Origin: Nitrospirota bacterium
GTDB taxonomy: Bacteria > Nitrospirota > Thermodesulfovibrionia > Thermodesulfovibrionales > Dissulfurispiraceae
Reading direction: 5' to 3'
DNA: 64,000 nt
NCBI GenBank assembly: GCA_963710375.1
Contig: CAVPZX010000004.1
Coordinates: 64,001-128,000, forward strand
Part shown: positions 1 to 64,000 of the stretch, piece by piece
Layout of the letters: every line of letters starts with the position of its first letter
Numbering within the stretch: position 1 is the first letter of the stretch
The notes under the pieces: generated by a model
What the model was told of the DNA's origin: nothing
Database searches by the model: none
What the model saw: only the letters and a program-made list of their open reading frames with translations
Translations under genes and position numbers: made by a program

Positions 1-892
1 TGACCGAGTTCAACTGCTCAAAACCTTTTTCGAGGAGATTTATCGCTTCCTCAATATCGCCCTTCGTCATAATAACCTCGGCAGTTCCAAGATAAGCGGG
101 GAGAAAGCCGCTGTCCATTCTCATAAGGGTCCTGAACGCTTTCTCTGCTTTTTCCAGCTCTCCATTTTCAAGGCTTGCGCGCGCGTATTCGTATTTATAT
201 CCCAGCAGCCTGTGGTCCTCTCTCTCTTTATCCTTCTCGTTTTGTTCGAGTTTGATAATCGATTTTTGCAGCAGAAGAAGGTCATCCCATTTCTCCTGCA
301 TCTCGAGTATCGCCCGCTTCCGGCAAAGAGCGGTAAGGTTCCCGGCATCAATATCCAGAATCTCGTCAATATATTTCATTGAATCGTCAAACCGCTTCAT
401 TTTTTCCATGACCGTTTCAATTGATAAGAGCACCTGAAGGTCTGAGTGGTTGATGTCCCTGGCTTTTTTATAGTATTCAAAGGCCGCCGTGAAGTCCTCA
501 TTGCTCAGCGCAATGTCGCCTAGCCTTAAAAGTGCATCAACGTGTTCGGGATCCTCCTTCAATATCTCGTCCAGCGCCTCTTTGGCCTCCTCTTCTTTGT
601 CTCCCAATATGGCATTCAATGCTTTGGAATAGTTCGTGTGTATCCGCGCTTCTTTTTTCTGCCGTTTCTGATACTGCATATTATCGATAATGCGCTTTGT
701 ATCGCGTATAAAGAAGACAACCCATATGCCGAGCGCCCCGATAAATGTTGAAAACCCTATCAGAGCTATTTTCGGCATCTCATAAAGGCTTCCGAATGGC
801 ACTTGGATAAAAACCATATCCTTATTAAAAATGGCGAAAAAGCAAAGCGCTGCTAGGAAAGCCAGAAACACAAGTATCGCTAGCTTACTCAT
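1..892 (-). CDS. LapA/LapB-like membrane-anchored TPR protein (3' end runs off the window)
   Basis: Manual translation from ATG 892 (TAATG overlap with rlmH): MSKLAILVFLAFLAALCFFAIFNKDMV... with two TM helices, then TPR helices (DPEHVDALLRLGDIA). Absent from the ORF track because there is no stop in the window. Confidence 0.7.
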   Translation of the reverse strand, partial: MSKLAILVFLAFLAALCFFAIFNKDMVFIQVPFGSLYEMPKIALIGFSTFIGALGIWVVFFIRDTKRIIDNMQYQKRQKKEARIHTNYSKALNAILGDKEEEAKEALDEILKEDPEHVDALLRLGDIALSNEDFTAAFEYYKKARDINHSDLQVLLSIETVMEKMKRFDDSMKYIDEILDIDAGNLTALCRKRAILEMQEKWDDLLLLQKSIIKLEQNEKDKEREDHRLLGYKYEYARASLENGELEKAEKAFRTLMRMDSGFLPAYLGTAEVIMTKGDIEEAINLLEKGFEQLNSV

Positions 893-1329
893 TAATGGTG
901 ATACTCCTTGTTATGAATAATCGTCATAGCCCTGAAGAGCTGCTCAAAGAAAAATACCCTCACCATCTCGTGAGTAAAGGTCATCCTCGACAGCGCAATG
1001 GTCTCTTTTGCTTTGTCCTTTATCTCATCGGAAACGCCGTAGGGACCGCCGATGAGAAAGTCTCCGCCGCCTCTTTCCTGCAATAAACGGGCGAACCCGG
1101 GCGAGGTGAACTCTCTCCCAGTCTGGTCAAGCAGGGTGTATGATTGTGTCTGCCTCAATATCTTTTCTCCTTCTTCCGAAAGGGAATCTGCTGCGTTTTT
1201 GCCTTTATGCTCTTTTATTTCAACAATGGCAACCTGGGCCATAGGGCTTAACAGTTTAAGATACCGCTCTATCCCTTCGTTCAGATAGGGCTCTTTCGTC
1301 CTCCCTACCCATATTATCCTTATTTTCAT
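892..1329 (-). CDS. rlmH: 23S rRNA (pseudouridine1915-N3)-methyltransferase RlmH
   Basis: MKIRIIWVGR...FLIGGPYG...ALSRMTFTHEMVR...EQLFRA..YHH SPOUT signature; start reassigned to ATG 1329. Confidence 0.95.
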   Translation of the reverse strand: MKIRIIWVGRTKEPYLNEGIERYLKLLSPMAQVAIVEIKEHKGKNAADSLSEEGEKILRQTQSYTLLDQTGREFTSPGFARLLQERGGGDFLIGGPYGVSDEIKDKAKETIALSRMTFTHEMVRVFFFEQLFRAMTIIHNKEYHH

Positions 1330-1669
1330 CGGCAAGCGGTATCCTCGGGGCATCGAGCCATAGCTTTTCGAGTTCGTAATACTCCCTTGTCTCTTCCTCA
1401 AAAACATGGATTATCACATCCCCGTAATCTAATAATATCCATCTGGCATATTGGAAACCCTCGATGCGAGAGGGCGCTATTGCAACCTTAATCAGATTTT
1501 CTCTAATATGTTCAGCGATCGTCTTGACCTGGGTGGTGCTTTCACCGGAACAGATGACAAAATAGTCTGCAATAACCGTAAGGTCCTTCAATTCGAGGAC
1601 CATGACATCCTTTGCCTTTTTATCTAAAGATGTCTGCGCAGCTTTTATAGCTTTTGTTTTGCTGTCTAT
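1256..1669 (-). CDS. rsfS: Ribosome silencing factor RsfS (Iojap)
   Basis: IADYFVICSG...WILLDYGDVIIHVF...YYELEKLW. The conserved N-terminus (LDKKAKDV) extends upstream of ATG 1603 to an in-frame ATA at 1669. Confidence 0.92.
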   Translation of the reverse strand: MDSKTKAIKAAQTSLDKKAKDVMVLELKDLTVIADYFVICSGESTTQVKTIAEHIRENLIKVAIAPSRIEGFQYARWILLDYGDVIIHVFEEETREYYELEKLWLDAPRIPLADENKDNMGREDERALSERRDRAVS

Positions 1670-1747
1670 GTGGCAATCCTTTCACTTCTTTATTGTGTAT
1701 TATAGCAGAATTATGAAATCGCATCAGCTTTTTTAAACAAATCCATC

Positions 1748-1776
1748 TTGACTAAAGCCTCGGAGAAAACTATAAT
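1748..1776 (+). promoter_or_regulatory. sigma70 promoter TTGACT-N17-TATAAT, 6 nt before the malic enzyme ATG (leaderless)
   Basis: Near-consensus hexamers with a 17-bp spacer. Confidence 0.75.
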
Positions 1777-1782
1777 GCTGTT

Positions 1783-3189
1783 ATGACGCGCATTACGAGT
1801 CCGAGTTACAGCATTACCATAAGGGTGGAACTTGAAAATCGCATCGGCATGTTCGCCCAACTTGCTACGGCTATAAGTAACGCTGGTGGTGATCTGGGCT
1901 CTATTGATATCGTCCGCACCGAAAAGGGAAAAGTCATTAGAGACATAACTGCAAATGCCAGGGACGAGGAGCATGAAAAAAGAATCGTCAAGTCAATAAG
2001 AAACATCAGCGGTTTAAAAGTCCTGAGAGTAATGGACCGCACCTTTACCGCTCACGAAGGGGGAAAGATCGAGATACGCCCCAAAATCTCTGTTAAAAAC
2101 AGAGATGATCTTTCCAAGGTTTATACGCCGGGAGTTGCAAGGGTATGCGGTGACATTCATGAATGTACTGAACATGCTTATCGCTACACTATAAAAGGGA
2201 ATTGTGTTGCCGTAATCACTGACGGAACAGCTGTCCTCGGCCTTGGAAATATAGGCCCTGAAGCGTCCATGCCTGTTATGGAAGGCAAGGCTATGATTTT
2301 CAAGGAGTTTGCCGGGATTGATGCATTCCCCATTCCCCTGAAGACCACTGATCCCGAAGAAATTATCAATACCGTTAGAATAATCTCCACACCTTTTGGG
2401 GGTATTAATCTCGAGGATATATCCGCGCCAAGGTGCTTCGAGATAGAGAGGCGGCTCAGGGAGATTTGCGACATACCTGTTATCCATGACGACCAGCATG
2501 GGACAGCGGTTGTTGTCCTTGCAGCTCTTATGAACATCGGGCGATTGCTGAAGAAAGACATAAAGAAATTAAGAATGGTAATTTCTGGCGCAGGCGCAGC
2601 AGGAATGGCCAATGCATGGATGCTCTCGGCATATGGTGTACGGGACATCATCGTGTGCGACAGGGCAGGTGCAATTTACGAAGGCAGAAAGAATGATATG
2701 AACCCCTATAAGAAGGCTCTTGCCAAAAAAACGAACCCGAGAAAGATCAGGGGCAGCATTTCAGATGCCATTAAGGGAGCCAATGTCTTCCTGGGACTTT
2801 CCGTTCCCAAGGTCATATCGGTCGATGACATACGCCATATGGCAAAAGAGCCGGTAGTTTTTGCCCTGGCAAATCCCGAACCGGAAATAGCGCCAGAAGA
2901 TGCTTTCCCGCTGGTAAGAATACTAGCCACCGGACGCTCCGATTATCCCAACCAGATAAATAATATGCTATGCTTTCCGGGAATTTTCAGAGGTCTGCTG
3001 GACGTAAGAGCTAGCGGAGTTAATGAGGAAATAAAATTTGCCGCTGCAAAGGCCATCGCTTATACGGTAACAGATGATGAATTGCATGAGGATTACATAA
3101 TACCAAGTATTTTCGACAGAAAAGTCGTACATGCGGTAGCTCATGCCGTGGCTGAGGCAGCCAAGAAAACAGGGCTGTCACGACATTAA
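1783..3189 (+). CDS. NAD(P)-dependent malic enzyme with N-terminal ACT domain
   Basis: YTPGVA, DGTAVLGLG, PVMEGKA, INLEDI, HDDQHGTA, GAGAAG, TGRSDYPNQINN motifs; N-terminal ACT-like ~85 aa. Confidence 0.92.
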   Translation: MTRITSPSYSITIRVELENRIGMFAQLATAISNAGGDLGSIDIVRTEKGKVIRDITANARDEEHEKRIVKSIRNISGLKVLRVMDRTFTAHEGGKIEIRPKISVKNRDDLSKVYTPGVARVCGDIHECTEHAYRYTIKGNCVAVITDGTAVLGLGNIGPEASMPVMEGKAMIFKEFAGIDAFPIPLKTTDPEEIINTVRIISTPFGGINLEDISAPRCFEIERRLREICDIPVIHDDQHGTAVVVLAALMNIGRLLKKDIKKLRMVISGAGAAGMANAWMLSAYGVRDIIVCDRAGAIYEGRKNDMNPYKKALAKKTNPRKIRGSISDAIKGANVFLGLSVPKVISVDDIRHMAKEPVVFALANPEPEIAPEDAFPLVRILATGRSDYPNQINNMLCFPGIFRGLLDVRASGVNEEIKFAAAKAIAYTVTDDELHEDYIIPSIFDRKVVHAVAHAVAEAAKKTGLSRH

Positions 3190-3212
3190 CCTAAATAGTG
3201 CAATTAACCTGC

Positions 3213-4223
3213 TTACGGCATCCCTACGCCGTCGATCCTCGCCCCGCATTTTTCACATTTCGAGTCTTTCATGCTGATATGAGTCAGCGAAAAACCGATA
3301 CGCTCTATTAGCAGAGCTCCGCAGGATGGACAGAGGGTGTTTTCGCCGCCAGTGCCGGGGACGTTGCCTTCATAGACATATTTCAGGCCGGCTTTCAACC
3401 CGATTTCGCGTGCCTTCCTCAATGTGATCAGAGGTGTCCTGGGCTTGTCGAACAGTTTATAGGTTGGATAGAATTGGCTCACGTGCCATGGGATAGATGC
3501 ATCTACAGACTTTATGAATTGAGCGGCAAAGGTGAGAAAATCATCTGAATCATTATAATCAGGGATGATAAGAGTGGTAACTTCAACCCAGATTCCCAAC
3601 TCCTTCATTAGCTTAATAGTGTCGAGCACCGGTTGCAGTTTAGCACCCACAACCTTCTTATAAAAGTCATCATCTCCTTTTAAATCAATATTGTTGGCAT
3701 CAAGGTAGGGTGCAATGAGCCGTATCGCGTCAGGGCTTGTATAGCCATTGCTGACAAACACATTCCGGATTCCCTTCTTATGGGCAAGGCGCGCACAGTC
3801 ATAGGCAAACTCAAAAAATATTGTGGGCTCTGTATAGGTATAGGCTATGCTTTCGCATCCCGCACGCACGGCCTCTTCGACGACCTCTTCAGGTGACATC
3901 TCTTCGCCTGGAATGTCCTTGTTCTGTTTCGGGTATTGCGATATCTCGTAATTCTGGCAGTGCAGGCATCTGAAATTGCATCCTACTGCGGCTATCGAAA
4001 ACGAATGCGAACCGGGATAAAAATGAAAAAAAGGTTTTTTCTCTATAGGATCTACATGTTTTGCAGCAACTTTGCCATATACAAGAGAATAGAGCGTGCC
4101 CCCGCTATTTTCCCTAACCCCGCAAATGCCGCGCTTCCCCGGTGAAATGGAACAGTACTGAGGGCAGAGGAAGCATTTTACCTTACCTTCATCAAGCTTT
4201 TCGTAAAGCCTGGCCTCATGCAT
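3213..4223 (-). CDS. amrS: AmmeMemoRadiSam system radical SAM enzyme
   Basis: N-terminal CxxCP..C..G.CGVR, DPIEKKP, CNFRCLHCQN, AYTYTEP. Confidence 0.9.
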   Translation of the reverse strand: MHEARLYEKLDEGKVKCFLCPQYCSISPGKRGICGVRENSGGTLYSLVYGKVAAKHVDPIEKKPFFHFYPGSHSFSIAAVGCNFRCLHCQNYEISQYPKQNKDIPGEEMSPEEVVEEAVRAGCESIAYTYTEPTIFFEFAYDCARLAHKKGIRNVFVSNGYTSPDAIRLIAPYLDANNIDLKGDDDFYKKVVGAKLQPVLDTIKLMKELGIWVEVTTLIIPDYNDSDDFLTFAAQFIKSVDASIPWHVSQFYPTYKLFDKPRTPLITLRKAREIGLKAGLKYVYEGNVPGTGGENTLCPSCGALLIERIGFSLTHISMKDSKCEKCGARIDGVGMP

Positions 4224-4226
4224 GCA

Positions 4227-4523
4227 TTAATTAGTTTTCTTCACTTTGGCAATCCTCTTTGCTGGAGCCTTTTTAGGTTCTGCAGCCTTCTTAGGTCCGG
4301 CAGCCTTTTTTTGTTCTGCAGGGGCCGCCTTCTTAATCGGCTCTTCAACGCTCTCTTCAGACTGCTTCTTGTTGATTGGTCCTCCGTTGAGGCGACGCCT
4401 TACGATTTTTTCAGCCTCGATCCAGTTCTCCAGATCGCGACCCGGTATCCATCCACTTTTCTCGTAAAGTTCATGGGCCGTTTTGGCAATTTCTTCATGA
4501 AGATTCATGATAATCCCCTCCAT
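4227..4523 (-). CDS. DUF2934 domain protein with Lys/Ala-rich tail
   Basis: EEIAKTAHELYEKSG..G.DLENWIEAE motif. Confidence 0.8.
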   Translation of the reverse strand: MEGIIMNLHEEIAKTAHELYEKSGWIPGRDLENWIEAEKIVRRRLNGGPINKKQSEESVEEPIKKAAPAEQKKAAGPKKAAEPKKAPAKRIAKVKKTN

Positions 4524-4630
4524 AAATAATATTTATAGTTAAATCTTACCACCGTTTTATAGTTAAAGCAACAATGGGTCAGTTTGTGTTTGCCCTGGAT
4601 CATCCGGGTTCCAGGCGATGAAATGAAGCA

Positions 4631-5356
4631 CTAGGTTTTAAAGGTTTTACTTTCAGATTTGTCGCCGGAACCGATACTGTTAAGCGCGAAATTTCTCTGC
4701 ATCTCATACCCGGCAGCAATGTTCCTCAAGTCGGCAACCCTGTTTATCCATCCCTTCAGGTACTTGCTGTATTGTGCTGGCCTGAGTTCAGCAAGGCGCT
4801 TATAACGGTATGCTCTCATTGACAGATATGTATCAATGTTGCCGGCCGACTTCTTCAGCAGTTTTGTGGCTGCGGCAGGGCTGTTCACATAGGTATCAAA
4901 ATGCACGAGATTTAGCGGATAGGGCAATGATGCAGCCCCTGATTTGTCCCAAATTTTCTTATAGATGGCTTCGGCATCTGCCCTGGTGATATTCTTGATG
5001 TTGCCTTTATACCCGTATTCTTTTGCTGTTGACTGAAGTATGCCGAACTTTGAAGACTCGGCGCCGCCATCGCTATGCACATAGGCGGTACCCTCATGTT
5101 TAAGAACAGTGGCAAGTATCTCTTTGAACCTGCTGTCGTCCCCTTCCTTGACTAACACAGGACTGGACAACGGAATGGCCGGGAGGGATTGAACTGCCGG
5201 CCCCTTGTCTAAGGTTGTCAGCTCATTCTCAATCTGGCCCAGCGATGCCTCAAACAGGGCCTCAAAAGAAGTACTTACTGTACCAGGTGTGCCTTTGGAG
5301 AGGAGCTTGCTGAGCAGGAGAATCTGTTGCTGGGGATTTAGGGATAGATCCTTCAT
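4631..5356 (-). CDS. Glycoside hydrolase family 108-like peptidoglycan hydrolase
   Basis: VLKHEGTAY..DGGAESSKFGI...AEAIYKKIWD...FDTYVN...KYLKGWINRV resembles GH108 plus PG-binding C-terminus. Confidence 0.7.
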   Translation of the reverse strand: MKDLSLNPQQQILLLSKLLSKGTPGTVSTSFEALFEASLGQIENELTTLDKGPAVQSLPAIPLSSPVLVKEGDDSRFKEILATVLKHEGTAYVHSDGGAESSKFGILQSTAKEYGYKGNIKNITRADAEAIYKKIWDKSGAASLPYPLNLVHFDTYVNSPAAATKLLKKSAGNIDTYLSMRAYRYKRLAELRPAQYSKYLKGWINRVADLRNIAAGYEMQRNFALNSIGSGDKSESKTFKT

Positions 5357-5543
5357 GTCATTAGCATTGTCATTTCTGACCCTCTGACGAGTGTTTTTTA
5401 TGTTCGTTTCTTATATCCGTAATTGTAGCATAATCACAGGTATGCTTTCATGTGTCTCTTTGGTGACTGTTGATTGGGAAGTTGTCAAAGCCTACTAAAT
5501 ATGCAATAATAAAACTTCCTGAAAAATTCTTAAGGAGGTTTGC

Positions 5544-6134
5544 ATGAAATCAATGAAAGTCCTTTTCATACTGTTGTTGGTGTTGGCCGTTGCTGTTTCT
5601 GCCTTCGCCGAAATAAGAAATAAGAAATTTACGAAAGAGGAGATTAAAAAAATGGCCGATACCAAAGCAATTATCGAAACAAAATTCGGGAACATTGAGC
5701 TCAAGTTTTTTCCCGATGTTGCACCTAATCATGTCGACAACTTCATCGAGCTAGCCAAGAAAGGCTTTTATGACGGTACCACCTTTCACCGCGTCATACC
5801 GGGTTTTATGATCCAGGGCGGTGATCCCAATTCAAAAAACCACGACAAGTCAACGCACGGCATGGGCGGGCCGGGATACACGCTTAAAGCGGAATTCAAC
5901 GACAAACCTCATAAGAGAGGGACTCTTTCAATGGCAAGGGCTGCCAGCCCTGACAGCGCTGGTTCTCAGTTCTTTATCTGTGTCGCTGATTCTCATTTTC
6001 TTGACAGGCAGTACACGGTCTTCGGAGAGGTCGTGTCAGGGATGGATGTGGTAGATAAGATCGTGAGCCAGCCCAGGGACGGGAATGACAACCCTGATAA
6101 GCGCATTGAGATGAAAGTAAAGGTCATCGAATAA
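5544..6134 (+). CDS. Cyclophilin-type peptidyl-prolyl cis-trans isomerase with signal peptide
   Basis: FHRVIPGFMIQGGDP, LSMARA, AGSQFFI, YTVFGEV. Confidence 0.95.
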   Translation: MKSMKVLFILLLVLAVAVSAFAEIRNKKFTKEEIKKMADTKAIIETKFGNIELKFFPDVAPNHVDNFIELAKKGFYDGTTFHRVIPGFMIQGGDPNSKNHDKSTHGMGGPGYTLKAEFNDKPHKRGTLSMARAASPDSAGSQFFICVADSHFLDRQYTVFGEVVSGMDVVDKIVSQPRDGNDNPDKRIEMKVKVIE

Positions 6135-6166
6135 TCCTGAGTCTGTGTCCTAATTTATAGGAATTA

Positions 6167-6223
6167 AGGGCTCGCGGATAAATAACTTGTGCATTCAGGC
6201 AAAAGTTATTTATTCGCGAGCTC
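6167..6223. repeat. Collapsed copy of MITE family B (two inverted ends, core deleted), overlapping the uvrA stop
   Basis: AGGGCTCGCGGATAAATAACTT...AAGTTATTTATTCGCGAGCTC matches the ends of 17126-17309. Confidence 0.8.
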
Positions 6224-8971
6224 CAAATACTTCCCCGTATATGAGCCTTCCACGTTTTTCAACTCTTCCGGAGTCCCTTCGAAGAGAATGGCGCCGCCTT
6301 TGTCACCGCCCTCGGGTCCGAGGTCTATTACCCAGTCGGCCTGTGATATAACGTCCAGATTATGTTCTATTATGACCACTGTGTTACCGTTGTTGACCAG
6401 TTTCCTGATTATTTTCATCAGCATTATCACGTCATTGTAATGCAGCCCCACAGTCGGTTCATCAAGGATATAGAGCACTCCCCTTGAATGTGGTCTTGAG
6501 TTCAACGACAGTTCAGCGCAAATTTTCAGACGCTGTGCCTCTCCACCCGAAAGTGTTGTGGCCGATTGGCCCAGCCTGAGGTAGCCGAGCCCGATATCTT
6601 TCATCAGCACGAGTTTGGATTTGATTTCCTGGACGTCGGAAAAGAACTCTATGGCGTCGTCTACCGTAATCTTCAAAATATCATTGATATTCTTCCCCCT
6701 GTAATACACGCGTAGCGCCTCGCTCTTATACCTCCTTCCCTTGCACTCCTCGCAGGTCACGAAAATATCCTCGAAGAAGTACATTTCCATCTTCTGGCAG
6801 CCTTCCCCCTTGCAGGATTCACATCTTCCTCCAGGCACATTGAAGGAGAAGTACCCGGGTGAATAGCCGTGTGCCCGGGCTTCCAGCTGCTGAGAAAATA
6901 TCTTACGCACCTGGTCGAACATCTTGAGATACGTTAAAGGATTCGAACGCGGTGTTTTCCCAATGGGGCTTTGATCAATAAGCCGTACTCCCTTGATGTC
7001 CTCAAGCCCTTTAATTTTTTTATGTGGAAGCGGCTGTTCAGGTTCGCCTCTGAAATGGCGCGCCAAAGCATGGTGCAGCGTCTCAACTATGAGGCTGCTC
7101 TTGCCTGATCCTGAAACCCCGGAAACAACAGTCAGGGATTCCAGCGGAATCCTGAGCGTGACATTCTTGAGGTTGTTGCCGGTAGCTCCGTAAAGCGTGA
7201 GAGAATAATCCCTGGTGTGCAACTGGTAGTCTTTTTCTTTCTTGCGCGGTACTGCAATGTAAGGCTTATCCATACCTCTTATATACCGTGAAGTCATAGT
7301 GTCAGACTTTAAAAATTCATTCATAGGGCCTGAAAACACTACCTCGCCGCCCATATGGCCCCCGTAAGGACCGAGTTCCACCACCCAGTCACTTGACGAA
7401 ATTATATCTTTGTCATGCTCGACAACGATGATGGTATTGCCCAGTGAGGCGAGTTCTCTCATTATTTCAGCAATCCTCCTGGTGTCCCTCGGATGCAGGC
7501 CTATAGTCGGCTCATCCAGGACATACAGAGTACCCGTAAGAGCCGATGCTAATTGATTGGACAGGTTCACCCGTTGGTACTCCCCGCCTGAAAGTGTTTT
7601 TGCCTGCCTGTTCAATGTCAGATAGTCAAGCCCTACCCGTGCGAGGAACCTTAGTTTCATGAGAATCTGCCGCACCGCTTCTTTCGCAATGTCCTTTTGC
7701 ATCGGAGAAAGCTGGAGGGATTCAAACCAGCGCAGCGCTTCTGATATCGGCATATCGGACAGACCGGCAATGTCCATACCCTCTATCTTGTAGGCCAGGG
7801 CAAGATCGCAAAGCCGCCGGCCGCCGCATTTCGGACAGGTGACCGGGCTTCTGTACCTGCTTAACAGCACTCTTACATGGAGTTTGTAGCGCTTGCCTTC
7901 CATCTCCTCAAAGAAACTGTTTAAACCGTAAAAATGCTCATTTCCTTTGAAGATAATGCTTTTTTCCTGCTTTGACAGGTTATTGAAAGACTTGGCTGTG
8001 GGTATACCGGTCTTTTTTGCGCCCTTTATCATCTGGTCCCTCCACCATTTGTATCCGGGCTTCTCCCACAGAGCTATTGCTCCACCGGCGAGTGAAAGCG
8101 TATTGTCCGGTATGATCAGGTCTTCGTCGTAAATCAGGATGTTGCCGAATCCTTTGCACTCGGGACATGCGCAGACCGGGTGATTGAATGAAAACAGCAT
8201 CGGTGTCGGTTCGGGAAGGGAAACAGCACAATCGTCGCAGGTATTGTTCGAAGAGAACCGCAACGTTATTTCGCTTGCTGTGTCGTGTGCCCTTAATACT
8301 ATCACCTTGACCTTTTCTCTGCCTTCTTTCCATGCCATTTCTATCGAATCAGACAGCCTGGGCTCGTCTCTTAGCGCAAGCCGGTCAAGAACAACTTCGA
8401 TTGTCCCGGAGGCTTCTTTCGGTAGGTCTGTTATGTCGATAGCTTCTCCATTGGACCAGACTCTGTGGAACCCCCTTTGCCGCAGGGTCTCAGGCGGCTC
8501 AGACGTTTCAAAAATAATAAGCGCCCTCCCATTCTGATATTTCTCGAGCAGTTCGGAAGTGATTTGGGATGTGTCCCACCTCCGTATCTCTTTGCCGCAT
8601 TGCGGGCAATACGGAATGGCAATCCTGGAATACAAGATCCTGAACAAATCGTACAGTTCTGTAAGCGTACCCACTGTAGAACGGGAGCCTCTGACAGGGT
8701 TTTTCTGTTCAAGCGCTACAGCAGGCCTTATATTGTGGATTGCATCGACATCAGGCCTGTCGAGTTTCTCAAGGAACAGCCGCGCATAGGTTGAGAGCGA
8801 CTCGATAAATCTCCATTGACCCTCTGCAAAAATGGTATCGAATGCCAGGGAGGACTTCCCGGAGCCTGAAACGCCTGTGACGGCAATAATCTGGTTGTGG
8901 GGAAGCCTGAGGTTTATATCCTTAAGGTTATTCTGTCTGGCGCCTTCAATTATCAAATCAAGATTTGACAT
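6206..8971 (-). CDS. uvrA: Excinuclease ABC subunit UvrA (possibly a second, class II-type paralog)
   Basis: Two ABC ATPase domains (GVSGSGKSS x2, LSGGE, LDEPT), zinc fingers, FSFN motifs. Confidence 0.93.
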   Translation of the reverse strand: MSNLDLIIEGARQNNLKDINLRLPHNQIIAVTGVSGSGKSSLAFDTIFAEGQWRFIESLSTYARLFLEKLDRPDVDAIHNIRPAVALEQKNPVRGSRSTVGTLTELYDLFRILYSRIAIPYCPQCGKEIRRWDTSQITSELLEKYQNGRALIIFETSEPPETLRQRGFHRVWSNGEAIDITDLPKEASGTIEVVLDRLALRDEPRLSDSIEMAWKEGREKVKVIVLRAHDTASEITLRFSSNNTCDDCAVSLPEPTPMLFSFNHPVCACPECKGFGNILIYDEDLIIPDNTLSLAGGAIALWEKPGYKWWRDQMIKGAKKTGIPTAKSFNNLSKQEKSIIFKGNEHFYGLNSFFEEMEGKRYKLHVRVLLSRYRSPVTCPKCGGRRLCDLALAYKIEGMDIAGLSDMPISEALRWFESLQLSPMQKDIAKEAVRQILMKLRFLARVGLDYLTLNRQAKTLSGGEYQRVNLSNQLASALTGTLYVLDEPTIGLHPRDTRRIAEIMRELASLGNTIIVVEHDKDIISSSDWVVELGPYGGHMGGEVVFSGPMNEFLKSDTMTSRYIRGMDKPYIAVPRKKEKDYQLHTRDYSLTLYGATGNNLKNVTLRIPLESLTVVSGVSGSGKSSLIVETLHHALARHFRGEPEQPLPHKKIKGLEDIKGVRLIDQSPIGKTPRSNPLTYLKMFDQVRKIFSQQLEARAHGYSPGYFSFNVPGGRCESCKGEGCQKMEMYFFEDIFVTCEECKGRRYKSEALRVYYRGKNINDILKITVDDAIEFFSDVQEIKSKLVLMKDIGLGYLRLGQSATTLSGGEAQRLKICAELSLNSRPHSRGVLYILDEPTVGLHYNDVIMLMKIIRKLVNNGNTVVIIEHNLDVISQADWVIDLGPEGGDKGGAILFEGTPEELKNVEGSYTGKYLELANK

Positions 8972-9022
8972 CTTTATATATTAACATTTTACCTGCAAAT
9001 GGAAGAAGGCTCAGGCATGGTT

Positions 9023-9193
9023 GGTAGCGGGTCAGTTTGTTTTTTCTCCGTATCAATTAGCCGTTCAATTCAATCACTGGCCTGTATTTGAGCATTATCT
9101 GTTGTCGCCATTTCTGGACATGTGGGCTCGGCGTTACTCGCCCACTGCTGAGAACCCAAGTGATACAGAGTAAAAACAAACTGACCCACTACC
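9023..9193. mobile_element. MITE family A, copy 1 (~171 bp, ~33-bp terminal inverted repeats)
   Basis: GGTAGCGGGTCAGTTTGTTTTTTCTCCGTATCA...TGATACAGAGTAAAAACAAACTGACCCACTACC; near-identical to 12206-12375. Confidence 0.85.
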
Positions 9194-9266
9194 GCATAGT
9201 TTGTTATTTAAATCTCGATAAGCAGGGTATTGGCAGGGGCAGCATCCTCTTTGAGGGTGTATCTAT

Positions 9267-11480
9267 TTATTCATGAGCCCTTACATGCAATAAAAACTGT
9301 TCTAGTTCTCTTACCGAGTCCGGATTATTGTATAAAACACCATTTCTTTCAAGTATCTTATCACTTATCTGTTTTTTCCATTCCTCATCATTGGCAAGTC
9401 GCACCGCCCGTTGAATATATTGCTCGCTGTCTTTACAGACCAGGTCCATGACACCCATTTTCTTGTAGTAGGCGTAAGTAAAACGGCTTGCCATCCTGCT
9501 GCCGGGCCATGTTACTATCGGACAACCAAATGAAAACACTTCCAGGCTGGTTGTGCCGCCGCAAAAATGAGGGGTATCCAATACCGCATCTGCACTGCTT
9601 ATAAAACTGAGAAAGTCATTAAAATAAAGATGCGGCAAGAAAATTATCCGCTCCGTCACATCCGGAATTGATTGACGGAATCTATCCATAAGCAACTTGC
9701 GCAGGGCCTTCTGTGTGGCTTCGAATAAAATCAGCAAGCCATTTCTGTCACGTCGTAAAATCTCACCTAAGACAGCATCAAAATCCGGATGGAATTTAAA
9801 TAAGGCTTGAGGCACAACATAAAGTCTTCTCTTGTCCGGCAAGCCTACTATTCTTCTAACCTCTCGAGTGCCGGTTAATTCAACGGCATCTGGACGATAA
9901 AAATAGTTCGGTATATTTTTCATTCTAACCAGAGGTTCTGAATATTCAGTTTCAGAGTCCTCTGTTTCAAAATCTTCACAGGATATGAAGTAATCTAAAT
10001 TGGGTATCCCTGTCGTATCGGGGTGCCCCCATGTAACACACTGCACCGGCGCCAATCTCGAGAAAGCAAGAAAATAAGTCAGCGGGTCCATTCCGATGTC
10101 CGTATAAAAAAGTATATCCAGCTCGCACTCAGCGATCTGCTTTCGGGCCATTTCCAGTGCAGGCACAAGCTTCACCGATATGTCAGCATTTTCTTCTATG
10201 AATTGTGCAATGGCGTCAGTTTTCTGTTTACCAAAAAAAACATAAACTTCAAATAATTCACGGGACATGTTTGCGATAACACCCCTGAAATGTTTGCCGA
10301 TTGCAATATTATAAAAATCGCTCGAAATAAAGCCGAGCTTGATTTTTCCAGGCCTCGCAACTTCTTTGCTGTTTTTGCAGTGGGGCGAGACATAAAGCAA
10401 AGAGGGGCAAGCAGTCATATAAAGTTTAGCTATTTTAACCTGCAAGTCCCGGTTGTTGATTCCATGATAGGCCAGGTAAAAATTAGTTTGACCAACATCC
10501 TTAAGAGGATCATTCAAAATATTTCCGGATCGGAGGAAATCCTCTAAGGAATTGTCTAACTGTCTGCGATAGAGTGAGATATTATCTTTGGCAGGCATAA
10601 TTGCAGGCAGCAATGTAGCTAATTTTATTCTGATGCCGTAGTTGTCCTTTAACTCAAGCGCCTTCTGATAGCAAGCTTTAGCTTCCTCAAATTTTCCCAC
10701 CTTGTTGAGAACGTTGCCCAGATTGTTATATGCCTCATGATAATCAGGTTTCAAGGCTATGGCGCGGTTGAAATGGGCAATTGCTTCATCCAGCTTCCCC
10801 TGCTCTTTAAGCGCATTGCCCAAATTGTTGTACGCTTTATAAAAATCAGATTTCAAGGCTATGGCGTTGTTGAAATGGGCGATTGCTTCATCCAATTCCC
10901 CCTGCTCCAGCAATGTTACGCCAAGGTTGTTATGAGCAGCATGATAATCAGGTTTCAGGGCTATGGCGCGGTTAAAATGGACAATTGCTTCATCCAGCTT
11001 TCCCTGCTCTTTAAGCGCATTGCCCAAATTGTTGTGCGCTTGGTAAAAATCAGGGTTCAAGGCTATGGCGTTGTTGAAATGGGCGATTGCTTCATCCGAT
11101 TTCCCCTGCTCCAGCAATGTCACGCCAAGGTTGTTATGAGCCTCATGATAATCAGGTTTCAGGGCTATGGCACGGTTGTAACATGATGTTGCGACATCAG
11201 GCTTATTGAGAGCATGATATATATTTCCGGCAGTATTATGGTACGAAAAAACTGTATTATTTATGCCTATCGCTTTTTCAATTAAATAGACTGCCGCTTC
11301 GTTTTTCCCCATTTGATGCGCAACAAGACCGAGTAAATGTAAAGCATCCGTATTGCCGGGATCTATGCGCAATATCTGCTCGCAAATCGGCACAGACTGT
11401 TTAAGCTCTCCCGCCTGATAGAATTTGAATGCCTTTTGTATGGCGGCAAAAATATTTAAGGACTCATTAGCATTATTCAT
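9267..11480 (-). CDS. TPR-repeat GT41 (OGT/SPINDLY-like) protein glycosyltransferase
   Basis: ~8 TPRs, then RLAPVQCVTWGHPDTTG..DYFIS and LDTPHFCGGTTSLE catalytic-domain motifs. Confidence 0.88.
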   Translation of the reverse strand: MNNANESLNIFAAIQKAFKFYQAGELKQSVPICEQILRIDPGNTDALHLLGLVAHQMGKNEAAVYLIEKAIGINNTVFSYHNTAGNIYHALNKPDVATSCYNRAIALKPDYHEAHNNLGVTLLEQGKSDEAIAHFNNAIALNPDFYQAHNNLGNALKEQGKLDEAIVHFNRAIALKPDYHAAHNNLGVTLLEQGELDEAIAHFNNAIALKSDFYKAYNNLGNALKEQGKLDEAIAHFNRAIALKPDYHEAYNNLGNVLNKVGKFEEAKACYQKALELKDNYGIRIKLATLLPAIMPAKDNISLYRRQLDNSLEDFLRSGNILNDPLKDVGQTNFYLAYHGINNRDLQVKIAKLYMTACPSLLYVSPHCKNSKEVARPGKIKLGFISSDFYNIAIGKHFRGVIANMSRELFEVYVFFGKQKTDAIAQFIEENADISVKLVPALEMARKQIAECELDILFYTDIGMDPLTYFLAFSRLAPVQCVTWGHPDTTGIPNLDYFISCEDFETEDSETEYSEPLVRMKNIPNYFYRPDAVELTGTREVRRIVGLPDKRRLYVVPQALFKFHPDFDAVLGEILRRDRNGLLILFEATQKALRKLLMDRFRQSIPDVTERIIFLPHLYFNDFLSFISSADAVLDTPHFCGGTTSLEVFSFGCPIVTWPGSRMASRFTYAYYKKMGVMDLVCKDSEQYIQRAVRLANDEEWKKQISDKILERNGVLYNNPDSVRELEQFLLHVRAHE
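10735..11178 (-). repeat. Tandem 204-bp (two-TPR) duplication inside the GT41 gene
   Basis: ALKPDYH.AHNNLGVTLLEQG..DEAIAHFNNAIAL..DFY.A.NNLGNALKEQGKLDEAI.HFNRAI repeated near-identically at DNA level. Confidence 0.85.
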
Positions 11481-11605
11481 TTATCAATTGATAATACAGA
11501 GAGAACATATAAATAGGAGAAAGGGTCTAAGGGTGAGTCGATGCAAAAGACTTGTCTCCGATTCACCCTATCCCCGATGCATCAGTATGCCGGCCATCAT
11601 TCTGT

Positions 11606-12094
11606 TTATTCAGCTTTTACAGGGATCTTCTTTGTTTCCGCCACGGCCTTAGCTGTTTTTGGAAGTGTTATGTTGAGCACGCCTTTCTTGAATTTGGCCT
11701 CGACTTTATCTGTTTCTACTTCAACGGGAACCGGAATGGTCCTGCTGAAAGAGCCATAGGAGCGTTCCATGCGGTAATATCCCTTGCCTTTGTCCTCTTT
11801 CTCCTCTTTTTTCTCGCCCCTGATAGACAGGCTGTCCTTGTTCAAAGACACTTCTATGTCCTTTTCTTCCATACCTGGCAATTCAGCTGAAATCCTGATT
11901 TCCTTGTCATTTTCAACAACATCAATATTCGGGCTAAAAACGCCGAGCCGCGATTCAAAGGGCTGAAGATCGAATCCATGCAAGAAATCCTCAAATATGT
12001 CGTCCATACGTCTTTTAATAAGAGCAAAAGGATCGGCCTCGTCACGTTTCACCGGCAAACTCTTGCTTCCAGGGACAATGTCTTTCAATGCCAT
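11606..12094 (-). CDS. Hsp20/alpha-crystallin small heat-shock protein
   Basis: AELPGM, ERSYGSFSRTI, FKKGVLNITLPK. Confidence 0.95.
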   Translation of the reverse strand: MALKDIVPGSKSLPVKRDEADPFALIKRRMDDIFEDFLHGFDLQPFESRLGVFSPNIDVVENDKEIRISAELPGMEEKDIEVSLNKDSLSIRGEKKEEKEDKGKGYYRMERSYGSFSRTIPVPVEVETDKVEAKFKKGVLNITLPKTAKAVAETKKIPVKAE

Positions 12095-12127
12095 GGTAAT
12101 TGCCTCCTTTTTGGGATTGTTGATTCA

Positions 12128-12154
12128 TTAGCACTAACTGAAGGAGAGTACTAA
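12128..12154. promoter_or_regulatory. CIRCE-like HrcA operator upstream of hsp20
   Basis: TTAGCACTA-N9-GAGTACTAA versus consensus TTAGCACTC-N9-GAGTGCTAA; TTGACA lies just upstream on the minus strand (12185-12190). Confidence 0.85.
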
Positions 12155-12205
12155 TAGATAACTTTTATCACAACCTCGCGGACTTGTCAACCGTTTCATC
12201 ATGAT

Positions 12206-12375
12206 GGTAGTGGGTCAGTTTGTTTTTACTCTGTATCAATTAGCCGTTAAATTCAATCACTGGCCTGTATTGAGCATTATCTGTGGTCGCCATTTCTAGA
12301 CATGTGGGCTGGACGTTACCAGCCCACTACTGAGAACCCAGGTGATACAGAGTAAAAACAAACTGACCCACTACC
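12206..12375. mobile_element. MITE family A, copy 2 (perfect TIRs, internal GTGGGCTGG..CCAGCCCAC hairpin)
   Basis: GGTAGTGGGTCAGTTTGTTTTTACTCTGTATCA...TGATACAGAGTAAAAACAAACTGACCCACTACC. Confidence 0.88.
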
Positions 12376-12384
12376 ATCATTCTT

Positions 12385-13902
12385 TCAGGATTTCAGTATC
12401 ATCTGGTTTGTCGATGAACGCGTTTCTCCTATGGAAGTAACGCGTACTGCGGGATAATCATGGATAGGACACTTATTTTCGCAGATTCCGCAGCCTATGC
12501 AAAGATTGGGATCTATGCGGGGCAGCTTCAATATTTTCTTTGCTCCATCTCTGAGTTGCATTTCAACGCTTTGAAACCAAATCGCCTTTGGAGATGTGGG
12601 ACAGACCTCTTCGCAAACGATGCAGTCTATATTCATTGCCCAGGGAAGGCACCTGCCCCTGTCGTAGAATGCTGTGCCTATCTTGAGCGGTTTCTGTCCC
12701 GCAGCCTTTCCTAATTTTTTTTCCACCGTAAGCGGGGTGATAGCACCCGTCGGACATACGTGACTGCAGAGCACACAGTTATATTCACAATACCCTATAT
12801 TGTTAATGAGTACCGGAGTCCAGATACCTTCAAACCCTGCCTCCAGCAGCGCCGGTTGGATCGCATTGGTGGGACAGACCTTCATACACTCGCCGCACTT
12901 AATGCATCTCCGCAGAAAATCCACTTCCTTGATAGAACCGGGAGGTCTTATCACACGGTATTGGGGCGAAGTTTTTGAAGTTATGGTACTACTCATTACA
13001 GGGAAAACAAGCGCTCCTGCAACGGCACTTTCGATTAGTCTGCGCCTGCTCACGTCAAGGGGCATGTGCACGGAACTTGAGATGCTGGAAAGGCCGTAAT
13101 GAATTGCGTCTTCAGGACAGTCCTCAATACAGTTCATGCATAGATGGCATTCGGTAGTCCGTACGGCTGTATGAGGATCACACCCGCCGTGGCAGTGTGC
13201 AAGGCATTTCTTGCAGTCGGTGCAGCGGTCTACATCGCGCCATATACTGAATAGCGGTCTGAAGGAGAGCAGCCCTAAAAGCGCGCCCAGGGGGCATACC
13301 GCGCGGCACCAAAAACGGGGCAGGAACCTGTTTGCAAAAAGGACCGCGAGAAAGATCATTCCAAGAAATGTTCCTCCATGGAAAAGTGGCTGTTTGAGGT
13401 AGAGCCAGCCGCTGTTGTGATTGAGTCCGGGGAATACCGATACAGCAAAAGACCTTGTGATGAGAGGGATGGGATCAAACAGCCCTATCTGGAGGGAACC
13501 GAAAGCCGCAAGGACTCCCAGGACAGCGAGAATATAATATTTGAGACGGTAAAGTGGGCGATAGGAATTGAGCGCCACGGTATCAACCGCCCTTAATTTA
13601 TTGAAAACACTTCCGGCAACCTGATTGATAACCCCCAAAGGGCATATCCAGGAACAGAAGAAACGGCCGAAGAAGAGAGTGCCGATGATAATAAAGAGCG
13701 AAAGGGCAAGTCCCTTGTAGATGGTCCAACTCGTCAAAAAAGATGCTAATGCAACAAGAGGGTCCAGTTCAAGAAACAGCGGCGTCTCATAACCTTTCAA
13801 GCGCCTGAAGCCTGTAACCCAGAGCAGGAGTACAAAGAGCAGAATGAAAAAAACCGCGTAGATTCTTCTGATATTCCTGAGAGTAAGGAGCCCTGCTTTC
13901 AT
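12385..13902 (-). CDS. Membrane polyferredoxin, NapH/MauN + NapG/MauM-type fusion
   Basis: GRFFCSWICPLG and RFWCRAVCPLG, many CxxCxxC..CP motifs, internal SRRRL twin-Arg-like segment, IRPPG. Confidence 0.85.
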   Translation of the reverse strand: MKAGLLTLRNIRRIYAVFFILLFVLLLWVTGFRRLKGYETPLFLELDPLVALASFLTSWTIYKGLALSLFIIIGTLFFGRFFCSWICPLGVINQVAGSVFNKLRAVDTVALNSYRPLYRLKYYILAVLGVLAAFGSLQIGLFDPIPLITRSFAVSVFPGLNHNSGWLYLKQPLFHGGTFLGMIFLAVLFANRFLPRFWCRAVCPLGALLGLLSFRPLFSIWRDVDRCTDCKKCLAHCHGGCDPHTAVRTTECHLCMNCIEDCPEDAIHYGLSSISSSVHMPLDVSRRRLIESAVAGALVFPVMSSTITSKTSPQYRVIRPPGSIKEVDFLRRCIKCGECMKVCPTNAIQPALLEAGFEGIWTPVLINNIGYCEYNCVLCSHVCPTGAITPLTVEKKLGKAAGQKPLKIGTAFYDRGRCLPWAMNIDCIVCEEVCPTSPKAIWFQSVEMQLRDGAKKILKLPRIDPNLCIGCGICENKCPIHDYPAVRVTSIGETRSSTNQMILKS

Positions 13903-14891
13903 ACGTTTATTTCAGCAACGTTGAGGGATTTCCATTCAGAAATCCCAATGCCTCTTTTCTCCGCCATCCAGATAAAAGGTATGTCCTCGACCCGCAGGTC
14001 GAGAAATCTGAGACCGTATGCTTCCACTGCCACAATATCAATTCCCGCGATAACCGTATTCTGGATGGATACGTCTGACAGATTCCCGCCGGTAGGACCG
14101 TTTCTCATGAGCACTCGCGTGGCATCCATGACCGTCAGCGTTGGCCTGATAGCGGAGGCAAGATCAGCGATTGCTGTGTTTATGTCCTGGTGCAGGCGGT
14201 TCCTCTGGCCTCCGAGAGAACCGTAAAGGTTTTTCATCGCCATCGTACATTTGCTCAAAGAGTGCTGTTTCACTATCGGCAGGTTAATAACCTTGTCTGC
14301 CTCGTGATAGAAGCGGCTCACAGGCCATACTTTGAGGGCTTCGCCTTTCAGATCAGTCGGCACAAAGTCATTCTCGGCAGCCAATCTGATCTTTCCGCCG
14401 GCTCTTTTTACACCATCCTCTATACCGGAGCGGGCAAAACACCGGTCAGGATTGTTCACAGAAACATCAGTTACCCAGACCTCGGCAGCCCGTGCCTCAA
14501 GGCAGAGCTTTACTACAGCAGCCACAACAGCCGGATTGGTGTTTGCGGCCTGTTCCGGCTGTCTGTCCCAGGCAGCGTTCGGCTTCAGCAAAACCTTTTC
14601 GCCAGGGCTTACAAAGCGGCCTATGCCGCCGATTCTATCTATGGCAGCCCGAACCATCTTGTCAGCATCTTTGCCCCTTGCCACCGCCAGCTGAGGATAA
14701 ATCTTTTTCTCTTCGACGCGGTAGTCCCTGAAGGTATATATCTTTGAATCGCTCCTTCGCACCGGCTCTTTACTATAAAAAACATACCCCCATGCTCCGG
14801 CAACTGCCGATAGTCCACAGGCGGCAGCAGTCCTCAACAGAAACTGTCTTCTGCTGTACCCCGCTTCTTTTTTGTTAAACTTCGACGTCAT
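13899..14891 (-). CDS. DUF362 domain protein with Tat signal
   Basis: SRRQFL signal; VLLKPN, TNP.VV, INLPIVKQH, AMKNLYG, NGP motifs. Confidence 0.85.
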   Translation of the reverse strand: MTSKFNKKEAGYSRRQFLLRTAAACGLSAVAGAWGYVFYSKEPVRRSDSKIYTFRDYRVEEKKIYPQLAVARGKDADKMVRAAIDRIGGIGRFVSPGEKVLLKPNAAWDRQPEQAANTNPAVVAAVVKLCLEARAAEVWVTDVSVNNPDRCFARSGIEDGVKRAGGKIRLAAENDFVPTDLKGEALKVWPVSRFYHEADKVINLPIVKQHSLSKCTMAMKNLYGSLGGQRNRLHQDINTAIADLASAIRPTLTVMDATRVLMRNGPTGGNLSDVSIQNTVIAGIDIVAVEAYGLRFLDLRVEDIPFIWMAEKRGIGISEWKSLNVAEINV

Positions 14892-14912
14892 AGTATGACC
14901 TCAACGGTTTCT

Positions 14913-15914
14913 TTATTGTTTCACTTTTGCAAAGAATTTCAATGTCCCCTCATCATCGGTCCCAAACAGACCGAAAATCGCACTTTTACCAGGAATCAGA
15001 AACCAGTTGCCCTCATATTTATCTATTACCCTATACGCTTCAATTCCATCTTGTTCGGTCCTCTCATACCTTATGCCGGAATTCTTGAAGTAGTCCATAA
15101 AAGACGCCAAAAGCGACTTCATTTCTTTATCGCTGCCTGTCATGAGCGCCACAGTGATCTTTTTCCCTCCTGTAGAGTACACGCGCTCAATCACGTTATG
15201 GAGGAAATCGAGACCCCGGTAGCTTTCCTTTACAAACCTCGTCTTTTCAACTTTCCCAAGGTCCGGGAATCTGGAGAAGACTTTGTTAAAGGTATCCTGT
15301 CCCGGCGAGAGCGTGTTGCTGAATTCCTTCGCAAATTTAAGCGCAGGGGCCTTTGGATTGTAGGCGTTGACCTTCACGTAATAGCGGCCCTTAATGAAGT
15401 TCACACCTCCAGAGGTCTTGAATCCCATTGTACCCACAGAAACTGCCTGCGAATTATCTCCGGACTCATCTACGAGAACGCCAAAAGCCTGTATGCCTTT
15501 ACCCATGTCATATGTCTCAACCTGTATATCAGGCTGTGAAGTCTTAGATCCTGCCGTGTCATACTCGGTTACTGTAAGCCCCATAAATCCCGCTCCGATA
15601 AAATACTCAGCATGGCCGTCAACGTGCTCGTAGAGATTCTCCTTAGTGTAATGGTTCTCCTCACCCAACAGACGGAAACCCGTAATCTCCGGACTCCCGG
15701 TTTTTGGGTTGGGAATCTCTTTCACAACTTCAGCAGAGATGGTCTTGTCCGCTGGCTGAGGTGGTGAGTTTGCTGCCTGTGGCAGCGTACCCTCGGTCGT
15801 CTTAAAGTCAATCAGGGCGTGGTCATAACTTTGACCCCTGACGTAGAGGATTGCTGCTATGCACGGAAGCAGCCCAAGCAGGACAAGACGGTATATAAGC
15901 GGAACGGAACGCAT
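14913..15914 (-). CDS. Membrane-anchored periplasmic protein (DUF6599-like)
   Basis: N-terminal TM; YTKENLYEHVDGHAEYF, YDMG..QAFG, F.KGRYYVKV. Confidence 0.65.
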   Translation of the reverse strand: MRSVPLIYRLVLLGLLPCIAAILYVRGQSYDHALIDFKTTEGTLPQAANSPPQPADKTISAEVVKEIPNPKTGSPEITGFRLLGEENHYTKENLYEHVDGHAEYFIGAGFMGLTVTEYDTAGSKTSQPDIQVETYDMGKGIQAFGVLVDESGDNSQAVSVGTMGFKTSGGVNFIKGRYYVKVNAYNPKAPALKFAKEFSNTLSPGQDTFNKVFSRFPDLGKVEKTRFVKESYRGLDFLHNVIERVYSTGGKKITVALMTGSDKEMKSLLASFMDYFKNSGIRYERTEQDGIEAYRVIDKYEGNWFLIPGKSAIFGLFGTDDEGTLKFFAKVKQ

Positions 15915-17104
15915 TATGACATAAGCGACATGGACTCATGCGCATCGCACAGCATCTCTTTTACAGAAAGTCCGTAAGGGCATTTCCCGATGCAGGCCGG
16001 TTCATTACATTCTGCACACGCTGCTGCGTTTCTTGTCAGGGACGCATAAGACTGTATCGCCCTTTTCTCCATTCCATAGTCCTTGAAATACATCTGATAT
16101 CTCAAGACCGAGGCAATCTCCACGCCTGCAGGGCACGATACTTCGCACTCGCCGCAGCCTGTTCTGCAGTATAGTTTGCCATATAGTCCGGCATAACGAT
16201 CAAGGACCCTTTGGTCCGCAGAGGTGAATTCTGCACCAGACGCCTTCAGATAAACTTCGAGATCAGAAACCGTTTTCATAGTTATAATGAGGCCGCTCAC
16301 CTCCTGGTGCTTCAGAACCCACTTGAAGGCCGCTTGGGGAAACTCCTCTTCCCTGGCTTCAACCTTCATGTCTTTTGCTCCTGCCAGGGTCTTCATGGCA
16401 ATTACGCCGACCCCCCGCTTGTGGGCCTCTTTCATCACCTCGGGCAACTGCGGAAATTTCATGAAGTTGAAGGATGGCTGGACCACATCGAAATGGCCGG
16501 ACTTGACAGCGGTCATCAGCAGTTCTTCCATGTTATTGGGACCATGGGATGACGTGCCCAGAAAACGGATTTTCCCAGCCTGCTTAAGCGCGGCAACGGC
16601 GGCGAACATCTCTTCGCCGAGAAGCCTTTTTTTCTCTAATTCTATGTCCCTGTTCATCTCGCCGATGGCATGTACAAAGACGAAATCGAGGTAATCTGTA
16701 TTCATCCTCGACAGGCTCCCCTCAACAGCGGCTATGTAATCCTCTTTCTTTGAGCCAAAAGGGAGATGTCCCGGGTAAGGCAAGGGCTTGCAGAATTTAG
16801 ACGTAAGAATGATCTTGTCCCTCTGGATTTTCCCCATTGCTTCGCCGATGGTTTTCTCTGACAGACCGTAATCTGGAGAGGTGTCAAAATAATTGATACC
16901 GCAGTCTACAGCCCTGAGTACCATCGATGCAGCAGAGAGTTTACCGGCGCCGAAGGAGATGTCACTCATTTTCAGGCCGGTTTTACCAATTTTACGATAG
17001 CTTTTGACTGACGGGGTATTCTGAACTGTTTCCGCGCCGAGAGGCCGTGCTGCTGCAGTGGCAGTTGCAATAGCCGCCACCTTGAGAAAATCCCTTCTGT
17101 TCAT
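15914..17104 (-). CDS. Aldo/keto reductase with Tat signal and C-terminal Fe-S cysteine motifs
   Basis: MNRRDFLK start with GGAGG SD; GINYFDTSPDY, TSK, GVIAMK, CRTGCGEC..CP and CAEC...C...CP. Confidence 0.88.
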   Translation of the reverse strand: MNRRDFLKVAAIATATAAARPLGAETVQNTPSVKSYRKIGKTGLKMSDISFGAGKLSAASMVLRAVDCGINYFDTSPDYGLSEKTIGEAMGKIQRDKIILTSKFCKPLPYPGHLPFGSKKEDYIAAVEGSLSRMNTDYLDFVFVHAIGEMNRDIELEKKRLLGEEMFAAVAALKQAGKIRFLGTSSHGPNNMEELLMTAVKSGHFDVVQPSFNFMKFPQLPEVMKEAHKRGVGVIAMKTLAGAKDMKVEAREEEFPQAAFKWVLKHQEVSGLIITMKTVSDLEVYLKASGAEFTSADQRVLDRYAGLYGKLYCRTGCGECEVSCPAGVEIASVLRYQMYFKDYGMEKRAIQSYASLTRNAAACAECNEPACIGKCPYGLSVKEMLCDAHESMSLMS

Positions 17105-17125
17105 AATGAAACCTCCTCTGCTTTT

Positions 17126-17309
17126 TAGGGCTCGCGAATAAATAACTTGCACATTGATGCATCTCAGATTCAGGCTATCTTTGCCCGATCCTCAGTCGCA
17201 AAATCCTCAACGTAGTTGTGCTACGCCTGCGGTTTTGCTCAGTAGGATCAGCCAAATCTGACCCAAATCTGAACGCCTGAATGTACAAGTTATTTATTCG
17301 CGAACCCTA
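17126..17309. mobile_element. MITE family B (~184 bp, ~30-bp TIRs)
   Basis: TAGGGCTCGCGAATAAATAACTTGCACATT...AATGTACAAGTTATTTATTCGCGAACCCTA; central CGTAG..CTACG hairpin. Confidence 0.85.
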
Positions 17310-17367
17310 CCATATTTTTATTTTAGCACAACATAAGAAGGCAAACTATTGGGTCCCATCAAAAGAG

Positions 17368-18717
17368 TCAGCATTTATTTTTCCTGATCTTGTCCAGCCC
17401 GTTTACTATCCATCCAGTAATGCTTTTCCGCCTCAGTTTCACATCGACGCCTTCTATGTCACACATCTCCTGTCCTTTCTTCACAGCGAAAGAAGATGAT
17501 TTTGTCATCGACAGTACCTGGCTAGGGTATACACTCCTGTGTCCGGTCATCATGAAACTGATGACGCATGCAACAGCAGCATAAGGAGCTACTATGGGTC
17601 CGAAGATCTCTACGGCCATAATGCTCGCCGCGATGGGAGTATTAGCAGCTCCGGCCAAAACACTGACCATGCCGATTGCGGCAAAAACCGCGGGGTCCAG
17701 TCCTAATGCCCGACCAAAAATATTGCCTGCCGTCGCCCCGATAAAAAAGATGGGGGTCACGATACCCCCGCTGCCGCCGAAGTTCAAAGTGATCGAGGTA
17801 AAAATCATCTTCATGACCGAGGCAGACCAGGGAATCTTTCCGCCTTCAAGAGCGGTCTGGATGGTGTCCAAACCGAGCCCTAAATAACGTGTAGAAACCA
17901 GGAAGGCCAACCCCACGAGGACAATACCGCCGAGAATGCCCTTATAAGGCATAGGCATCTTAATGTTGTGGCTTATTTTTTTAAGGTAATTCAACAACTC
18001 GATAAACAAAAAAGAGCAGAGGCCGAAGAACAATCCGCCGAGACATACCTTGATGAAGAAGAAGCTGCTGAAGACAGGCACAAAGTTCAGTGAGTGGTGA
18101 AAATATGTAATACCCAAAGAAGATGAGACGTGGTAGCCGACTATTCCGGCAACAAATGAAGGAAGAAGCACATCATAAAGAAGTCCGCCGACAAATAAAA
18201 CCTCCACCCCGAAGATCGCGCCGGCTATGGGTGTGCCGAAAACGGTGGCAAACCCGGCGCTGATGCCGCATATGACTAATCGTCTGCGGTCCCTGTCATC
18301 AAATCTGAGGATATCCGACATAAGAGACGCAAGCCCGGCCCCTATCTGGGCACAGGGGCCTTCTTTCCCTGCAGACCCTCCGGAAGCAATCGTTATGATC
18401 GTCGCAAGCAGCTTCACAGGAACCACGAGAGGATTTATCTTTCCTGAACGTTTGTGTACAGCTTCTATCACCTTCTCCGTCCCATGGCCTTCGGCTTCCG
18501 GCGCAAGATATTTCACTATAATAACGCTTAAGAACATCGCTGCAGGAAGCAGGATAAAATAATATTGGTATCCCTTCGCAAAGTCCATGCTCAGGCCTAG
18601 TAACTTAAGAAATAACGCTGTTGAAAAGCCGACAATAATACCGGTGGCGGAAGCAAGGGAAATCCATTTGCTGATACTGATAAAAAGAATCGAACTTTCG
18701 AGAATCTTTTTCTTCAT
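17368..18717 (-). CDS. ClC family chloride channel / H+ antiporter
   Basis: GHGTE, GSAGKEGP, GGSGGIVTP, ANTP motifs; multiple TMs. Confidence 0.92.
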   Translation of the reverse strand: MKKKILESSILFISISKWISLASATGIIVGFSTALFLKLLGLSMDFAKGYQYYFILLPAAMFLSVIIVKYLAPEAEGHGTEKVIEAVHKRSGKINPLVVPVKLLATIITIASGGSAGKEGPCAQIGAGLASLMSDILRFDDRDRRRLVICGISAGFATVFGTPIAGAIFGVEVLFVGGLLYDVLLPSFVAGIVGYHVSSSLGITYFHHSLNFVPVFSSFFFIKVCLGGLFFGLCSFLFIELLNYLKKISHNIKMPMPYKGILGGIVLVGLAFLVSTRYLGLGLDTIQTALEGGKIPWSASVMKMIFTSITLNFGGSGGIVTPIFFIGATAGNIFGRALGLDPAVFAAIGMVSVLAGAANTPIAASIMAVEIFGPIVAPYAAVACVISFMMTGHRSVYPSQVLSMTKSSSFAVKKGQEMCDIEGVDVKLRRKSITGWIVNGLDKIRKNKC

Positions 18718-18766
18718 TGATATAAGTTTGGACCAACTATCCCGTTATAACCCTCCAGAAAACTGT

Positions 18767-18797
18767 AAGGCTATCGCAGCTTTCGCTGGATAGCCTT
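18767..18797 (-). terminator. Hairpin downstream of tRNA-Met
   Basis: AAGGCTATC...GATAGCCTT inverted repeat enclosing CAGC-TTTC-GCTG. Confidence 0.5.
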
Positions 18798-18817
18798 GAT
18801 ATTCAATCCTTTCTATT

Positions 18818-18894
<77 letters not shown>

Positions 18895-18994
18895 GTCTCT
18901 AAGAATAGCTGAATGAGGAGAAGTATGTCAACGCTGCCCTCTATAACAGCAATCACTTTTGTGGTATGATTGCTGTTGAAAGAAGGAGCGGGTT

Positions 18995-19783
18995 GTGGAT
19001 ATAGATAGCCTGAGAAAGATCGGTAAAGAGCTATTTTTTGAGATCGGGGGAATACGGTTAAAACCGTTTGCTTCGGCAGCCATAGGCAAAGGCGCCGGCG
19101 GTGACAAAACCTATCCCATTGACAAGCAGGCAGAGGATATTATTATCGCGGCTCTCGAAAATCTCCATGAACCACTGGATATTATTTCCGAAGAGGCCGG
19201 GGCAAGGCAAATTATGACCGGCGGCAAAAGGGTTTTGATCGATCCGATCGACGGCAGCAAGAATGCGATAAACGGTGTCCCGTTTTATTGCTCATCAATT
19301 GCTGTTGCTGATGGAGATACCATAGGGAGCATCTCGGCAGCTTACATAATAAACCTTCTTTCAGGAGATGAGTTCTGGGCGGAGAGGGGGCGCGGGGCTT
19401 TTTTCAACGCTGAAAAGATTTCCACTCAGCAGGAAGACCTTCTCTATCTTGTTGCATATGAGGCTCAGAGTCCAGGGCGTCATATTCCGCAGATAATGAA
19501 TCTGCTGGGCGAGGCCAGGAGGACACGCTGTCTTGGCTCCACTGCCCTGGACCTGGCATATCTCGCTTATGGCGCCATAAGTGTTTTTGTCTGCCCTTCG
19601 CCCTCGAGGAGCTTTGATTTTGGCGCAGGATGGCTCATGGTGACAGAGGCCGGCGGCACCTTCACTGATATCGATGGAAACTCAATTGCAGACCTGGTCG
19701 CCGGGCTTGAAAAAAGCGCTCCTCTTCTGGCTTCGGGCAGCAAGGCGCTGCACGAAAGGGCCCTGAAACTTTTACATGGCTGA
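18995..19783 (+). CDS. Inositol monophosphatase / FBPase class IV family protein
   Basis: ISEE, IDPIDGS, LGSTALDLAY, FDFGAG motifs. Confidence 0.88.
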   Translation: MDIDSLRKIGKELFFEIGGIRLKPFASAAIGKGAGGDKTYPIDKQAEDIIIAALENLHEPLDIISEEAGARQIMTGGKRVLIDPIDGSKNAINGVPFYCSSIAVADGDTIGSISAAYIINLLSGDEFWAERGRGAFFNAEKISTQQEDLLYLVAYEAQSPGRHIPQIMNLLGEARRTRCLGSTALDLAYLAYGAISVFVCPSPSRSFDFGAGWLMVTEAGGTFTDIDGNSIADLVAGLEKSAPLLASGSKALHERALKLLHG

Positions 19784-22451
19784 AACCATCCCGTTCCTTT
19801 TCATCTCTGCTGCAACAAAATACCGGGACAGGCGCTTGTTTCGCTTTTTTGACGGCTCATGGAAAACCATGAGCTATGGTGATTTTTTTTCGCTCACCGA
19901 GGGTGTCTCGGCCTTGCTGGCTGAATATGATGTCCTCAAGGGTGACAGGATCGCTATTGTCTCGGAGAACAGGCCGGAGTGGTGCGCATCATATATTGCT
20001 TCAGTGGGGCGCGGCTGTATCGTTGTTCCTATTGATATTCAGTTGGGCAGTGATGAGATTAGAAATCTTCTAATGGATTCCGGAACAAAGATAGCATTCT
20101 GCAGTAATAAAACCGAGAGCAATCTCATAAGTGCGATAGAAGGGACCGGGATAAGGGAAATTAATTTTGACGCGAAAGCAATTTTGCCGCTCGATCCATC
20201 CGTCACGCCATCATTCCAGAACCATGTCGCTCCCGGTGATATTGCGTCAATCATCTATACATCTGGGACGACAGGAAAACCAAAAGGAGTCATGCTCACT
20301 CACAGCAATTTCTGTTCTGACGCCGAAGCGTTGATCAAGGTGGATTTAGTGCGGCAGAACGACAATATATTAGCCGTCCTTCCTCTGCACCACACTTATC
20401 CTTTTATGTGCACCTTTCTGCTCCCCCTCTTTGTGGGAGCGACTATTACTTTCGGACCCGGTCTGAAGGCATCCGATCTGCTGTCAGCGATAAAGGAAAA
20501 CGGCGTTACGGTGGTTGCCGGCGTGCCTAGACTATTCGATATGGTCAGCAAAGGCATACTGTCCAGGATCAGGGAGAGGGGAGCTGCGTTATCGGGTGTG
20601 TTATTCGGTATGCTGAGGATGTCCGGCGTGCTCAGAAGAAGATTCGGTCTCAATATAGGGCGTATTGTTTTCGCCTCTGTTCACAAAAGTTTTAGGGGGA
20701 TAAGATTTTTTGCAAGCGGCGGTGCACGGCTTGATCCACAGGTAATGAGCGACCTAGAGGCCCTGGGTTTTACACTCCTCGAAGGATATGGGTTGACCGA
20801 AACAGCACCGGTGATCACTTTTAACCCGCTTGAGAAAAGGAAGCCGGGTTCGGCAGGGAAACCGCTGCCCGGCGTCGGGATAAAGATAATGGACGACGGC
20901 GAGATTCTTGCTAAAGGCCCAATGGTTATGAAGGGATACTATGAAAATGAAGATGCGACACGTGAGGTCATAAAGGATGGCTGGCTTTTTACCGGAGATC
21001 TCGGCCATGTTGATGAAGACGGCTATCTTTTTATTACAGGTAGAAAGAAGGAAGTTATTGTGCTTAGTTCCGGGAAAAACATATACCCTGAAGACGTTGA
21101 GAGTGCGTATATCGCAATATCCCTGATAAAAGAAATATGTGTTGCAGGCAGTGAGCATAACGGGATAGTTGATGGAATCCTGGCAGTAATCGTGCCTGAT
21201 TTTGAGTATGCTAGACAGCACTCGATAGGGAATATAAATGATGAACTAAGCTGGAAGATAAGCGAGGTGTCTGCGCGATTGCCTGAGTTTATGAGGATCA
21301 GGGGATATACCCTTTCCTCTGAAACGCTGCCCCGCACGCCACTCGGAAAGTTGAGGCGATTTATGGTGCAGGACTTTATTGGTGAAAGGGGGCATCCGTC
21401 GCAGACCATGCTGAAAGAGGACAGTCAGCTTATGGAAGACCCGGTGGGCATGAAGGTCGCAGAGTGCATTATTCCGCTGGTCGCTGATGGCGTAATCATC
21501 CATGCTCTCGATAATCTTGAACTGGACCTCGGTTTCGACTCGTTAAGAAAAATAGAACTTATGGCATCTCTGGAGAGATCATTTGTTGTTGATCTTCCTG
21601 AAACCTTTATTTCAGAAGCGCATACGGTGGGAGATATAGTTGCAGCACTTAAACCGCATCACGGCGCAGAAATATCAGGCAGTGGGGTGGCCCAAGTGTC
21701 GTACCCCCCAAAGTCTCACGACTTTTCGGGGACCCCTGTGCCGTGGAAGGCTATTCTCGACAAAGAGCCGTCTCCCGCAGATGCGAACAAAATCGGATAT
21801 ACGCAGAGTCCTGCGGAGCTTGCCCTTCTTTATGTGTTTATTATGGGATTGAAGCTTTTCTGCAAACTTCTGTTCCGGCTAAAAGTAGAGGGCCGGGAGC
21901 ACATACCCGATGAAGGCCCCTATGTCATAACTCCCAATCATGCCAGTTATCTGGATGGCTTTATTATTGCGGCAGCGGTGCCTTTCAGCGTATTCAGGAA
22001 ACTTCATTATCTGGGTGTGCAGGAATTTTTTACCGGAGGGATCAAGTCATGGGTTGGGCGCATGGGGCATGTCATCCCTGTCAATGCTGAGATATATCTG
22101 CACAAGGCGCTGCAGTTGTCTTCATATGTCCTGAAAAGGAGGAGATCCCTTTGCATATTCCCGGAGGGCGGCCGCTCATTTGACGGCAGTGTTATGCCGT
22201 TTAAAAAGGGAATCGGGGTGCTGGCGCTCGAAATGAACGTGCCGGTAGTGCCCGCTTGCATTGACGGGACCTTCAAGGCACTCCAGAGGGGGGCTTTTTT
22301 TATTCGTCCGGTGCCGGTAAGAGTTGTTTTTGGAGAGAAAATACTGCCCTCGCGCGCTATGGGGAAAGGGGCATCGCCTGACCTTGACGAGCATCAACTT
22401 TTTGCTGATGACCTGAGAAAGCGTGTTATTATGCTCTCGCATAAGTTTTGA
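19776..22451 (+). CDS. Acyl-CoA synthetase (AMP-binding) + acyl carrier + PlsC acyltransferase fusion (Aas-like)
   Basis: YTSGTTGKPKG, GYGLTE, TGDLG; LGFDSL phosphopantetheine site; NHASYLD and FPEG. Confidence 0.9.
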   Translation: MAETIPFLFISAATKYRDRRLFRFFDGSWKTMSYGDFFSLTEGVSALLAEYDVLKGDRIAIVSENRPEWCASYIASVGRGCIVVPIDIQLGSDEIRNLLMDSGTKIAFCSNKTESNLISAIEGTGIREINFDAKAILPLDPSVTPSFQNHVAPGDIASIIYTSGTTGKPKGVMLTHSNFCSDAEALIKVDLVRQNDNILAVLPLHHTYPFMCTFLLPLFVGATITFGPGLKASDLLSAIKENGVTVVAGVPRLFDMVSKGILSRIRERGAALSGVLFGMLRMSGVLRRRFGLNIGRIVFASVHKSFRGIRFFASGGARLDPQVMSDLEALGFTLLEGYGLTETAPVITFNPLEKRKPGSAGKPLPGVGIKIMDDGEILAKGPMVMKGYYENEDATREVIKDGWLFTGDLGHVDEDGYLFITGRKKEVIVLSSGKNIYPEDVESAYIAISLIKEICVAGSEHNGIVDGILAVIVPDFEYARQHSIGNINDELSWKISEVSARLPEFMRIRGYTLSSETLPRTPLGKLRRFMVQDFIGERGHPSQTMLKEDSQLMEDPVGMKVAECIIPLVADGVIIHALDNLELDLGFDSLRKIELMASLERSFVVDLPETFISEAHTVGDIVAALKPHHGAEISGSGVAQVSYPPKSHDFSGTPVPWKAILDKEPSPADANKIGYTQSPAELALLYVFIMGLKLFCKLLFRLKVEGREHIPDEGPYVITPNHASYLDGFIIAAAVPFSVFRKLHYLGVQEFFTGGIKSWVGRMGHVIPVNAEIYLHKALQLSSYVLKRRRSLCIFPEGGRSFDGSVMPFKKGIGVLALEMNVPVVPACIDGTFKALQRGAFFIRPVPVRVVFGEKILPSRAMGKGASPDLDEHQLFADDLRKRVIMLSHKF

Positions 22452-22734
22452 ACGTCGGTGATCACAATATAATACTGGCTGATATATGTTAGACGATGAA
22501 AACATACCAATAATCAGCAAGGACGTAGAGGGGAACCACGGCCGAATTTTTCCATAAAGATTGGAATTAATCCATCTCCATACTGTATAACATTCCTAAG
22601 AAATCCCAATAAATCAAAAAGATAGTACATTGAGTCGTCTGGCATATCTTTTGCTCTCTTCTGCAGAGTTATTGATTATGGCCGTTATAACAGGATACAA
22701 TACACGATCAATAGCCAATATTGAAGGGCACTAT

Positions 22735-23688
22735 ATGACACGTATTACAACCAGAGCACACTTGAGTATCTCGTTCGGCAGAGCCTTGAAATCCGAAATT
22801 AGGATGGGTCTGATTTTGGCGTTGCTGCTTCTTTGCTGCCTTTCTCCATCGGCTGCCGTCGGCGGGGCAACTGAGGATTTGCCGCGCGCTGCGGTCGGCA
22901 TTTCGGAGCAGATGTATCATGATATTGACGCCAGAGATGCCGCTGCTGCTTTTAAAATTTGGATGGCCGAGCTTGCTGATAAGACCGGCTTTAGATGCGA
23001 AACCGTCATGTATCCCGACATTCACAGTCTTGTCGAGGATTTCCAGAAGGGTCGGATTGATATGGCCTCGCTCTCTCCTTTGGCATTTTTTAAATATGAA
23101 ACAGTACTGCAGTCGGACCCTGCAGTTATCGGGGTCAGACATGGAACGGCATCGTGGCGCTACGTTGTTTTGGTTTCAGCCGATCATCCATATGGGAGCA
23201 TCAACTCCCTGAAAGGCCTCAGGCTTGCTATCACCCAAAACGACGATTTGGCGCTCCTCTATCTGAACACCCTTCTGCTCCGTGAGGGTCATCAGGAAAT
23301 GGACCGTTTTTTTTCAACAGTGCTGAACAAGCCAAAACCTTCGCAGACTATCAATGCAGTCTATTTTGGAGCAGCAGATGTCTGCGTGACGACCGAGCAG
23401 GCATTTCAAATCATGACCGAGATGAATCCGCAGGTTGGCAGAAAGCTCAAGATAGTAAGCATATCTCCAGGACTGCTGCAAGGAGTTGGTATATATCGTC
23501 ATTCTTATCCAAAAGACCTCCGGAAAAGGATAGAGGCGGTTTTCCGCAACTTTAAAACATATCCTCGCGGCAAACAGGTGCTGACACTGTTTCAGATTGA
23601 TGATCTTGAAATCCCAAGCAGCCATGATTTTGATGAGACTCGGAAGCTCTACCGCGAATACTTGCGTCTGAAAGGAAAGAAGCAGTGA
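22735..23688 (+). CDS. PhnD/SsuA/transferrin-family periplasmic substrate-binding protein linked to a sensor kinase
   Basis: Signal peptide, YVVLV..., AVYFGAADVC, EMNPQVGRKL, GKQVLTLF; start uncertain (22735 or 22804). Confidence 0.75.
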   Translation: MTRITTRAHLSISFGRALKSEIRMGLILALLLLCCLSPSAAVGGATEDLPRAAVGISEQMYHDIDARDAAAAFKIWMAELADKTGFRCETVMYPDIHSLVEDFQKGRIDMASLSPLAFFKYETVLQSDPAVIGVRHGTASWRYVVLVSADHPYGSINSLKGLRLAITQNDDLALLYLNTLLLREGHQEMDRFFSTVLNKPKPSQTINAVYFGAADVCVTTEQAFQIMTEMNPQVGRKLKIVSISPGLLQGVGIYRHSYPKDLRKRIEAVFRNFKTYPRGKQVLTLFQIDDLEIPSSHDFDETRKLYREYLRLKGKKQ

Positions 23689-23956
23689 GCGCATTAATAA
23701 CAGGAGCGGAACTGTTTCCCAAGCGGGAACGGCTGCTCTGGTGTTTTGCAGTGTTTCTTGTGGCATGCTGTCTTGCGCATTTGCATGTCCTGTCTTAAGC
23801 AGCCGAGTAATCGATGCGTTTCTGCTATATCTCAGGATATTGTTGACACTGCTCAGGTCGGATGGTCTAGCTCCTGTCACCGATTACGACCTGCGATTCA
23901 CGGTGGCTCTCATAGAAGAATACCGAAGGTTGAAGTTGAAAGGGAATAAACTATGA
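23685..23956 (+). pseudogene. Internally deleted relic of a second PhnD-like binding-protein gene
   Basis: Signal-peptide-like start overlapping the upstream stop; C-terminus LTLLRSDGL...EEYRRLKLKG resembles LTLFQIDDL...REYLRLKGKK of the upstream gene. Confidence 0.5.
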
Positions 23957-26682
23957 AAAGCGGTATATTCATTCGGACCTTTATTCTCGTTTTGCTCGTT
24001 CCGAGCCTGGTTATCGTCTTTTTTACACTTCTCTCAATTCCTCGTGAACGGCATGCCCTGTTGGAATCTATGGCGGCACAGTCGAGGGGAATGATATCTA
24101 CAGCAGCCGAAATCAACGCCAACACGTTCGCCTCGAATGACTACGGAGCGATTGTCAACATGGCCGGCCAGATAGTCAGAATCAACCCGGCAGTCCGCTA
24201 TCTGCTGATCGCCCGTTCCGATGGTCCGTGCATTGTGACTTTTCAAGAGAAATGGGAAGAGCATCAATCTGGAGATGGACTCTGCACCGCTGCATTAGCA
24301 TCAGGGAACGGGATTGCGGAAAGCAATCCTGTGACACGGGAACGTGCCTATATATTTACCTATCACCTGAATTACTCCGGGATTGAATGGGGATTTGCCC
24401 AACTCGGAATGTCGGCAGATGCATACGATGCCGGGATGAGAAGCATCTATGTAAACATCGTGCTCATAGCTACGACAAGCATTGCCGTTGCAGCTCTGTT
24501 AGCCTTCCTGTTCGCCAAGCAGCTGACAAATCCACTGCTGCATCTGCGTGCGACAACAGACCGTATCATGCAGGGGGACCTCACTGCCCGCGCTGATGTT
24601 AGGAACTTTGATGAGATAGGCATGCTCGCAATATCCTTCAACGCAATGACTGAGTCTATGATTGCTTCGCAGATCGCGCTCAAGAAGGCGAAGACTGCAG
24701 CGGAAGCGGCAAATGTGGCAAAGGGCGAGTTTCTGGCTAACATGAGTCATGAAATCCGCACCCCGATGAACGGCATAATGGGGATGACCGGTTTGCTTCT
24801 AGACACAGGGCTTTCTGAGGAGCAGAGGAACTATGCCGAGATGTTGCGCTCAAGCGGCGAGTTGTTGCTGGGCCTGATCAACGATATCCTTGACTTCTCC
24901 AAGATAGAGGCAGGCAAACTGGAGATAGAGACAATAGAGTTTGATCTGAGAAACACGCTTGAAGAGACTGCTGAGTTTATGGCCTTGAGGGCCTATGAAA
25001 AGGGTCTTGAGTTAATATGCCGGATAGACCCCGGCGTCCACACATTCCTTATAGGCGACCCTGGCCGGCTTCGCCAGGTATTAGTGAACCTGATAGGGAA
25101 TGCCATCAAGTTCACCTCAGTGGGCGAGGTGGTTATCGAAGCAGTGACGGAATATGAGAGAGACGGTCAGATAGCGGTGCGTTTCAATATAAGGGATACC
25201 GGCATTGGTATAGCGGAAGACAAACTGCCTTTATTGTTTGACAGTTTTCAGCAGGTTGATGCCTCGACATCGAGGAAGTTTGGCGGCAGCGGCCTTGGGT
25301 TGGCAATATCGAAACGTCTGGTTGAACTAATGAACGGCAGGATTGGGGTTGAAAGCATAGAAGGGAAGGGTTCCAACTTCTGGTTTACAGCAGTGTTCGA
25401 TAAGTGGAGCGTGCCGGACAGTAGTAAAGTGCCTCCATTTGCCGATATCAGCGGGGTGAGGATACTGTCGGTAGACGACAATGCGGTGAACCGCATCGTA
25501 ATTGCAGAGCAGATGAAGTCGTGGGGAGTGCGCCATGCCGAGGCCGGGGGAGCTTTAACGGCAATGGAGATGCTCCATGCTGCTCAAGCTGAAGGGGACC
25601 CTTTTAGGGTTGTAGTTACTGATATGCAAATGCCTGGCATGGATGGCGAAGCCCTTGCCAGGGCCATCAAGGCAGACCCTGTTTTGAGGGACACTTTGCT
25701 GATTATGCTGACATCCAGTGGAGTGAGGGGAGATTCAAAGAGGTTTGCGAGCCTTGGATTTTCCGCATATCTTACCAAACCTGTAAGGATGTTCCAACTG
25801 CACAACTGCATAGCCGCAGTCCTTGGTGGGAGCTGTCTGCATGAAAAGGAGGAAGCCGCTATTGTTACGACGCATTGGCTTCGTGAGGCATCCAGGCAGA
25901 ATGCGCGCATTCTACTGGTGGAGGATAACAAAGTGAATAAACTGGTGGCAGAGGGCATTCTGGGCAAATTGGGGTTTATTGCTGACACTGCTGACAATGG
26001 CCAGCAGGCGATCAATATGCTGGAAGCCGCTTCTTACGACATAGTCTTCATGGATGTGCAGATGCCTGTTATGGATGGGTATCAGGCGACCATGGCTATC
26101 CGGGGCGGCAAGACAAAGGCAGCGAATCCCAATGTACCAATTATTGCAATGACAGCCCATGCCATGACGGGTGACAGAGAGAAATGCCTGCAATGTGGGA
26201 TGGACGATTATATCTCAAAGCCGATCTCTCCGAGGAAATTGTCCAAGGTGCTCGAAAAATGGCTGCCACAGGCGCGGGTCAAGTTGCCGGCTGCAACTGA
26301 TACGACCCATGATAAGACAGCAGCGGCAGTAGAAGCATTGCCGGTCTTTGACTATGAGGGGCTAATGGAGCGCATAATGGATGACAAGGGTTTGGCCGGA
26401 ACAATCGTTACGGCATTCATGAAAGAAATACCCTGGATGGTTGATGACCTCAGGGTGCAGATAGCGCGGGGCGATGCGGGACTTGCGGGCAGACAAGCCC
26501 ACAAGATCAAGGGGGCAGCGTCCAACACAGGATGTATGGCAATGAGCGCCATAGCAGCTGATATGCAGAAGGCCGGAGAACAAGGGGAAATGGAGACACT
26601 GATTGCACTTATGCCTGAGCTCGATAGCCAGCTTGAGTTACTGAAGGCTAAAGTCAAAGACTCGGGACTATTAACATCTTAA
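23953..26682 (+). CDS. Hybrid sensor histidine kinase (HAMP-HisKA-HATPase-REC-REC-HPt)
   Basis: [53 protein letters not shown]. Confidence 0.95.
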
Positions 26683-26700
26683 TGATATGATAGATAATAG

Positions 26701-26729
26701 TTGACTTATGCGCTCAAGTTTTATATAAT
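26701..26729 (+). promoter_or_regulatory. sigma70 promoter TTGACT-N17-TATAAT
   Basis: Near-consensus promoter directly before the structured RNA. Confidence 0.85.
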
Positions 26730-26735
26730 TGAATT

Positions 26736-26961
26736 GGAGAGAGGGGGACTCTCTCTCTGACCTTTCTCCATGTAAGGTGCTCGGTACGGGAGAAAGGAAC
26801 CTCGAAAGAGGCGAAGGGACTGCAGAAGACAGCCCCGGGTTAGCTGCCGGAAATGAAGCAATGCGGTATCGGCGGCTAACCAAAGAGGTTACCAGGCGTG
26901 TTCTGGCAACCTTTAAAAAGTGAGGTAGGCGGCTTAGGTGCCATCTACCTCTTGTTTTTTT
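26736..26961 (+). ncRNA. Putative structured small RNA (~225 nt, 7 consecutive hairpins); family not recognised
   Basis: Own promoter, contiguous stem-loops, terminal hairpin plus T-tract, no credible ORF. Confidence 0.7.
26922..26961 (+). terminator. Intrinsic terminator
   Basis: GAGGTAGGCGGC-TTAG-GTGCCATCTACCTC followed by TTGTTTTTTT. Confidence 0.8.
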
Positions 26962-27142
26962 GTAGTGGGCCAATTTGTCGCACCCGATGAAAAAGGTATG
27001 CGCATACCAGTCGACGGGCCAAAAAGTGTCCTTTTAAAATTCATCCTTAATCAATCGAAGAAAACAAAGACAAGGCATACTTCAAAATGTATCCCATTAA
27101 CAGCCGGGTTGAGGCCTGGCTCAAAGGAGAGTTGGGGATATA

Positions 27143-27197
27143 GTTAACGCAAAGATAACATTGCTGTAATATAGCGGTAACGTTCGTTTGTTATAAA
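27143..27197 (+). promoter_or_regulatory. Four 11-bp-periodic direct repeats (Pho-box/OmpR-family-like) plus extended -10
   Basis: GTTAAC(27143), GATAAC(27154), TGTAAT(27165), GGTAAC(27176); TGnTATAAA at 27189-27197. Confidence 0.7.
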
Positions 27198-27203
27198 TAA
27201 TGC

Positions 27204-29648
27204 ATGGCTAAATTTTACAAGGCCGACCTGCATGTGCATTCAAGCCATTCCAACAAGCCCTCAGTGTGGGCGCTGAGAAAGTTTAATTGTCCCGAAAGCT
27301 ACACATCTCCGATGTACATTTATAATACCGCCAAAAAGAAGGGGATGGATTATGTGACCATAACAGACCATAACTCCATTGGCGGCGCTCTCGAGATAGC
27401 CCATCTCCCCGGCGCATTCATAAGCGCTGAAATGACAACCTACCTCCCCGATGACGGGAGCAAGCTGCATGTGGTTGCCCTGAACATTAATGAAGATATT
27501 TTTAATGATCTGATGCATTTGAGGACAAATATATATGATCTGACCGGATACCTGCGGCAGCACAATATCGTGCACTATATAGCCCACCCTCTTTATGACA
27601 TGAACGAGCGGCTCTCTGTTGTCACGATAGAGAAGCTCCTCCTCCTCTTTGAAGTATTTGAGACGAAAAACGGTTCGAGGGCCAAACGCTACAGCAGGCT
27701 GATTGCGAACATGCTCTCCTCGCTTACGAGGGAAAAGATGGAACAACTTGCCAATAAGCACGGCATTGTACCATACGGTGAACTTCCCTGGATAAAATCG
27801 GTCGTTGCAGGCTCTGACGACCATAGCGGTTTCTTCGTCGGAAGGGCATACACGGCGTCAAAAAGCGGAGAGACCCTTGAGGATTTTATCAAATCGATCA
27901 CGGAACAAAAGACATGGGCTGCAGGCGACGACGGCGATGCGTTGACCCTCGCTCACAGCATTTACGGCATCGGCTACCGTTTTTTCAAGGAGCGTTTTGA
28001 TACTAAGAAAGGCAGTTCTTTTCCTTTCATCAATGCACTGCTTAACAGGGTGTTCAACTCGCACCAGGAGAAGTCTTCTCTCATCGATAAAATTAATCTT
28101 CTTATCAGGAAAAACATCCCCGAGATGTACAGCGGTTATGACGGAAAAACGTTCGAAGAAATCCTTGACCGGGAAGCCAGGCTATTGTTGAACGATGCTA
28201 AATTCCTCGAGACCATCAACACCGCCAGTATAAACAGGAAGGTGTTTACTGTTACGAGCTATCTTGCAAACAGGCTTATATACATCTATACTGAGCGGTT
28301 GACCCGTATGCAGCTATCCACGGGTATTCTGAATATTGCAAATTCATTGAGCACCATAGGCTTCGTTCATCTCCTGGCATCTCCTTATTATATTTCTTTC
28401 CATCACCAGCACAGAAGCAAACAGTTGATCAAGTCCCTTGAAGAGGAGTTCCTGCCGGACAGCAAAGCGGGAGACAGACAGAAGATTGCACTCTTTACCG
28501 ATACGCTCCATGAAATCAACGGTGTTGCAATGACCATAAAAAGACTAATCGAGACAGCAAGAAAACAGGGTATAGAGTTAGTGGTTATCACTTCAACCAA
28601 TGAAGAAACGGGCTTCAAAGATGGTGTAATGAACTTCAAATCCATCGGCGACTTCGCTCTTCCGGAGTACCCGGACCTTAAGCTCCACTTCCCGCCAATT
28701 CTCGATATCATAGATTATTTCGAAAAGGAAGAATTCAGCAGGATACATGTGAGCACGCCTGGAACACTCGGTCTCTTAGCCCTTTTCATTGCCAAACTTA
28801 TGTATATGCCTATATCAGGCACTTATCACACCGATATCCCTCAGTATGTAAAGAGTCTCACCAATGATACCTTTCTGGAAAATGTTGCCTGGAACTATAT
28901 GATATGGTTTTACAACCTGATGGAAGAGGTGATGGTCCCTTCATCAAGCACCAGAGAGCAACTCATTCAAAGAGGGCTCGCAGCCGGAAAAGCAAAACCG
29001 CTGCCCAGATGGGTAGATACGGATATATTCTCTCCTGCAAAGAAGGACCCTTACCTCTGGCGCAGATACGGGTTGGATGACTCCGTCAAATTCCTTTATG
29101 TCGGAAGGGTTTCAAAAGAGAAGAATCTTGAGATACTTGCCACATCTTTTATGGCCATTATAGATGCCGGGAATACATGCGATTTAATTATCGCGGGTGA
29201 CGGACCTTACAGGAAAGAGCTTGAGCAGATGCTGCAAGGGTATCCGGTGCTGTTTACCGGCTTCCTTTCGGGTGCAGAATTGCATACCACCTATGCGTCA
29301 TCGGATGTTTTTGTTTTTCCGAGCACTACCGATACATTCGGTAATGTAGTGCTTGAGGCACAGGCATCCGGTCTGCCGGTTATCGTCTCTGACGAAGGGG
29401 GACCGAAAGAGTTGATCCTGGATGGCAGAACAGGCATAGTAGTAAAGGCCCACAGCAGCCGGGCACTGATTGACGCCATGAGCTTCTTCTTAAGAGACAG
29501 GCTCGTCATATCCCGGATGGGGATGGAAGCGCGTTATTTTACCGAAAACAGCGGAATTCGTGCCAACGAAGCATACTGTACCATACTCCGTAGCAATTCT
29601 ATAAGTGGAGAACTATGTCCCGCGCAGGGAAACCCGGTACAGGCATAA
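27204..29648 (+). CDS. PHP-domain + GT4 glycosyltransferase fusion
   Basis: DLHVHS, ITDHN, AHP, GSDDH (PHP); YVGRVSKEKNL, FPSTTDTFGNVVLEAQASG (GT4). Confidence 0.9.
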   Translation: MAKFYKADLHVHSSHSNKPSVWALRKFNCPESYTSPMYIYNTAKKKGMDYVTITDHNSIGGALEIAHLPGAFISAEMTTYLPDDGSKLHVVALNINEDIFNDLMHLRTNIYDLTGYLRQHNIVHYIAHPLYDMNERLSVVTIEKLLLLFEVFETKNGSRAKRYSRLIANMLSSLTREKMEQLANKHGIVPYGELPWIKSVVAGSDDHSGFFVGRAYTASKSGETLEDFIKSITEQKTWAAGDDGDALTLAHSIYGIGYRFFKERFDTKKGSSFPFINALLNRVFNSHQEKSSLIDKINLLIRKNIPEMYSGYDGKTFEEILDREARLLLNDAKFLETINTASINRKVFTVTSYLANRLIYIYTERLTRMQLSTGILNIANSLSTIGFVHLLASPYYISFHHQHRSKQLIKSLEEEFLPDSKAGDRQKIALFTDTLHEINGVAMTIKRLIETARKQGIELVVITSTNEETGFKDGVMNFKSIGDFALPEYPDLKLHFPPILDIIDYFEKEEFSRIHVSTPGTLGLLALFIAKLMYMPISGTYHTDIPQYVKSLTNDTFLENVAWNYMIWFYNLMEEVMVPSSSTREQLIQRGLAAGKAKPLPRWVDTDIFSPAKKDPYLWRRYGLDDSVKFLYVGRVSKEKNLEILATSFMAIIDAGNTCDLIIAGDGPYRKELEQMLQGYPVLFTGFLSGAELHTTYASSDVFVFPSTTDTFGNVVLEAQASGLPVIVSDEGGPKELILDGRTGIVVKAHSSRALIDAMSFFLRDRLVISRMGMEARYFTENSGIRANEAYCTILRSNSISGELCPAQGNPVQA

Positions 29649-30886
29649 GGCATATTCTTTTTCCTCTTCTCAGGAACAGGGTACCCGGGCAACTTATCAT
29701 ACAGTATACCGACAAATGCAATGCGCGGTGCCCCCAGTGCGGGATGAGAGTCACTGAACCGTTCAGACGCTCAACACTCCAACTCGACTCGGTCAAGAGA
29801 ATGATCGACCACGCTGCAGAAAATGGCGTGAATGCTATTTCCTTCACAGGAGGAGAGCCGTTTCTTTTCTTTGATGATGTTATGGAGCTTGTCATGTATG
29901 CCGGTGAAGCCGGAATCAAATATACAAGGACCGGCACTAACGGGTTTATATTCATGCATTCAGATAAACCTGACTTTGCCTCCCGGATCAGGAGGATTGC
30001 CGAGGGTATCGCAGCCTCCGGTCTCTATACGTTCTGGATAAGCATAGATTCTGCCGTCCCCTTTTTGCATGAAAGCATGCGGGGACTGCCGGGAGTTGTT
30101 GAAGGCATAGAAAAGGCCCTGCCCATATTCAGTGAATACGGAATCTATCCTTCTGCGAACCTTGGTATAAACAGGAATACAGGAGGATTGCCTCACGGTC
30201 CGGCCGAAACTGGTTACCCGCAGCTCTATGAATCGTTTAAAGCGGCGTTCGAAAAATTTTACAGTAAGGTAATCGATCTTGGGTTTACCATTGTCAATGC
30301 CTGTTACCCAATGAGCGTTGATACAGATGATGCCGGGGGACTGGATGCAGTATATGGCGCCACATCCGGGGCTTCACTCATTCAATTCAACAGGCAGGAG
30401 CGTGCCCTGGTGTTCAAGGCGCTTTTTGATACTATCCCCGCATACCGGTCAAAGATACGGATATTCTCTCCGAGGACATCTCTTTACTCTCTCATCAGGC
30501 AGCATACTCTCGATGAAAGCTACTGCTTTTCCTGCAGGGGCGGCATTGAATACTTTTTTGTCAATGCAGGTGACGGCAATACTTATCCGTGCGGTTATCG
30601 CGGGACAGACAATCTCGGTAAATTCTGGGAGCTTGATTTCAAAAAACTCGACAAAAAAGCCGAGTGCAGAAGATGTGATTGGGAATGTTTCAGGGACCCG
30701 TCGGAACTGTCCGGGCCGCTCCTGGCTCTTTTCTGCAATCCGGCGTTCTTCGTCAAGCGTGTTATTAAAGATACTGCATATATGAAACTATGGCTTGAGG
30801 ATCTCAGATACTTTGCCGCATGTGATTTCTTCAATGGAGGAACTGCACCGGATTATAAAAAAATGTCGGCATTCGCGCTTCAATGA
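29615..30886 (+). CDS. Radical SAM protein with SPASM/twitch-like C-terminus
   Basis: CNARCPQC, FTGGEP, CRGG...YPC...CRRCDWEC. Confidence 0.88.
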   Translation: MSRAGKPGTGIRHILFPLLRNRVPGQLIIQYTDKCNARCPQCGMRVTEPFRRSTLQLDSVKRMIDHAAENGVNAISFTGGEPFLFFDDVMELVMYAGEAGIKYTRTGTNGFIFMHSDKPDFASRIRRIAEGIAASGLYTFWISIDSAVPFLHESMRGLPGVVEGIEKALPIFSEYGIYPSANLGINRNTGGLPHGPAETGYPQLYESFKAAFEKFYSKVIDLGFTIVNACYPMSVDTDDAGGLDAVYGATSGASLIQFNRQERALVFKALFDTIPAYRSKIRIFSPRTSLYSLIRQHTLDESYCFSCRGGIEYFFVNAGDGNTYPCGYRGTDNLGKFWELDFKKLDKKAECRRCDWECFRDPSELSGPLLALFCNPAFFVKRVIKDTAYMKLWLEDLRYFAACDFFNGGTAPDYKKMSAFALQ

Positions 30887-31557
30887 TTAAGTGGTTATAT
30901 CCACTCATAATAGTTTTCGCGCTTACCGGATATGTAAAGGCATCTGACGCCCCTACACTTGAAGTTGGTTTTAAGGGTGCGCTCGAAAAGAACGGCTTGC
31001 CTGCGTCATGGAGCCTCACCGTGCGAACAGGAACGGCGGATGCCGGCATCGTCCCTGAGGGGGACCGGCAAATTCTTCACGTCAAGTGCGTAGAAGCTTC
31101 CTTTTCTTTAGAGCGAAGTATGCAGGTTGATCCGGCTGACTATCCGTATATCAGTTGGACGTGGAAGGCTGTGCGGCTGCCTCTGCTGGGGGATGTGCGC
31201 AAGAAAGAATTTAATGATCAGGCATTACAACTGCTTGTCGCCTTTGAAAACAGAAGAGTGCTGAGCTATATCTGGGATTCAAATGCTCCTGAAGGGGCGG
31301 TTATCGATGAATCCATTGGGTGGCCCGTAAATCTTGCAATTAGGGTAATAGTAGTAAAGTCGGGCCCGGCTGATGCAGGAAAATGGATCACTCATACGAG
31401 AAATATTTACGAGGATTACAAAAGATTTTTTAATGAGCCGCCTCCACGCGTAAAGGGAGTGAGGATACAATCGAATACGCAGTATACGGAAGACACTGCC
31501 GAAGGCTTTGTGCGTAATATTGTTTTCAGCAGATATTTGCAGGCATTGGCAAAATAG
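30883..31557 (+). CDS. DUF3047 family periplasmic protein
   Basis: Signal peptide; SWTWK, LSYIWD, VVKSG...GKW..HTRNIYEDYKRFF. Confidence 0.8.
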   Translation: MIKWLYPLIIVFALTGYVKASDAPTLEVGFKGALEKNGLPASWSLTVRTGTADAGIVPEGDRQILHVKCVEASFSLERSMQVDPADYPYISWTWKAVRLPLLGDVRKKEFNDQALQLLVAFENRRVLSYIWDSNAPEGAVIDESIGWPVNLAIRVIVVKSGPADAGKWITHTRNIYEDYKRFFNEPPPRVKGVRIQSNTQYTEDTAEGFVRNIVFSRYLQALAK

Positions 31558-31571
31558 GAAGTTCTTCGGTG

Positions 31572-31755
31572 ATTCAGACAGTGGACAAGTCTCCTACGCT
31601 CAGACGCTGCGTCCTGACAGTTCCAGAGGCTTGTTCGCTACAGTCACTAAACTCGCCCTGCGGGCTCAAACATAGCGACTGTTTAACGCTCTCTTCGCCA
31701 AGAACTGTTGCCAGGACTCCGCGATTCGCTCCTGGGACTTGTCCACTGTCTGAAT
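31572..31755. mobile_element. MITE family C, copy 1
   Basis: ATTCAGACAGTGGACAAGTC...GACTTGTCCACTGTCTGAAT TIRs; core shared in inverted orientation with 53049-53299. Confidence 0.85.
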
Positions 31756-31870
31756 TGCGGAAGATGTTCTTATCCCGCGTTGACATTTTTATTCCTTTTG
31801 GCGACAATTAATTAATGAAACCCTGCATTCTTGTCACGTCATTCCTCCCTCTCATTTCTGTCTGCGGGAA

Positions 31871-33547
31871 ATGAAAAAAAGTTTACAGTTCGTTGTCATT
31901 CTTGCCTTGACAGCGCTGACCGTTTCAGTGCTCTACGCTTTCCGCACTCTCGATGACGACCGGTTAACCAGCTGGGTGTGGGTGTTTGGCACGGTCAGCT
32001 TTGTCCGCATACTCGCACTTCTTATTCCCGGCAGCATTCTGGCCTATATGCTTTCAAAGAGTCCTGCTCCGGACCGGTGTCCCGCGATCTTTCTTTTCAT
32101 CCTGTCCTTTGCCGCTGCCGCGTTGTTTTGGAGAGAGCCCGAGATGATAGTTGATACATCAAGGTATTTTACTCAGGCCAAGCACCTTGAACTATATGGG
32201 ACCTGCTATTTCCTGGGAGAATGGGGAAAGACTATCGATATCTGGTCTGACCTGCCGTTGATGTCCTTCATCTATGGGATTGTCTTCAGATACCTGGGTG
32301 AGGCTAGAATTTATGTCCAGTTGGTTACGACACTGCTCTTCTCATTTACAGTCGTGCTTACGTATATGATCGGTAAAGTGCTCTGGGACAAGGAAACCGG
32401 CTTTTTCGGAGGCATGTTCCTGCTCGGCTTCCCGTTTATCTTTACCCAGGTGCCGCTTATGCTTGTGGATATACCGACGATGTTTTTCTTCACGTTTGCC
32501 GTGTTTGCGTTCATTACAGCGCTTGACCGGGGGGGTATCTGGGTGCCTATTGCTGCCGCAGCCCTGTTTCTGGTTATTTTTTCGAAATATTCAGCGTGGC
32601 TGATGCTCTCATTACTGATGATCATTGTTGCTGTGCGCCTGTTTCAGGACGGTCGTTCGCCGGGAGAAGTAACGGTAAGGTGGTACGGCTTACGAATAAT
32701 TATTCCCATTCTATCCGCAGCACTTGCAGCCGGAGTTGTAATGCATTTAAAACATGACGTCTTCTTTTCGCAGATAGGTCTTCTGCTCTCTTATCAAAAA
32801 CCGGGTCTAAGAAGATGGGGAGAAAGTTTCATCTCCACATTTCTTTTTCAGACGCATCCATTTATCTCTGCGGCTGCAGCTTTCTCAGTTTATAGCGCAT
32901 TTAAAAAAAAGGACCCGAAGTATTTGATTGTTAGCTGGTGCATGCTGCTAATTGTTTTGCTCCAGATCAAACGGATACGCTATGCGATGATTGTATTCCC
33001 AACGTTTGCTCTTATGGCTGCCTACGGGATCACTGCTATCAGGGACATTGGTTTGAAAAGGCAGATCGTCTTTTCGGTTGTAGCCTGCTCACTCATTATT
33101 TCAGTGTTCGCCTATCTCCCTTTCCTGGAACAGACAAGCGCGCAGAATTTGCAGCGTGCCGGGGCATTCCTGAATACCCTACCTGGAAAAGACGTCGAAG
33201 TGGTGACGCTGCCCCGGAAAGACGATGACGTCAACATTGCTGTTTCGGTCCCAATCCTCGACCTCTTTACCAATAAGAGAATTCATTACACTTATAAGCT
33301 CCAGTACGCGCCATCCCCTGAAAAAATTGCGGTATCTCCACTTCGCTTTACCTGGATATATAAAAACCCCGAATACTATGAGGGCAATTTCGCTCCGGGT
33401 GAGCCTGTTGCAGTTATCAGCGGAGAGACTCCGGGCACGCTTCCCAAGACAGTCTCTAAAAAGTTGGTAATGCTTGAGCACTCAAAATCTTTCATTCTCG
33501 CCGATGATATATTTACCCACCAGACCTTTGTCACCGTCTATTACTGA
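31871..33547 (+). CDS. GT-C fold membrane glycosyltransferase (ArnT/PMT_2, GT39/83-like)
   Basis: Many TMs; D..RY, DLPL, LMLVDIP, FSKY motifs. Confidence 0.75.
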   Translation: MKKSLQFVVILALTALTVSVLYAFRTLDDDRLTSWVWVFGTVSFVRILALLIPGSILAYMLSKSPAPDRCPAIFLFILSFAAAALFWREPEMIVDTSRYFTQAKHLELYGTCYFLGEWGKTIDIWSDLPLMSFIYGIVFRYLGEARIYVQLVTTLLFSFTVVLTYMIGKVLWDKETGFFGGMFLLGFPFIFTQVPLMLVDIPTMFFFTFAVFAFITALDRGGIWVPIAAAALFLVIFSKYSAWLMLSLLMIIVAVRLFQDGRSPGEVTVRWYGLRIIIPILSAALAAGVVMHLKHDVFFSQIGLLLSYQKPGLRRWGESFISTFLFQTHPFISAAAAFSVYSAFKKKDPKYLIVSWCMLLIVLLQIKRIRYAMIVFPTFALMAAYGITAIRDIGLKRQIVFSVVACSLIISVFAYLPFLEQTSAQNLQRAGAFLNTLPGKDVEVVTLPRKDDDVNIAVSVPILDLFTNKRIHYTYKLQYAPSPEKIAVSPLRFTWIYKNPEYYEGNFAPGEPVAVISGETPGTLPKTVSKKLVMLEHSKSFILADDIFTHQTFVTVYY

Positions 33548-33742
33548 TAACCCGCATTATTGATAAATTTATACAAGGATCAGGCAGGACATGGTGCTGA
33601 GCGGACTTTGACAGCCTAAGGGACACCAAGGATGGTGACACAGGCTGTCATAGCCTCGGAGCAAGGCCGGATGCCTTGCGAGAATGAGTGAAGCACTGTG
33701 GCCTGCCTGATCCTTGTATAAATTTATCAATAATGCGGGTTA
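33548..33742. mobile_element. MITE family D (195 bp, 41-bp perfect TIRs, TA termini)
   Basis: TAACCCGCATTATTGATAAATTTATACAAGGATCAGGCAGG ... CCTGCCTGATCCTTGTATAAATTTATCAATAATGCGGGTTA. Confidence 0.9.
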
Positions 33743-33814
33743 AGCTCATTGACAAAGAAAACCGCGTGTTTCTATACTATCGAGGAAAACACATTCTTGG
33801 GGAGGTAGTTGTCT

Positions 33815-34894
33815 ATGGAAGAAAGTGTAATACAGAGTGCAAGCATCGGTTATGTTATCTCTGCGCTACTATGCGGAGGCCTACTAGGTTTCGTGCTCCA
33901 GCGCGGAAGATTCTGCATGAATTCTGCGTTTAGGGATGTCGTCTTCATTCAGGACCTTACTTTGTTCCGGGGCTACCTTATCGCTCTGGGAGTTATGATC
34001 GTCGGCTCTAATTTTCTTAATGACATGGGGTATATTAAACTGATGCCGCAGACATTCTATCCTTTGGCAAACATCGTTGGCGGCTATCTCTTCGGACTTG
34101 GCATGGTGATGGCGAGCGGCTGCGGCAGCGGAATCTATTTCAAGGCAGGGGAAGGTCAAATTGCAGCGGCTGTCGCCATATTGGGCTTTCTAATAACTGC
34201 CGGCGCAACACTATTCGGAGTCTTAAACCCGCTTTATACAGCTTTGAGAAGCGTTAAGATCGAGATTGCCGGAAAGTCGAATGCAATGCTGTGGGAGATT
34301 TTTGGCGACGGGATGACCACGAAATGGATAGTCATCGCCGTTATTGCCGCAGCGATCTTCATCTTCAGCCTTAAAGACAAGCCGTTTTCTATGGGGAAGC
34401 AAAAAGGCTTTTACTGGTCGGTCACGGGCCTGCTCCTCGGTTTTACCGGCATACTCACGTTTTGGGCCTCTCAGCACTGGGGCGGAGGATTCGCAAGAGG
34501 CATGAATTTCACCTCTCCTTCTGCTGAACTCATGTCAACCGTGGTAACGAACGATGCCCATTCGAAATTTTTCCCAATGTCTAGTATCGGCTATTTCACG
34601 GTGACATGGGCTGAAATAGCTGTGATCGGGGTGCCATTAGGTGCGTTTCTAAGCGCCAAGATGCTCAAGGAATTTTCATGGAAGGTCCCTTCCGCCCAGG
34701 AGCTGGTTACCGTTTTTTTGGGAAGTCTTCTCATGGGGTTTTCAGGTATTGTCGCCGGCGGCTGTAACGTCGGTCAGGGATTAACCGGTTGCACCACCCT
34801 TTCAATCGGAAGCATAAGTGCTACTATCGGTATAATACTCGGCAACTGGACAATGGTATACTTCAAATTTATCAAGCCGATGCAGGACGACTAA
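33815..34894 (+). CDS. YeeE/YedE (TsuA-like) sulfur-compound transporter
   Basis: QRGRFC, ASGCGSG, AGGCNVG; TTGACA-N18-TATACT promoter at 33749-33778. Confidence 0.9.
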   Translation: MEESVIQSASIGYVISALLCGGLLGFVLQRGRFCMNSAFRDVVFIQDLTLFRGYLIALGVMIVGSNFLNDMGYIKLMPQTFYPLANIVGGYLFGLGMVMASGCGSGIYFKAGEGQIAAAVAILGFLITAGATLFGVLNPLYTALRSVKIEIAGKSNAMLWEIFGDGMTTKWIVIAVIAAAIFIFSLKDKPFSMGKQKGFYWSVTGLLLGFTGILTFWASQHWGGGFARGMNFTSPSAELMSTVVTNDAHSKFFPMSSIGYFTVTWAEIAVIGVPLGAFLSAKMLKEFSWKVPSAQELVTVFLGSLLMGFSGIVAGGCNVGQGLTGCTTLSIGSISATIGIILGNWTMVYFKFIKPMQDD

Positions 34895-35014
34895 TACCCT
34901 GCATTTAGGATTAAATGTCATTAGGCCCGGAGGAATGGCGCATTACGACCCCCCGGGCCTTATTATTGAACTGGAAAATTGCTTGTTGCTAGCTGTAAAC
35001 TAATATAAAAGACT

Positions 35015-36409
35015 ATGAGATCTATCTCAACCATTATTCTTGGAGGCGGACTTGCAGGCCTTGCTGCGGGATACGGCTTAACAAAAGCAGGGGCCGGCAC
35101 AGAGGTTTTCGAGAATGATCCTGCTGTTGGTGGCCTTTCTAAGACAATCAGGAGCAACGGATTCTATTTTGACCTGGGAGGCCATCGCTTTTTTACAAAA
35201 AAGCCTGAAATCGATGCTCTCATTAGAAAACTGATGGGCGGTGAACTGATTTCCGTACCTCGACACAGCAAGATTTTTCTGCGCAATAACTATTTCGATT
35301 ACCCGTTAAAACCGCTAAATGCGCTCTTCGGAATGGGGATCCCGACCACAGTAAAGATAGTCGAAGACTATATCGCCGAAAAAGTGAAAGGTCTGAGGCA
35401 GTCACCCCCGCCGCTTTCGCTCGAGGATTGGGTGGTCGTCAATTTCGGACGCACCATGTTCGACATTTACTTCAGGGAATACAGCGAAAAAGTGTGGGGT
35501 ATAGACTGCAAGCGTATTAGTGCAGATTGGGTGGCGAAGAGAATCAGCGGGCTTTCGCTGGGCAGCGCAATCAAGAATGCTTTTTTCAAGGTCAGCGGGA
35601 GAAATATACCGTCGCTGGTGGACAGATTTATATACCCGCAGCTCGGCATAGGCCGCATTGCCGAAAGGCTCAGGGAGGAAATAGAAAAAGATAATGCTGT
35701 ATATGCCGGCTTCCCCGTAGTAAAGGTCAAGCACTCCCGGTCCGCAATCGATAGTATCGAAACAGTCGGCGGTCCGGGTGCCCGATATGCATCGGGAGAT
35801 GTATTCATATCGACTATTCCGATTACTACGCTGGTGCGGCTGCTGGATCCTCCTGCTCCCTCCTCTGTACTGATCGCCGCTTCCAAGCTCAGGTTCAGGA
35901 ATCTCGTTGTTGTAGCCGTTATGGCCGATAAAAAGAGGGCCACCGACCAGACCTGGATTTATATTCCGGAAAAGAAGATACCGTTCGGCAGGATTCACGA
36001 GCCGACGAATTGGAGCGGGAAGATGGCCCCTGAAGGAAAGACTCTCTTAGTAGCTGAATACTTCAGCTTTAAGGGAGACCGAATCTGGAATGCCTCCGAT
36101 GAGCAGCTTGCCGACGTTACATCCCGGGGGCTTGAGCAGATCGGGTTTATCAGGAGAAGTGAGGTTTTAGACAGTAATGTTGTGCGGGTAAAGCACGCGT
36201 ACCCGCTATTTGAAATCGGCTATGCAGAACAGTGTGAGGTTATTTACGGTTATCTGAACTCCTTCAGGAACCTTCACCTTGCAGGGAGGAGCGGCATGTT
36301 CAGATACTACAATATGGACCACGCTATAGAGTCAGGCCTGCGTGCTGCGGACTGGGTAATACAAGAGGCAATGGGCAAGAGGCAATGGGCGATAGGTATG
36401 GTTGCATAG
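35015..36409 (+). CDS. FAD-dependent oxidoreductase (protoporphyrinogen oxidase / UDP-galactopyranose mutase-like)
   Basis: GGGLAGL, VGGLS, DLGGHRF, GRSGMFRYYNMDHAI. Confidence 0.85.
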   Translation: MRSISTIILGGGLAGLAAGYGLTKAGAGTEVFENDPAVGGLSKTIRSNGFYFDLGGHRFFTKKPEIDALIRKLMGGELISVPRHSKIFLRNNYFDYPLKPLNALFGMGIPTTVKIVEDYIAEKVKGLRQSPPPLSLEDWVVVNFGRTMFDIYFREYSEKVWGIDCKRISADWVAKRISGLSLGSAIKNAFFKVSGRNIPSLVDRFIYPQLGIGRIAERLREEIEKDNAVYAGFPVVKVKHSRSAIDSIETVGGPGARYASGDVFISTIPITTLVRLLDPPAPSSVLIAASKLRFRNLVVVAVMADKKRATDQTWIYIPEKKIPFGRIHEPTNWSGKMAPEGKTLLVAEYFSFKGDRIWNASDEQLADVTSRGLEQIGFIRRSEVLDSNVVRVKHAYPLFEIGYAEQCEVIYGYLNSFRNLHLAGRSGMFRYYNMDHAIESGLRAADWVIQEAMGKRQWAIGMVA

Positions 36410-36500
36410 GCATACAAGAGGAAATGGGCAATGGGCGATTAGCTGAAGAGTCTTTGTCCCGGATTTTTTACCTATTGCCTATAGCCCATTGCCTATAGCT
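36363..36500. repeat. Inverted heptamer tandem-repeat arrays (AATGGGC/AAGAGGC versus CCTATTG/CCTATAG)
   Basis: Directly visible; overlaps the last codons of the upstream gene. Confidence 0.75.
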
Positions 36501-36508
36501 TGTATTTT

Positions 36509-37933
36509 ATGAAATGCGCACTGGTGATACCTGCGTGGGTGCCTGAGGATATCTTTTCTTCCAAAACTGCAAGCTCGCAAATCAATTACTGGCAGCCGCT
36601 GGGCACACTTTACGTTGCCGCTGTTTTGCGGGATGCAGGGCATGAAGTCCGTTTCCTGAACGGCGCATTTCTTACTCACGACGCCATTTGCGCTCAGTTA
36701 AAGGCATTCAACCCCGGCTATATTGGTCTCTATTCCACAACTTTCGGCTGGGGAAAGGCCAAAAAGGCGGCAGAGGATTTCAAGGTATTGCTCGGCAGGC
36801 AGGTTTTTATATGTGCCGGAGGCCCCTATCCTATTGCAATGCAGGAGAAGTGTCTGGCAGATGCCGGGACATCGCTGGATGCCATAATCACGGGGGAGGG
36901 TGAATACTCTTCCCTCGAACTCATAGAGCGGCTCGAAACCGGCAGTGGACTTGAAGGTGTTAAAGGAGTTGTTTACCGTGAAGGCGGCAGGATAATAAAG
37001 AATCCGCCAAGGCCGTTAATCTCCGACCTGGATGCCATTCCATTCCCGGCAAGAGAACTGCTGGGCGATGCCGGGCAGTATATCCCGCCGCCTGCCACCT
37101 ACCGCAGAAAGCCTGTTGCCGTGATCATTACTTCCAGGGGATGCAACAGAAACTGCATCTATTGTTTTCAAATTGATAAAACCAGAGAGACCGGCATACG
37201 CTACCGCAGCGTTGAAAACGTATTGAAAGAAATAGAGCACTGTCTTAACGAGGGGTATCGGGAGATTAAATTTATCGATGATACTCTTGCCGCCGATTAC
37301 AGCCGGGCCATGCGGCTTGCCGGCGAGATAAAGGCCAGAAGGTTTGACTTCACCTGGTTTGCTTCAGCGTGTGTGAACCAGGTCGATAAACCGCTGCTCC
37401 AGGCTTTTAAAGATGCAGGCTGCTGGGCGATACTGTTCGGTGCGGAGAGCGGCGTTCAGAAGAACCTCAACACGATCAGGAAAGGGACAACCCTCGCGCA
37501 GATACGCACAGCGGTTAAGACGGCACAGGAGGTGGGACTAAAGGTAAGCACGCCCTTTATGTTCGGTATCCCGGGAGAAACATACGAGGAGGGTCTGGAG
37601 ACGATAGATTTTGCAGTGGACCTTAACCCCGACATCGCAAACTTTCACGCCATCACGCCTTTCCCCGGCACATACCTTTATGATAACCTGGAAAAATTCG
37701 GGCATCTGTCCGATGAACTCTCAGACTTCACGTATCAGGGAGCGGCATTCGTGCCTTATACCATGACAAGAGAGGAGATTATAAAGCTGCGCAGGACAGC
37801 GTTCAGGAAATTCTACGGCAGGCCGTCCTTTATTCTCAGAAAACTGCTCGAATTGAGAACTCCCCACGATTTCTCGGTCGCGTTTAAAAGTATGAGGAGC
37901 CTATTCTGGCTGCTTGTAAATAACGACAAGTAA
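36509..37933 (+). CDS. Cobalamin-binding radical SAM protein (class B methyltransferase-like)
   Basis: QPLG, GGPYP, GEGE, TSRGCNRNCIYC, FGAESG, TPFPGT. Confidence 0.9.
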   Translation: MKCALVIPAWVPEDIFSSKTASSQINYWQPLGTLYVAAVLRDAGHEVRFLNGAFLTHDAICAQLKAFNPGYIGLYSTTFGWGKAKKAAEDFKVLLGRQVFICAGGPYPIAMQEKCLADAGTSLDAIITGEGEYSSLELIERLETGSGLEGVKGVVYREGGRIIKNPPRPLISDLDAIPFPARELLGDAGQYIPPPATYRRKPVAVIITSRGCNRNCIYCFQIDKTRETGIRYRSVENVLKEIEHCLNEGYREIKFIDDTLAADYSRAMRLAGEIKARRFDFTWFASACVNQVDKPLLQAFKDAGCWAILFGAESGVQKNLNTIRKGTTLAQIRTAVKTAQEVGLKVSTPFMFGIPGETYEEGLETIDFAVDLNPDIANFHAITPFPGTYLYDNLEKFGHLSDELSDFTYQGAAFVPYTMTREEIIKLRRTAFRKFYGRPSFILRKLLELRTPHDFSVAFKSMRSLFWLLVNNDK

Positions 37934-38022
37934 AGGCAGGGGTAGTTGTTTTACTGACGGGCTTGACTAGTTCGCCCAGGCATGCTAAGTTTTAATCACA
38001 CTATATCGTACAGGAGGCTATT

Positions 38023-38220
38023 ATGGACAGAGAAGACAGGTACTTGGGCATGATTACTATTTTTTCGTTTTTGGTAGGCGGGGCTGTAGGTGCGGGATTA
38101 GCGCTTCTTTTGGCTCCCCAGTCCGGCAAGAAGACAAGGAGACAGATAAGAGAGATTGCCGAGGACCTTTCAGAGCAGGCCACCGGTTATGCAGACAGGG
38201 TGAAAAAGAAGGTATTTTAA
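38023..38220 (+). CDS. YtxH domain protein
   Basis: FLVGGAVGAGLALLLAPQSGKKTR. Confidence 0.9.
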   Translation: MDREDRYLGMITIFSFLVGGAVGAGLALLLAPQSGKKTRRQIREIAEDLSEQATGYADRVKKKVF

Positions 38221-38246
38221 GCGCCCTTCAGGGCTTTTACTTTTAA

Positions 38247-39047
38247 ATGCAAAACGGGACTATGAAGCGTTATTCGATCATTCATCCCCTATACATGTCT
38301 TTTTTTTCGAAATCTTTGTACAGGGATGTCGCCGCTAACTGGAGGGGGCTGTGCCTGAACTATCTCCTTATAGTCCTCACCTTAAATCTGATTCCGGATA
38401 TGGTCAGGCTGCATGAACGCGTTGCTGACTTCCTCGTTGACGAAGTCCCCAAAGTTGTTCATCAGGTCCCGACTATCACTATTTCCGAAGGCACAGCGTC
38501 TGTAAATGTGCCTGTCCCGTACGTCATAAATGCGCCATGGAGCAAGCTGCCATTTGCAGTTATCGATACCTCTGCCGGGGCCGCTCCACCTGCGGACTTA
38601 AAAGCGACTCTTATGCTGACAAGGACAAAACTTACGGTAAAAGGCGACGACTCCGAGATACACTCGTTTGACTTTGCACGGATACATCATGCCGTGATTG
38701 ACAGGGACCTGATCAATCGCTGGTTGGAGGCATTTAAAGATAATTTTATTTTTGCGGTTTATCCTTTTGCCCTTTTTTTCGCCTTCCTGTATTATTTTAT
38801 TCAGGCCTTGCTCTGCGCTTCTATAGGAATGTTTTTTGCTAAAATGGTTAATCTGGACCTGAAAGCCCGTGCATTGATCCGTCTCTCAGTCGTAGCTTTC
38901 ACTCCTCCGCTTGTGCTTCAGACGGTGCATTCCTTGCTGGATATAGAATTCCCCTATAGCGGCGTTATATCCTTTGTGCTGGCAACCTGCTATATGTACT
39001 TTGCAGTAAGTTCCTGTTCCGAGAAAACAGTATCGAAGGTAGTGTAA
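38247..39047 (+). CDS. DUF1189 family membrane protein
   Basis: SFFSKSLY..V...W.G...YL, P.ITI..G, VIDT, ALTP-like motif. Confidence 0.7.
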   Translation: MQNGTMKRYSIIHPLYMSFFSKSLYRDVAANWRGLCLNYLLIVLTLNLIPDMVRLHERVADFLVDEVPKVVHQVPTITISEGTASVNVPVPYVINAPWSKLPFAVIDTSAGAAPPADLKATLMLTRTKLTVKGDDSEIHSFDFARIHHAVIDRDLINRWLEAFKDNFIFAVYPFALFFAFLYYFIQALLCASIGMFFAKMVNLDLKARALIRLSVVAFTPPLVLQTVHSLLDIEFPYSGVISFVLATCYMYFAVSSCSEKTVSKVV

Positions 39048-39062
39048 AATGGAGAAGCTTTA

Positions 39063-39178
39063 GAATTATGAATTAAGAATTACGAATTAAGAATTAAGGA
39101 AAGGCGATTCAGGATTAGGAATTATGGACAAAATCTTATGTTCATTGATTCCTAATTCCTAATTCGTAATTCCTAATT
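39063..39178. repeat. Inverted heptamer arrays (GAATTAx)n ... (xTAATTC)n
   Basis: Directly visible. Confidence 0.8.
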
Positions 39179-39198
39179 TTATTTGTTGGGAGGATGAA

Positions 39199-39750
39199 AT
39201 GCCACAAGTCGCGGTGCTGCTTGCAGATGGTTTCGAGGAAGTTGAGGCAATGGCAATTATCGATACTTTACGGAGGGCCGACATAATAGTGGTTATTGCC
39301 GGTTTGCATGCAGGACATATTGAAAGTGCCAGGCACGTCAAGGTCATTCCTGATACTGTCATCGATACAATACAAGCCGATAATTTTGACATGCTTGTGC
39401 TCCCCGGCGGCCAGCCAGGGGCCGACAACCTCAATGCGGATGGACGTGTCAAATTACTGATCAAGGAATTTTTCAATAAAGGAAAGCTCACAGGAGCTAT
39501 ATGCGCAGCGCCATATGTACTGGCAAACGCGGGTATCCTTGAGGGAAGGCAGACTACGGCATACCCCACATTCAAGGACAGGCTCTGTAATGCACTATAC
39601 CGGGATGAAAATGTTGTAACAGATGGACAGGTTCTCACAAGCAAAGGCCCGGGAACAGCGTTGGAATTTGGGATCGCCATTATTGAGAGGCTTGTAGGCC
39701 GCGAGAAGGCTGAAGCCGTTAAGAAAGCCATGCTGGTGACGGGCTCGTAA
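39199..39750 (+). CDS. DJ-1/PfpI family (YajL-like) protein
   Basis: GFEEVEA, LPGG, AICAAP, TSKGPGTA. Confidence 0.92.
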   Translation: MPQVAVLLADGFEEVEAMAIIDTLRRADIIVVIAGLHAGHIESARHVKVIPDTVIDTIQADNFDMLVLPGGQPGADNLNADGRVKLLIKEFFNKGKLTGAICAAPYVLANAGILEGRQTTAYPTFKDRLCNALYRDENVVTDGQVLTSKGPGTALEFGIAIIERLVGREKAEAVKKAMLVTGS

Positions 39751-39863
39751 AAAGTCCAGATGCCGCGTTGCGCCGCATCCTTCGTCAACTGCGGCGTACC
39801 GGTAAGTACGCCTCATTCCTCAGGATTTGGGCGCCTTGCCTCTGGCGCTTTTTACGAACCCGT
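39739..39863. mobile_element. MITE family E (~125 bp) supplying the DJ-1 stop codon
   Basis: ACGGGCTCGTAAAAAG...CTTTTTACGAACCCGT TIRs; internal GGCGTAC..GTACGCC hairpin. Confidence 0.8.
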
Positions 39864-39892
39864 ATGTTTTATAGAAAGGGGGTGCGGTTAAG

Positions 39893-41791
39893 GTGGGTAT
39901 AGACGACAGCCTCTCTTATCTGGATGAGTTGAAAAAATCTTATCCTGAAAAATTCCAGCCTGCTGAAAGGATATTCAGCCACATTCATCCCGGGCACAGG
40001 ATATTTATCGGTACAGGATGCGGTGAACCACAGTTTCTTGTGCGGGAACTTATAAACTATGTGCAGTCCAATCCAAAGGCCTTTTTCGATACTGAACTGC
40101 TCCAGGTATGGAATCTGGGCGTCTCGGCATACGCTGATGAAAAATTCAGGGACAATTTCAGATTCAATTCTTTTTTTATAGGGGAAAATATCAGGGATTC
40201 CGTCAATAAAGGATTTGCCGATTATACCCCTGTTTTCCTGTCGGCGGTGCCGGATTTGTTCCGGAAAAAACGCATCCCGATTGATATAGCTCTTATTCAG
40301 ACCTCTATGCCGGATAAACATGGATACATGAGTCTGGGAATCAGTGTCAACATAGTAAAGGCAGCCGCAGAAAACGCATCGCTGGTAATAGCCCAGATCA
40401 ATTCACACATGCCGCGTATCCACGGCGACACATTCCTGCGCATGAGCGATGTTGATTTTGTCATGCATTGTGACGAGCCGTTGCTTGAGTTTGAGACCAG
40501 TGTGCCTGATGAAATCGGCCAAAAGATCGGGACCTATGTCTCCCGTATTATCCAGGACGGAGATACCATCCAGGTAGGATATGGGAGCATACCAAATGCA
40601 ATCCTGTCGCATCTTGGCAATAAAAAACATTTAGGGGTCCATACTGAGCTTCTTACGGACGGCATAGTGGACCTCATGAAAAAGGGCGTAATTGACAATA
40701 CCAAGAAAGAACTCAACCGCGACAAAACGGTGGCGGCCTTTTGTATGGGTAAAAAGGAGACGTATGAATATATCGATGATAATCCGGGGATAGAATTCAG
40801 ACCGGTCAGTTATACGAACAATCCTTTGACTATATCCCGGAACAGGAATGTTGCCGCTATAAACAGCGCCCTGGAAATTGACCTTACCGGACAGGTTACC
40901 GCTGAATCCCTGGGCAAGTTTTTCTTTAGCGGTATCGGGGGGCAGGCTGATTTTATGCGCGGCGCGATCATGTCTCAGGGAGGCAAGACAGTTCTGACCT
41001 TGCAGTCTACGGCCCATGATGGCGCGGTCTCGAGGATAGTACCTTTTCTGAAGGAGGGAGCAGGGGTGACCCTGACCAGGGGCGATGTGCATTATGTTGT
41101 TACAGAATACGGGATAGCGTATCTGCATGGCAAGAACATCAGGGAGCGGGCCATGGATATCATCGCAATAGCTCATCCGAAGTTCCGTCCATGGCTTATA
41201 GAGGAAGCAAAGAGACTAAGCCTGATATATCGGGACCAGGCCTTTATACCGGGAGAAAAGGGCGCTTATCCTGAAAACATAGAGACCTACAGGACTACGA
41301 GAACAGGCCTAAGGCTGCTTTTGAGGCCGGTTAAAATAAGTGATGAACACCTCTTTAAAGATTTTTTCTATTCACTTTCCGACACGTCTATGTATCAAAG
41401 GTTTATTTCAACTAGGAAGGATATGCATCATGAACGTCTGCAACAATTTGTAGTCATCGATTACTCCAAGGAAATGATGATCCTTGCCGTAATGGAAAAG
41501 GACGGCGAAGAAATGATCGTGGGAATGGGCCAGTATCATATAGATGAAACCACGCACACCGCCGAGGCTGCATTTGCAGTACGTGACGACTATCAGGGCC
41601 AGGGTATTGCCACTGAACTGCTTGCATACTTGACTTACCTGGCAAAGAAAAATGGCCTCTACGGCTTTACGGCAGAGGTGCTTATGGAGAATAAGCCTAT
41701 GCTCAAGGTTTTTGAAAAGATGGGCTTTGTTATCGAAAGGATTGCTGAAGCCGGGGTATATGAACTTAATATGTCATTCAAAGAATCATGA
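39893..41791 (+). CDS. Acetyl-CoA hydrolase/CoA-transferase fused to a GNAT acetyltransferase
   Basis: QVGYGSIP, LGVHTE, SGIGGQADF, VVTEYG; C-terminal AFAVRDDYQGQGIA. Confidence 0.9.
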   Translation: MGIDDSLSYLDELKKSYPEKFQPAERIFSHIHPGHRIFIGTGCGEPQFLVRELINYVQSNPKAFFDTELLQVWNLGVSAYADEKFRDNFRFNSFFIGENIRDSVNKGFADYTPVFLSAVPDLFRKKRIPIDIALIQTSMPDKHGYMSLGISVNIVKAAAENASLVIAQINSHMPRIHGDTFLRMSDVDFVMHCDEPLLEFETSVPDEIGQKIGTYVSRIIQDGDTIQVGYGSIPNAILSHLGNKKHLGVHTELLTDGIVDLMKKGVIDNTKKELNRDKTVAAFCMGKKETYEYIDDNPGIEFRPVSYTNNPLTISRNRNVAAINSALEIDLTGQVTAESLGKFFFSGIGGQADFMRGAIMSQGGKTVLTLQSTAHDGAVSRIVPFLKEGAGVTLTRGDVHYVVTEYGIAYLHGKNIRERAMDIIAIAHPKFRPWLIEEAKRLSLIYRDQAFIPGEKGAYPENIETYRTTRTGLRLLLRPVKISDEHLFKDFFYSLSDTSMYQRFISTRKDMHHERLQQFVVIDYSKEMMILAVMEKDGEEMIVGMGQYHIDETTHTAEAAFAVRDDYQGQGIATELLAYLTYLAKKNGLYGFTAEVLMENKPMLKVFEKMGFVIERIAEAGVYELNMSFKES

Positions 41792-41858
41792 ATTGAAGCG
41801 CTAAATTTTACGCTGTCCACCCGCTAATCAACGCCGCGGACATTTCGCCATTGGTGCA

Positions 41859-42676
41859 ATGCGAGGCAGGTTGAAGACATTCGGAATAGAAGCGGTTCTC
41901 GTCGTGGTTGGAGCGTTTCTTTTTATTGGCCCTGCATGGGCTGGACCTCCATTCTTTACGGATGATCCGGAACCTGTAGAGTACCTGCACTGGGAAATTT
42001 ACGTGGCCTCCCAATGGGCGCATGACAGGGATTCTGGGACATCAGGTACTCTGCCGCATCTTGAGATTAATTACGGTGTTGTTCCGGATGTGCAGCTCCA
42101 CTTAATAGCGCCGATGGCCTATTCTGCCCCTCACGATTCTTCAACCCAGTATGGGCTGGGCGACATAGAAACGGGCATCAAATATCGCTTTATCCATGAA
42201 GACGAAAAAGGGTGGCGACCGCAGGTTGGTGTCTTTCCTATCGTTGACTTTCCATCAGGTGATGCCTTGAGAGGGCTGGGCTCAGGACATATCAACATTT
42301 TTTTGCCGATATGGGTTCAAAAGAGTGGGGACCCTGGACAACCTACGGTGGAGGAGGCTATGACTATCATCCCGGCGATGATCACAAGAACTACTGGTTT
42401 GCCGGATGGCTTCTGCAGCGGGACTTTTCCAAACTGCTGACGTTAGGGGCTGAAATCTTCAATTCTTCTCCCAAGGAAAAAGGCGAGAGTGACGAAACAG
42501 GGTTCAACGCCGGAGGGTATTTAAACCTGAGTGAAGAACACCATATTCTTTTTTCGGCAGGGCGTGACATAAAAGGGCCGAACACACTTTTCGCATACTT
42601 TGCTTTTCAGTGGACATTCGGTCCTGCAGGAAAGGAGGACCTTCTTGAGAAGCAGCTGGAGAAACCTATCCATTAA
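41859..42676 (+). pseudogene. Putative outer-membrane beta-barrel 'transporter' split by a frameshift at ~42326
   Basis: ORFs 41859-42440 and 42311-42676 join as ...LPIWVQKS/WGPWTTYGGGGY...; one T appears missing (AAGAGT[T]GGGGACCC). Confidence 0.7.
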
Positions 42677-42759
42677 GACACACTGTCGAGTACCCGGCAT
42701 ATGAAACGGTTCATGATTGCAAGCCAGTATTTTACGGCGTACCTTTTCGAAGCCAACTT

Positions 42760-43914
42760 ATGAAAATTGAAAAAAATGACAGCAGAGTTGGGGAAGTAGC
42801 AGGTCTTTTCCTGAAGCTTGGCACGATTGCCTTTGGCGGCCCGGCGGCGCATATTGCCATGATGCATGACGAGGTGTGCCGCAGGCGCGGATGGGTAAGC
42901 GAGCAGCGTTTTCTGGACCTCCTTGGGGCGGCCAACCTGATCCCGGGCCCCAGTTCCACGGAAATGGCCATTTACCTGGGATATGAGAGGGCCGGGTGGA
43001 GAGGTCTCATTGCCGGCGGGGTCTGCTTCATTATGCCTGCCATGCTTATTGTGCTGATGCTCTCATGGATTTACGTACAATTGGGCTCGACACTACAGGC
43101 AGTCTGGCTTCTCTATGGAATTAAACCGGTCGTCGTTGCTATCATTGTACAGGCCGTGTGGGGACTTAGCAAAAATGCGATCAAAGGACCCATGCTTGCA
43201 GCAGTCAGCTTGCTGGTCTTGGTCTTATACCTAGGCGGGTTCAGTGCGGTTGCTCTCATTTTCGGAAGCGGGCTCTTCGTAATGTGCGCTAAGAACCTGT
43301 GGCGCATCCGGCGTGGAATGCATATGGGTATTGCGCTTCTCCCGGGGCTTGGATTGCCTGTCAACCAGGTTGTGGGAATTCCGGTGCCATTCAGCTTCAC
43401 GGGCCTGTTTTTAATCTTCCTGAAAATCGGCTCTGTAGTCTTCGGATCGGGATATGTCCTCCTGGCTTTTTTGCGAAATGATTTCGTCCATAGGCTGGGC
43501 TGGCTTACCGATCAACAGGTGCTTGATGCAGTTGCCATAGGCCAATTCACACCGGGTCCTGTTTTCACTACTGCCACTTTCATCGGCTTTATTTTAGGCG
43601 GCTTTCATGGAGCTTTACTGGCAACTGTGGCAATATTCCTTCCCTCTTTTTTATTTGTCGCAGCGGTCTTCCCCCTGGTCGGCATTTTGCGCCGATCGCT
43701 GTGGGCCAGTGCATTCCTGGATGGGGTCAACAGCGGGGCGCTAGGTCTCATGGCTGGAGTGACAATGCAGCTTGGCAAAGCAGCACTAATAGACTGGTTT
43801 ACATTATCATTGGCATTGCTTTCAGCCCTGGCCCTTTTTCGGTTCAAAATAAACTCCGCATGGCTGGTATTAGCCGGCGGAGTTATAGGTCTTGCTTACA
43901 AAATGCTTATTTAA
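42760..43914 (+). CDS. chrA: Chromate efflux transporter
   Basis: AFGGPAAH, IPGPSSTE, VFGSG, TPGPVF two-domain CHR signature. Confidence 0.93.
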   Translation: MKIEKNDSRVGEVAGLFLKLGTIAFGGPAAHIAMMHDEVCRRRGWVSEQRFLDLLGAANLIPGPSSTEMAIYLGYERAGWRGLIAGGVCFIMPAMLIVLMLSWIYVQLGSTLQAVWLLYGIKPVVVAIIVQAVWGLSKNAIKGPMLAAVSLLVLVLYLGGFSAVALIFGSGLFVMCAKNLWRIRRGMHMGIALLPGLGLPVNQVVGIPVPFSFTGLFLIFLKIGSVVFGSGYVLLAFLRNDFVHRLGWLTDQQVLDAVAIGQFTPGPVFTTATFIGFILGGFHGALLATVAIFLPSFLFVAAVFPLVGILRRSLWASAFLDGVNSGALGLMAGVTMQLGKAALIDWFTLSLALLSALALFRFKINSAWLVLAGGVIGLAYKMLI

Positions 43915-44066
43915 AGATTGCCGTTACGGGGCCTCTTCAAGCGCGTCAACAATATATGGAGGCAATCCGCTCGTGCGATGCAATTGATTTCGAGCTTGTC
44001 TAACCCATTCCATTTAATCATCGCTGAACAAGTGCGAAGTACGTCCCAGCCCAATTGATGAGAGAG

Positions 44067-44336
44067 TTAATTGTGCTGGAGCATGGTTTTTTTCTTTTCC
44101 TCATACTCCTCCTTGTCTATCTCTCCTCGTGCATATCGTTTGTCGAGAATATCCATTGCCGAGTCCGAAATATCTGTATTATTTCTGTCAGCTCTTTGGG
44201 AGCCGGGCCGGCACATCATCAAACCCTTACGTCCCCTCATCATGAAGAATATAAAGATACACAGAATTATTATGAAGAGGGGAAATATACACCACAGAAA
44301 ATAACCATGAGATTCCGGGTAGAACATATAGACCAC
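44067..44336 (-). CDS. SHOCT domain membrane protein
   Basis: TM followed by AMDILDKRYARGEIDKEEYEEKK. Confidence 0.88.
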   Translation of the reverse strand: MVYMFYPESHGYFLWCIFPLFIIILCIFIFFMMRGRKGLMMCRPGSQRADRNNTDISDSAMDILDKRYARGEIDKEEYEEKKKTMLQHN

Positions 44337-44484
44337 CTCCTTTCCTAGTACACACTGTTTTCATGTTCCCGTCTCTTCTTTCATGAAACTTTTCACATTA
44401 TCGGTGTTAATCAACCACCCAACAGGTATTTACAAGAAAATCATAAAGTTGAGAGAGCTATCATTATCTTGGTTGCCGATATTT

Positions 44485-44736
44485 CTACTGACTGCATTCA
44501 CTGCCGCCGGCGCAACACCTCCCTTCCTTGACATCGCCGAACAACTTACTTGCAAACTGTTTAGCCTTGCCATTAGCCCCCGTTTTTACTGCTTCCGCAA
44601 CTTGAATTGCAGCCTGCATTTCCTCTTTGGTCAACCCTGCCTGAATTGCCTTTTGATTATGGTATTCCATGCAAGGTTGACAATTCACTGCGTAGGCAAC
44701 ACCTAATGCTATCATTTCCTCAATCTTCGCATCCAT
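44485..44736 (-). CDS. Carboxymuconolactone decarboxylase/AhpD family protein with Cys-rich tail
   Basis: EMIALGVAYAVNCQPCMEYH; C-terminal CCAGGSEC. Confidence 0.88.
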   Translation of the reverse strand: MDAKIEEMIALGVAYAVNCQPCMEYHNQKAIQAGLTKEEMQAAIQVAEAVKTGANGKAKQFASKLFGDVKEGRCCAGGSECSQ

Positions 44737-44777
44737 GTTTTATCTCCCTCCGTACTCGATATTAAATTCCAACCTTA

Positions 44778-44806
44778 TAGACGAAAGCCGGAGAGAAAAG
44801 GATACA
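44778..44806 (-). promoter_or_regulatory. Putative ECF-sigma promoter TGTATCC-N16-CGTCTA driving the CMD gene
   Basis: ECF-type -35/-10 elements immediately downstream of the ECF sigma gene. Confidence 0.6.
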
Positions 44807-44819
44807 GCTATTTAGAATT

Positions 44820-45431
44820 TTATCTAAAGTGCAGGATTGTTTGTTTCGGATCGCAAGCCAATTCGTTTCTTTCATCTCGGTAAAAATCACATTGAGCATC
44901 CAGGGCTTCTTTCAATTTGGCCCTGGCGCGATGGAGCCTGATCTTGACTGCATCAAGGCTGATTCCGAGTATTTCTGCAATTTGATTGTTTTTCATTTCT
45001 TCAAGATCGCTCAGTACAATTACCGTCCGATAATCTTCTGGAAGCCCATCAATGACACGACGAATACATCCGTTCATTTCCTTGCGGATAAGCTGCCGGT
45101 CGACAGGGGGGGTCTTTTCGTCTTTCCATGTGTTTTCGTCATCAATCTCGACTTCATCATTCTCAATCGATTCTTTCCCTGTCATCATATACTTGAAATC
45201 CAGGCTGCGCAACTTGTCTAACGCAGTATTGGTAGCGATCCTATATATCCAGGTGGATAGCCCGGACCTTTTCCGGAAGTCCGGCAGGCCGCGACTGATC
45301 TTTATAAAGACTTCCTGGGCAAGGTCTTCAGCTTCAGGCCCTCCCACCAGACGCGTCAAATAGCGAAGGATTTTCGGTCTGTAATAGTCGTGGATCGTAT
45401 TGAAGTCTAATGAACCGTGACTCATGTCCAT
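44820..45431 (-). CDS. ECF RNA polymerase sigma factor (SigZ-like, Cys-containing tail)
   Basis: AEDLAQEVF, STWIYRIATN, IAEILGIS..AVKIRLHRAR; TAATG coupling to the upstream gene. Confidence 0.92.
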   Translation of the reverse strand: MDMSHGSLDFNTIHDYYRPKILRYLTRLVGGPEAEDLAQEVFIKISRGLPDFRKRSGLSTWIYRIATNTALDKLRSLDFKYMMTGKESIENDEVEIDDENTWKDEKTPPVDRQLIRKEMNGCIRRVIDGLPEDYRTVIVLSDLEEMKNNQIAEILGISLDAVKIRLHRARAKLKEALDAQCDFYRDERNELACDPKQTILHFR

Positions 45432-46786
45432 TAACGGTCTGCCCGAGTCCACGCCTGGGCAGCCATTTGCACAGGGTCCCAGGGGCTGGAGAGTGGCGGG
45501 GTATAACTTAGATCCAGGTCGTTCAATGCCTCGACGGTCATACCATGATGAACTGCCGCAGCCACCGTGTCGATGCGCTTAGAAACCTCTGTGCCGTAAG
45601 TGCCGATGATCTGCATGCCCAGAAGCTTGAGTGTTTTATTGTCGCCCGTGATCCGAATTCGCAATTTTTCCGCGTGGGGATAATAGACCTTATGGTCCCA
45701 AGTGTCAATATCCACAGACAAGGGAGAAAACCCTTCTTTCAATGCTTCATCATCTTTCAGTCCGGTCCGTGCAGCGACAAGATTGAAAATCTTAACGGAT
45801 TGGGTTCCCAAGGAGCCGGTATATTCGCGGTTTCCGCCTACTGAGTTTTCGCCGGCTATACGACCCTGCTTATGGGAGGTAGTGCCCAAGGGCAGGTAAG
45901 TGTTTTTCCCAAGCAGTCGGTGATAAGTTTCTACACAGTCGCCGGCTGCGTAAATATCAGCAATGGAGGTCTCCATTCGCTGATTGACGCAAATTGCGCC
46001 CTTAACGCCGGTTTTGATACCGGCGGATTGGGCCAGACGGGTTTCCGGCTGGATGCCTACGGCCACAAGAACCATATCGGCAGTAATAGCATCTGTGCCT
46101 GAGCACACAGAAAGCGAACCTCCCGTGGATTCGATCTGTTTCACACTAAATTCGTTGAACACCTGAACGCCATTTTTTTCCAATTCCGTCCGCACGATAC
46201 TACCCAAGGCCGGATCAAAAGTTGTGAGAACGGAAGGCGCAAATTCGACTACGGAAACTGAGAGACCCCGTCGCTTCATGGCATCGGCCATTTCCATACC
46301 GATATAACCTGCACCGATTATAACGATAGACGCAGGACGACGAGCCGTGAGGTATTCCTGAAACGCAAAACTGTCCGCCATCGATCTGAGAAAAAAAACG
46401 CCGGGAAGATCGATGCCGGGAAGATTCGGTATAAGAGATATGCCTCCGGTACCTATCACAAGCTTGTCGTAAGAAAAAGTCTTGATACGGCCGATAGTAT
46501 CGGCAGCAACTATTTGTTTTCGGTCAGAAATGATAGATGTGACACGATGCTGTGTCACCACTTTGATGTCTTCTTTTTCGATTTCATCAGCGGTGCGATG
46601 GGCTAATGCTTTCCAGTCAGGCACCTCACCACTCAGATAAAACGGAAGACCGCAGATACTGAAATTGGGATATTGGTCTGCCAGGATCATTGTGACTTCC
46701 GTATTGGGCGCCAATTCCTTGACTCGAAGTCCTGCGCTGATTCCGGCATCACTGCCGCCGATAATTACTATTTTTTCAGTTTTCAT
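45431..46786 (-). CDS. FAD-dependent pyridine nucleotide-disulfide oxidoreductase (CoA-disulfide reductase/NADH oxidase family)
   Basis: GGSDAG, SICGLP, GAGYIG, YAAGD, DLSYTPP. Confidence 0.9.
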   Translation of the reverse strand: MKTEKIVIIGGSDAGISAGLRVKELAPNTEVTMILADQYPNFSICGLPFYLSGEVPDWKALAHRTADEIEKEDIKVVTQHRVTSIISDRKQIVAADTIGRIKTFSYDKLVIGTGGISLIPNLPGIDLPGVFFLRSMADSFAFQEYLTARRPASIVIIGAGYIGMEMADAMKRRGLSVSVVEFAPSVLTTFDPALGSIVRTELEKNGVQVFNEFSVKQIESTGGSLSVCSGTDAITADMVLVAVGIQPETRLAQSAGIKTGVKGAICVNQRMETSIADIYAAGDCVETYHRLLGKNTYLPLGTTSHKQGRIAGENSVGGNREYTGSLGTQSVKIFNLVAARTGLKDDEALKEGFSPLSVDIDTWDHKVYYPHAEKLRIRITGDNKTLKLLGMQIIGTYGTEVSKRIDTVAAAVHHGMTVEALNDLDLSYTPPLSSPWDPVQMAAQAWTRADR

Positions 46787-46862
46787 ATCGTGCCTTGTGA
46801 GATTTTTTTACCTTGAAGAAGCTTATATGCCCGTGAATATCTCCCAGAACTCCGATCTTCAT
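46776..46862 (-). pseudogene. Truncated metallophosphoesterase N-terminus
   Basis: GGAGG SD + MKIGVLGDIHGH... (DxH motif I), stop after 28 aa. Confidence 0.6.
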
Positions 46863-46949
46863 TAAGACCTCCCAGTTGTGTTCGTATAAATCGTATCACA
46901 ATTTATCAATCCGTGATAGCGTGATATAATCACCAAAAGTAATCATTAT

Positions 46950-47637
46950 TTATTTGTGTTTCTCTGAAACTTTGTTCTTGATCTCTTCCATCCTCTTGGC
47001 AAATGCCTCTTTCTGCCTCCGCTCTGTCTCATCTTTAGGCTCAGATACAGGGTTGGTGACCCTCCATGTGAGACTGGGCGCTTATCGGTCCTTCGGGATA
47101 TGCGCCAATGTCGTGCAGCATATGATTCTCGAACTCTGAAGGGGTTTCCTGGTAACAGGACCAGACAGCCTTTCTTATGAGATCGGGGGTCCCGCGATTG
47201 AGCACATCGATGACCGTAATGATCTGTTTTCTGAAACGCTCGATAAATTCGATAGGGAGGTTGAAGAGATATGGAGTCGGAGCTGTTGTGTTCCTGATTC
47301 TCTTGCGTTCATCAATGCCGTCTTTCAACAGAGACATTATTGCTTCACCCGTAGAATGGCCGGGAGACTCGGGTCCGGTCAGAACAAGATAGCGGATGTT
47401 TGGATTGCCAATGATATTACATATCATTTTCTCGACGCCGATGTTTTCGGTCTGTATCGTCCCTGACAGCGCAGCGCCCGCCTCGACGCCGGTCCTGACG
47501 AGCAGTTCTATGTCCTTCGGGATTTTGTCGTTGTCATAGATCAGTACAACCGCTACCGCTGCAGGAGAATAATCGTTTCCTCTTAGATAGCGGCCTTCTT
47601 CGGTCGGATAATCGGGTGACGGCTCAACCTTGAGCAT
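46950..47637 (-). CDS. Soluble MtrA-like corrinoid protein; apparent frameshift at ~47077 (called ORF ends at 47041)
   Basis: GAALSG..QTENIGVEKMICNIIGNPNIRYLVLTGPESPGHSTGEA...G...RI...AP.PY..N is the MtrA signature with the cobalt-ligating His; alternate frame continues LTWRVTNPVSEP...HK* to 46950. Confidence 0.85.
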
Positions 47638-47656
47638 ACTATTCTCCCTTCATAGG

Positions 47657-48739
47657 TTACGAATGAGGGTTAATCTCGGCCACCTTGCAATATGTGCCCG
47701 AAAAATACTTCCTTTGGAAATAAAAGGCCACGTTCACCAGCCCTATCATGACAGGCACCTCTACGAGAGGCCCTATGACTGCCGCAAATGCCGCCCCTGA
47801 GTTAATGCCGAATACTGCCACGGCAACGGCAATGGCAAGCTCGAAATTATTGCTTGCAGCAGTGAAGGAGAGAGTTGCTGTTTTTGCATAATCAGTGCCG
47901 ATCTTCCTGCCCATGTAGAATGAGACAAGAAACATGACTACGAAATAAATCAGCAGCGGGATTGCTATACGAATTACATCCAGTGGGAGTTTGACAATAT
48001 AATTTCCCTTTAGGGAAAACATGACAACGATCGTAAAGAGGAGGAAGATAAGCGTGACCGGGCTGATTTTAGGTATAAATACCCGCTCATACCATTGACG
48101 GCCCTTTATTTTGAGCAGACTGAACCGGGTGATCATTCCAGCGATAAAAGGGATCCCCAGGTAGATGAACACGCTCTCTGCAATCTGCCTTATTGTGACC
48201 TCGACAACGACTCCCTTGAGCCCAAACCATGCCGGCAGTTTCGTTATGAATATATACGCATAAACCGAATAGAAGAGCACCTGAAAAACAGAATTGAACG
48301 CCACGAGCCCGGCAGCGTACTCGGGATCGCCGCAGGCAAGGTCATTCCACACTATAACCATGGCGATGCAGCGTGCCAGACCGATCATTATAAGTCCGAC
48401 CATATATTCCGGATAGTCATGCAAGAAGATAATCGCCAAAGAGAACATGAGGATAGGACCGATAATCCAATTCTGGACAAGAGACACACCCAGCACCTTT
48501 TTGTTCTTAAAGACTTCGCCCAGTTCCTCATATTTGACCTTTGCAAGGGGAGGGTACATCATGAGGATAAGACCCACGGCAATAGGGATATTGGTTGTTC
48601 CGACCTGAAAACTGTTTATCAGGACCTCCACTCCGGGTATGAAATAGCCGAGACCCACACCCAATGCCATAGCCGCAAATATCCATATGGTGAGATAGCG
48701 GTCAAGAAAAGAGAGTTTCTTATCTTCCATCCGCCCCAT
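47657..48739 (-). CDS. acr3: ACR3 family arsenite efflux transporter
   Basis: [44 protein letters not shown]. Confidence 0.96.
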
Positions 48740-48740
48740 G

Positions 48741-49169
48741 CTATTTTTCCTCTTTAAGCCACTGCTCTATGCGAGACTTGATCTGGTCCCTTATCCTTTG
48801 CGCACCCTGCAATCGTTCTTCATGGGTGCCCTCGAGTTTGGCAGGATCTTCAAAGGGCCATTTAAGCTGCTTCATCACACCCGGGAAGGAAGGGCATCGT
48901 TCGGCGTTTGCATCATCACAAACAGCTATCACATAGTTATAACGCTTTCCTTCCTTATAAAAGTCAAAAGCACTCTTTACCTTGTTGTTAGATATGTCAT
49001 ACCCGGATTCTTTCATCACTTCAACGATCAGCGGGTTCAATGCGGCGGGGCTTAACCCGGCGCTTTCGGCTATGAATCTATCACCAGCCATAGCATTCAG
49101 AAATGTCTCGGCCATTTGACTCCGGGCCGTGTTATGAACACACACAAATAAAACCTTTTTCTTTTCCAT
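48741..49169 (-). CDS. arsC: Thioredoxin-dependent arsenate reductase (LMW-PTP family)
   Basis: [27 protein letters not shown]. Confidence 0.92.
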
Positions 49170-49200
49170 ATTTTTCCTCCCACTGGCAACGGTTTAATAT

Positions 49201-49542
49201 CTAAGCGCACGAAAGCCCTTTTTTATTTTGCCTGAATTCACTCAATCGATTCTGATCCTCTCTGACAGATTCAGAGGATATCTTTTCCAGTACAGTGTGG
49301 ATTAAGAATCTTTTGAACAGATCTGAATCATGGATACTGTAGTGAATCCACTTCCCCTGTCTTCTGTCCTTGATCAGACCGGCGTCTTTCAGAATTTTGA
49401 GATGAAAAGAAACCTTCGGTTGGAACATGTCGAGCGCAGCGACAATATCGCACACGCAGAGTTCTCCGTCTTCCAATAGCTTTAAAGTCCGGAGCCTTGT
49501 CTCATCAGAGAGGGCTTGAAAAACAGAAACTAATTCGTTCAT
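49201..49542 (-). CDS. arsR: ArsR/SmtB metalloregulator
   Basis: ALSDETRL, ELCVCDI, SFHLKIL. Confidence 0.93.
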   Translation of the reverse strand: MNELVSVFQALSDETRLRTLKLLEDGELCVCDIVAALDMFQPKVSFHLKILKDAGLIKDRRQGKWIHYSIHDSDLFKRFLIHTVLEKISSESVREDQNRLSEFRQNKKGLSCA

Positions 49543-49778
49543 TGCTCCTCCTTTAAGAGCAACTTCATTCGCTCAATGCCGGGAAGCGGTTTTCCAGAAT
49601 GCTTCAGTTTACCGTTAATGACAAGACCCGGAGTGGACATGGTATATTTCAGAATTTCCTTCACGTCTGATATTTTGTCGATTTTTGCTTCGATGCCGAG
49701 GTCCTCGATGGCCTGTTTCACGAGTTCCTCCATTTTTATGCAATTTGCACATCCGGGGCCGAGCACTTTGACATCCAT
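49539..49778 (-). CDS. Small redox-active disulfide (thioredoxin-like) protein
   Basis: VLGPGCANC, MSTPGLVING. Confidence 0.9.
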   Translation of the reverse strand: MDVKVLGPGCANCIKMEELVKQAIEDLGIEAKIDKISDVKEILKYTMSTPGLVINGKLKHSGKPLPGIERMKLLLKEEQ

Positions 49779-49789
49779 GGCAACTCTCC

Positions 49790-50140
49790 TTAAAATACTA
49801 TTTTTTCAGATGCATCTCTTATCGCCGCACTGGTCACTTCTGTCTTTCCCTTCTTATACCCGAAATCCTCAAGCATATAAGATTTCGGCGTGAATCCCGC
49901 ATTTTCGAGTATTTTCTTTGCACATAAAGACGCACAGCCGTCAATGGTGACAGTCGCCGCTGCCTTTACCGCGGCTATCTTTTCAGGTATGTTTGCTCCA
50001 ACGGCAGCCATACAATACATCTTACCCTTTCCATCTTTAGATAGTTTTCTTGCAACCTGGTCGGATAACGCCCCTACGTCCGCCGCACCCGAGCAAGAGA
50101 AAATTAGCACATTTTTGTCGCCACATGCGCACTCTGTCAT
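49790..50140 (-). CDS. DGC-domain putative zinc-binding protein
   Basis: CSGAADVG, YCMA, IDGC..LCA. Confidence 0.88.
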   Translation of the reverse strand: MTECACGDKNVLIFSCSGAADVGALSDQVARKLSKDGKGKMYCMAAVGANIPEKIAAVKAAATVTIDGCASLCAKKILENAGFTPKSYMLEDFGYKKGKTEVTSAAIRDASEKIVF

Positions 50141-50179
50141 ATCGTCCTCCTTAAGTTGAAACTTGAAGACCAGCGGTCT

Positions 50180-51127
50180 TCATAAAATCGCATTGAAAAG
50201 ATAACCAACCATAATGATTCCCGTAGCAACAATACCGAAAAAGGTACAGATAAGCCTCATCTTCAGCACTTTCTTTAAAATTACCGCTTCGGGGAAGGAG
50301 ATTGCGGTAACCGACATCATAAAGGCCAGCACCGTCCCTATTGCCATTCCTTTTCCAACAAGGGCCTGGACAACCGGAATCATGCCGGCTGCGTTACTGT
50401 ATAAAGGAATGCCGATCAGCACTGCCACCAGCACACCGAAAGGGTTATCACGTCCGGCATATTTGACAACAAAGTCGGTCGGTACGTATCCGTGGACAAT
50501 CCCTCCCAACGCGATGCCGGCGATAACATAAGGCCATATCCTTTTCAGAAGGTCGGCAGTATAGTCAAGAGCATAATTAATCTTGTAATGGAAACTGGTT
50601 TTCATAATCTCCATGTTCGCCACTTCTGTTTCCCACACATAATCCTGGACATACTTTTCCATCCTGAACCTGCCGATGACGATGCCGGAGGCAATTGCCA
50701 GCACAACCCCGCAACCTGTGTAGATCAGGGAGATCTTCCACCCGAAAAGCCCCCATAACATAATCAAAGCTATTTCATTGACCATAGGGGACGAAATAAG
50801 AAAGGAGAATGTGACCCCCAGTGGTACCCCTGCTTCCACGAAACCGATGAAAAGGGGGACTGCTGAGCAGGAACAAAAAGGGGTGACGATTCCGAGCAGT
50901 GCTGCCATTACATTACCGATGTATTCCTTTTTATGAGACAATATAAGCCTGGTTTTTTCAGGTGGAAAATATGCCCGGATTACTGCCACCGCAAAGATGA
51001 TGGTGCATAGCAGCAGGAATATCTTTATAGTATCGTAGATGAAGAAATTGAGGGCTTCTCCAGCATGGCTCTTTGGCTGCAGCTTCAACAACGAATAAGT
51101 AATGTAATCCGCAAATTCCTGGAGCAT
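50180..51127 (-). CDS. arsP: ArsP-type (DUF318) permease
   Basis: TPFCSCSAVP, SSPMVNE, PLYSN, SFPE. Confidence 0.88.
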   Translation of the reverse strand: MLQEFADYITYSLLKLQPKSHAGEALNFFIYDTIKIFLLLCTIIFAVAVIRAYFPPEKTRLILSHKKEYIGNVMAALLGIVTPFCSCSAVPLFIGFVEAGVPLGVTFSFLISSPMVNEIALIMLWGLFGWKISLIYTGCGVVLAIASGIVIGRFRMEKYVQDYVWETEVANMEIMKTSFHYKINYALDYTADLLKRIWPYVIAGIALGGIVHGYVPTDFVVKYAGRDNPFGVLVAVLIGIPLYSNAAGMIPVVQALVGKGMAIGTVLAFMMSVTAISFPEAVILKKVLKMRLICTFFGIVATGIIMVGYLFNAIL

Positions 51128-51140
51128 TTCACCATCTCTA

Positions 51141-51193
51141 CATATCAACTTAATTTGATGTAATACTTTACCGCATGCTCATTTATTTGTCAA
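51141..51193 (-). promoter_or_regulatory. ars operon promoter (TTGACA-N17-TAAAGT) with ArsR-type operator ATCAA-N6-TTGAT
   Basis: -35 at 51188-51193, -10 at 51165-51170, palindrome at 51144-51159 just downstream of the -10. Confidence 0.75.
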
Positions 51194-51320
51194 GCTTCTT
51201 AACAAACTGGCCCACTAACAATAAAATAGACTAAAAGTCCTTTACCAACACTCGATTGCAGATCTTGACAAATACAAATAATTGAATATAAACTTCCTCT
51301 TGCAGTTAACGGTTCATGAA

Positions 51321-51617
51321 CTAACAGCAGTTGCTCTTCTTGTCGCTGCCACTGCAGTCACAGGAAGGTTCGCCGCCGGTCATCATACTGTTTATAAGAG
51401 CGAAAGCACAGCCTACTCCTTTGTTTACAGACACTGCATTAAAGGCGCAATTGTTCACGCAGGCCCCGCATTCCATACAACTGTCGCGGTCCTGAATTAT
51501 GGCCTTCTTATTATCCAGGGTAAAGACTTCATGTGGACAAACCTCCACGCACATCCCGCACCCTGTACACTTTTCCGGAAAGATCTCGATGGTTGACGCG
51601 TTTAAGAGGTACTTCAT
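51321..51617 (-). CDS. hgcB: Mercury methylation ferredoxin HgcB
   Basis: Two CxxCxxCxxxC motifs including CMECGAC, GVGCA and a C-terminal CC; ATG overlaps the hgcA stop. Confidence 0.96.
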   Translation of the reverse strand: MKYLLNASTIEIFPEKCTGCGMCVEVCPHEVFTLDNKKAIIQDRDSCMECGACVNNCAFNAVSVNKGVGCAFALINSMMTGGEPSCDCSGSDKKSNCC

Positions 51618-52741
51618 ATGACCCCCCACATGGTAAGTTTGTACATTATTAATAGAATCAATGAGACTCCGCAAGAAACAATATAGGTAGGGATAGCAAC
51701 TCGAAGTTCTTGTTTGACTCCCGACATCCCTGTAAACGTAGTTGATCCCGTGAACTGCAGGGCAATGAAAGAACTTGCCGCAGGGAAGAAAAGGTAAGTG
51801 ACCATAAGAAGAAAAGTGTTTTGTTGAATGAGCAATGGAACAAATTTTGACGACAGAAAAACAGAAAGCATCCCGATTATCCACCCCTTGACTGCAAAAG
51901 ACCTGAAGGGGACATAGGGCAGAATCACAGGAGTCAACAGCGCACCAGAAAAGACAGATACAAGGCCTAAAAGCAGAAAGGGCAAGCCCCCGGTGTATGC
52001 GTCTTTAAACATGATGCCTGATGGTGAAAGTCCAAAGACAACCAGGACAAGTGCTGCGTATAACGGGAATTTCTTCATTGCAGGATTGATCTCCATTGGA
52101 GTAAGGACCAATCTGTCGTAAACGGGGAAATTTACCCTCCGCATTTCCCTCGTCGCTTTATACCCCGCCTTGATATAAGCGGGTATATCTTTGGCGCGCA
52201 CCGGTCCGTAAAGGACCTTGAAACCAGAAGACTGTTTTACCTTAAAGGCGCTGACACCTGGCGCTCCAAGCTGGGGGACGATAATCCGCCTGTGGGCCAC
52301 CACCTTGTCCAACTGTGCCGCTGAAATGCGCTTTACCAATTCGGCGGTGCCAAACGTTCCCTTTCCAGCTGCACACCAGACATTAATACCTTTCGTGTCC
52401 AGAACAAGAATCCAGGCATCAAGTCCTTTAAGTGAGCATCTGAGCAAGTCAAAGCTGTATTTATAATTTGCACTGACAAGGACATCCGAGTCCCTGTCAG
52501 GGTCGCCGACAGCGTATAGACCGGCATTGACCGTATAATTGTTCCTGTATGAAGTTGTTCTGCATTTGAAATGTTCCCACTGATCGGTCCTCGAAAGAAC
52601 AGTTGATACCCGGTGAACTGACCCTATCGGCGTCGCAACATTGCCGCTGACCCAATCCGGAGTATTTTTCAGCGACACACTACAGCATGTCTGCCCCGGC
52701 ATCTGATTTTCCAATCTGGATCTGAATTTAAGTTCCTGCAT
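51614..52741 (-). CDS. hgcA: Mercury methylation corrinoid protein HgcA
   Basis: SANYK, cap-helix GINVWCAAGKGTF, PQLGAPGV, C-terminal TM region with FTGSTTFT. Confidence 0.97.
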   Translation of the reverse strand: MQELKFRSRLENQMPGQTCCSVSLKNTPDWVSGNVATPIGSVHRVSTVLSRTDQWEHFKCRTTSYRNNYTVNAGLYAVGDPDRDSDVLVSANYKYSFDLLRCSLKGLDAWILVLDTKGINVWCAAGKGTFGTAELVKRISAAQLDKVVAHRRIIVPQLGAPGVSAFKVKQSSGFKVLYGPVRAKDIPAYIKAGYKATREMRRVNFPVYDRLVLTPMEINPAMKKFPLYAALVLVVFGLSPSGIMFKDAYTGGLPFLLLGLVSVFSGALLTPVILPYVPFRSFAVKGWIIGMLSVFLSSKFVPLLIQQNTFLLMVTYLFFPAASSFIALQFTGSTTFTGMSGVKQELRVAIPTYIVSCGVSLILLIMYKLTMWGVI

Positions 52742-52753
52742 ATTCGAAAACTC

Positions 52754-53038
52754 TTACAGTATTTCCTTGAGTATAGGACCTAGCTGGCCTTTGACCATTT
52801 CGACCATGTCTTCAACCTTAATCAGGGTTATACAGCATACCTCTCCATTCTTCTCCCAACTGGTCACTGCCAGTTTGTCGCCGGCCTTGATCTTGGCCTT
52901 GTCCCGCAATTCCTTGGGCAGCACCATTTGTCCTCTTTCATCCACACTAATGATAGACTCGACCTTGCAGCTTGCATTTGTCCTGTTCGAGGATATGCCG
53001 CAGGTCACACTCTCTTGTTTTTTCATGTTGCTCTCCAC
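52754..53038 (-). CDS. hgcC: HgcAB-associated AbrB/MazE-type DNA-binding protein (HgcC)
   Basis: CKVESIISVDERGQMVLPKELR...AGDKL...VCC; directly upstream of hgcA. Confidence 0.85.
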   Translation of the reverse strand: MESNMKKQESVTCGISSNRTNASCKVESIISVDERGQMVLPKELRDKAKIKAGDKLAVTSWEKNGEVCCITLIKVEDMVEMVKGQLGPILKEIL

Positions 53039-53048
53039 CTCAATTATC

Positions 53049-53299
53049 TTGCAATTCAGACGGTGTAATGAAGGATGTGTCTCTGAAGCGAATCGCGGAG
53101 TCCTGGTAACAGTTCTCGGCGAAGTGAGCGTCTAACAGGCGCAATGTCCGAGCCCGAAGAACCGGGGTCCCCAAAAAGTCGAAGACTTTGTGGGGTGGCG
53201 GAAGAGTTTTGCGACTGTAGCGAACAAGCCGTTAGAACTGTCAGGATGTAGCGCCTGAGCGCAAAAGACACATCCTTCATTACACCGTCTGAATTGCAA
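53049..53299. mobile_element. MITE family C, copy 2 (34-bp perfect TIRs, nested ~40-bp insert) in the hgc leader
   Basis: TTGCAATTCAGACGGTGTAATGAAGGATGTGTCT...AGACACATCCTTCATTACACCGTCTGAATTGCAA. Confidence 0.88.
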
Positions 53300-53316
53300 T
53301 GATTTATACTCCATCA

Positions 53317-53357
53317 CTGAATATTCTGATTATACTGATATAAGTTATTAATGTCAA
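53317..53357 (-). promoter_or_regulatory. Perfect sigma70 promoter (TTGACA-N17-TATAAT) for hgcCAB, overlapped by three 9-bp direct repeats
   Basis: -35 at 53352-53357, -10 at 53329-53334; CTGAATATT/CTGATTATA/CTGATATAA at 53317-53343. Confidence 0.85.
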
Positions 53358-53428
53358 TACCGACTGCGGCGTGTTTTAGCCCACACATGTTGTTGCTTCT
53401 TTCCCCTGAACAGAATACAATGTGTTAT

Positions 53429-54034
53429 ATGAATATGTTAGATCCGTTTCTGCTGACAATCATTCCGCTCATGGTCGCCATAGACGCGCCAGGGGTGCTG
53501 CCTTTTTACCTGGTGATGACCGAAGGCATAGACCGGCGTGAGAAAAAGAGGATAGCGCGGGAATCTGTCTTCACGGCGCTGCTGATCACGCTGCTGTTTG
53601 TTCTCCTGGGAAGGGCGGTATTCAAAATACTCGGCATTTTGGTTGAGGATTTTATGATCGCCGGCGGGATATTATTGTTGGTTATTTCGATTTCAGACCT
53701 GCTGACTGCCGGAAACGGTAGAACGGCTGTGTCAACGACATCAGGCCCGGCGTCAGGTATAGTTCCGCTCGGGACACCGCTGCTGGCGGGTCCAGCCACC
53801 CTGACAACCTGCCTTTTACTCGTGGGGAATTATGGGTATTTTCCGGTTATTCTTTCGCTCATTATAAATCTCATTCTGGCCTGGTTATTATTTGACAAGG
53901 CCGACGTTATTATAAGAAAAATCGGGGTGAATGGAGCCCGAGGCATTACGCGGCTGGCCTCACTACTGCTTGCTGCTATAGCTGTGAGGATGATACGCCT
54001 GGGTATTTTACGGCTTATAAATAGCGGTCAATAA
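53429..54034 (+). CDS. MarC family integral membrane protein
   Basis: IDAPG..P, FMIAGGILL, VPLGTPLLAGPA. Confidence 0.9.
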   Translation: MNMLDPFLLTIIPLMVAIDAPGVLPFYLVMTEGIDRREKKRIARESVFTALLITLLFVLLGRAVFKILGILVEDFMIAGGILLLVISISDLLTAGNGRTAVSTTSGPASGIVPLGTPLLAGPATLTTCLLLVGNYGYFPVILSLIINLILAWLLFDKADVIIRKIGVNGARGITRLASLLLAAIAVRMIRLGILRLINSGQ

Positions 54035-55271
54035 TTACGTTCACTCTTGTTCCTTTCCCATACTCGCTTTCGATCCTCATGCTCCAGCCGTGAGCGCCTA
54101 CCAGGTGCTTTACGATGGCGAGTCCGAGACCTGTACCCCCTAATTCTCTGGAACGTGCGCTGTCAACGCGGTAAAACCGCTCCCCAAGCCTGTTCAGGTA
54201 TCGCGAGGGGATACCGATACCCGTATCCTGCACGAAAAGGGCGACTCTCCCCCCGGTTTCATCAATGCCCACAGTTACGCCGCCTTTTTCGGTGAATTTG
54301 ATGCCGTTATCCACGAGATTGATTATAATTTGAATAAGCTTATCTTTGTCTGCGGCAATGGCCTGAGTACTTTGAAGTAGTTCTTTACTCAGAGAAAGCC
54401 CTTTTTTGTCCGCCTTATCTTTGAGCATCATGAAAACGGTATCTATCACCTGATCAAGGCTGACTTCCGTTTTGTTGATTTTGACATCGCCGAGTTCGAT
54501 TCCGGACAGCGCGAGCAAGTCATCAACAAGGCTGTTAAGACGCTCGCTGTGGTTTTTGATCATTATAAGAAACCTGACTGAATTGTCCTTATCATCAAGC
54601 GCGCCATCGAGCAATGTTTCGGCAAACCCCTTTATCGCGGTTATCGGCGTCTTGATTTCATGGGACACATTGGCGACAAAATCCTTTCTCACTTCTTCGA
54701 GTTGTCTCAACCTCGTAATGTCATGGAGTGTGAGGACAATACCCCTTACGGAGTCCTCACTGTAAATGGGCACCGCTGTTGCAATGAGAAACATTTCCCT
54801 GTTGCCACGCGTTACTGTGATTTCATCCGAGACAATCTCCCACGACTCTAAGGCCCTCCGCACAATTTCGATCAGCTGTGCATTGCGCACGACATCCATG
54901 ATCTGTTTGCCCTCGATATTCTCGGTAACCGAAAGAAGCTTTTTGAAGGTGCGGTTGGCCAGAATTACCGTATCGTGCGCGTCGGTTATAAGCACGCCGT
55001 CCGACATGCCCCTGAGTATGGCTTCCATCCTCTGCATCTCAGCTTCGGCAAAACCGAGCCGCATATTTGTTTTCTCAATAATGGCGACAATGTCCCTGGC
55101 CATCGAATCCAGTTTGCCGGATTTGTTTGTGAAAAGCCGCGCGTTCAGGTTGCCTGAGGAAAGCTCTTTGAGCAGGTTGGAAATTGCATTTACAGACAGG
55201 TGCAAGCGGATGACATAGATGACAAAAAACAATACGATGAGCGAGAGGATGACAATGACCCGAGTTTCCAT
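54015..55271 (-). CDS. phoR: PhoR-like sensor histidine kinase (HAMP-PAS-HisKA-HATPase)
   Basis: DFVANVSHEIKTPITAI.GF.ETL, ERFYRVDSARSRELGGTGLGL. Confidence 0.85.
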   Translation of the reverse strand: METRVIVILSLIVLFFVIYVIRLHLSVNAISNLLKELSSGNLNARLFTNKSGKLDSMARDIVAIIEKTNMRLGFAEAEMQRMEAILRGMSDGVLITDAHDTVILANRTFKKLLSVTENIEGKQIMDVVRNAQLIEIVRRALESWEIVSDEITVTRGNREMFLIATAVPIYSEDSVRGIVLTLHDITRLRQLEEVRKDFVANVSHEIKTPITAIKGFAETLLDGALDDKDNSVRFLIMIKNHSERLNSLVDDLLALSGIELGDVKINKTEVSLDQVIDTVFMMLKDKADKKGLSLSKELLQSTQAIAADKDKLIQIIINLVDNGIKFTEKGGVTVGIDETGGRVALFVQDTGIGIPSRYLNRLGERFYRVDSARSRELGGTGLGLAIVKHLVGAHGWSMRIESEYGKGTRVNVIIDRYL

Positions 55272-55982
55272 TTACCCTTCGAAAAAGTAGCCGATTCCCC
55301 TCATCGTCTTTATGTACCTGGGGTTGTTGGGGTCGTCCTCGATCTTTGTACGCAACCTCCGGATGTGGACATCGACTGTCCTTGGTTCGACAAAGACATC
55401 ATCGCCCCATACAGCATCAAGGAGGTGCTCTCTATTGTAGATCTTGTTGGGCCGCTCGCAGAGGTAAAGGAGCAGTTTGAATTCGGTAGCGCTCAGCTTA
55501 AGCTGTTTATTTCCCACGGTCACGAGGTATTTCTCTTTATCTATAGTTATGTCCCGCATCTTCAGAAGCTGTCCGGTTCTCTGCTCCTCATCGGCAGTCA
55601 CGGGCTTCTGGTGCTCTGCTCTCCTCAAAATTGCCTTGACCCTGGCAACGAGCTCTCTCGGGCTGAAAGGTTTAGTCATATAATCGTCAGCGCCTATTTC
55701 AAGCCCAAGCACCTTGTCCACCTCTTCTCCTTTTGCGGTAAGCATGACGATAGGAGTGGGAGCTATAGTGGGATCATTTCGTATTATCCTGCATAATTCA
55801 AGCCCCTGCACACCCGGCAGCATAAGATCCAGGACGATGAGTTCATAAGGTGCGGACCTGATCTTTTTCAGGGCAGTCTCGCCGTCGAAGGCCGCATCTA
55901 CGGCGAAGCCTTCTTTCTTCAAATTGTAAGAGACCAGTTCTACAATATCTTTTTCGTCATCAATAACAAGAATGGTTTTCAA
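55272..55982 (-). CDS. phoB: PhoB-like OmpR family response regulator
   Basis: LDLMLP, GADDYMTKPFS, RTVDVHIRRLR, adjacent to phoR. Confidence 0.85.
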   Translation of the reverse strand: MKTILVIDDEKDIVELVSYNLKKEGFAVDAAFDGETALKKIRSAPYELIVLDLMLPGVQGLELCRIIRNDPTIAPTPIVMLTAKGEEVDKVLGLEIGADDYMTKPFSPRELVARVKAILRRAEHQKPVTADEEQRTGQLLKMRDITIDKEKYLVTVGNKQLKLSATEFKLLLYLCERPNKIYNREHLLDAVWGDDVFVEPRTVDVHIRRLRTKIEDDPNNPRYIKTMRGIGYFFEG

Positions 55983-57058
55983 TGTCCCACTATCCTTTTC
56001 AATATTTTCAAATCAACACCCTTATGGATTACAACTTTTCCTATGTCTTTTGGCAGAATAAATTTCATTTCACCTGCCGTTGCCTTTTTGTCCATTGAAA
56101 TGAGCGAAATTAGTTTATCACCATTCATATCTTTTGGCAATTCAGAGGGCAGTCCATATGCGCTGACAACTGATTTTATTCTTTCGGCGCAAGCACTCTC
56201 TAACATACCCAGCTCCTCAGAAAGACGCGCCGCCAGGCACATGCCAATGGCGACAGCCTCTCCGTGCAGATATTTTGAATACCCTGTTTCGGTTTCCACT
56301 GCATGGCCGATGGTATGGCCGTAATTCAGGATAGCCCTGAGTCCTGACTCCCGTTCATCTATTGATACAACTTCAGCCTTTATCTGGCAGGAGCGTTTTA
56401 CAAGATAGCTTATGATGTCCGCGTCGAGATTGAGTATAGCCTGCCGTTTCTCTTCCAGGACACCGAACAGCCCCGCATCCCATATAACGCCATATTTTAT
56501 TATCTCTGCTATGCCGCACAATAATTCACTTCCCGGAAGTGAACGGAGAGTGCTGATATCGGTCCAAACAAGCCTGGGCTGATGGAATGTCCCGATCATG
56601 TTCTTCCCTGCAGCGTGATTCACACCGGTCTTGCCGCCCACAGAGCTATCGACCTGCGCGAGCAGCGTTGTTGGTATATGTATAAGATGTATACCGCGCA
56701 TATAGAGAGAGCCGGCGAAACCGGCCATATCGCCGATCACCCCTCCGCCCAGTGCAACAACGCAGGAATTCCGGTCGAGCCTGTTTTTAAGGAGGTCGGT
56801 CAGTATGTGGTAACTCCAGAAATAATCTTTATATTCCTCCCCGTCGGGAACAAGTGTGCTGAAGCAGTTGAACCCGGCATCGTTCAACGAGCGCATTACC
56901 TCTTCGCCGTAAAGTCCGAAAACGGTCGGGTTGCTGACAATCCCAATGGTGGGGCTGAACCCGAACCGGGCCGCTCTTTCACCTATGCCGGAAAGCGTGC
57001 CGCTGCCGATCTCAATATCATAGCTTCTTTCCCCAAGTCCTACAGTAACTTTTTCCAT
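55979..57058 (-). CDS. aroB: 3-dehydroquinate synthase
   Basis: GGGVIGD, PTTLLAQVDSSVGGKT, LNYGHTIGHA, HGEAVA. Confidence 0.97.
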   Translation of the reverse strand: MEKVTVGLGERSYDIEIGSGTLSGIGERAARFGFSPTIGIVSNPTVFGLYGEEVMRSLNDAGFNCFSTLVPDGEEYKDYFWSYHILTDLLKNRLDRNSCVVALGGGVIGDMAGFAGSLYMRGIHLIHIPTTLLAQVDSSVGGKTGVNHAAGKNMIGTFHQPRLVWTDISTLRSLPGSELLCGIAEIIKYGVIWDAGLFGVLEEKRQAILNLDADIISYLVKRSCQIKAEVVSIDERESGLRAILNYGHTIGHAVETETGYSKYLHGEAVAIGMCLAARLSEELGMLESACAERIKSVVSAYGLPSELPKDMNGDKLISLISMDKKATAGEMKFILPKDIGKVVIHKGVDLKILKRIVGH

Positions 57059-57063
57059 TATCC

Positions 57064-57573
57064 CTACTGCCTACTCCCTGCCGTCTTTATTATCTCCTCC
57101 GCTACCTGAAGCGGGCTTATATTGTCCGTATTTATTATTATATCCGCTTTTTCGTAATAAGGTCTTCTGAATTCATACAGTTCCCTTATCTTCTGCAGAG
57201 GATCGGCGACCTGCAGGAGCGGCCTGTCCTTACTCGTGCTTGTCCTGCTGAGTATTGTCTCCGGGGTCGCCTCCAGGCAGACAATAACCCAGTTGCCCCT
57301 GAGTGCATCCATGTTCTCATCTCTCAATACCGCACCCCCGCCTGTTGACAGGACAGCTTTTTTCAGGACGGACAGCCTTTTTATCATTGCAGATTCCATG
57401 TCCCTGAATGCGGCCTCTCCGAGCCGGTTAAAAATGTCCGCTATCGTTGTATTTTGCTCTCTTTCTATTTCGGCATCCGAATCGATCAGAACAAAACCGA
57501 GCTTTTGTGACAATATTTTCCCCACCTCTGTTTTTCCGGTTCCCATAAAACCGGTCAAAACTATATTCTTCAC
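57064..57573 (-). CDS. aroK: Shikimate kinase
   Basis: GFMGTGKT, GE..FR..E, STGGG, RPLL. Confidence 0.96.
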   Translation of the reverse strand: MKNIVLTGFMGTGKTEVGKILSQKLGFVLIDSDAEIEREQNTTIADIFNRLGEAAFRDMESAMIKRLSVLKKAVLSTGGGAVLRDENMDALRGNWVIVCLEATPETILSRTSTSKDRPLLQVADPLQKIRELYEFRRPYYEKADIIINTDNISPLQVAEEIIKTAGSRQ

Positions 57574-57618
57574 ATGTCCTCCGGTCTCATTGAATTCTTT
57601 TATGGTAAAATATAGGCC

Positions 57619-58158
57619 ATGAAATATTTTTATTATACAGGAATTTTATTTATTATTTTTCTTGTTTTACCCGACTCTCCTTCCTCTGCTATAACCCCTG
57701 GCGCTCTCTTTCATGTGACTCGCATCCAGGACGGCAATACCATTTGCATTCGAGTGAAGAGCTTCGCAGGCATTCCCCTCAAGGTCGAGCGCGTCAGGCT
57801 GATAGGCAGTGATGCCCCGGAACTTGAGCAGGAGCCATGGGGAAGGCCGGCAAAAAGACAACTTAGAAAGCTTATCGGCGAAAGCTCCTGGGTTGTTAAT
57901 GTCGAGTTTGATTCACAGCAGCGGGACTCGGATGGAAGACTCCTGGCCTATATCTGGAATAAAAAGGGTGAATTGATCAATGAGAAACTCATTGAAGGAG
58001 GCTTTGCAGTGCTCAATACGTTGCCGCCGAACGTCAAGTATATTGACCGGCTTGCCGCGGCACAGAAAAAGGCACAGTCGGCAAGGGCCGGCATCTGGAA
58101 AAGCGGAGGACTTAAAGAGTCCCCCGAACAATGGAGAATTAATCACACTAAAAAGTAA
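57619..58158 (+). CDS. Thermonuclease (SNase) family secreted protein
   Basis: DGNT, RVRLIGSDAPE, GRLLAY, INEKLI..G.A, A..AR.GIW. Confidence 0.88.
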   Translation: MKYFYYTGILFIIFLVLPDSPSSAITPGALFHVTRIQDGNTICIRVKSFAGIPLKVERVRLIGSDAPELEQEPWGRPAKRQLRKLIGESSWVVNVEFDSQQRDSDGRLLAYIWNKKGELINEKLIEGGFAVLNTLPPNVKYIDRLAAAQKKAQSARAGIWKSGGLKESPEQWRINHTKK

Positions 58159-58229
58159 AAAGAAGACTTGTAGGCAAAAAAAGTTTTTTCACTTTTCACC
58201 TTTCACTTATTACTTCTCACTTCTTACTT
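58151..58229. repeat. Heptamer tandem repeat (TTTCACT-like)n between convergent genes
   Basis: TTTTCAC TTTTCAC CTTTCAC TTATTAC TTCTCAC TTCTTAC. Confidence 0.7.
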
Positions 58230-58232
58230 GTT

Positions 58233-58640
58233 TTATACGATTCCCTTGCTGTTAAAATATGGACCGTATTTTTTGTCGGTGCCGAGTATATGCTTTGATA
58301 GCCAGTCTTTCAGGAATTGCATAAGTTCAATGGTAAGCACAGTCTTGCCTTCTTGGAACTGCTTTTGGAGATCCAAGGCCTGCTTCGTCAGCGCGTCATG
58401 CTCAAACTTGTGTTTAGTATATTCCGGGTAGGCGCTCTCTTTCATGAGCTTTTCTTCTGTAGCAAAATGGCTTGCCACGTATTGAACAAGCCCTGAAAGC
58501 ACATTGCCTGTGACGTCGCTGCCCTTGCCCTGTTTCATAGCGTCGTGCAGATCGTTCAAAATCCCCACCAGCTTCTTGTGCTGCTCATCGATTTGCGACA
58601 CGTTAACACTAAAGTTGTCACTCCATACCATCAACGCCAT
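58233..58640 (-). CDS. Bacteriohemerythrin
   Basis: W....SV....IDEQHKKL, HF..EE.LM, H...H, WL..HI...D..Y. Confidence 0.95.
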   Translation of the reverse strand: MALMVWSDNFSVNVSQIDEQHKKLVGILNDLHDAMKQGKGSDVTGNVLSGLVQYVASHFATEEKLMKESAYPEYTKHKFEHDALTKQALDLQKQFQEGKTVLTIELMQFLKDWLSKHILGTDKKYGPYFNSKGIV

Positions 58641-58854
58641 ATTAACTACCTCCTTCTTTCAGTTCTTTATTTTAAACAGGATTTAAAATTTAGAGCAAAA
58701 GTTATGCCAGGTGGGACAAAGCATTATCTTGTTGATTTGCCGGTATTCTTAGCGACAATCGTTCACCGGTGCTATTGTAATAATTCCAATGCTTGTTGAT
58801 TTTCTATGTCTATATTGAATGGTTGAAATCTTTTATTTTTAACACCTTTTTTTA

Positions 58855-60196
58855 TTACAATACCAGGGTCCGTTTTTGCTGCCGGTATTCCATGAACTGT
58901 TTTTTCTTCTCTTCATACCCTTTCTTGCCCATCATTCCGTAGGTGAGATTTTTGCCCTCCTCCACACCCGGCTGGTTAAAGGGATTAATCCCGATCAGAA
59001 TTCCGGTGAGTGCCGTGACCAATTCAAAAAAATGGTACAACTGTCCAAGATGATAGGCATCGATCCTCGGCACTGTTATTGTGACGCTCGGACGTCCATT
59101 TTTGGAAAGGGCGATTTCAGAGGCCTCCTGCTCGGTTTTTATCAATTCCGTGAGAGTGTGCCCGGCCAAATAGTTAAGACCCTCCATATCCTCAAACACA
59201 TCGGCAACTTCAATATCTGTCCCGTAGTCTTCAACCGCCAGAAAAATAACAACTTTGTCCTGAGGTCCCTCCATCCACAATTGCAGCTGGGAATGCTGGT
59301 CCGTGGTCCCGGTGGAAGGATAAGGCGTAAGACCCTTACCGTCTTTGCCGAGGCTCTCAGCCCATAATTGGCAGAACCACTCTGAAAAAGCCTTTAAACG
59401 GTCAGCATAGGGCATCATAACTGTAATGTTTCTTTTCTTTGTCTGCTGCATAAGGTAAAGGCCGGAAGCTGCCAGGTATGCCGGGTTCTGCCATATGTCC
59501 GGATTCATGCACCTGGTGTGGATATCCCTGGCCCCATTCAGCATGGCATCGCAGTCGATACCTATTGTTTCTGCCGGCAGCAACCCTACCGCACTTAAAA
59601 CAGAATACCTCCCTCCTACGCCCGGAGGCACAGGGAGTGACCGGAGCCCATGATCGTTGACAATCTTTCTGAGATTACCCTTTGCTGGATCGGTGGTAAT
59701 GATAACATGCTCCTCTGGTTTCAGCGAACGGTCTTTAATCTGCTGATACAGTATCATAAAGGAGGCCATGGTCTCTGCAGTGCTCCCCGATTTTGTGATA
59801 ACGTTTATGACTGTGCGGCCCAAGTCCACAAGGTCGAGTATGTTCTTAAGAGTCATCGGGTCTACGTTATCGTAAATAAATACCCTCGGTCTGTCCCTGA
59901 AATTGTGGAAGGGTCGCAGTGCCTCAAGAATCGATCTTGGCCCCAGCGCTGACCCCCCTATGCCCAGCAGTATAAAATTATCGAACCGTCCCGCATAGCT
60001 GCCCATTTCCTTGATGGCAGACGCATTTTCAGCATACGCGGTGTCAGGCAGGGTGAGAAAAGCATTTTCAGGATACTGTTCCGTGTTGAGCAGGTCGTTA
60101 AGAGTCTGTGCGCTTCACATTATTGAAATCTTCTTTTGTAAGGCCGTTTTTGCCTATGGAGTCTTGAAGCAGGTTTGAAAGGTCGATTTTTATCAT
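58855..60196 (-). CDS. pgi: Glucose-6-phosphate isomerase; 5' end frameshifted at ~60115
   Basis: GIGGSALG, TKSGSTAET, VGGRYSV, QLWAESLGK, DQHSQLQ, NQPGVE; upstream out-of-frame start MIKIDLSN... at 60196 with GGAGG SD. Confidence 0.9.
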
Positions 60197-60201
60197 ATAC
60201 C

Positions 60202-60330
60202 TTACCTCCGTTTTTTCAGGGTTATCACTATGACTATAAGCGCAAGCACAACGAGCGTACCGATAAACTTGGCCAGTTTCACGGCAATCAGAAGAACAAG
60301 CACCGCTGCTATGAGCAGATAGTTACTCAA
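60202..60330 (-). CDS. 42-aa hydrophobic small membrane protein (below the ORF-track cutoff)
   Basis: TTG right after the atpI stop; MSNYLLIAAVLVLLIAVKLAKFIGTLVVLALIVIVITLKKRR*; fills the atpI-pgi gap. Confidence 0.6.
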   Translation of the reverse strand: MSNYLLIAAVLVLLIAVKLAKFIGTLVVLALIVIVITLKKRR

Positions 60331-60687
60331 TTATTCCCCTTTTTTAGCAGCAAGCAATCCTTCTTTTATAATAAGCACCATGACAACCGTGAAACCTGCA
60401 AGCAACCCCCATGGATTGATAAGTCTCAATATGGCCAGTATAAGCAAAATGGAAAAAATAATGAGCAGTTTGAATGTGCTAAGAAAAACCATCTTGGCCC
60501 GCGGCTTTTCAGTGCCGATAAGAGCTGTCACGCTCCAGGCAATTCCACTCAGGTTGCCTATTCCAACCAGTCCCCCTACAGCGATGCTGAAAACAAAACG
60601 CCATCCTGCAAAAAAAATAGAAATAAGGCAGAGCGGCGCAAGTATGATCAAGGCCTGTTTAGAAACTCCCTTTACTATTCCCGTCAT
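60331..60687 (-). CDS. atpI: ATP synthase subunit I (AtpI-like)
   Basis: Four TMs, GG.V...N, GLLAGFTV; follows atpZ. Confidence 0.75.
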   Translation of the reverse strand: MTGIVKGVSKQALIILAPLCLISIFFAGWRFVFSIAVGGLVGIGNLSGIAWSVTALIGTEKPRAKMVFLSTFKLLIIFSILLILAILRLINPWGLLAGFTVVMVLIIKEGLLAAKKGE

Positions 60688-60913
60688 TGTCTGATTTGTC
60701 CACCTTTCTTGCAACCCTCAGCAGTTCCCTGAACCCGGAGATTATACCAATAACGAGAAAAATACATGTCAACCAGGGCGAAGTGCCGAACAAGCGGTCA
60801 AGCCCGTACCCTATCGCCAGGCCGGCAAAAGTTGCGGCAACAAGCTGGATGCCGACGCTGCTCGCGTCCAAAAGCTGGCCGAAAAGCGATTTTTCAGGTT
60901 TCTTATCTATCAC
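60659..60913 (-). CDS. atpZ: AtpZ/AtpI family protein
   Basis: VG..LV.ATF.GLAIGYGLDRLFGTSPW...F...GII.GF. Confidence 0.85.
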   Translation of the reverse strand: MIDKKPEKSLFGQLLDASSVGIQLVAATFAGLAIGYGLDRLFGTSPWLTCIFLVIGIISGFRELLRVARKVDKSDNDGNSKGSF

Positions 60914-61118
60914 CAAAGCTGCCCCCGTTACAGTCCGCCACACGCGCGCAATTGGATAATATAAATTTCGTTCGTGAATTTGCAACTTGTGAAATTGCAA
61001 ATGCCCCCAAAATGCCCCTAGCTTCTTGACATTGCAAAGTTTATTGAAGTAGACTTTATCAATATAGGAAACGTGTTTCTGACATATCTCTCAAAAAAAT
61101 AATTATGAAGGGGCGACG

Positions 61119-61529
61119 ATGAAGAGGCGCGAGTTCTTCAGGTTATTAATGTATCTTTTAGGCTCAACCGTTTTTATCTCCGGTTTATATCCTCTCTTGA
61201 GATTTCTTGCCCCGCCCGGCAGCGAGGCAAACATAAAAAAACTGGTGCTGTCCAAAGCGGACGTGCCTCCCGGCAAAGCTGAAAGTATTGTTTTTAACAA
61301 TGTGCCGGCCATCGTAATTAATCGGCCGGAAAAAGGGTTCATTGTGCTTTCCAAGGTGTGTACTCATCTTGGATGCATAGTTGAATATGAAGGGGATAAG
61401 GACATAATGCTTTGTCCATGTCATGCGGGGACGTTTGATCTCGATGGACATGTTATATCAGGACCGCCACCGAAGCCGTTGCAGAGGCTGCCTTTCAGAA
61501 TCGAGGGCGAAACGATTGTTATAGGATAA
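61119..61529 (+). CDS. Rieske 2Fe-2S subunit with Tat signal
   Basis: KRREFF, CTHLGC, CPCHAG. Confidence 0.93.
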   Translation: MKRREFFRLLMYLLGSTVFISGLYPLLRFLAPPGSEANIKKLVLSKADVPPGKAESIVFNNVPAIVINRPEKGFIVLSKVCTHLGCIVEYEGDKDIMLCPCHAGTFDLDGHVISGPPPKPLQRLPFRIEGETIVIG

Positions 61530-61534
61530 ATGGA

Positions 61535-62626
61535 ATGTGGAAGAAAATTGAAGATTGGCTCGAAGTAAGGATAGGACTTAATGACCTGGCGAGAACGCAC
61601 CTGACGGGATACAGGGTGCCGAAAAATATCAACCTGTTCTATACCATCGGTTTTGTTGCAATTATCGGTTATATAATCCAGGTGATTTCGGGCGTTTTTC
61701 TTCTTATTTATTATATTCCGCATCCTGATTATGCATTCGGCAGCGTCCAGAATATAATGAATAAAGTCCCATACGGCTGGCTGTTCAGGCAGATACATGT
61801 CGTGGGCGGCAATCTTCTGATTGCAGCTGTCTTTATTCATATGGTCACGGTATTTTTAATGGGAAACTATATGAGGCCTAGAGAGCTGACATGGGTTGGG
61901 GGAGGCCTTATGCTCGTTATAGTCTTTATATTCGGTCTCAGCGGATATCTGCTTCCCTGGTCTCAGCGGAGTTACTGGGCTACAACGGTTGTCACCTCGA
62001 TCCCGACAGCTTTTCCTGTTATAGGTGATGCAATAGCAAAAATACTTAAGGGCGGCGAACAGGTCTCCGGTATAACACTCAGCAGGTTTTTTGCGCTTCA
62101 TGTGGCAATATTGCCTCCTCTATTCCTGTCTCTTGCAGTGCTGCACATTTTTTTCATCAGGCGCATGGGCATTTCCGCAACGCCTTTCGGCATGTCAGAT
62201 GAAGAGAAGAGGCCGTTGACCGAATTCAGGAAAAAGATCAATCCGGACGGATATCCTTTTTACCCGGACTTTTTCCTGAAAATGATGTTTACTGTTATGG
62301 TATATTGCGCTTTGATGTTTTTTATAATTACTTTCTTGCCGACCATTTTCCTGCCTGTGGAGGCAAATACTCCCGCTGATCCCTTAAGGACACCTACGCA
62401 TGTTAAACCCGAATGGTATTTCCTTGCTCCATATGAGATGCTGAGGCTCATACCGAACAAATTTCTCGGCATAAGCATACAACTTATATTTATCGGTATA
62501 TTCCTCTTCTGGCCCTTCTTCGATAATCAGAAGGAAAAGAACATACTGAAAAGGCCGGCATTGCGCGGAGCGTTTCTCTTTTTTCTGGCCACGTGGATTG
62601 TTTTAACGTTTTTGGGGAGGTATTAA
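61535..62626 (+). CDS. Cytochrome b of a Rieske/cytochrome b complex
   Basis: R.IH, IHM, GYLLPW.Q.SYWA, RFF.LH, PEWY. Confidence 0.93.
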   Translation: MWKKIEDWLEVRIGLNDLARTHLTGYRVPKNINLFYTIGFVAIIGYIIQVISGVFLLIYYIPHPDYAFGSVQNIMNKVPYGWLFRQIHVVGGNLLIAAVFIHMVTVFLMGNYMRPRELTWVGGGLMLVIVFIFGLSGYLLPWSQRSYWATTVVTSIPTAFPVIGDAIAKILKGGEQVSGITLSRFFALHVAILPPLFLSLAVLHIFFIRRMGISATPFGMSDEEKRPLTEFRKKINPDGYPFYPDFFLKMMFTVMVYCALMFFIITFLPTIFLPVEANTPADPLRTPTHVKPEWYFLAPYEMLRLIPNKFLGISIQLIFIGIFLFWPFFDNQKEKNILKRPALRGAFLFFLATWIVLTFLGRY

Positions 62627-63477
62627 TGCGATACCTTTTATTATTAGTTACTGCAATCCTGATTTTTCCATCCATTGCTGTTGCAGATTATAAAGAGGTT
62701 TTTGAAAAAGAGTTTCTCTCTAAACCATGGGCTGGCGAACAACTTGAGGAAGATGCCTGTATCAGCTGTCATTCTTCGGATACCATGAAACAGCAATACA
62801 GAATGGTTGTCGAGGATTGGAAGGCGAGCTGGCATGCTCAGAACAGAATATCCTGTCACGATTGCCACGGCGGAGATCCCAAGGATGCAACCATGTCCAT
62901 GTCGCCACAGAGGGGTTTTGTTGGGGTGCCGAAGGCCGGTGAAGTCCCCGAATTCTGTGGAAAATGCCATATAGCCATATTAAAGAACTATCTCGAGAGC
63001 GGCCATGGAAAAGCCCTTAAATCTTCGGGCAAAGGACCTAACTGCGTTACTTGCCACGGCTCTCATAAAATCGGGAAGGCGAGCATAGATATCATCAATG
63101 AGCAGACTTGCACAAAGTGCCATTCCTATGACAGGGCCCGGAGGATGAAACAAGCGCTCTTTGTTGTCGAAAAGAAGATGGGAGAAATGGAGAGAGATAT
63201 CAATACCCTGAAGGAAGAGGGCATTTTTGTCGATGAGAAAGAACGCACACTTTTCAGCACCCAGGCAGAATTCCGCGCCCTTTTCCATACTGTGGATGTA
63301 TCTCTTGTTCAACAAAGGACAGGCGAGTTTACAAAAAGGTTGGGCATTATCGATAAAGAAATGCAGGACATCTTTCGTGAACTACGGTTCAGGAAAAACT
63401 TCTCCGCATTCCTCATGCTGCTTTTCACAGGGATGGGAGTAGTGATACTTGTGTACTCAAAATTGCCTAAGGAATAG
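62626..63477 (+). CDS. Pentaheme cytochrome c with C-terminal membrane anchor
   Basis: CISCH, CHDCH, CGKCH, CVTCH, CTKCH; signal peptide and C-terminal TM. Confidence 0.9.
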   Translation: MRYLLLLVTAILIFPSIAVADYKEVFEKEFLSKPWAGEQLEEDACISCHSSDTMKQQYRMVVEDWKASWHAQNRISCHDCHGGDPKDATMSMSPQRGFVGVPKAGEVPEFCGKCHIAILKNYLESGHGKALKSSGKGPNCVTCHGSHKIGKASIDIINEQTCTKCHSYDRARRMKQALFVVEKKMGEMERDINTLKEEGIFVDEKERTLFSTQAEFRALFHTVDVSLVQQRTGEFTKRLGIIDKEMQDIFRELRFRKNFSAFLMLLFTGMGVVILVYSKLPKE

Positions 63478-63526
63478 AACCAGACCTGAACGTGTCCTAG
63501 CCTGCCGGGTGAGAGCGGGACGATCT

Positions 63527-64000
63527 TTATTTCTCCAGATATTTCCCTAATACTTTCATGATGTCACCCTCTGAAATTATGCCGACCGGATGTCCGCTGC
63601 TGTCAACGATAATCACCCGTCTTGTTTTCTTTTGGGTTATAATCTGGTTCAGGCTCTGCAAAGTGGTCTCTTCAAGGGCTGTGACAGCAGGAGAGTTCAT
63701 GATATCGGCTGCAGTGATGCCTGAGGCTGGGTACTGATCGCCTTTTGTATCCGGCATGACGGGCCCTCCCAACTTTTCTGCAAAATCAGGTTCGTGGCGC
63801 ATCACGTTCAAGATAATATCAGACTCCGAAACTACGCCTATCACTTTGTTATCCCTGTCCACAACTGGAACAGCGCTTATATTTCTGGAAGTGAGCAGTT
63901 TACTGACCTCCTCTATGGTGGTTTCCGGGGCAACTGTTACAAGTTTTTTGGTCATTATATGGCTGGCAGGTACTCCCTCTTTAGTGATTCCAAACCTGAG
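63527..64000 (-). CDS. CBS-domain protein (5' end probably beyond the window)
   Basis: ISAVPVVD..VIGVVSESDI and GIISEGDI CBS pair; frame open to the window edge. Confidence 0.85.
   Translation of the reverse strand, partial: LRFGITKEGVPASHIMTKKLVTVAPETTIEEVSKLLTSRNISAVPVVDRDNKVIGVVSESDIILNVMRHEPDFAEKLGGPVMPDTKGDQYPASGITAADIMNSPAVTALEETTLQSLNQIITQKKTRRVIIVDSSGHPVGIISEGDIMKVLGKYLEK

Follow-up and report, generated by a model that had tools for sequence, protein, structure and literature searches.

Wagner et al. (PMC4915002) noted that some bacteria have soluble homologues of the methyl carrier MtrA, most of which retain the His; extracts of that paper give no function for them. Cobalt-bound methyl groups can reach arsenic: according to extracts of PMC6950371 and PMC13262295, methylcobalamin with GSH turns As(III) into MMAs(V)/DMAs(V), and the methanogen MtaA/methylcobalamin system methylates arsenic. 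In purified HgcAB the methyl group comes from SAM, and a Co(I) protein is able to draw methyl from this donor (PMC11588087, extract); linkage of hgcAB with ars genes is also known (PMC7438021, 10.1101/2022.10.17.512643). ArsH and ArsI are oxygen-dependent (extracts of PMC9213503 and 10.64898/2026.08.27.747368), and the dimethylarsenic reaching rice is set by anaerobic methylation together with demethylation, with an anaerobic mechanism that extracts of PMC10579292 and 10.64898/2026.08.27.747368 call unresolved. Here we describe an MtrA-like protein encoded in an arsenic operon.

The locus and its MtrA-like protein

Open reading frames of the window (the whole stretch of 64,000 nucleotides analysed) and profile searches gave ten genes, hgcC-hgcA-hgcB-arsP-DGC-Trx-arsR-arsC-acr3-mtrA-like, all on the minus strand. 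Order and labels are those of an earlier sequence-only reading, and the profile matches agree with them. The features are as follows:

46950..47637, minus strand: mtrA-like gene, soluble product, PF04208; 228 aa once the extra base at 47073 is discounted
47073..47073, no strand: extra assembly base, an apparent frameshift; missing in contigs of X1, X2 and X4
47657..48739, minus strand: acr3 arsenite efflux pump; TIGR00832 467.6, cut-off 282.8
48741..49169, minus strand: arsC-type arsenate reductase, LMWPc fold; PF01451; Cys10, 84, 92
49201..49542, minus strand: arsR repressor; NF033788; ELCVCDI (Cys29, Cys31)
49539..49778, minus strand: MTH895/ArsE-type thioredoxin-like protein; TIGR00412; CxxC
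49790..50140, minus strand: DGC-domain protein with six Cys; PF08859
50180..51148, minus strand: arsP-family permease; PF03773; likely start the ATG near 51127
51142..51161, no strand: predicted ArsR operator heading the ars operon, palindromic ATATCAA-N6-TTGATGT
51165..51193, minus strand: TTGACA-17-TAAAGT in the hgcB-arsP gap, a predicted sigma-70 promoter for the ars operon
51321..51611, minus strand: hgcB ferredoxin; NF040864 118, cut-off 99
51614..52741, minus strand: hgcA; NF040863 402.8, cut-off 275; cap motif NVWCAAGK
52754..53038, minus strand: hgcC, AbrB/MazE-type; NF040962 120 bits, cut-off 70
53049..53299, no strand: MITE-like repeat of 251 bp; its terminal inverted repeats, 34 bp each, are perfect
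53329..53357, minus strand: predicted hgcCAB promoter, TTGACA-17-TATAAT, 12/12; kept in three same-genus genomes

A gap of 19 nt separates acr3 from the start of the mtrA-like gene downstream of it, and the arsC-type product matches PF01451 while falling under the TIGR02691 cut-off. The hgcCAB and ars genes are co-oriented as had been claimed, but two transcription units are predicted and not a single one: hgcB and arsP are separated by a conserved promoter/operator, both predicted. No terminator was predicted in the hgcB-arsP gap. The palindrome, also present before arsP/DGC in 10 relative loci, is a candidate ArsR operator. hgcC is separated from the predicted hgc promoter by the inserted MITE-like repeat.

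In the window the mtrA-like ORF (47041-47637, 198 aa) ends early. One base at 47073 is missing in contigs of runs X1, X2 and X4, with no other difference listed, and the X3 contig breaks at this position; X1 and X2 possibly come from the very sample behind the assembly. The frameshift is an assembly error, and the intact gene is therefore 46950-47637 minus one base, encoding 228 aa; close relatives are of equal length.

The protein exceeds the curated PF04208 cut-off (130.3 bits versus 25), and the TENIG, NPNIR and ESPGHSTG motifs reported from the sequence are all in the ORF. The cobamide-site residues of MtrA given in the extracts of Wagner et al. (PMC4915002) align with Y17, T63, E64, N65, G67, N74 and H94. 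His94, equivalent to the cobalt ligand His84, is kept in 279/281 relatives, and Glu64, equivalent to its partner Glu54, in 280/281. Two Cys, Cys73 and Cys161, are family-specific and near-invariant (Cys73 kept in 277/281, non-Cys in 7/7 outgroup rows). As had been read, there is no membrane anchor: beyond residue 160, hydropathy over 19 residues peaks at -0.02 in relative P0002 and at 2.18 in a true MtrA, and the C-terminal helix of the protein is charged. At E<=0.001 a structure model of P0002, of moderate confidence (pLDDT 71.7; the other four models 44-58), matches MtrA chains only (7 matches), with TM of 0.78-0.84 of target to 5L8X/5LAA (0.84 to 5l8x_A). The claim of a soluble MtrA-fold protein with cobamide-binding residues in an ars operon is thus supported, and we predict that it very probably binds cobamide through His94. 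Among close relatives, P0248 is fused to a 2x[4Fe-4S] ferredoxin, P0250 to an Fe-S domain and P0280 to ArsC (one record). Distant MtrA domains carry thymidylate-synthase-like (13/33) or pterin-binding (7/33) fusions among picked long matches, and the MtrA domain therefore has other one-carbon jobs too.

The host genome, G000 (98.8% complete), has a single PF04208 gene. The window holds no other Mtr subunit, as stated before, and a genome search for MtrH (no PF02007 match) and MtrE found neither. The operon also lacks arsM, again as read, and the best ArsM score in the whole genome is 74.7 against a cut-off of 263. G000 also encodes two RACo activators and AcsC/D, next to which lies a pterin-binding gene; B12-binding profiles give 21 matches over cut-off.

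Arsenic genes around mtrA-like genes

The genome loci examined were the best 80 of 306 by similarity, and kin among them are not independent. We defined an ars neighbour as acr3, arsC, arsP, arsM, arsA or arsD within 5 kb of the mtrA-like gene. Such neighbours occurred in 47/80 of these loci (best 80 of 306) versus 0.8% at random places in G000, in 25/36 of those with 5 kb on both sides, and in 59/80 metagenome loci. Outside one Desulfobacterota clade the figures within the best 80 of 306 were 44/54 and, with full flanks, 23/25. As a control, MtrA-DUF4346 fusions of the same class were near those ars genes in 0/11 cases. The ars-linked loci span about 13 phyla with reshuffled gene order; the mtrA-like gene recurs in arsenic-resistance operons. 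Our literature search found no report linking the protein with such operons.

Within the best 80 of 306 genome loci, acr3 was the commonest neighbour (34/80, often adjacent), arsC was found in 19/80 (39/80 in metagenomes), and organoarsenical genes were frequent, with arsP or arsM in 31/54 outside the Desulfobacterota clade; a few loci had ArsF/ArsG matches. The expected neighbourhood enrichment was thus found for acr3, arsP, arsC and arsM and not for hgcA (4/80). Full-score arsM lay within 5 kb in 13/80 (best 80 of 306), so the gene neither requires nor replaces ArsM everywhere: the proposed ArsM-independence holds in G000 and 10/12 family carriers but not at these loci. CoA-disulfide reductase and AhpD/CMD, suggested as sources of reductant, were near in only 3/80 and 6/80 (best 80 of 306) and are not regular partners. 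In the loci examined no methyl-donor enzyme is kept beside the gene, and genes of the met, thy or cob type do not regularly adjoin it; RACo adjoins it in one Chloroflexota locus (L078).

In the Desulfobacterota clade (26 loci, best 80 of 306) acr3, arsC, arsP, arsA or arsD were nearby in 0/26 and an ArsM-like gene in 3, with no common neighbour and no operator-like site upstream. All five tested genomes of this clade have acr3 elsewhere (5/5), and stray corrinoid-linked neighbours occur (DUF3786 in L060, URO-D/MtaA-like in L030). In the host's family the mtrA-like gene is present in 12/67 genomes and acr3 in 43/67; most acr3 operons of the family are without it, and the gene is therefore accessory. 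In a Planctomycetota sample it was found in 5/301.

Proposed function and alternatives

A role of the MtrA-like protein in arsenic handling is likely, and methyl transfer to or from arsenic rather probable. Our tentative proposal is that it is a cobamide protein methylating trivalent arsenic without oxygen. As(III) would take ArsR off the operator before arsP. The Co(I)-cobamide would get its methyl from SAM or from the cell's methyl-THF:corrinoid methyltransferase (no dedicated partner is conserved), and arsenite or methylarsenite may be held or delivered as a thiolate by Cys73/Cys161, DGC or Trx. Passage of the methyl cation to arsenite or methylarsenite would yield a pentavalent, less toxic methylarsenical and Co(I), with ferredoxin or a RACo activator returning any stray Co(II) to Co(I). 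Anaerobes could in this way disarm methylarsenite, made by their own ArsM or by neighbours, without oxygen, the job of oxygen-dependent ArsH in air. Observations that speak against methylation are the Desulfobacterota clade without ars context (26/80, best 80 of 306), the apparent redundancy of a second methylase where arsM is near (13/80, same set) and the absence of a conserved methyl-donor enzyme beside the gene.

That the protein shuttles methyl groups or cobamide for HgcA within a mercury-methylation unit, as suggested earlier, is highly improbable. The suggestion draws on the co-orientation of hgcCAB and ars genes without a predicted terminator between hgcB and arsP, on L003 and L093, where hgcAB and the mtrA-like gene share one operon, and on hgcA within about 6 kb in 4/12 family carriers. 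However, hgcA is near in only 4/80 genome loci (within 5 kb; best 80 of 306) and 3/80 metagenome loci, and genome co-occurrence is nil: in the family hgcA is in 7/12 carriers versus 25/55 non-carriers (Fisher p 0.53), 25/32 hgcA-positive genomes are without the mtrA-like gene, 5/12 carriers are without hgcA, and 0/5 carriers from other phyla (incomplete genomes) have it. Moreover, hgcAB occurs in 6/18 acr3 loci lacking the mtrA-like gene, in same-genus genomes hgcCAB is joined to arsC-acr3 and the mtrA-like gene is missing, and the ars operon has its own predicted promoter/operator. SAM is the methyl source of HgcAB (PMC11588087, extract), whose ars linkage was already published (PMC7438021, 10.1101/2022.10.17.512643). 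The three-way cluster exists here because hgcAB and the mtrA-like gene each attach to ars operons independently; hgcA and hgcB are neighbours of the latter, not partners.

Working in the opposite direction, the protein could be an oxygen-free methylarsenic demethylase whose cobamide is methylated by MAs(III)/DMAs(III) and which leaves arsenite to Acr3. We regard this as unlikely: removal of a methyl cation by Co(I) requires pentavalent or onium arsenic, the direction is opposite to the known in vitro chemistry, a futile cycle would arise with arsM in the operon (13/80, best 80 of 306), and a methyl-acceptor enzyme is not conserved nearby. In its favour, Acr3 is the most frequent neighbour (34/80, same set) and often the next gene, and G000 and 10/12 family carriers, without full-score ArsM, would profit from destroying their neighbours' MAs(III); ArsI needs oxygen, and extracts of PMC10579292 and 10.64898/2026.08.27.747368 call the anaerobic demethylation mechanism unresolved and describe DMAs(III) demethylation by a methylotrophic methanogen. 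It is also unlikely that direct arsenic chemistry is lacking and that the protein is a one-carbon/cobamide helper recruited into ars operons (storing methyl groups for the synthesis of methionine/SAM or dTMP, or acting as a cobamide chaperone, and so making up for the harm that arsenite does to thiol and B12 enzymes) or a passenger of a mobile metal-resistance island. The Desulfobacterota clade (ars context 0/26, best 80 of 306; stray corrinoid-linked neighbours), the RACo neighbour in Chloroflexota L078, the distant thymidylate-synthase-like and pterin-binding fusions and the patchy presence (12/67 and 5/301) are consistent with this, but passive carriage does not account for the gene being kept in the reshuffled ars operons found in about 13 phyla, or for the near-invariant extra Cys, and met, thy or cob genes are not regular neighbours. 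Quite improbable, in our view, is that cob(I)amide acts without methyl transfer as a two-electron reductant of pentavalent methylarsenicals, or of As(III) to volatile arsines, feeding ArsP/Acr3. The frequency of arsC (19/80 genome loci, best 80 of 306; 39/80 metagenome loci), the ArsC and ferredoxin/Fe-S fusions and the hydride formation reportedly favoured by cob(I)alamin (PMC6950371, extract) point to it; the intact His-Glu lower-ligand switch of methyl carriers, the thioredoxin-linked ArsC already covering reduction and the toxicity of arsine argue against it.

Meaning and comparison with known systems

We give slightly less than even weight to the wider view that the MtrA-like protein represents a new arsenic enzyme class: an ArsR-controlled cobamide methyltransferase, gene-transferred among anaerobes of at least 13 phyla, that would make or break C-As bonds without oxygen or ArsM and lie behind part of the unexplained methylarsenic turnover of flooded soils. 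Sister forms fused to unnamed Cys-rich domains would then belong to a wider B12 metal(loid) methyl family parallel to HgcAB. As the protein is soluble and 228 aa long, has a solved homologue and offers a defined His ligand, the question of how arsenic is methylated and demethylated in anaerobes can be tested directly. The negative HgcA result is useful in itself, and the label 'tetrahydromethanopterin S-methyltransferase subunit A' is an annotation trap for such genes in non-methanogens.

The protein has the fold of MtrA of the Na+-pumping methyl-H4MPT:CoM methyltransferase MtrA-H (TIGR01111; PDB 5L8X, 8Q3V, 9QTQ), shares its His/Glu lower-ligand pair and nucleotide-tail residues, and is about 35% identical to Methanosarcina MtrA. 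Unlike that subunit it has no membrane anchor and no MtrE or MtrH in the genome, misses the TIGR01111 equivalog cut-off (124.4 versus 249.15, for the frame-shortened 198-aa ORF), and has a 10-residue insert before strand 2, Gln62 for Lys, Cys73, a conserved DxGAYP...TWRVTxP tail and a bacterial ars-operon setting. The cytoplasmic methanogen homologues (M. fervidus, PDB 5LAA; MtxA-type) are likewise soluble and stand-alone, 5LAA binding cobalamin His-on, and the NF002126 cut-off is passed (165.7 versus 161). In contrast, NF010654 (PRK14053) is missed (96.4 versus 279) and there is no MtxH/MtrH partner; 5LAA is 97% identical to its own membrane MtrA and of 170-180 aa, whereas the MtrA-like clade is about 230 aa, ars-tied and separate in a quick tree (support 99).

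ArsM, ArsH and ArsI are ars-operon enzymes acting on methylarsenic, and the drop in MAs(III) proposed for the MtrA-like protein is an outcome shared in part with them. Their folds are unrelated, however, and ArsM uses SAM and Cys without cobalt while ArsH and ArsI need oxygen; to our knowledge, and with no counter-example in our literature search, none of them uses cobamide. HgcAB resembles the proposed protein in cobamide-based toxic-metal methylation, SAM use and frequent ars linkage, but has a CoFeSP-type fold, a Cys ligand and membrane helices, is not homologous and does not co-occur. In methanogen arsenic methylation by MtaA/methylcobalamin (Thomas 2011, Wuerfel 2012, extracts) a cobalt-bound methyl likewise reaches arsenic, there as an unregulated side reaction (PMC13262295, extract), whereas the MtrA-like protein would be dedicated to it and ArsR-controlled.

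The MtrA-like gene and its operon

We compared the open reading frames of the window with protein profiles and recovered all ten genes of the sequence-only reading on the minus strand, with its order and labels: hgcC-hgcA-hgcB, then arsP-DGC-Trx-arsR-arsC-acr3 and the MtrA-like gene. HgcA, HgcB, HgcC and Acr3 passed curated cut-offs in this search. The MtrA-like gene matched PF04208 with 130 bits and scored above the cut-off of NF002126 (165.7, cut-off 161) and below that of TIGR01111 (124, cut-off 249). The nearest named relatives of its product, from Dissulfurispiraceae and other Nitrospirota, are 75-87% identical, which makes it probable that the host belongs to this group. Its ORF in the window ends at 198 amino acids and the family C-terminus runs on in another frame. 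Base 47073 is absent from the assembled contigs of three sequencing runs (X1, X2 and X4), the contig of a fourth (X3) breaks there and no further difference was listed, with the caveat that X1 and X2 are possibly the source sample. The absence of the extra base from three contigs rules out a real pseudogene or a programmed frameshift, and the organism carries an unbroken gene.

46950-47637, minus strand: MtrA-like gene, 228 amino acids after removal of one base (contig comparison at 47073)
46790-46862, minus strand: short stub of an ORF, located between the MtrA-like gene and that for CoA-disulfide reductase, resembling by eye the start of a YfcE-type metallophosphoesterase

Two other ars loci, L013 and L093, contain complete YfcE genes.

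Wagner et al. (PMC4915002) listed the residues of M. fervidus MtrA that contact cobalamin. Residues Tyr18, Thr53, Glu54, Asn55, Gly57, Asn64 and His84 of 5LAA align with Y17, T63, E64, N65, G67, N74 and H94 of the MtrA-like protein. Of 281 partly redundant aligned rows, drawn from the loci and from protein databases, 279 retain H94 and 280 retain E64, and C73 and C161 are conserved in 277 each; the C73 position holds a cysteine in none of the seven outgroup rows. Structure work was done on an intact relative, P0002, which is 94% identical. Its AlphaFold model (pLDDT 71.7; 44-58 for the other four models) retrieved MtrA chains as its sole matches at E<=0.001 in a fold search. A sequence check found no membrane helix, in agreement with the earlier view that the protein has no anchor. 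The ars operon ends in an intact gene whose soluble product has the MtrA fold, the cobamide ligands and, in addition, two cysteines; this protein probably binds a cobamide.

The gap of about 170 nt between hgcB and arsP holds a predicted promoter and a palindrome, and further elements lie around hgcCAB:

51193-51165: predicted promoter in the hgcB-arsP gap (promoter prediction)
51142-51161: palindrome before arsP, conserved in 10 relative loci
51265-51294, plus strand: promoter-like sequence directed into hgcB in antisense; conserved ahead of the ars operon in one related locus (L003)
53049-53299: MITE-like element of 251 bp that separates hgcC from the hgcCAB promoter; its terminal inverted repeats are perfect over 34 bp
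53357-53329: perfect predicted hgcCAB promoter, conserved in three same-genus genomes

The palindrome, ATAT(A/C)AA-N6-TT(T/G)AT(A/G)T, recurs in 10 relative loci chosen by hand, 30-45 nt ahead of arsP or DGC. Leave-one-out scanning placed it first within its own locus in seven of them and second in one; in the other two the in-register palindrome was top-ranked and the automatic pick was one base off. A matrix scan ranked the window palindrome 8th across the 3.19-Mb genome. The exact palindrome by itself is weak (one match, equalled in 17 of 100 shuffles); its position and its conservation are what lend it weight. We regard it as a predicted operator to which ArsR would bind; a literature check gave no confirmation of the ArsR consensus sequence. 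No terminator was predicted after hgcB, and read-through into the ars operon is therefore possible. In the same-genus genomes the hgcCAB promoter is close to hgcC, without the MITE-like element, of which the host genome holds about 10 further near-full-length copies (79-95% identical). This element may alter hgcAB expression, and the antisense site is perhaps the remnant of a divergent gene.

Recurrence in ars operons of many phyla

For the neighbourhood survey we took the 80 best loci among 306 genome matches and likewise the 80 best among 586 metagenome matches. Their ORFs were labelled by BLAST to the window and to cluster references that had been verified with NCBIfam and Pfam. One or more of acr3, arsC, arsP, arsM, arsA and arsD lie within 5 kb of the gene in 47 of the 80 genome loci, a sample skewed to close relatives in which kin are not independent, against a background of 0.8% at random places in the host genome. 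Restricted to genome loci whose flanks both reach 5 kb, the count is 25 of 36; for metagenome loci it is 59 of 80. Within 5 kb in the 80 genome loci we found acr3 in 34, arsP in 22, arsC in 19 and an arsM-like gene in 16, 13 of which pass the ArsM cut-off ('MerBtrx' counts, mostly thioredoxin-domain matches, were left out). The neighbourhood enrichment suggested as a check on the sequence-only reading is thus present for ars genes, including acr3 and arsP, but not for hgcA (4 of 80).

In a quick maximum-likelihood tree (91 rows) the MtrA-like family forms one clade with support 99 and long outgroup branches, and the loci without ars neighbours cluster in one Desulfobacterota clade. There, acr3, arsC, arsP, arsA or arsD is near in none of 26 loci and an ArsM-like gene below cut-off in three; outside it, an ars gene is near in 44 of 54 loci, and in 23 of the 25 with full flanks. 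The ars-linked loci span about 13 phylum-level groups, judged by record title, and differ in gene order: arsR-arsM-acr3-arsC-gene in Terriglobia, arsR-arsP-gene-CMD-arsM-acr3 in Planctomycetota, arsR-arsP-trx-gene in Aerophobetes and arsP-DGC-trx-arsR-acr3-gene-Trx fold-CcdA in Nitrospirota. As a control, we chose 11 MtrA-DUF4346 fusions within the same class; none had ars neighbours. The MtrA-like gene recurs in ars operons of many phyla, independently of Mtr and HgcA. The chief argument against a role confined to arsenic comes from the Desulfobacterota copies: we found no neighbour common to them, and the stand-alone copies showed no operator-like site in 29 upstream regions or in a separate matrix scan, the matrix being trained on Nitrospirota sites.

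Several other genes accompany these loci. A Trx-fold and CcdA/DsbD (ArsF/ArsG-like) pair, absent from the window, follows the gene in most Nitrospirota loci (L002, L005, L007-L010, L013, L222); CcdA is near in 16 of 80 loci with the gene, and the pair occurs in 1 of 18 acr3 loci without it. Some ars operons that contain the MtrA-like gene along with arsM also have a fusion of thioredoxin to MerB (alkylmercury lyase domain), as at L145:2769-4067; the cluster is represented in L037 and L045 too. In L004, L005, L085 and L087 a molybdopterin oxidoreductase operon with cytochrome c and a TorD chaperone stands beside or inside the ars cluster; the oxidoreductase is best matched by PhsA-like proteins and falls far under the ArrA cut-off.

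Fusions and the Cys-rich domain

Searching 1.84 billion representatives with a profile, we obtained 884 matches. Among 33 longer matches picked from the 150 listed, one carries a 2x[4Fe-4S] ferredoxin, one an Fe-S domain and one ArsC, which fits a redox-cycled cobamide in an arsenic context. Thirteen others carry a thymidylate-synthase-like domain and seven the pterin-binding DUF4346, which shows that the wider MtrA domain has other one-carbon jobs. The thymidylate-synthase-like fusions (P0273, P0276, P0278, P0284, P0287, P0289, P0297, P0299 and P0300) possibly serve cobamide-linked nucleotide methylation.

Longer relatives number 167 proteins of at least 400 amino acids; the 120 listed are mostly 50-60% identical and have an unnamed C-terminal Cys-rich helical domain, and 14 of them an N-terminal GxCCL TusA-like piece. 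This long subfamily (410-500 amino acids; P0122-P0240; L226-L230, L187) has a C-terminal domain without Pfam or NCBIfam match. Its model was too poor overall (pLDDT 55) and the top Atlas match (0.77) was uninformative. A stand-alone copy of the domain follows the gene in L226-L229, and in L230 one precedes an MtrA-like gene that has a twin-arginine-like leader. The host genome has a stand-alone homologue at C4:292219-292569 (= L239:8220-8570), divergent from genes that resemble a phosphonate uptake/C-P lyase operon. This homologue occurs in 26 of 67 genomes of the host's family; it does not track the MtrA-like gene (4 of 12 carriers versus 22 of 55 non-carriers), which rules it out as a trans partner. 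Genes for small membrane proteins bearing a CCG(A/S)P motif stand immediately ahead of long or fused MtrA-like genes (L187:6889-7440, with a weak MerT match below cut-off, E 5e-4, and L238:1741-2220).

A further architecture, Cys-rich domain-MtrA-DUF4346, was seen in L178-L186, L188 and L189; in 9 of these 11 loci, parAB-like genes follow immediately downstream. Comparison of the two kinds of Cys-rich fusion domain gave an hhalign probability of 19%. In one family of the class, PF04208 matches occur in 41 of 46 genomes, mostly as frames of about 400 amino acids.

Partners and candidate reactions

The host genome (98.8% complete) holds one PF04208 gene and neither MtrH nor MtrE, which widens from window to genome the earlier remark that Mtr partners are missing and, with the missing membrane helix, rules out membership in an Mtr complex. 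It also holds two RACo activators, AcsC/D with an adjoining pterin-binding gene and a B12-binding/URO-D/RACo cluster, so that cobamide, a methyl-donor system and reactivators are at hand. ArsM was not found in this genome. Among the 12 family carriers a full-score ArsM is present in two and a weaker match in three more, none adjoining the MtrA-like gene. Of the 54 loci that fall outside the Desulfobacterota clade, 31 have arsP or arsM nearby, and four have both. ArsM is thus rare among family carriers, but operons of Acidobacteriota and Planctomycetota contain both arsM and the MtrA-like gene, so the protein neither needs nor excludes ArsM; the proposed ArsM-independence stands for the host and most family carriers and not for those operons.

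A methyl or cobamide shuttle for HgcA, the other role first proposed, found no backing. Only 4 of 80 genome loci and 3 of 80 metagenome loci (best 80 each) have hgcA within 5 kb. In the 67 family genomes a close form of the gene (at least 74% identity) occurs in 12, hgcA in 32 (30 above cut-off), acr3 in 43 and full-score arsM in nine; hgcA is present in 7 of 12 carriers versus 25 of 55 non-carriers (Fisher p 0.53), two of these 25 having a 50%-identity form of the MtrA-like gene. None of five carriers from other phyla, all incomplete genomes, has hgcA. On this co-occurrence we reject an HgcA partner, giving the shuttle very little chance. From the 31 full-score acr3 matches lacking the MtrA-like gene we retrieved 18 loci, six of which contain hgcAB, and three same-genus genomes carry hgcC-hgcA-hgcB-arsC-acr3. 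Linkage of hgcAB to ars genes has been published (PMC7438021; 10.1101/2022.10.17.512643), and purified HgcAB takes its methyl group from SAM (PMC11588087). The window cluster is best read as two independent attachments, hgcAB and the MtrA-like gene, to one ars operon.

We infer arsenic induction of the MtrA-like protein as well as its reaction. Anaerobic demethylation of DMAs(III) is real and unexplained (PMC10579292); for the MtrA-like protein we consider a role as methylarsenic demethylase unlikely. We also think it unlikely that the protein is a one-carbon helper or a passenger, and a function as Co(I) reductase seems more improbable still.

His-on methylcobamides give a methyl cation to soft nucleophiles, coenzyme M being the acceptor of MtrA. 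Together with the oxygen need of ArsH and ArsI, this leads us to favour over all rivals, albeit tentatively, an oxidative methylation in which the MtrA-like protein would convert arsenite or methylarsenite to pentavalent forms. A conserved methyl donor for this reaction was missing at the loci surveyed.

The MtrA fold has been described, as have soluble homologues in bacteria, to which no function was assigned (PMC4915002). Searches of open-licence papers yielded none tying MtrA-like genes to ars operons, and the main text of a 2026 paddy-soil preprint does not mention mtrA (10.64898/2026.08.27.747368). ArsH and ArsI both need oxygen (PMC9213503; 10.64898/2026.08.27.747368), and under the oxidative methylation that we favour the MtrA-like protein would be an oxygen-free counterpart of ArsH.
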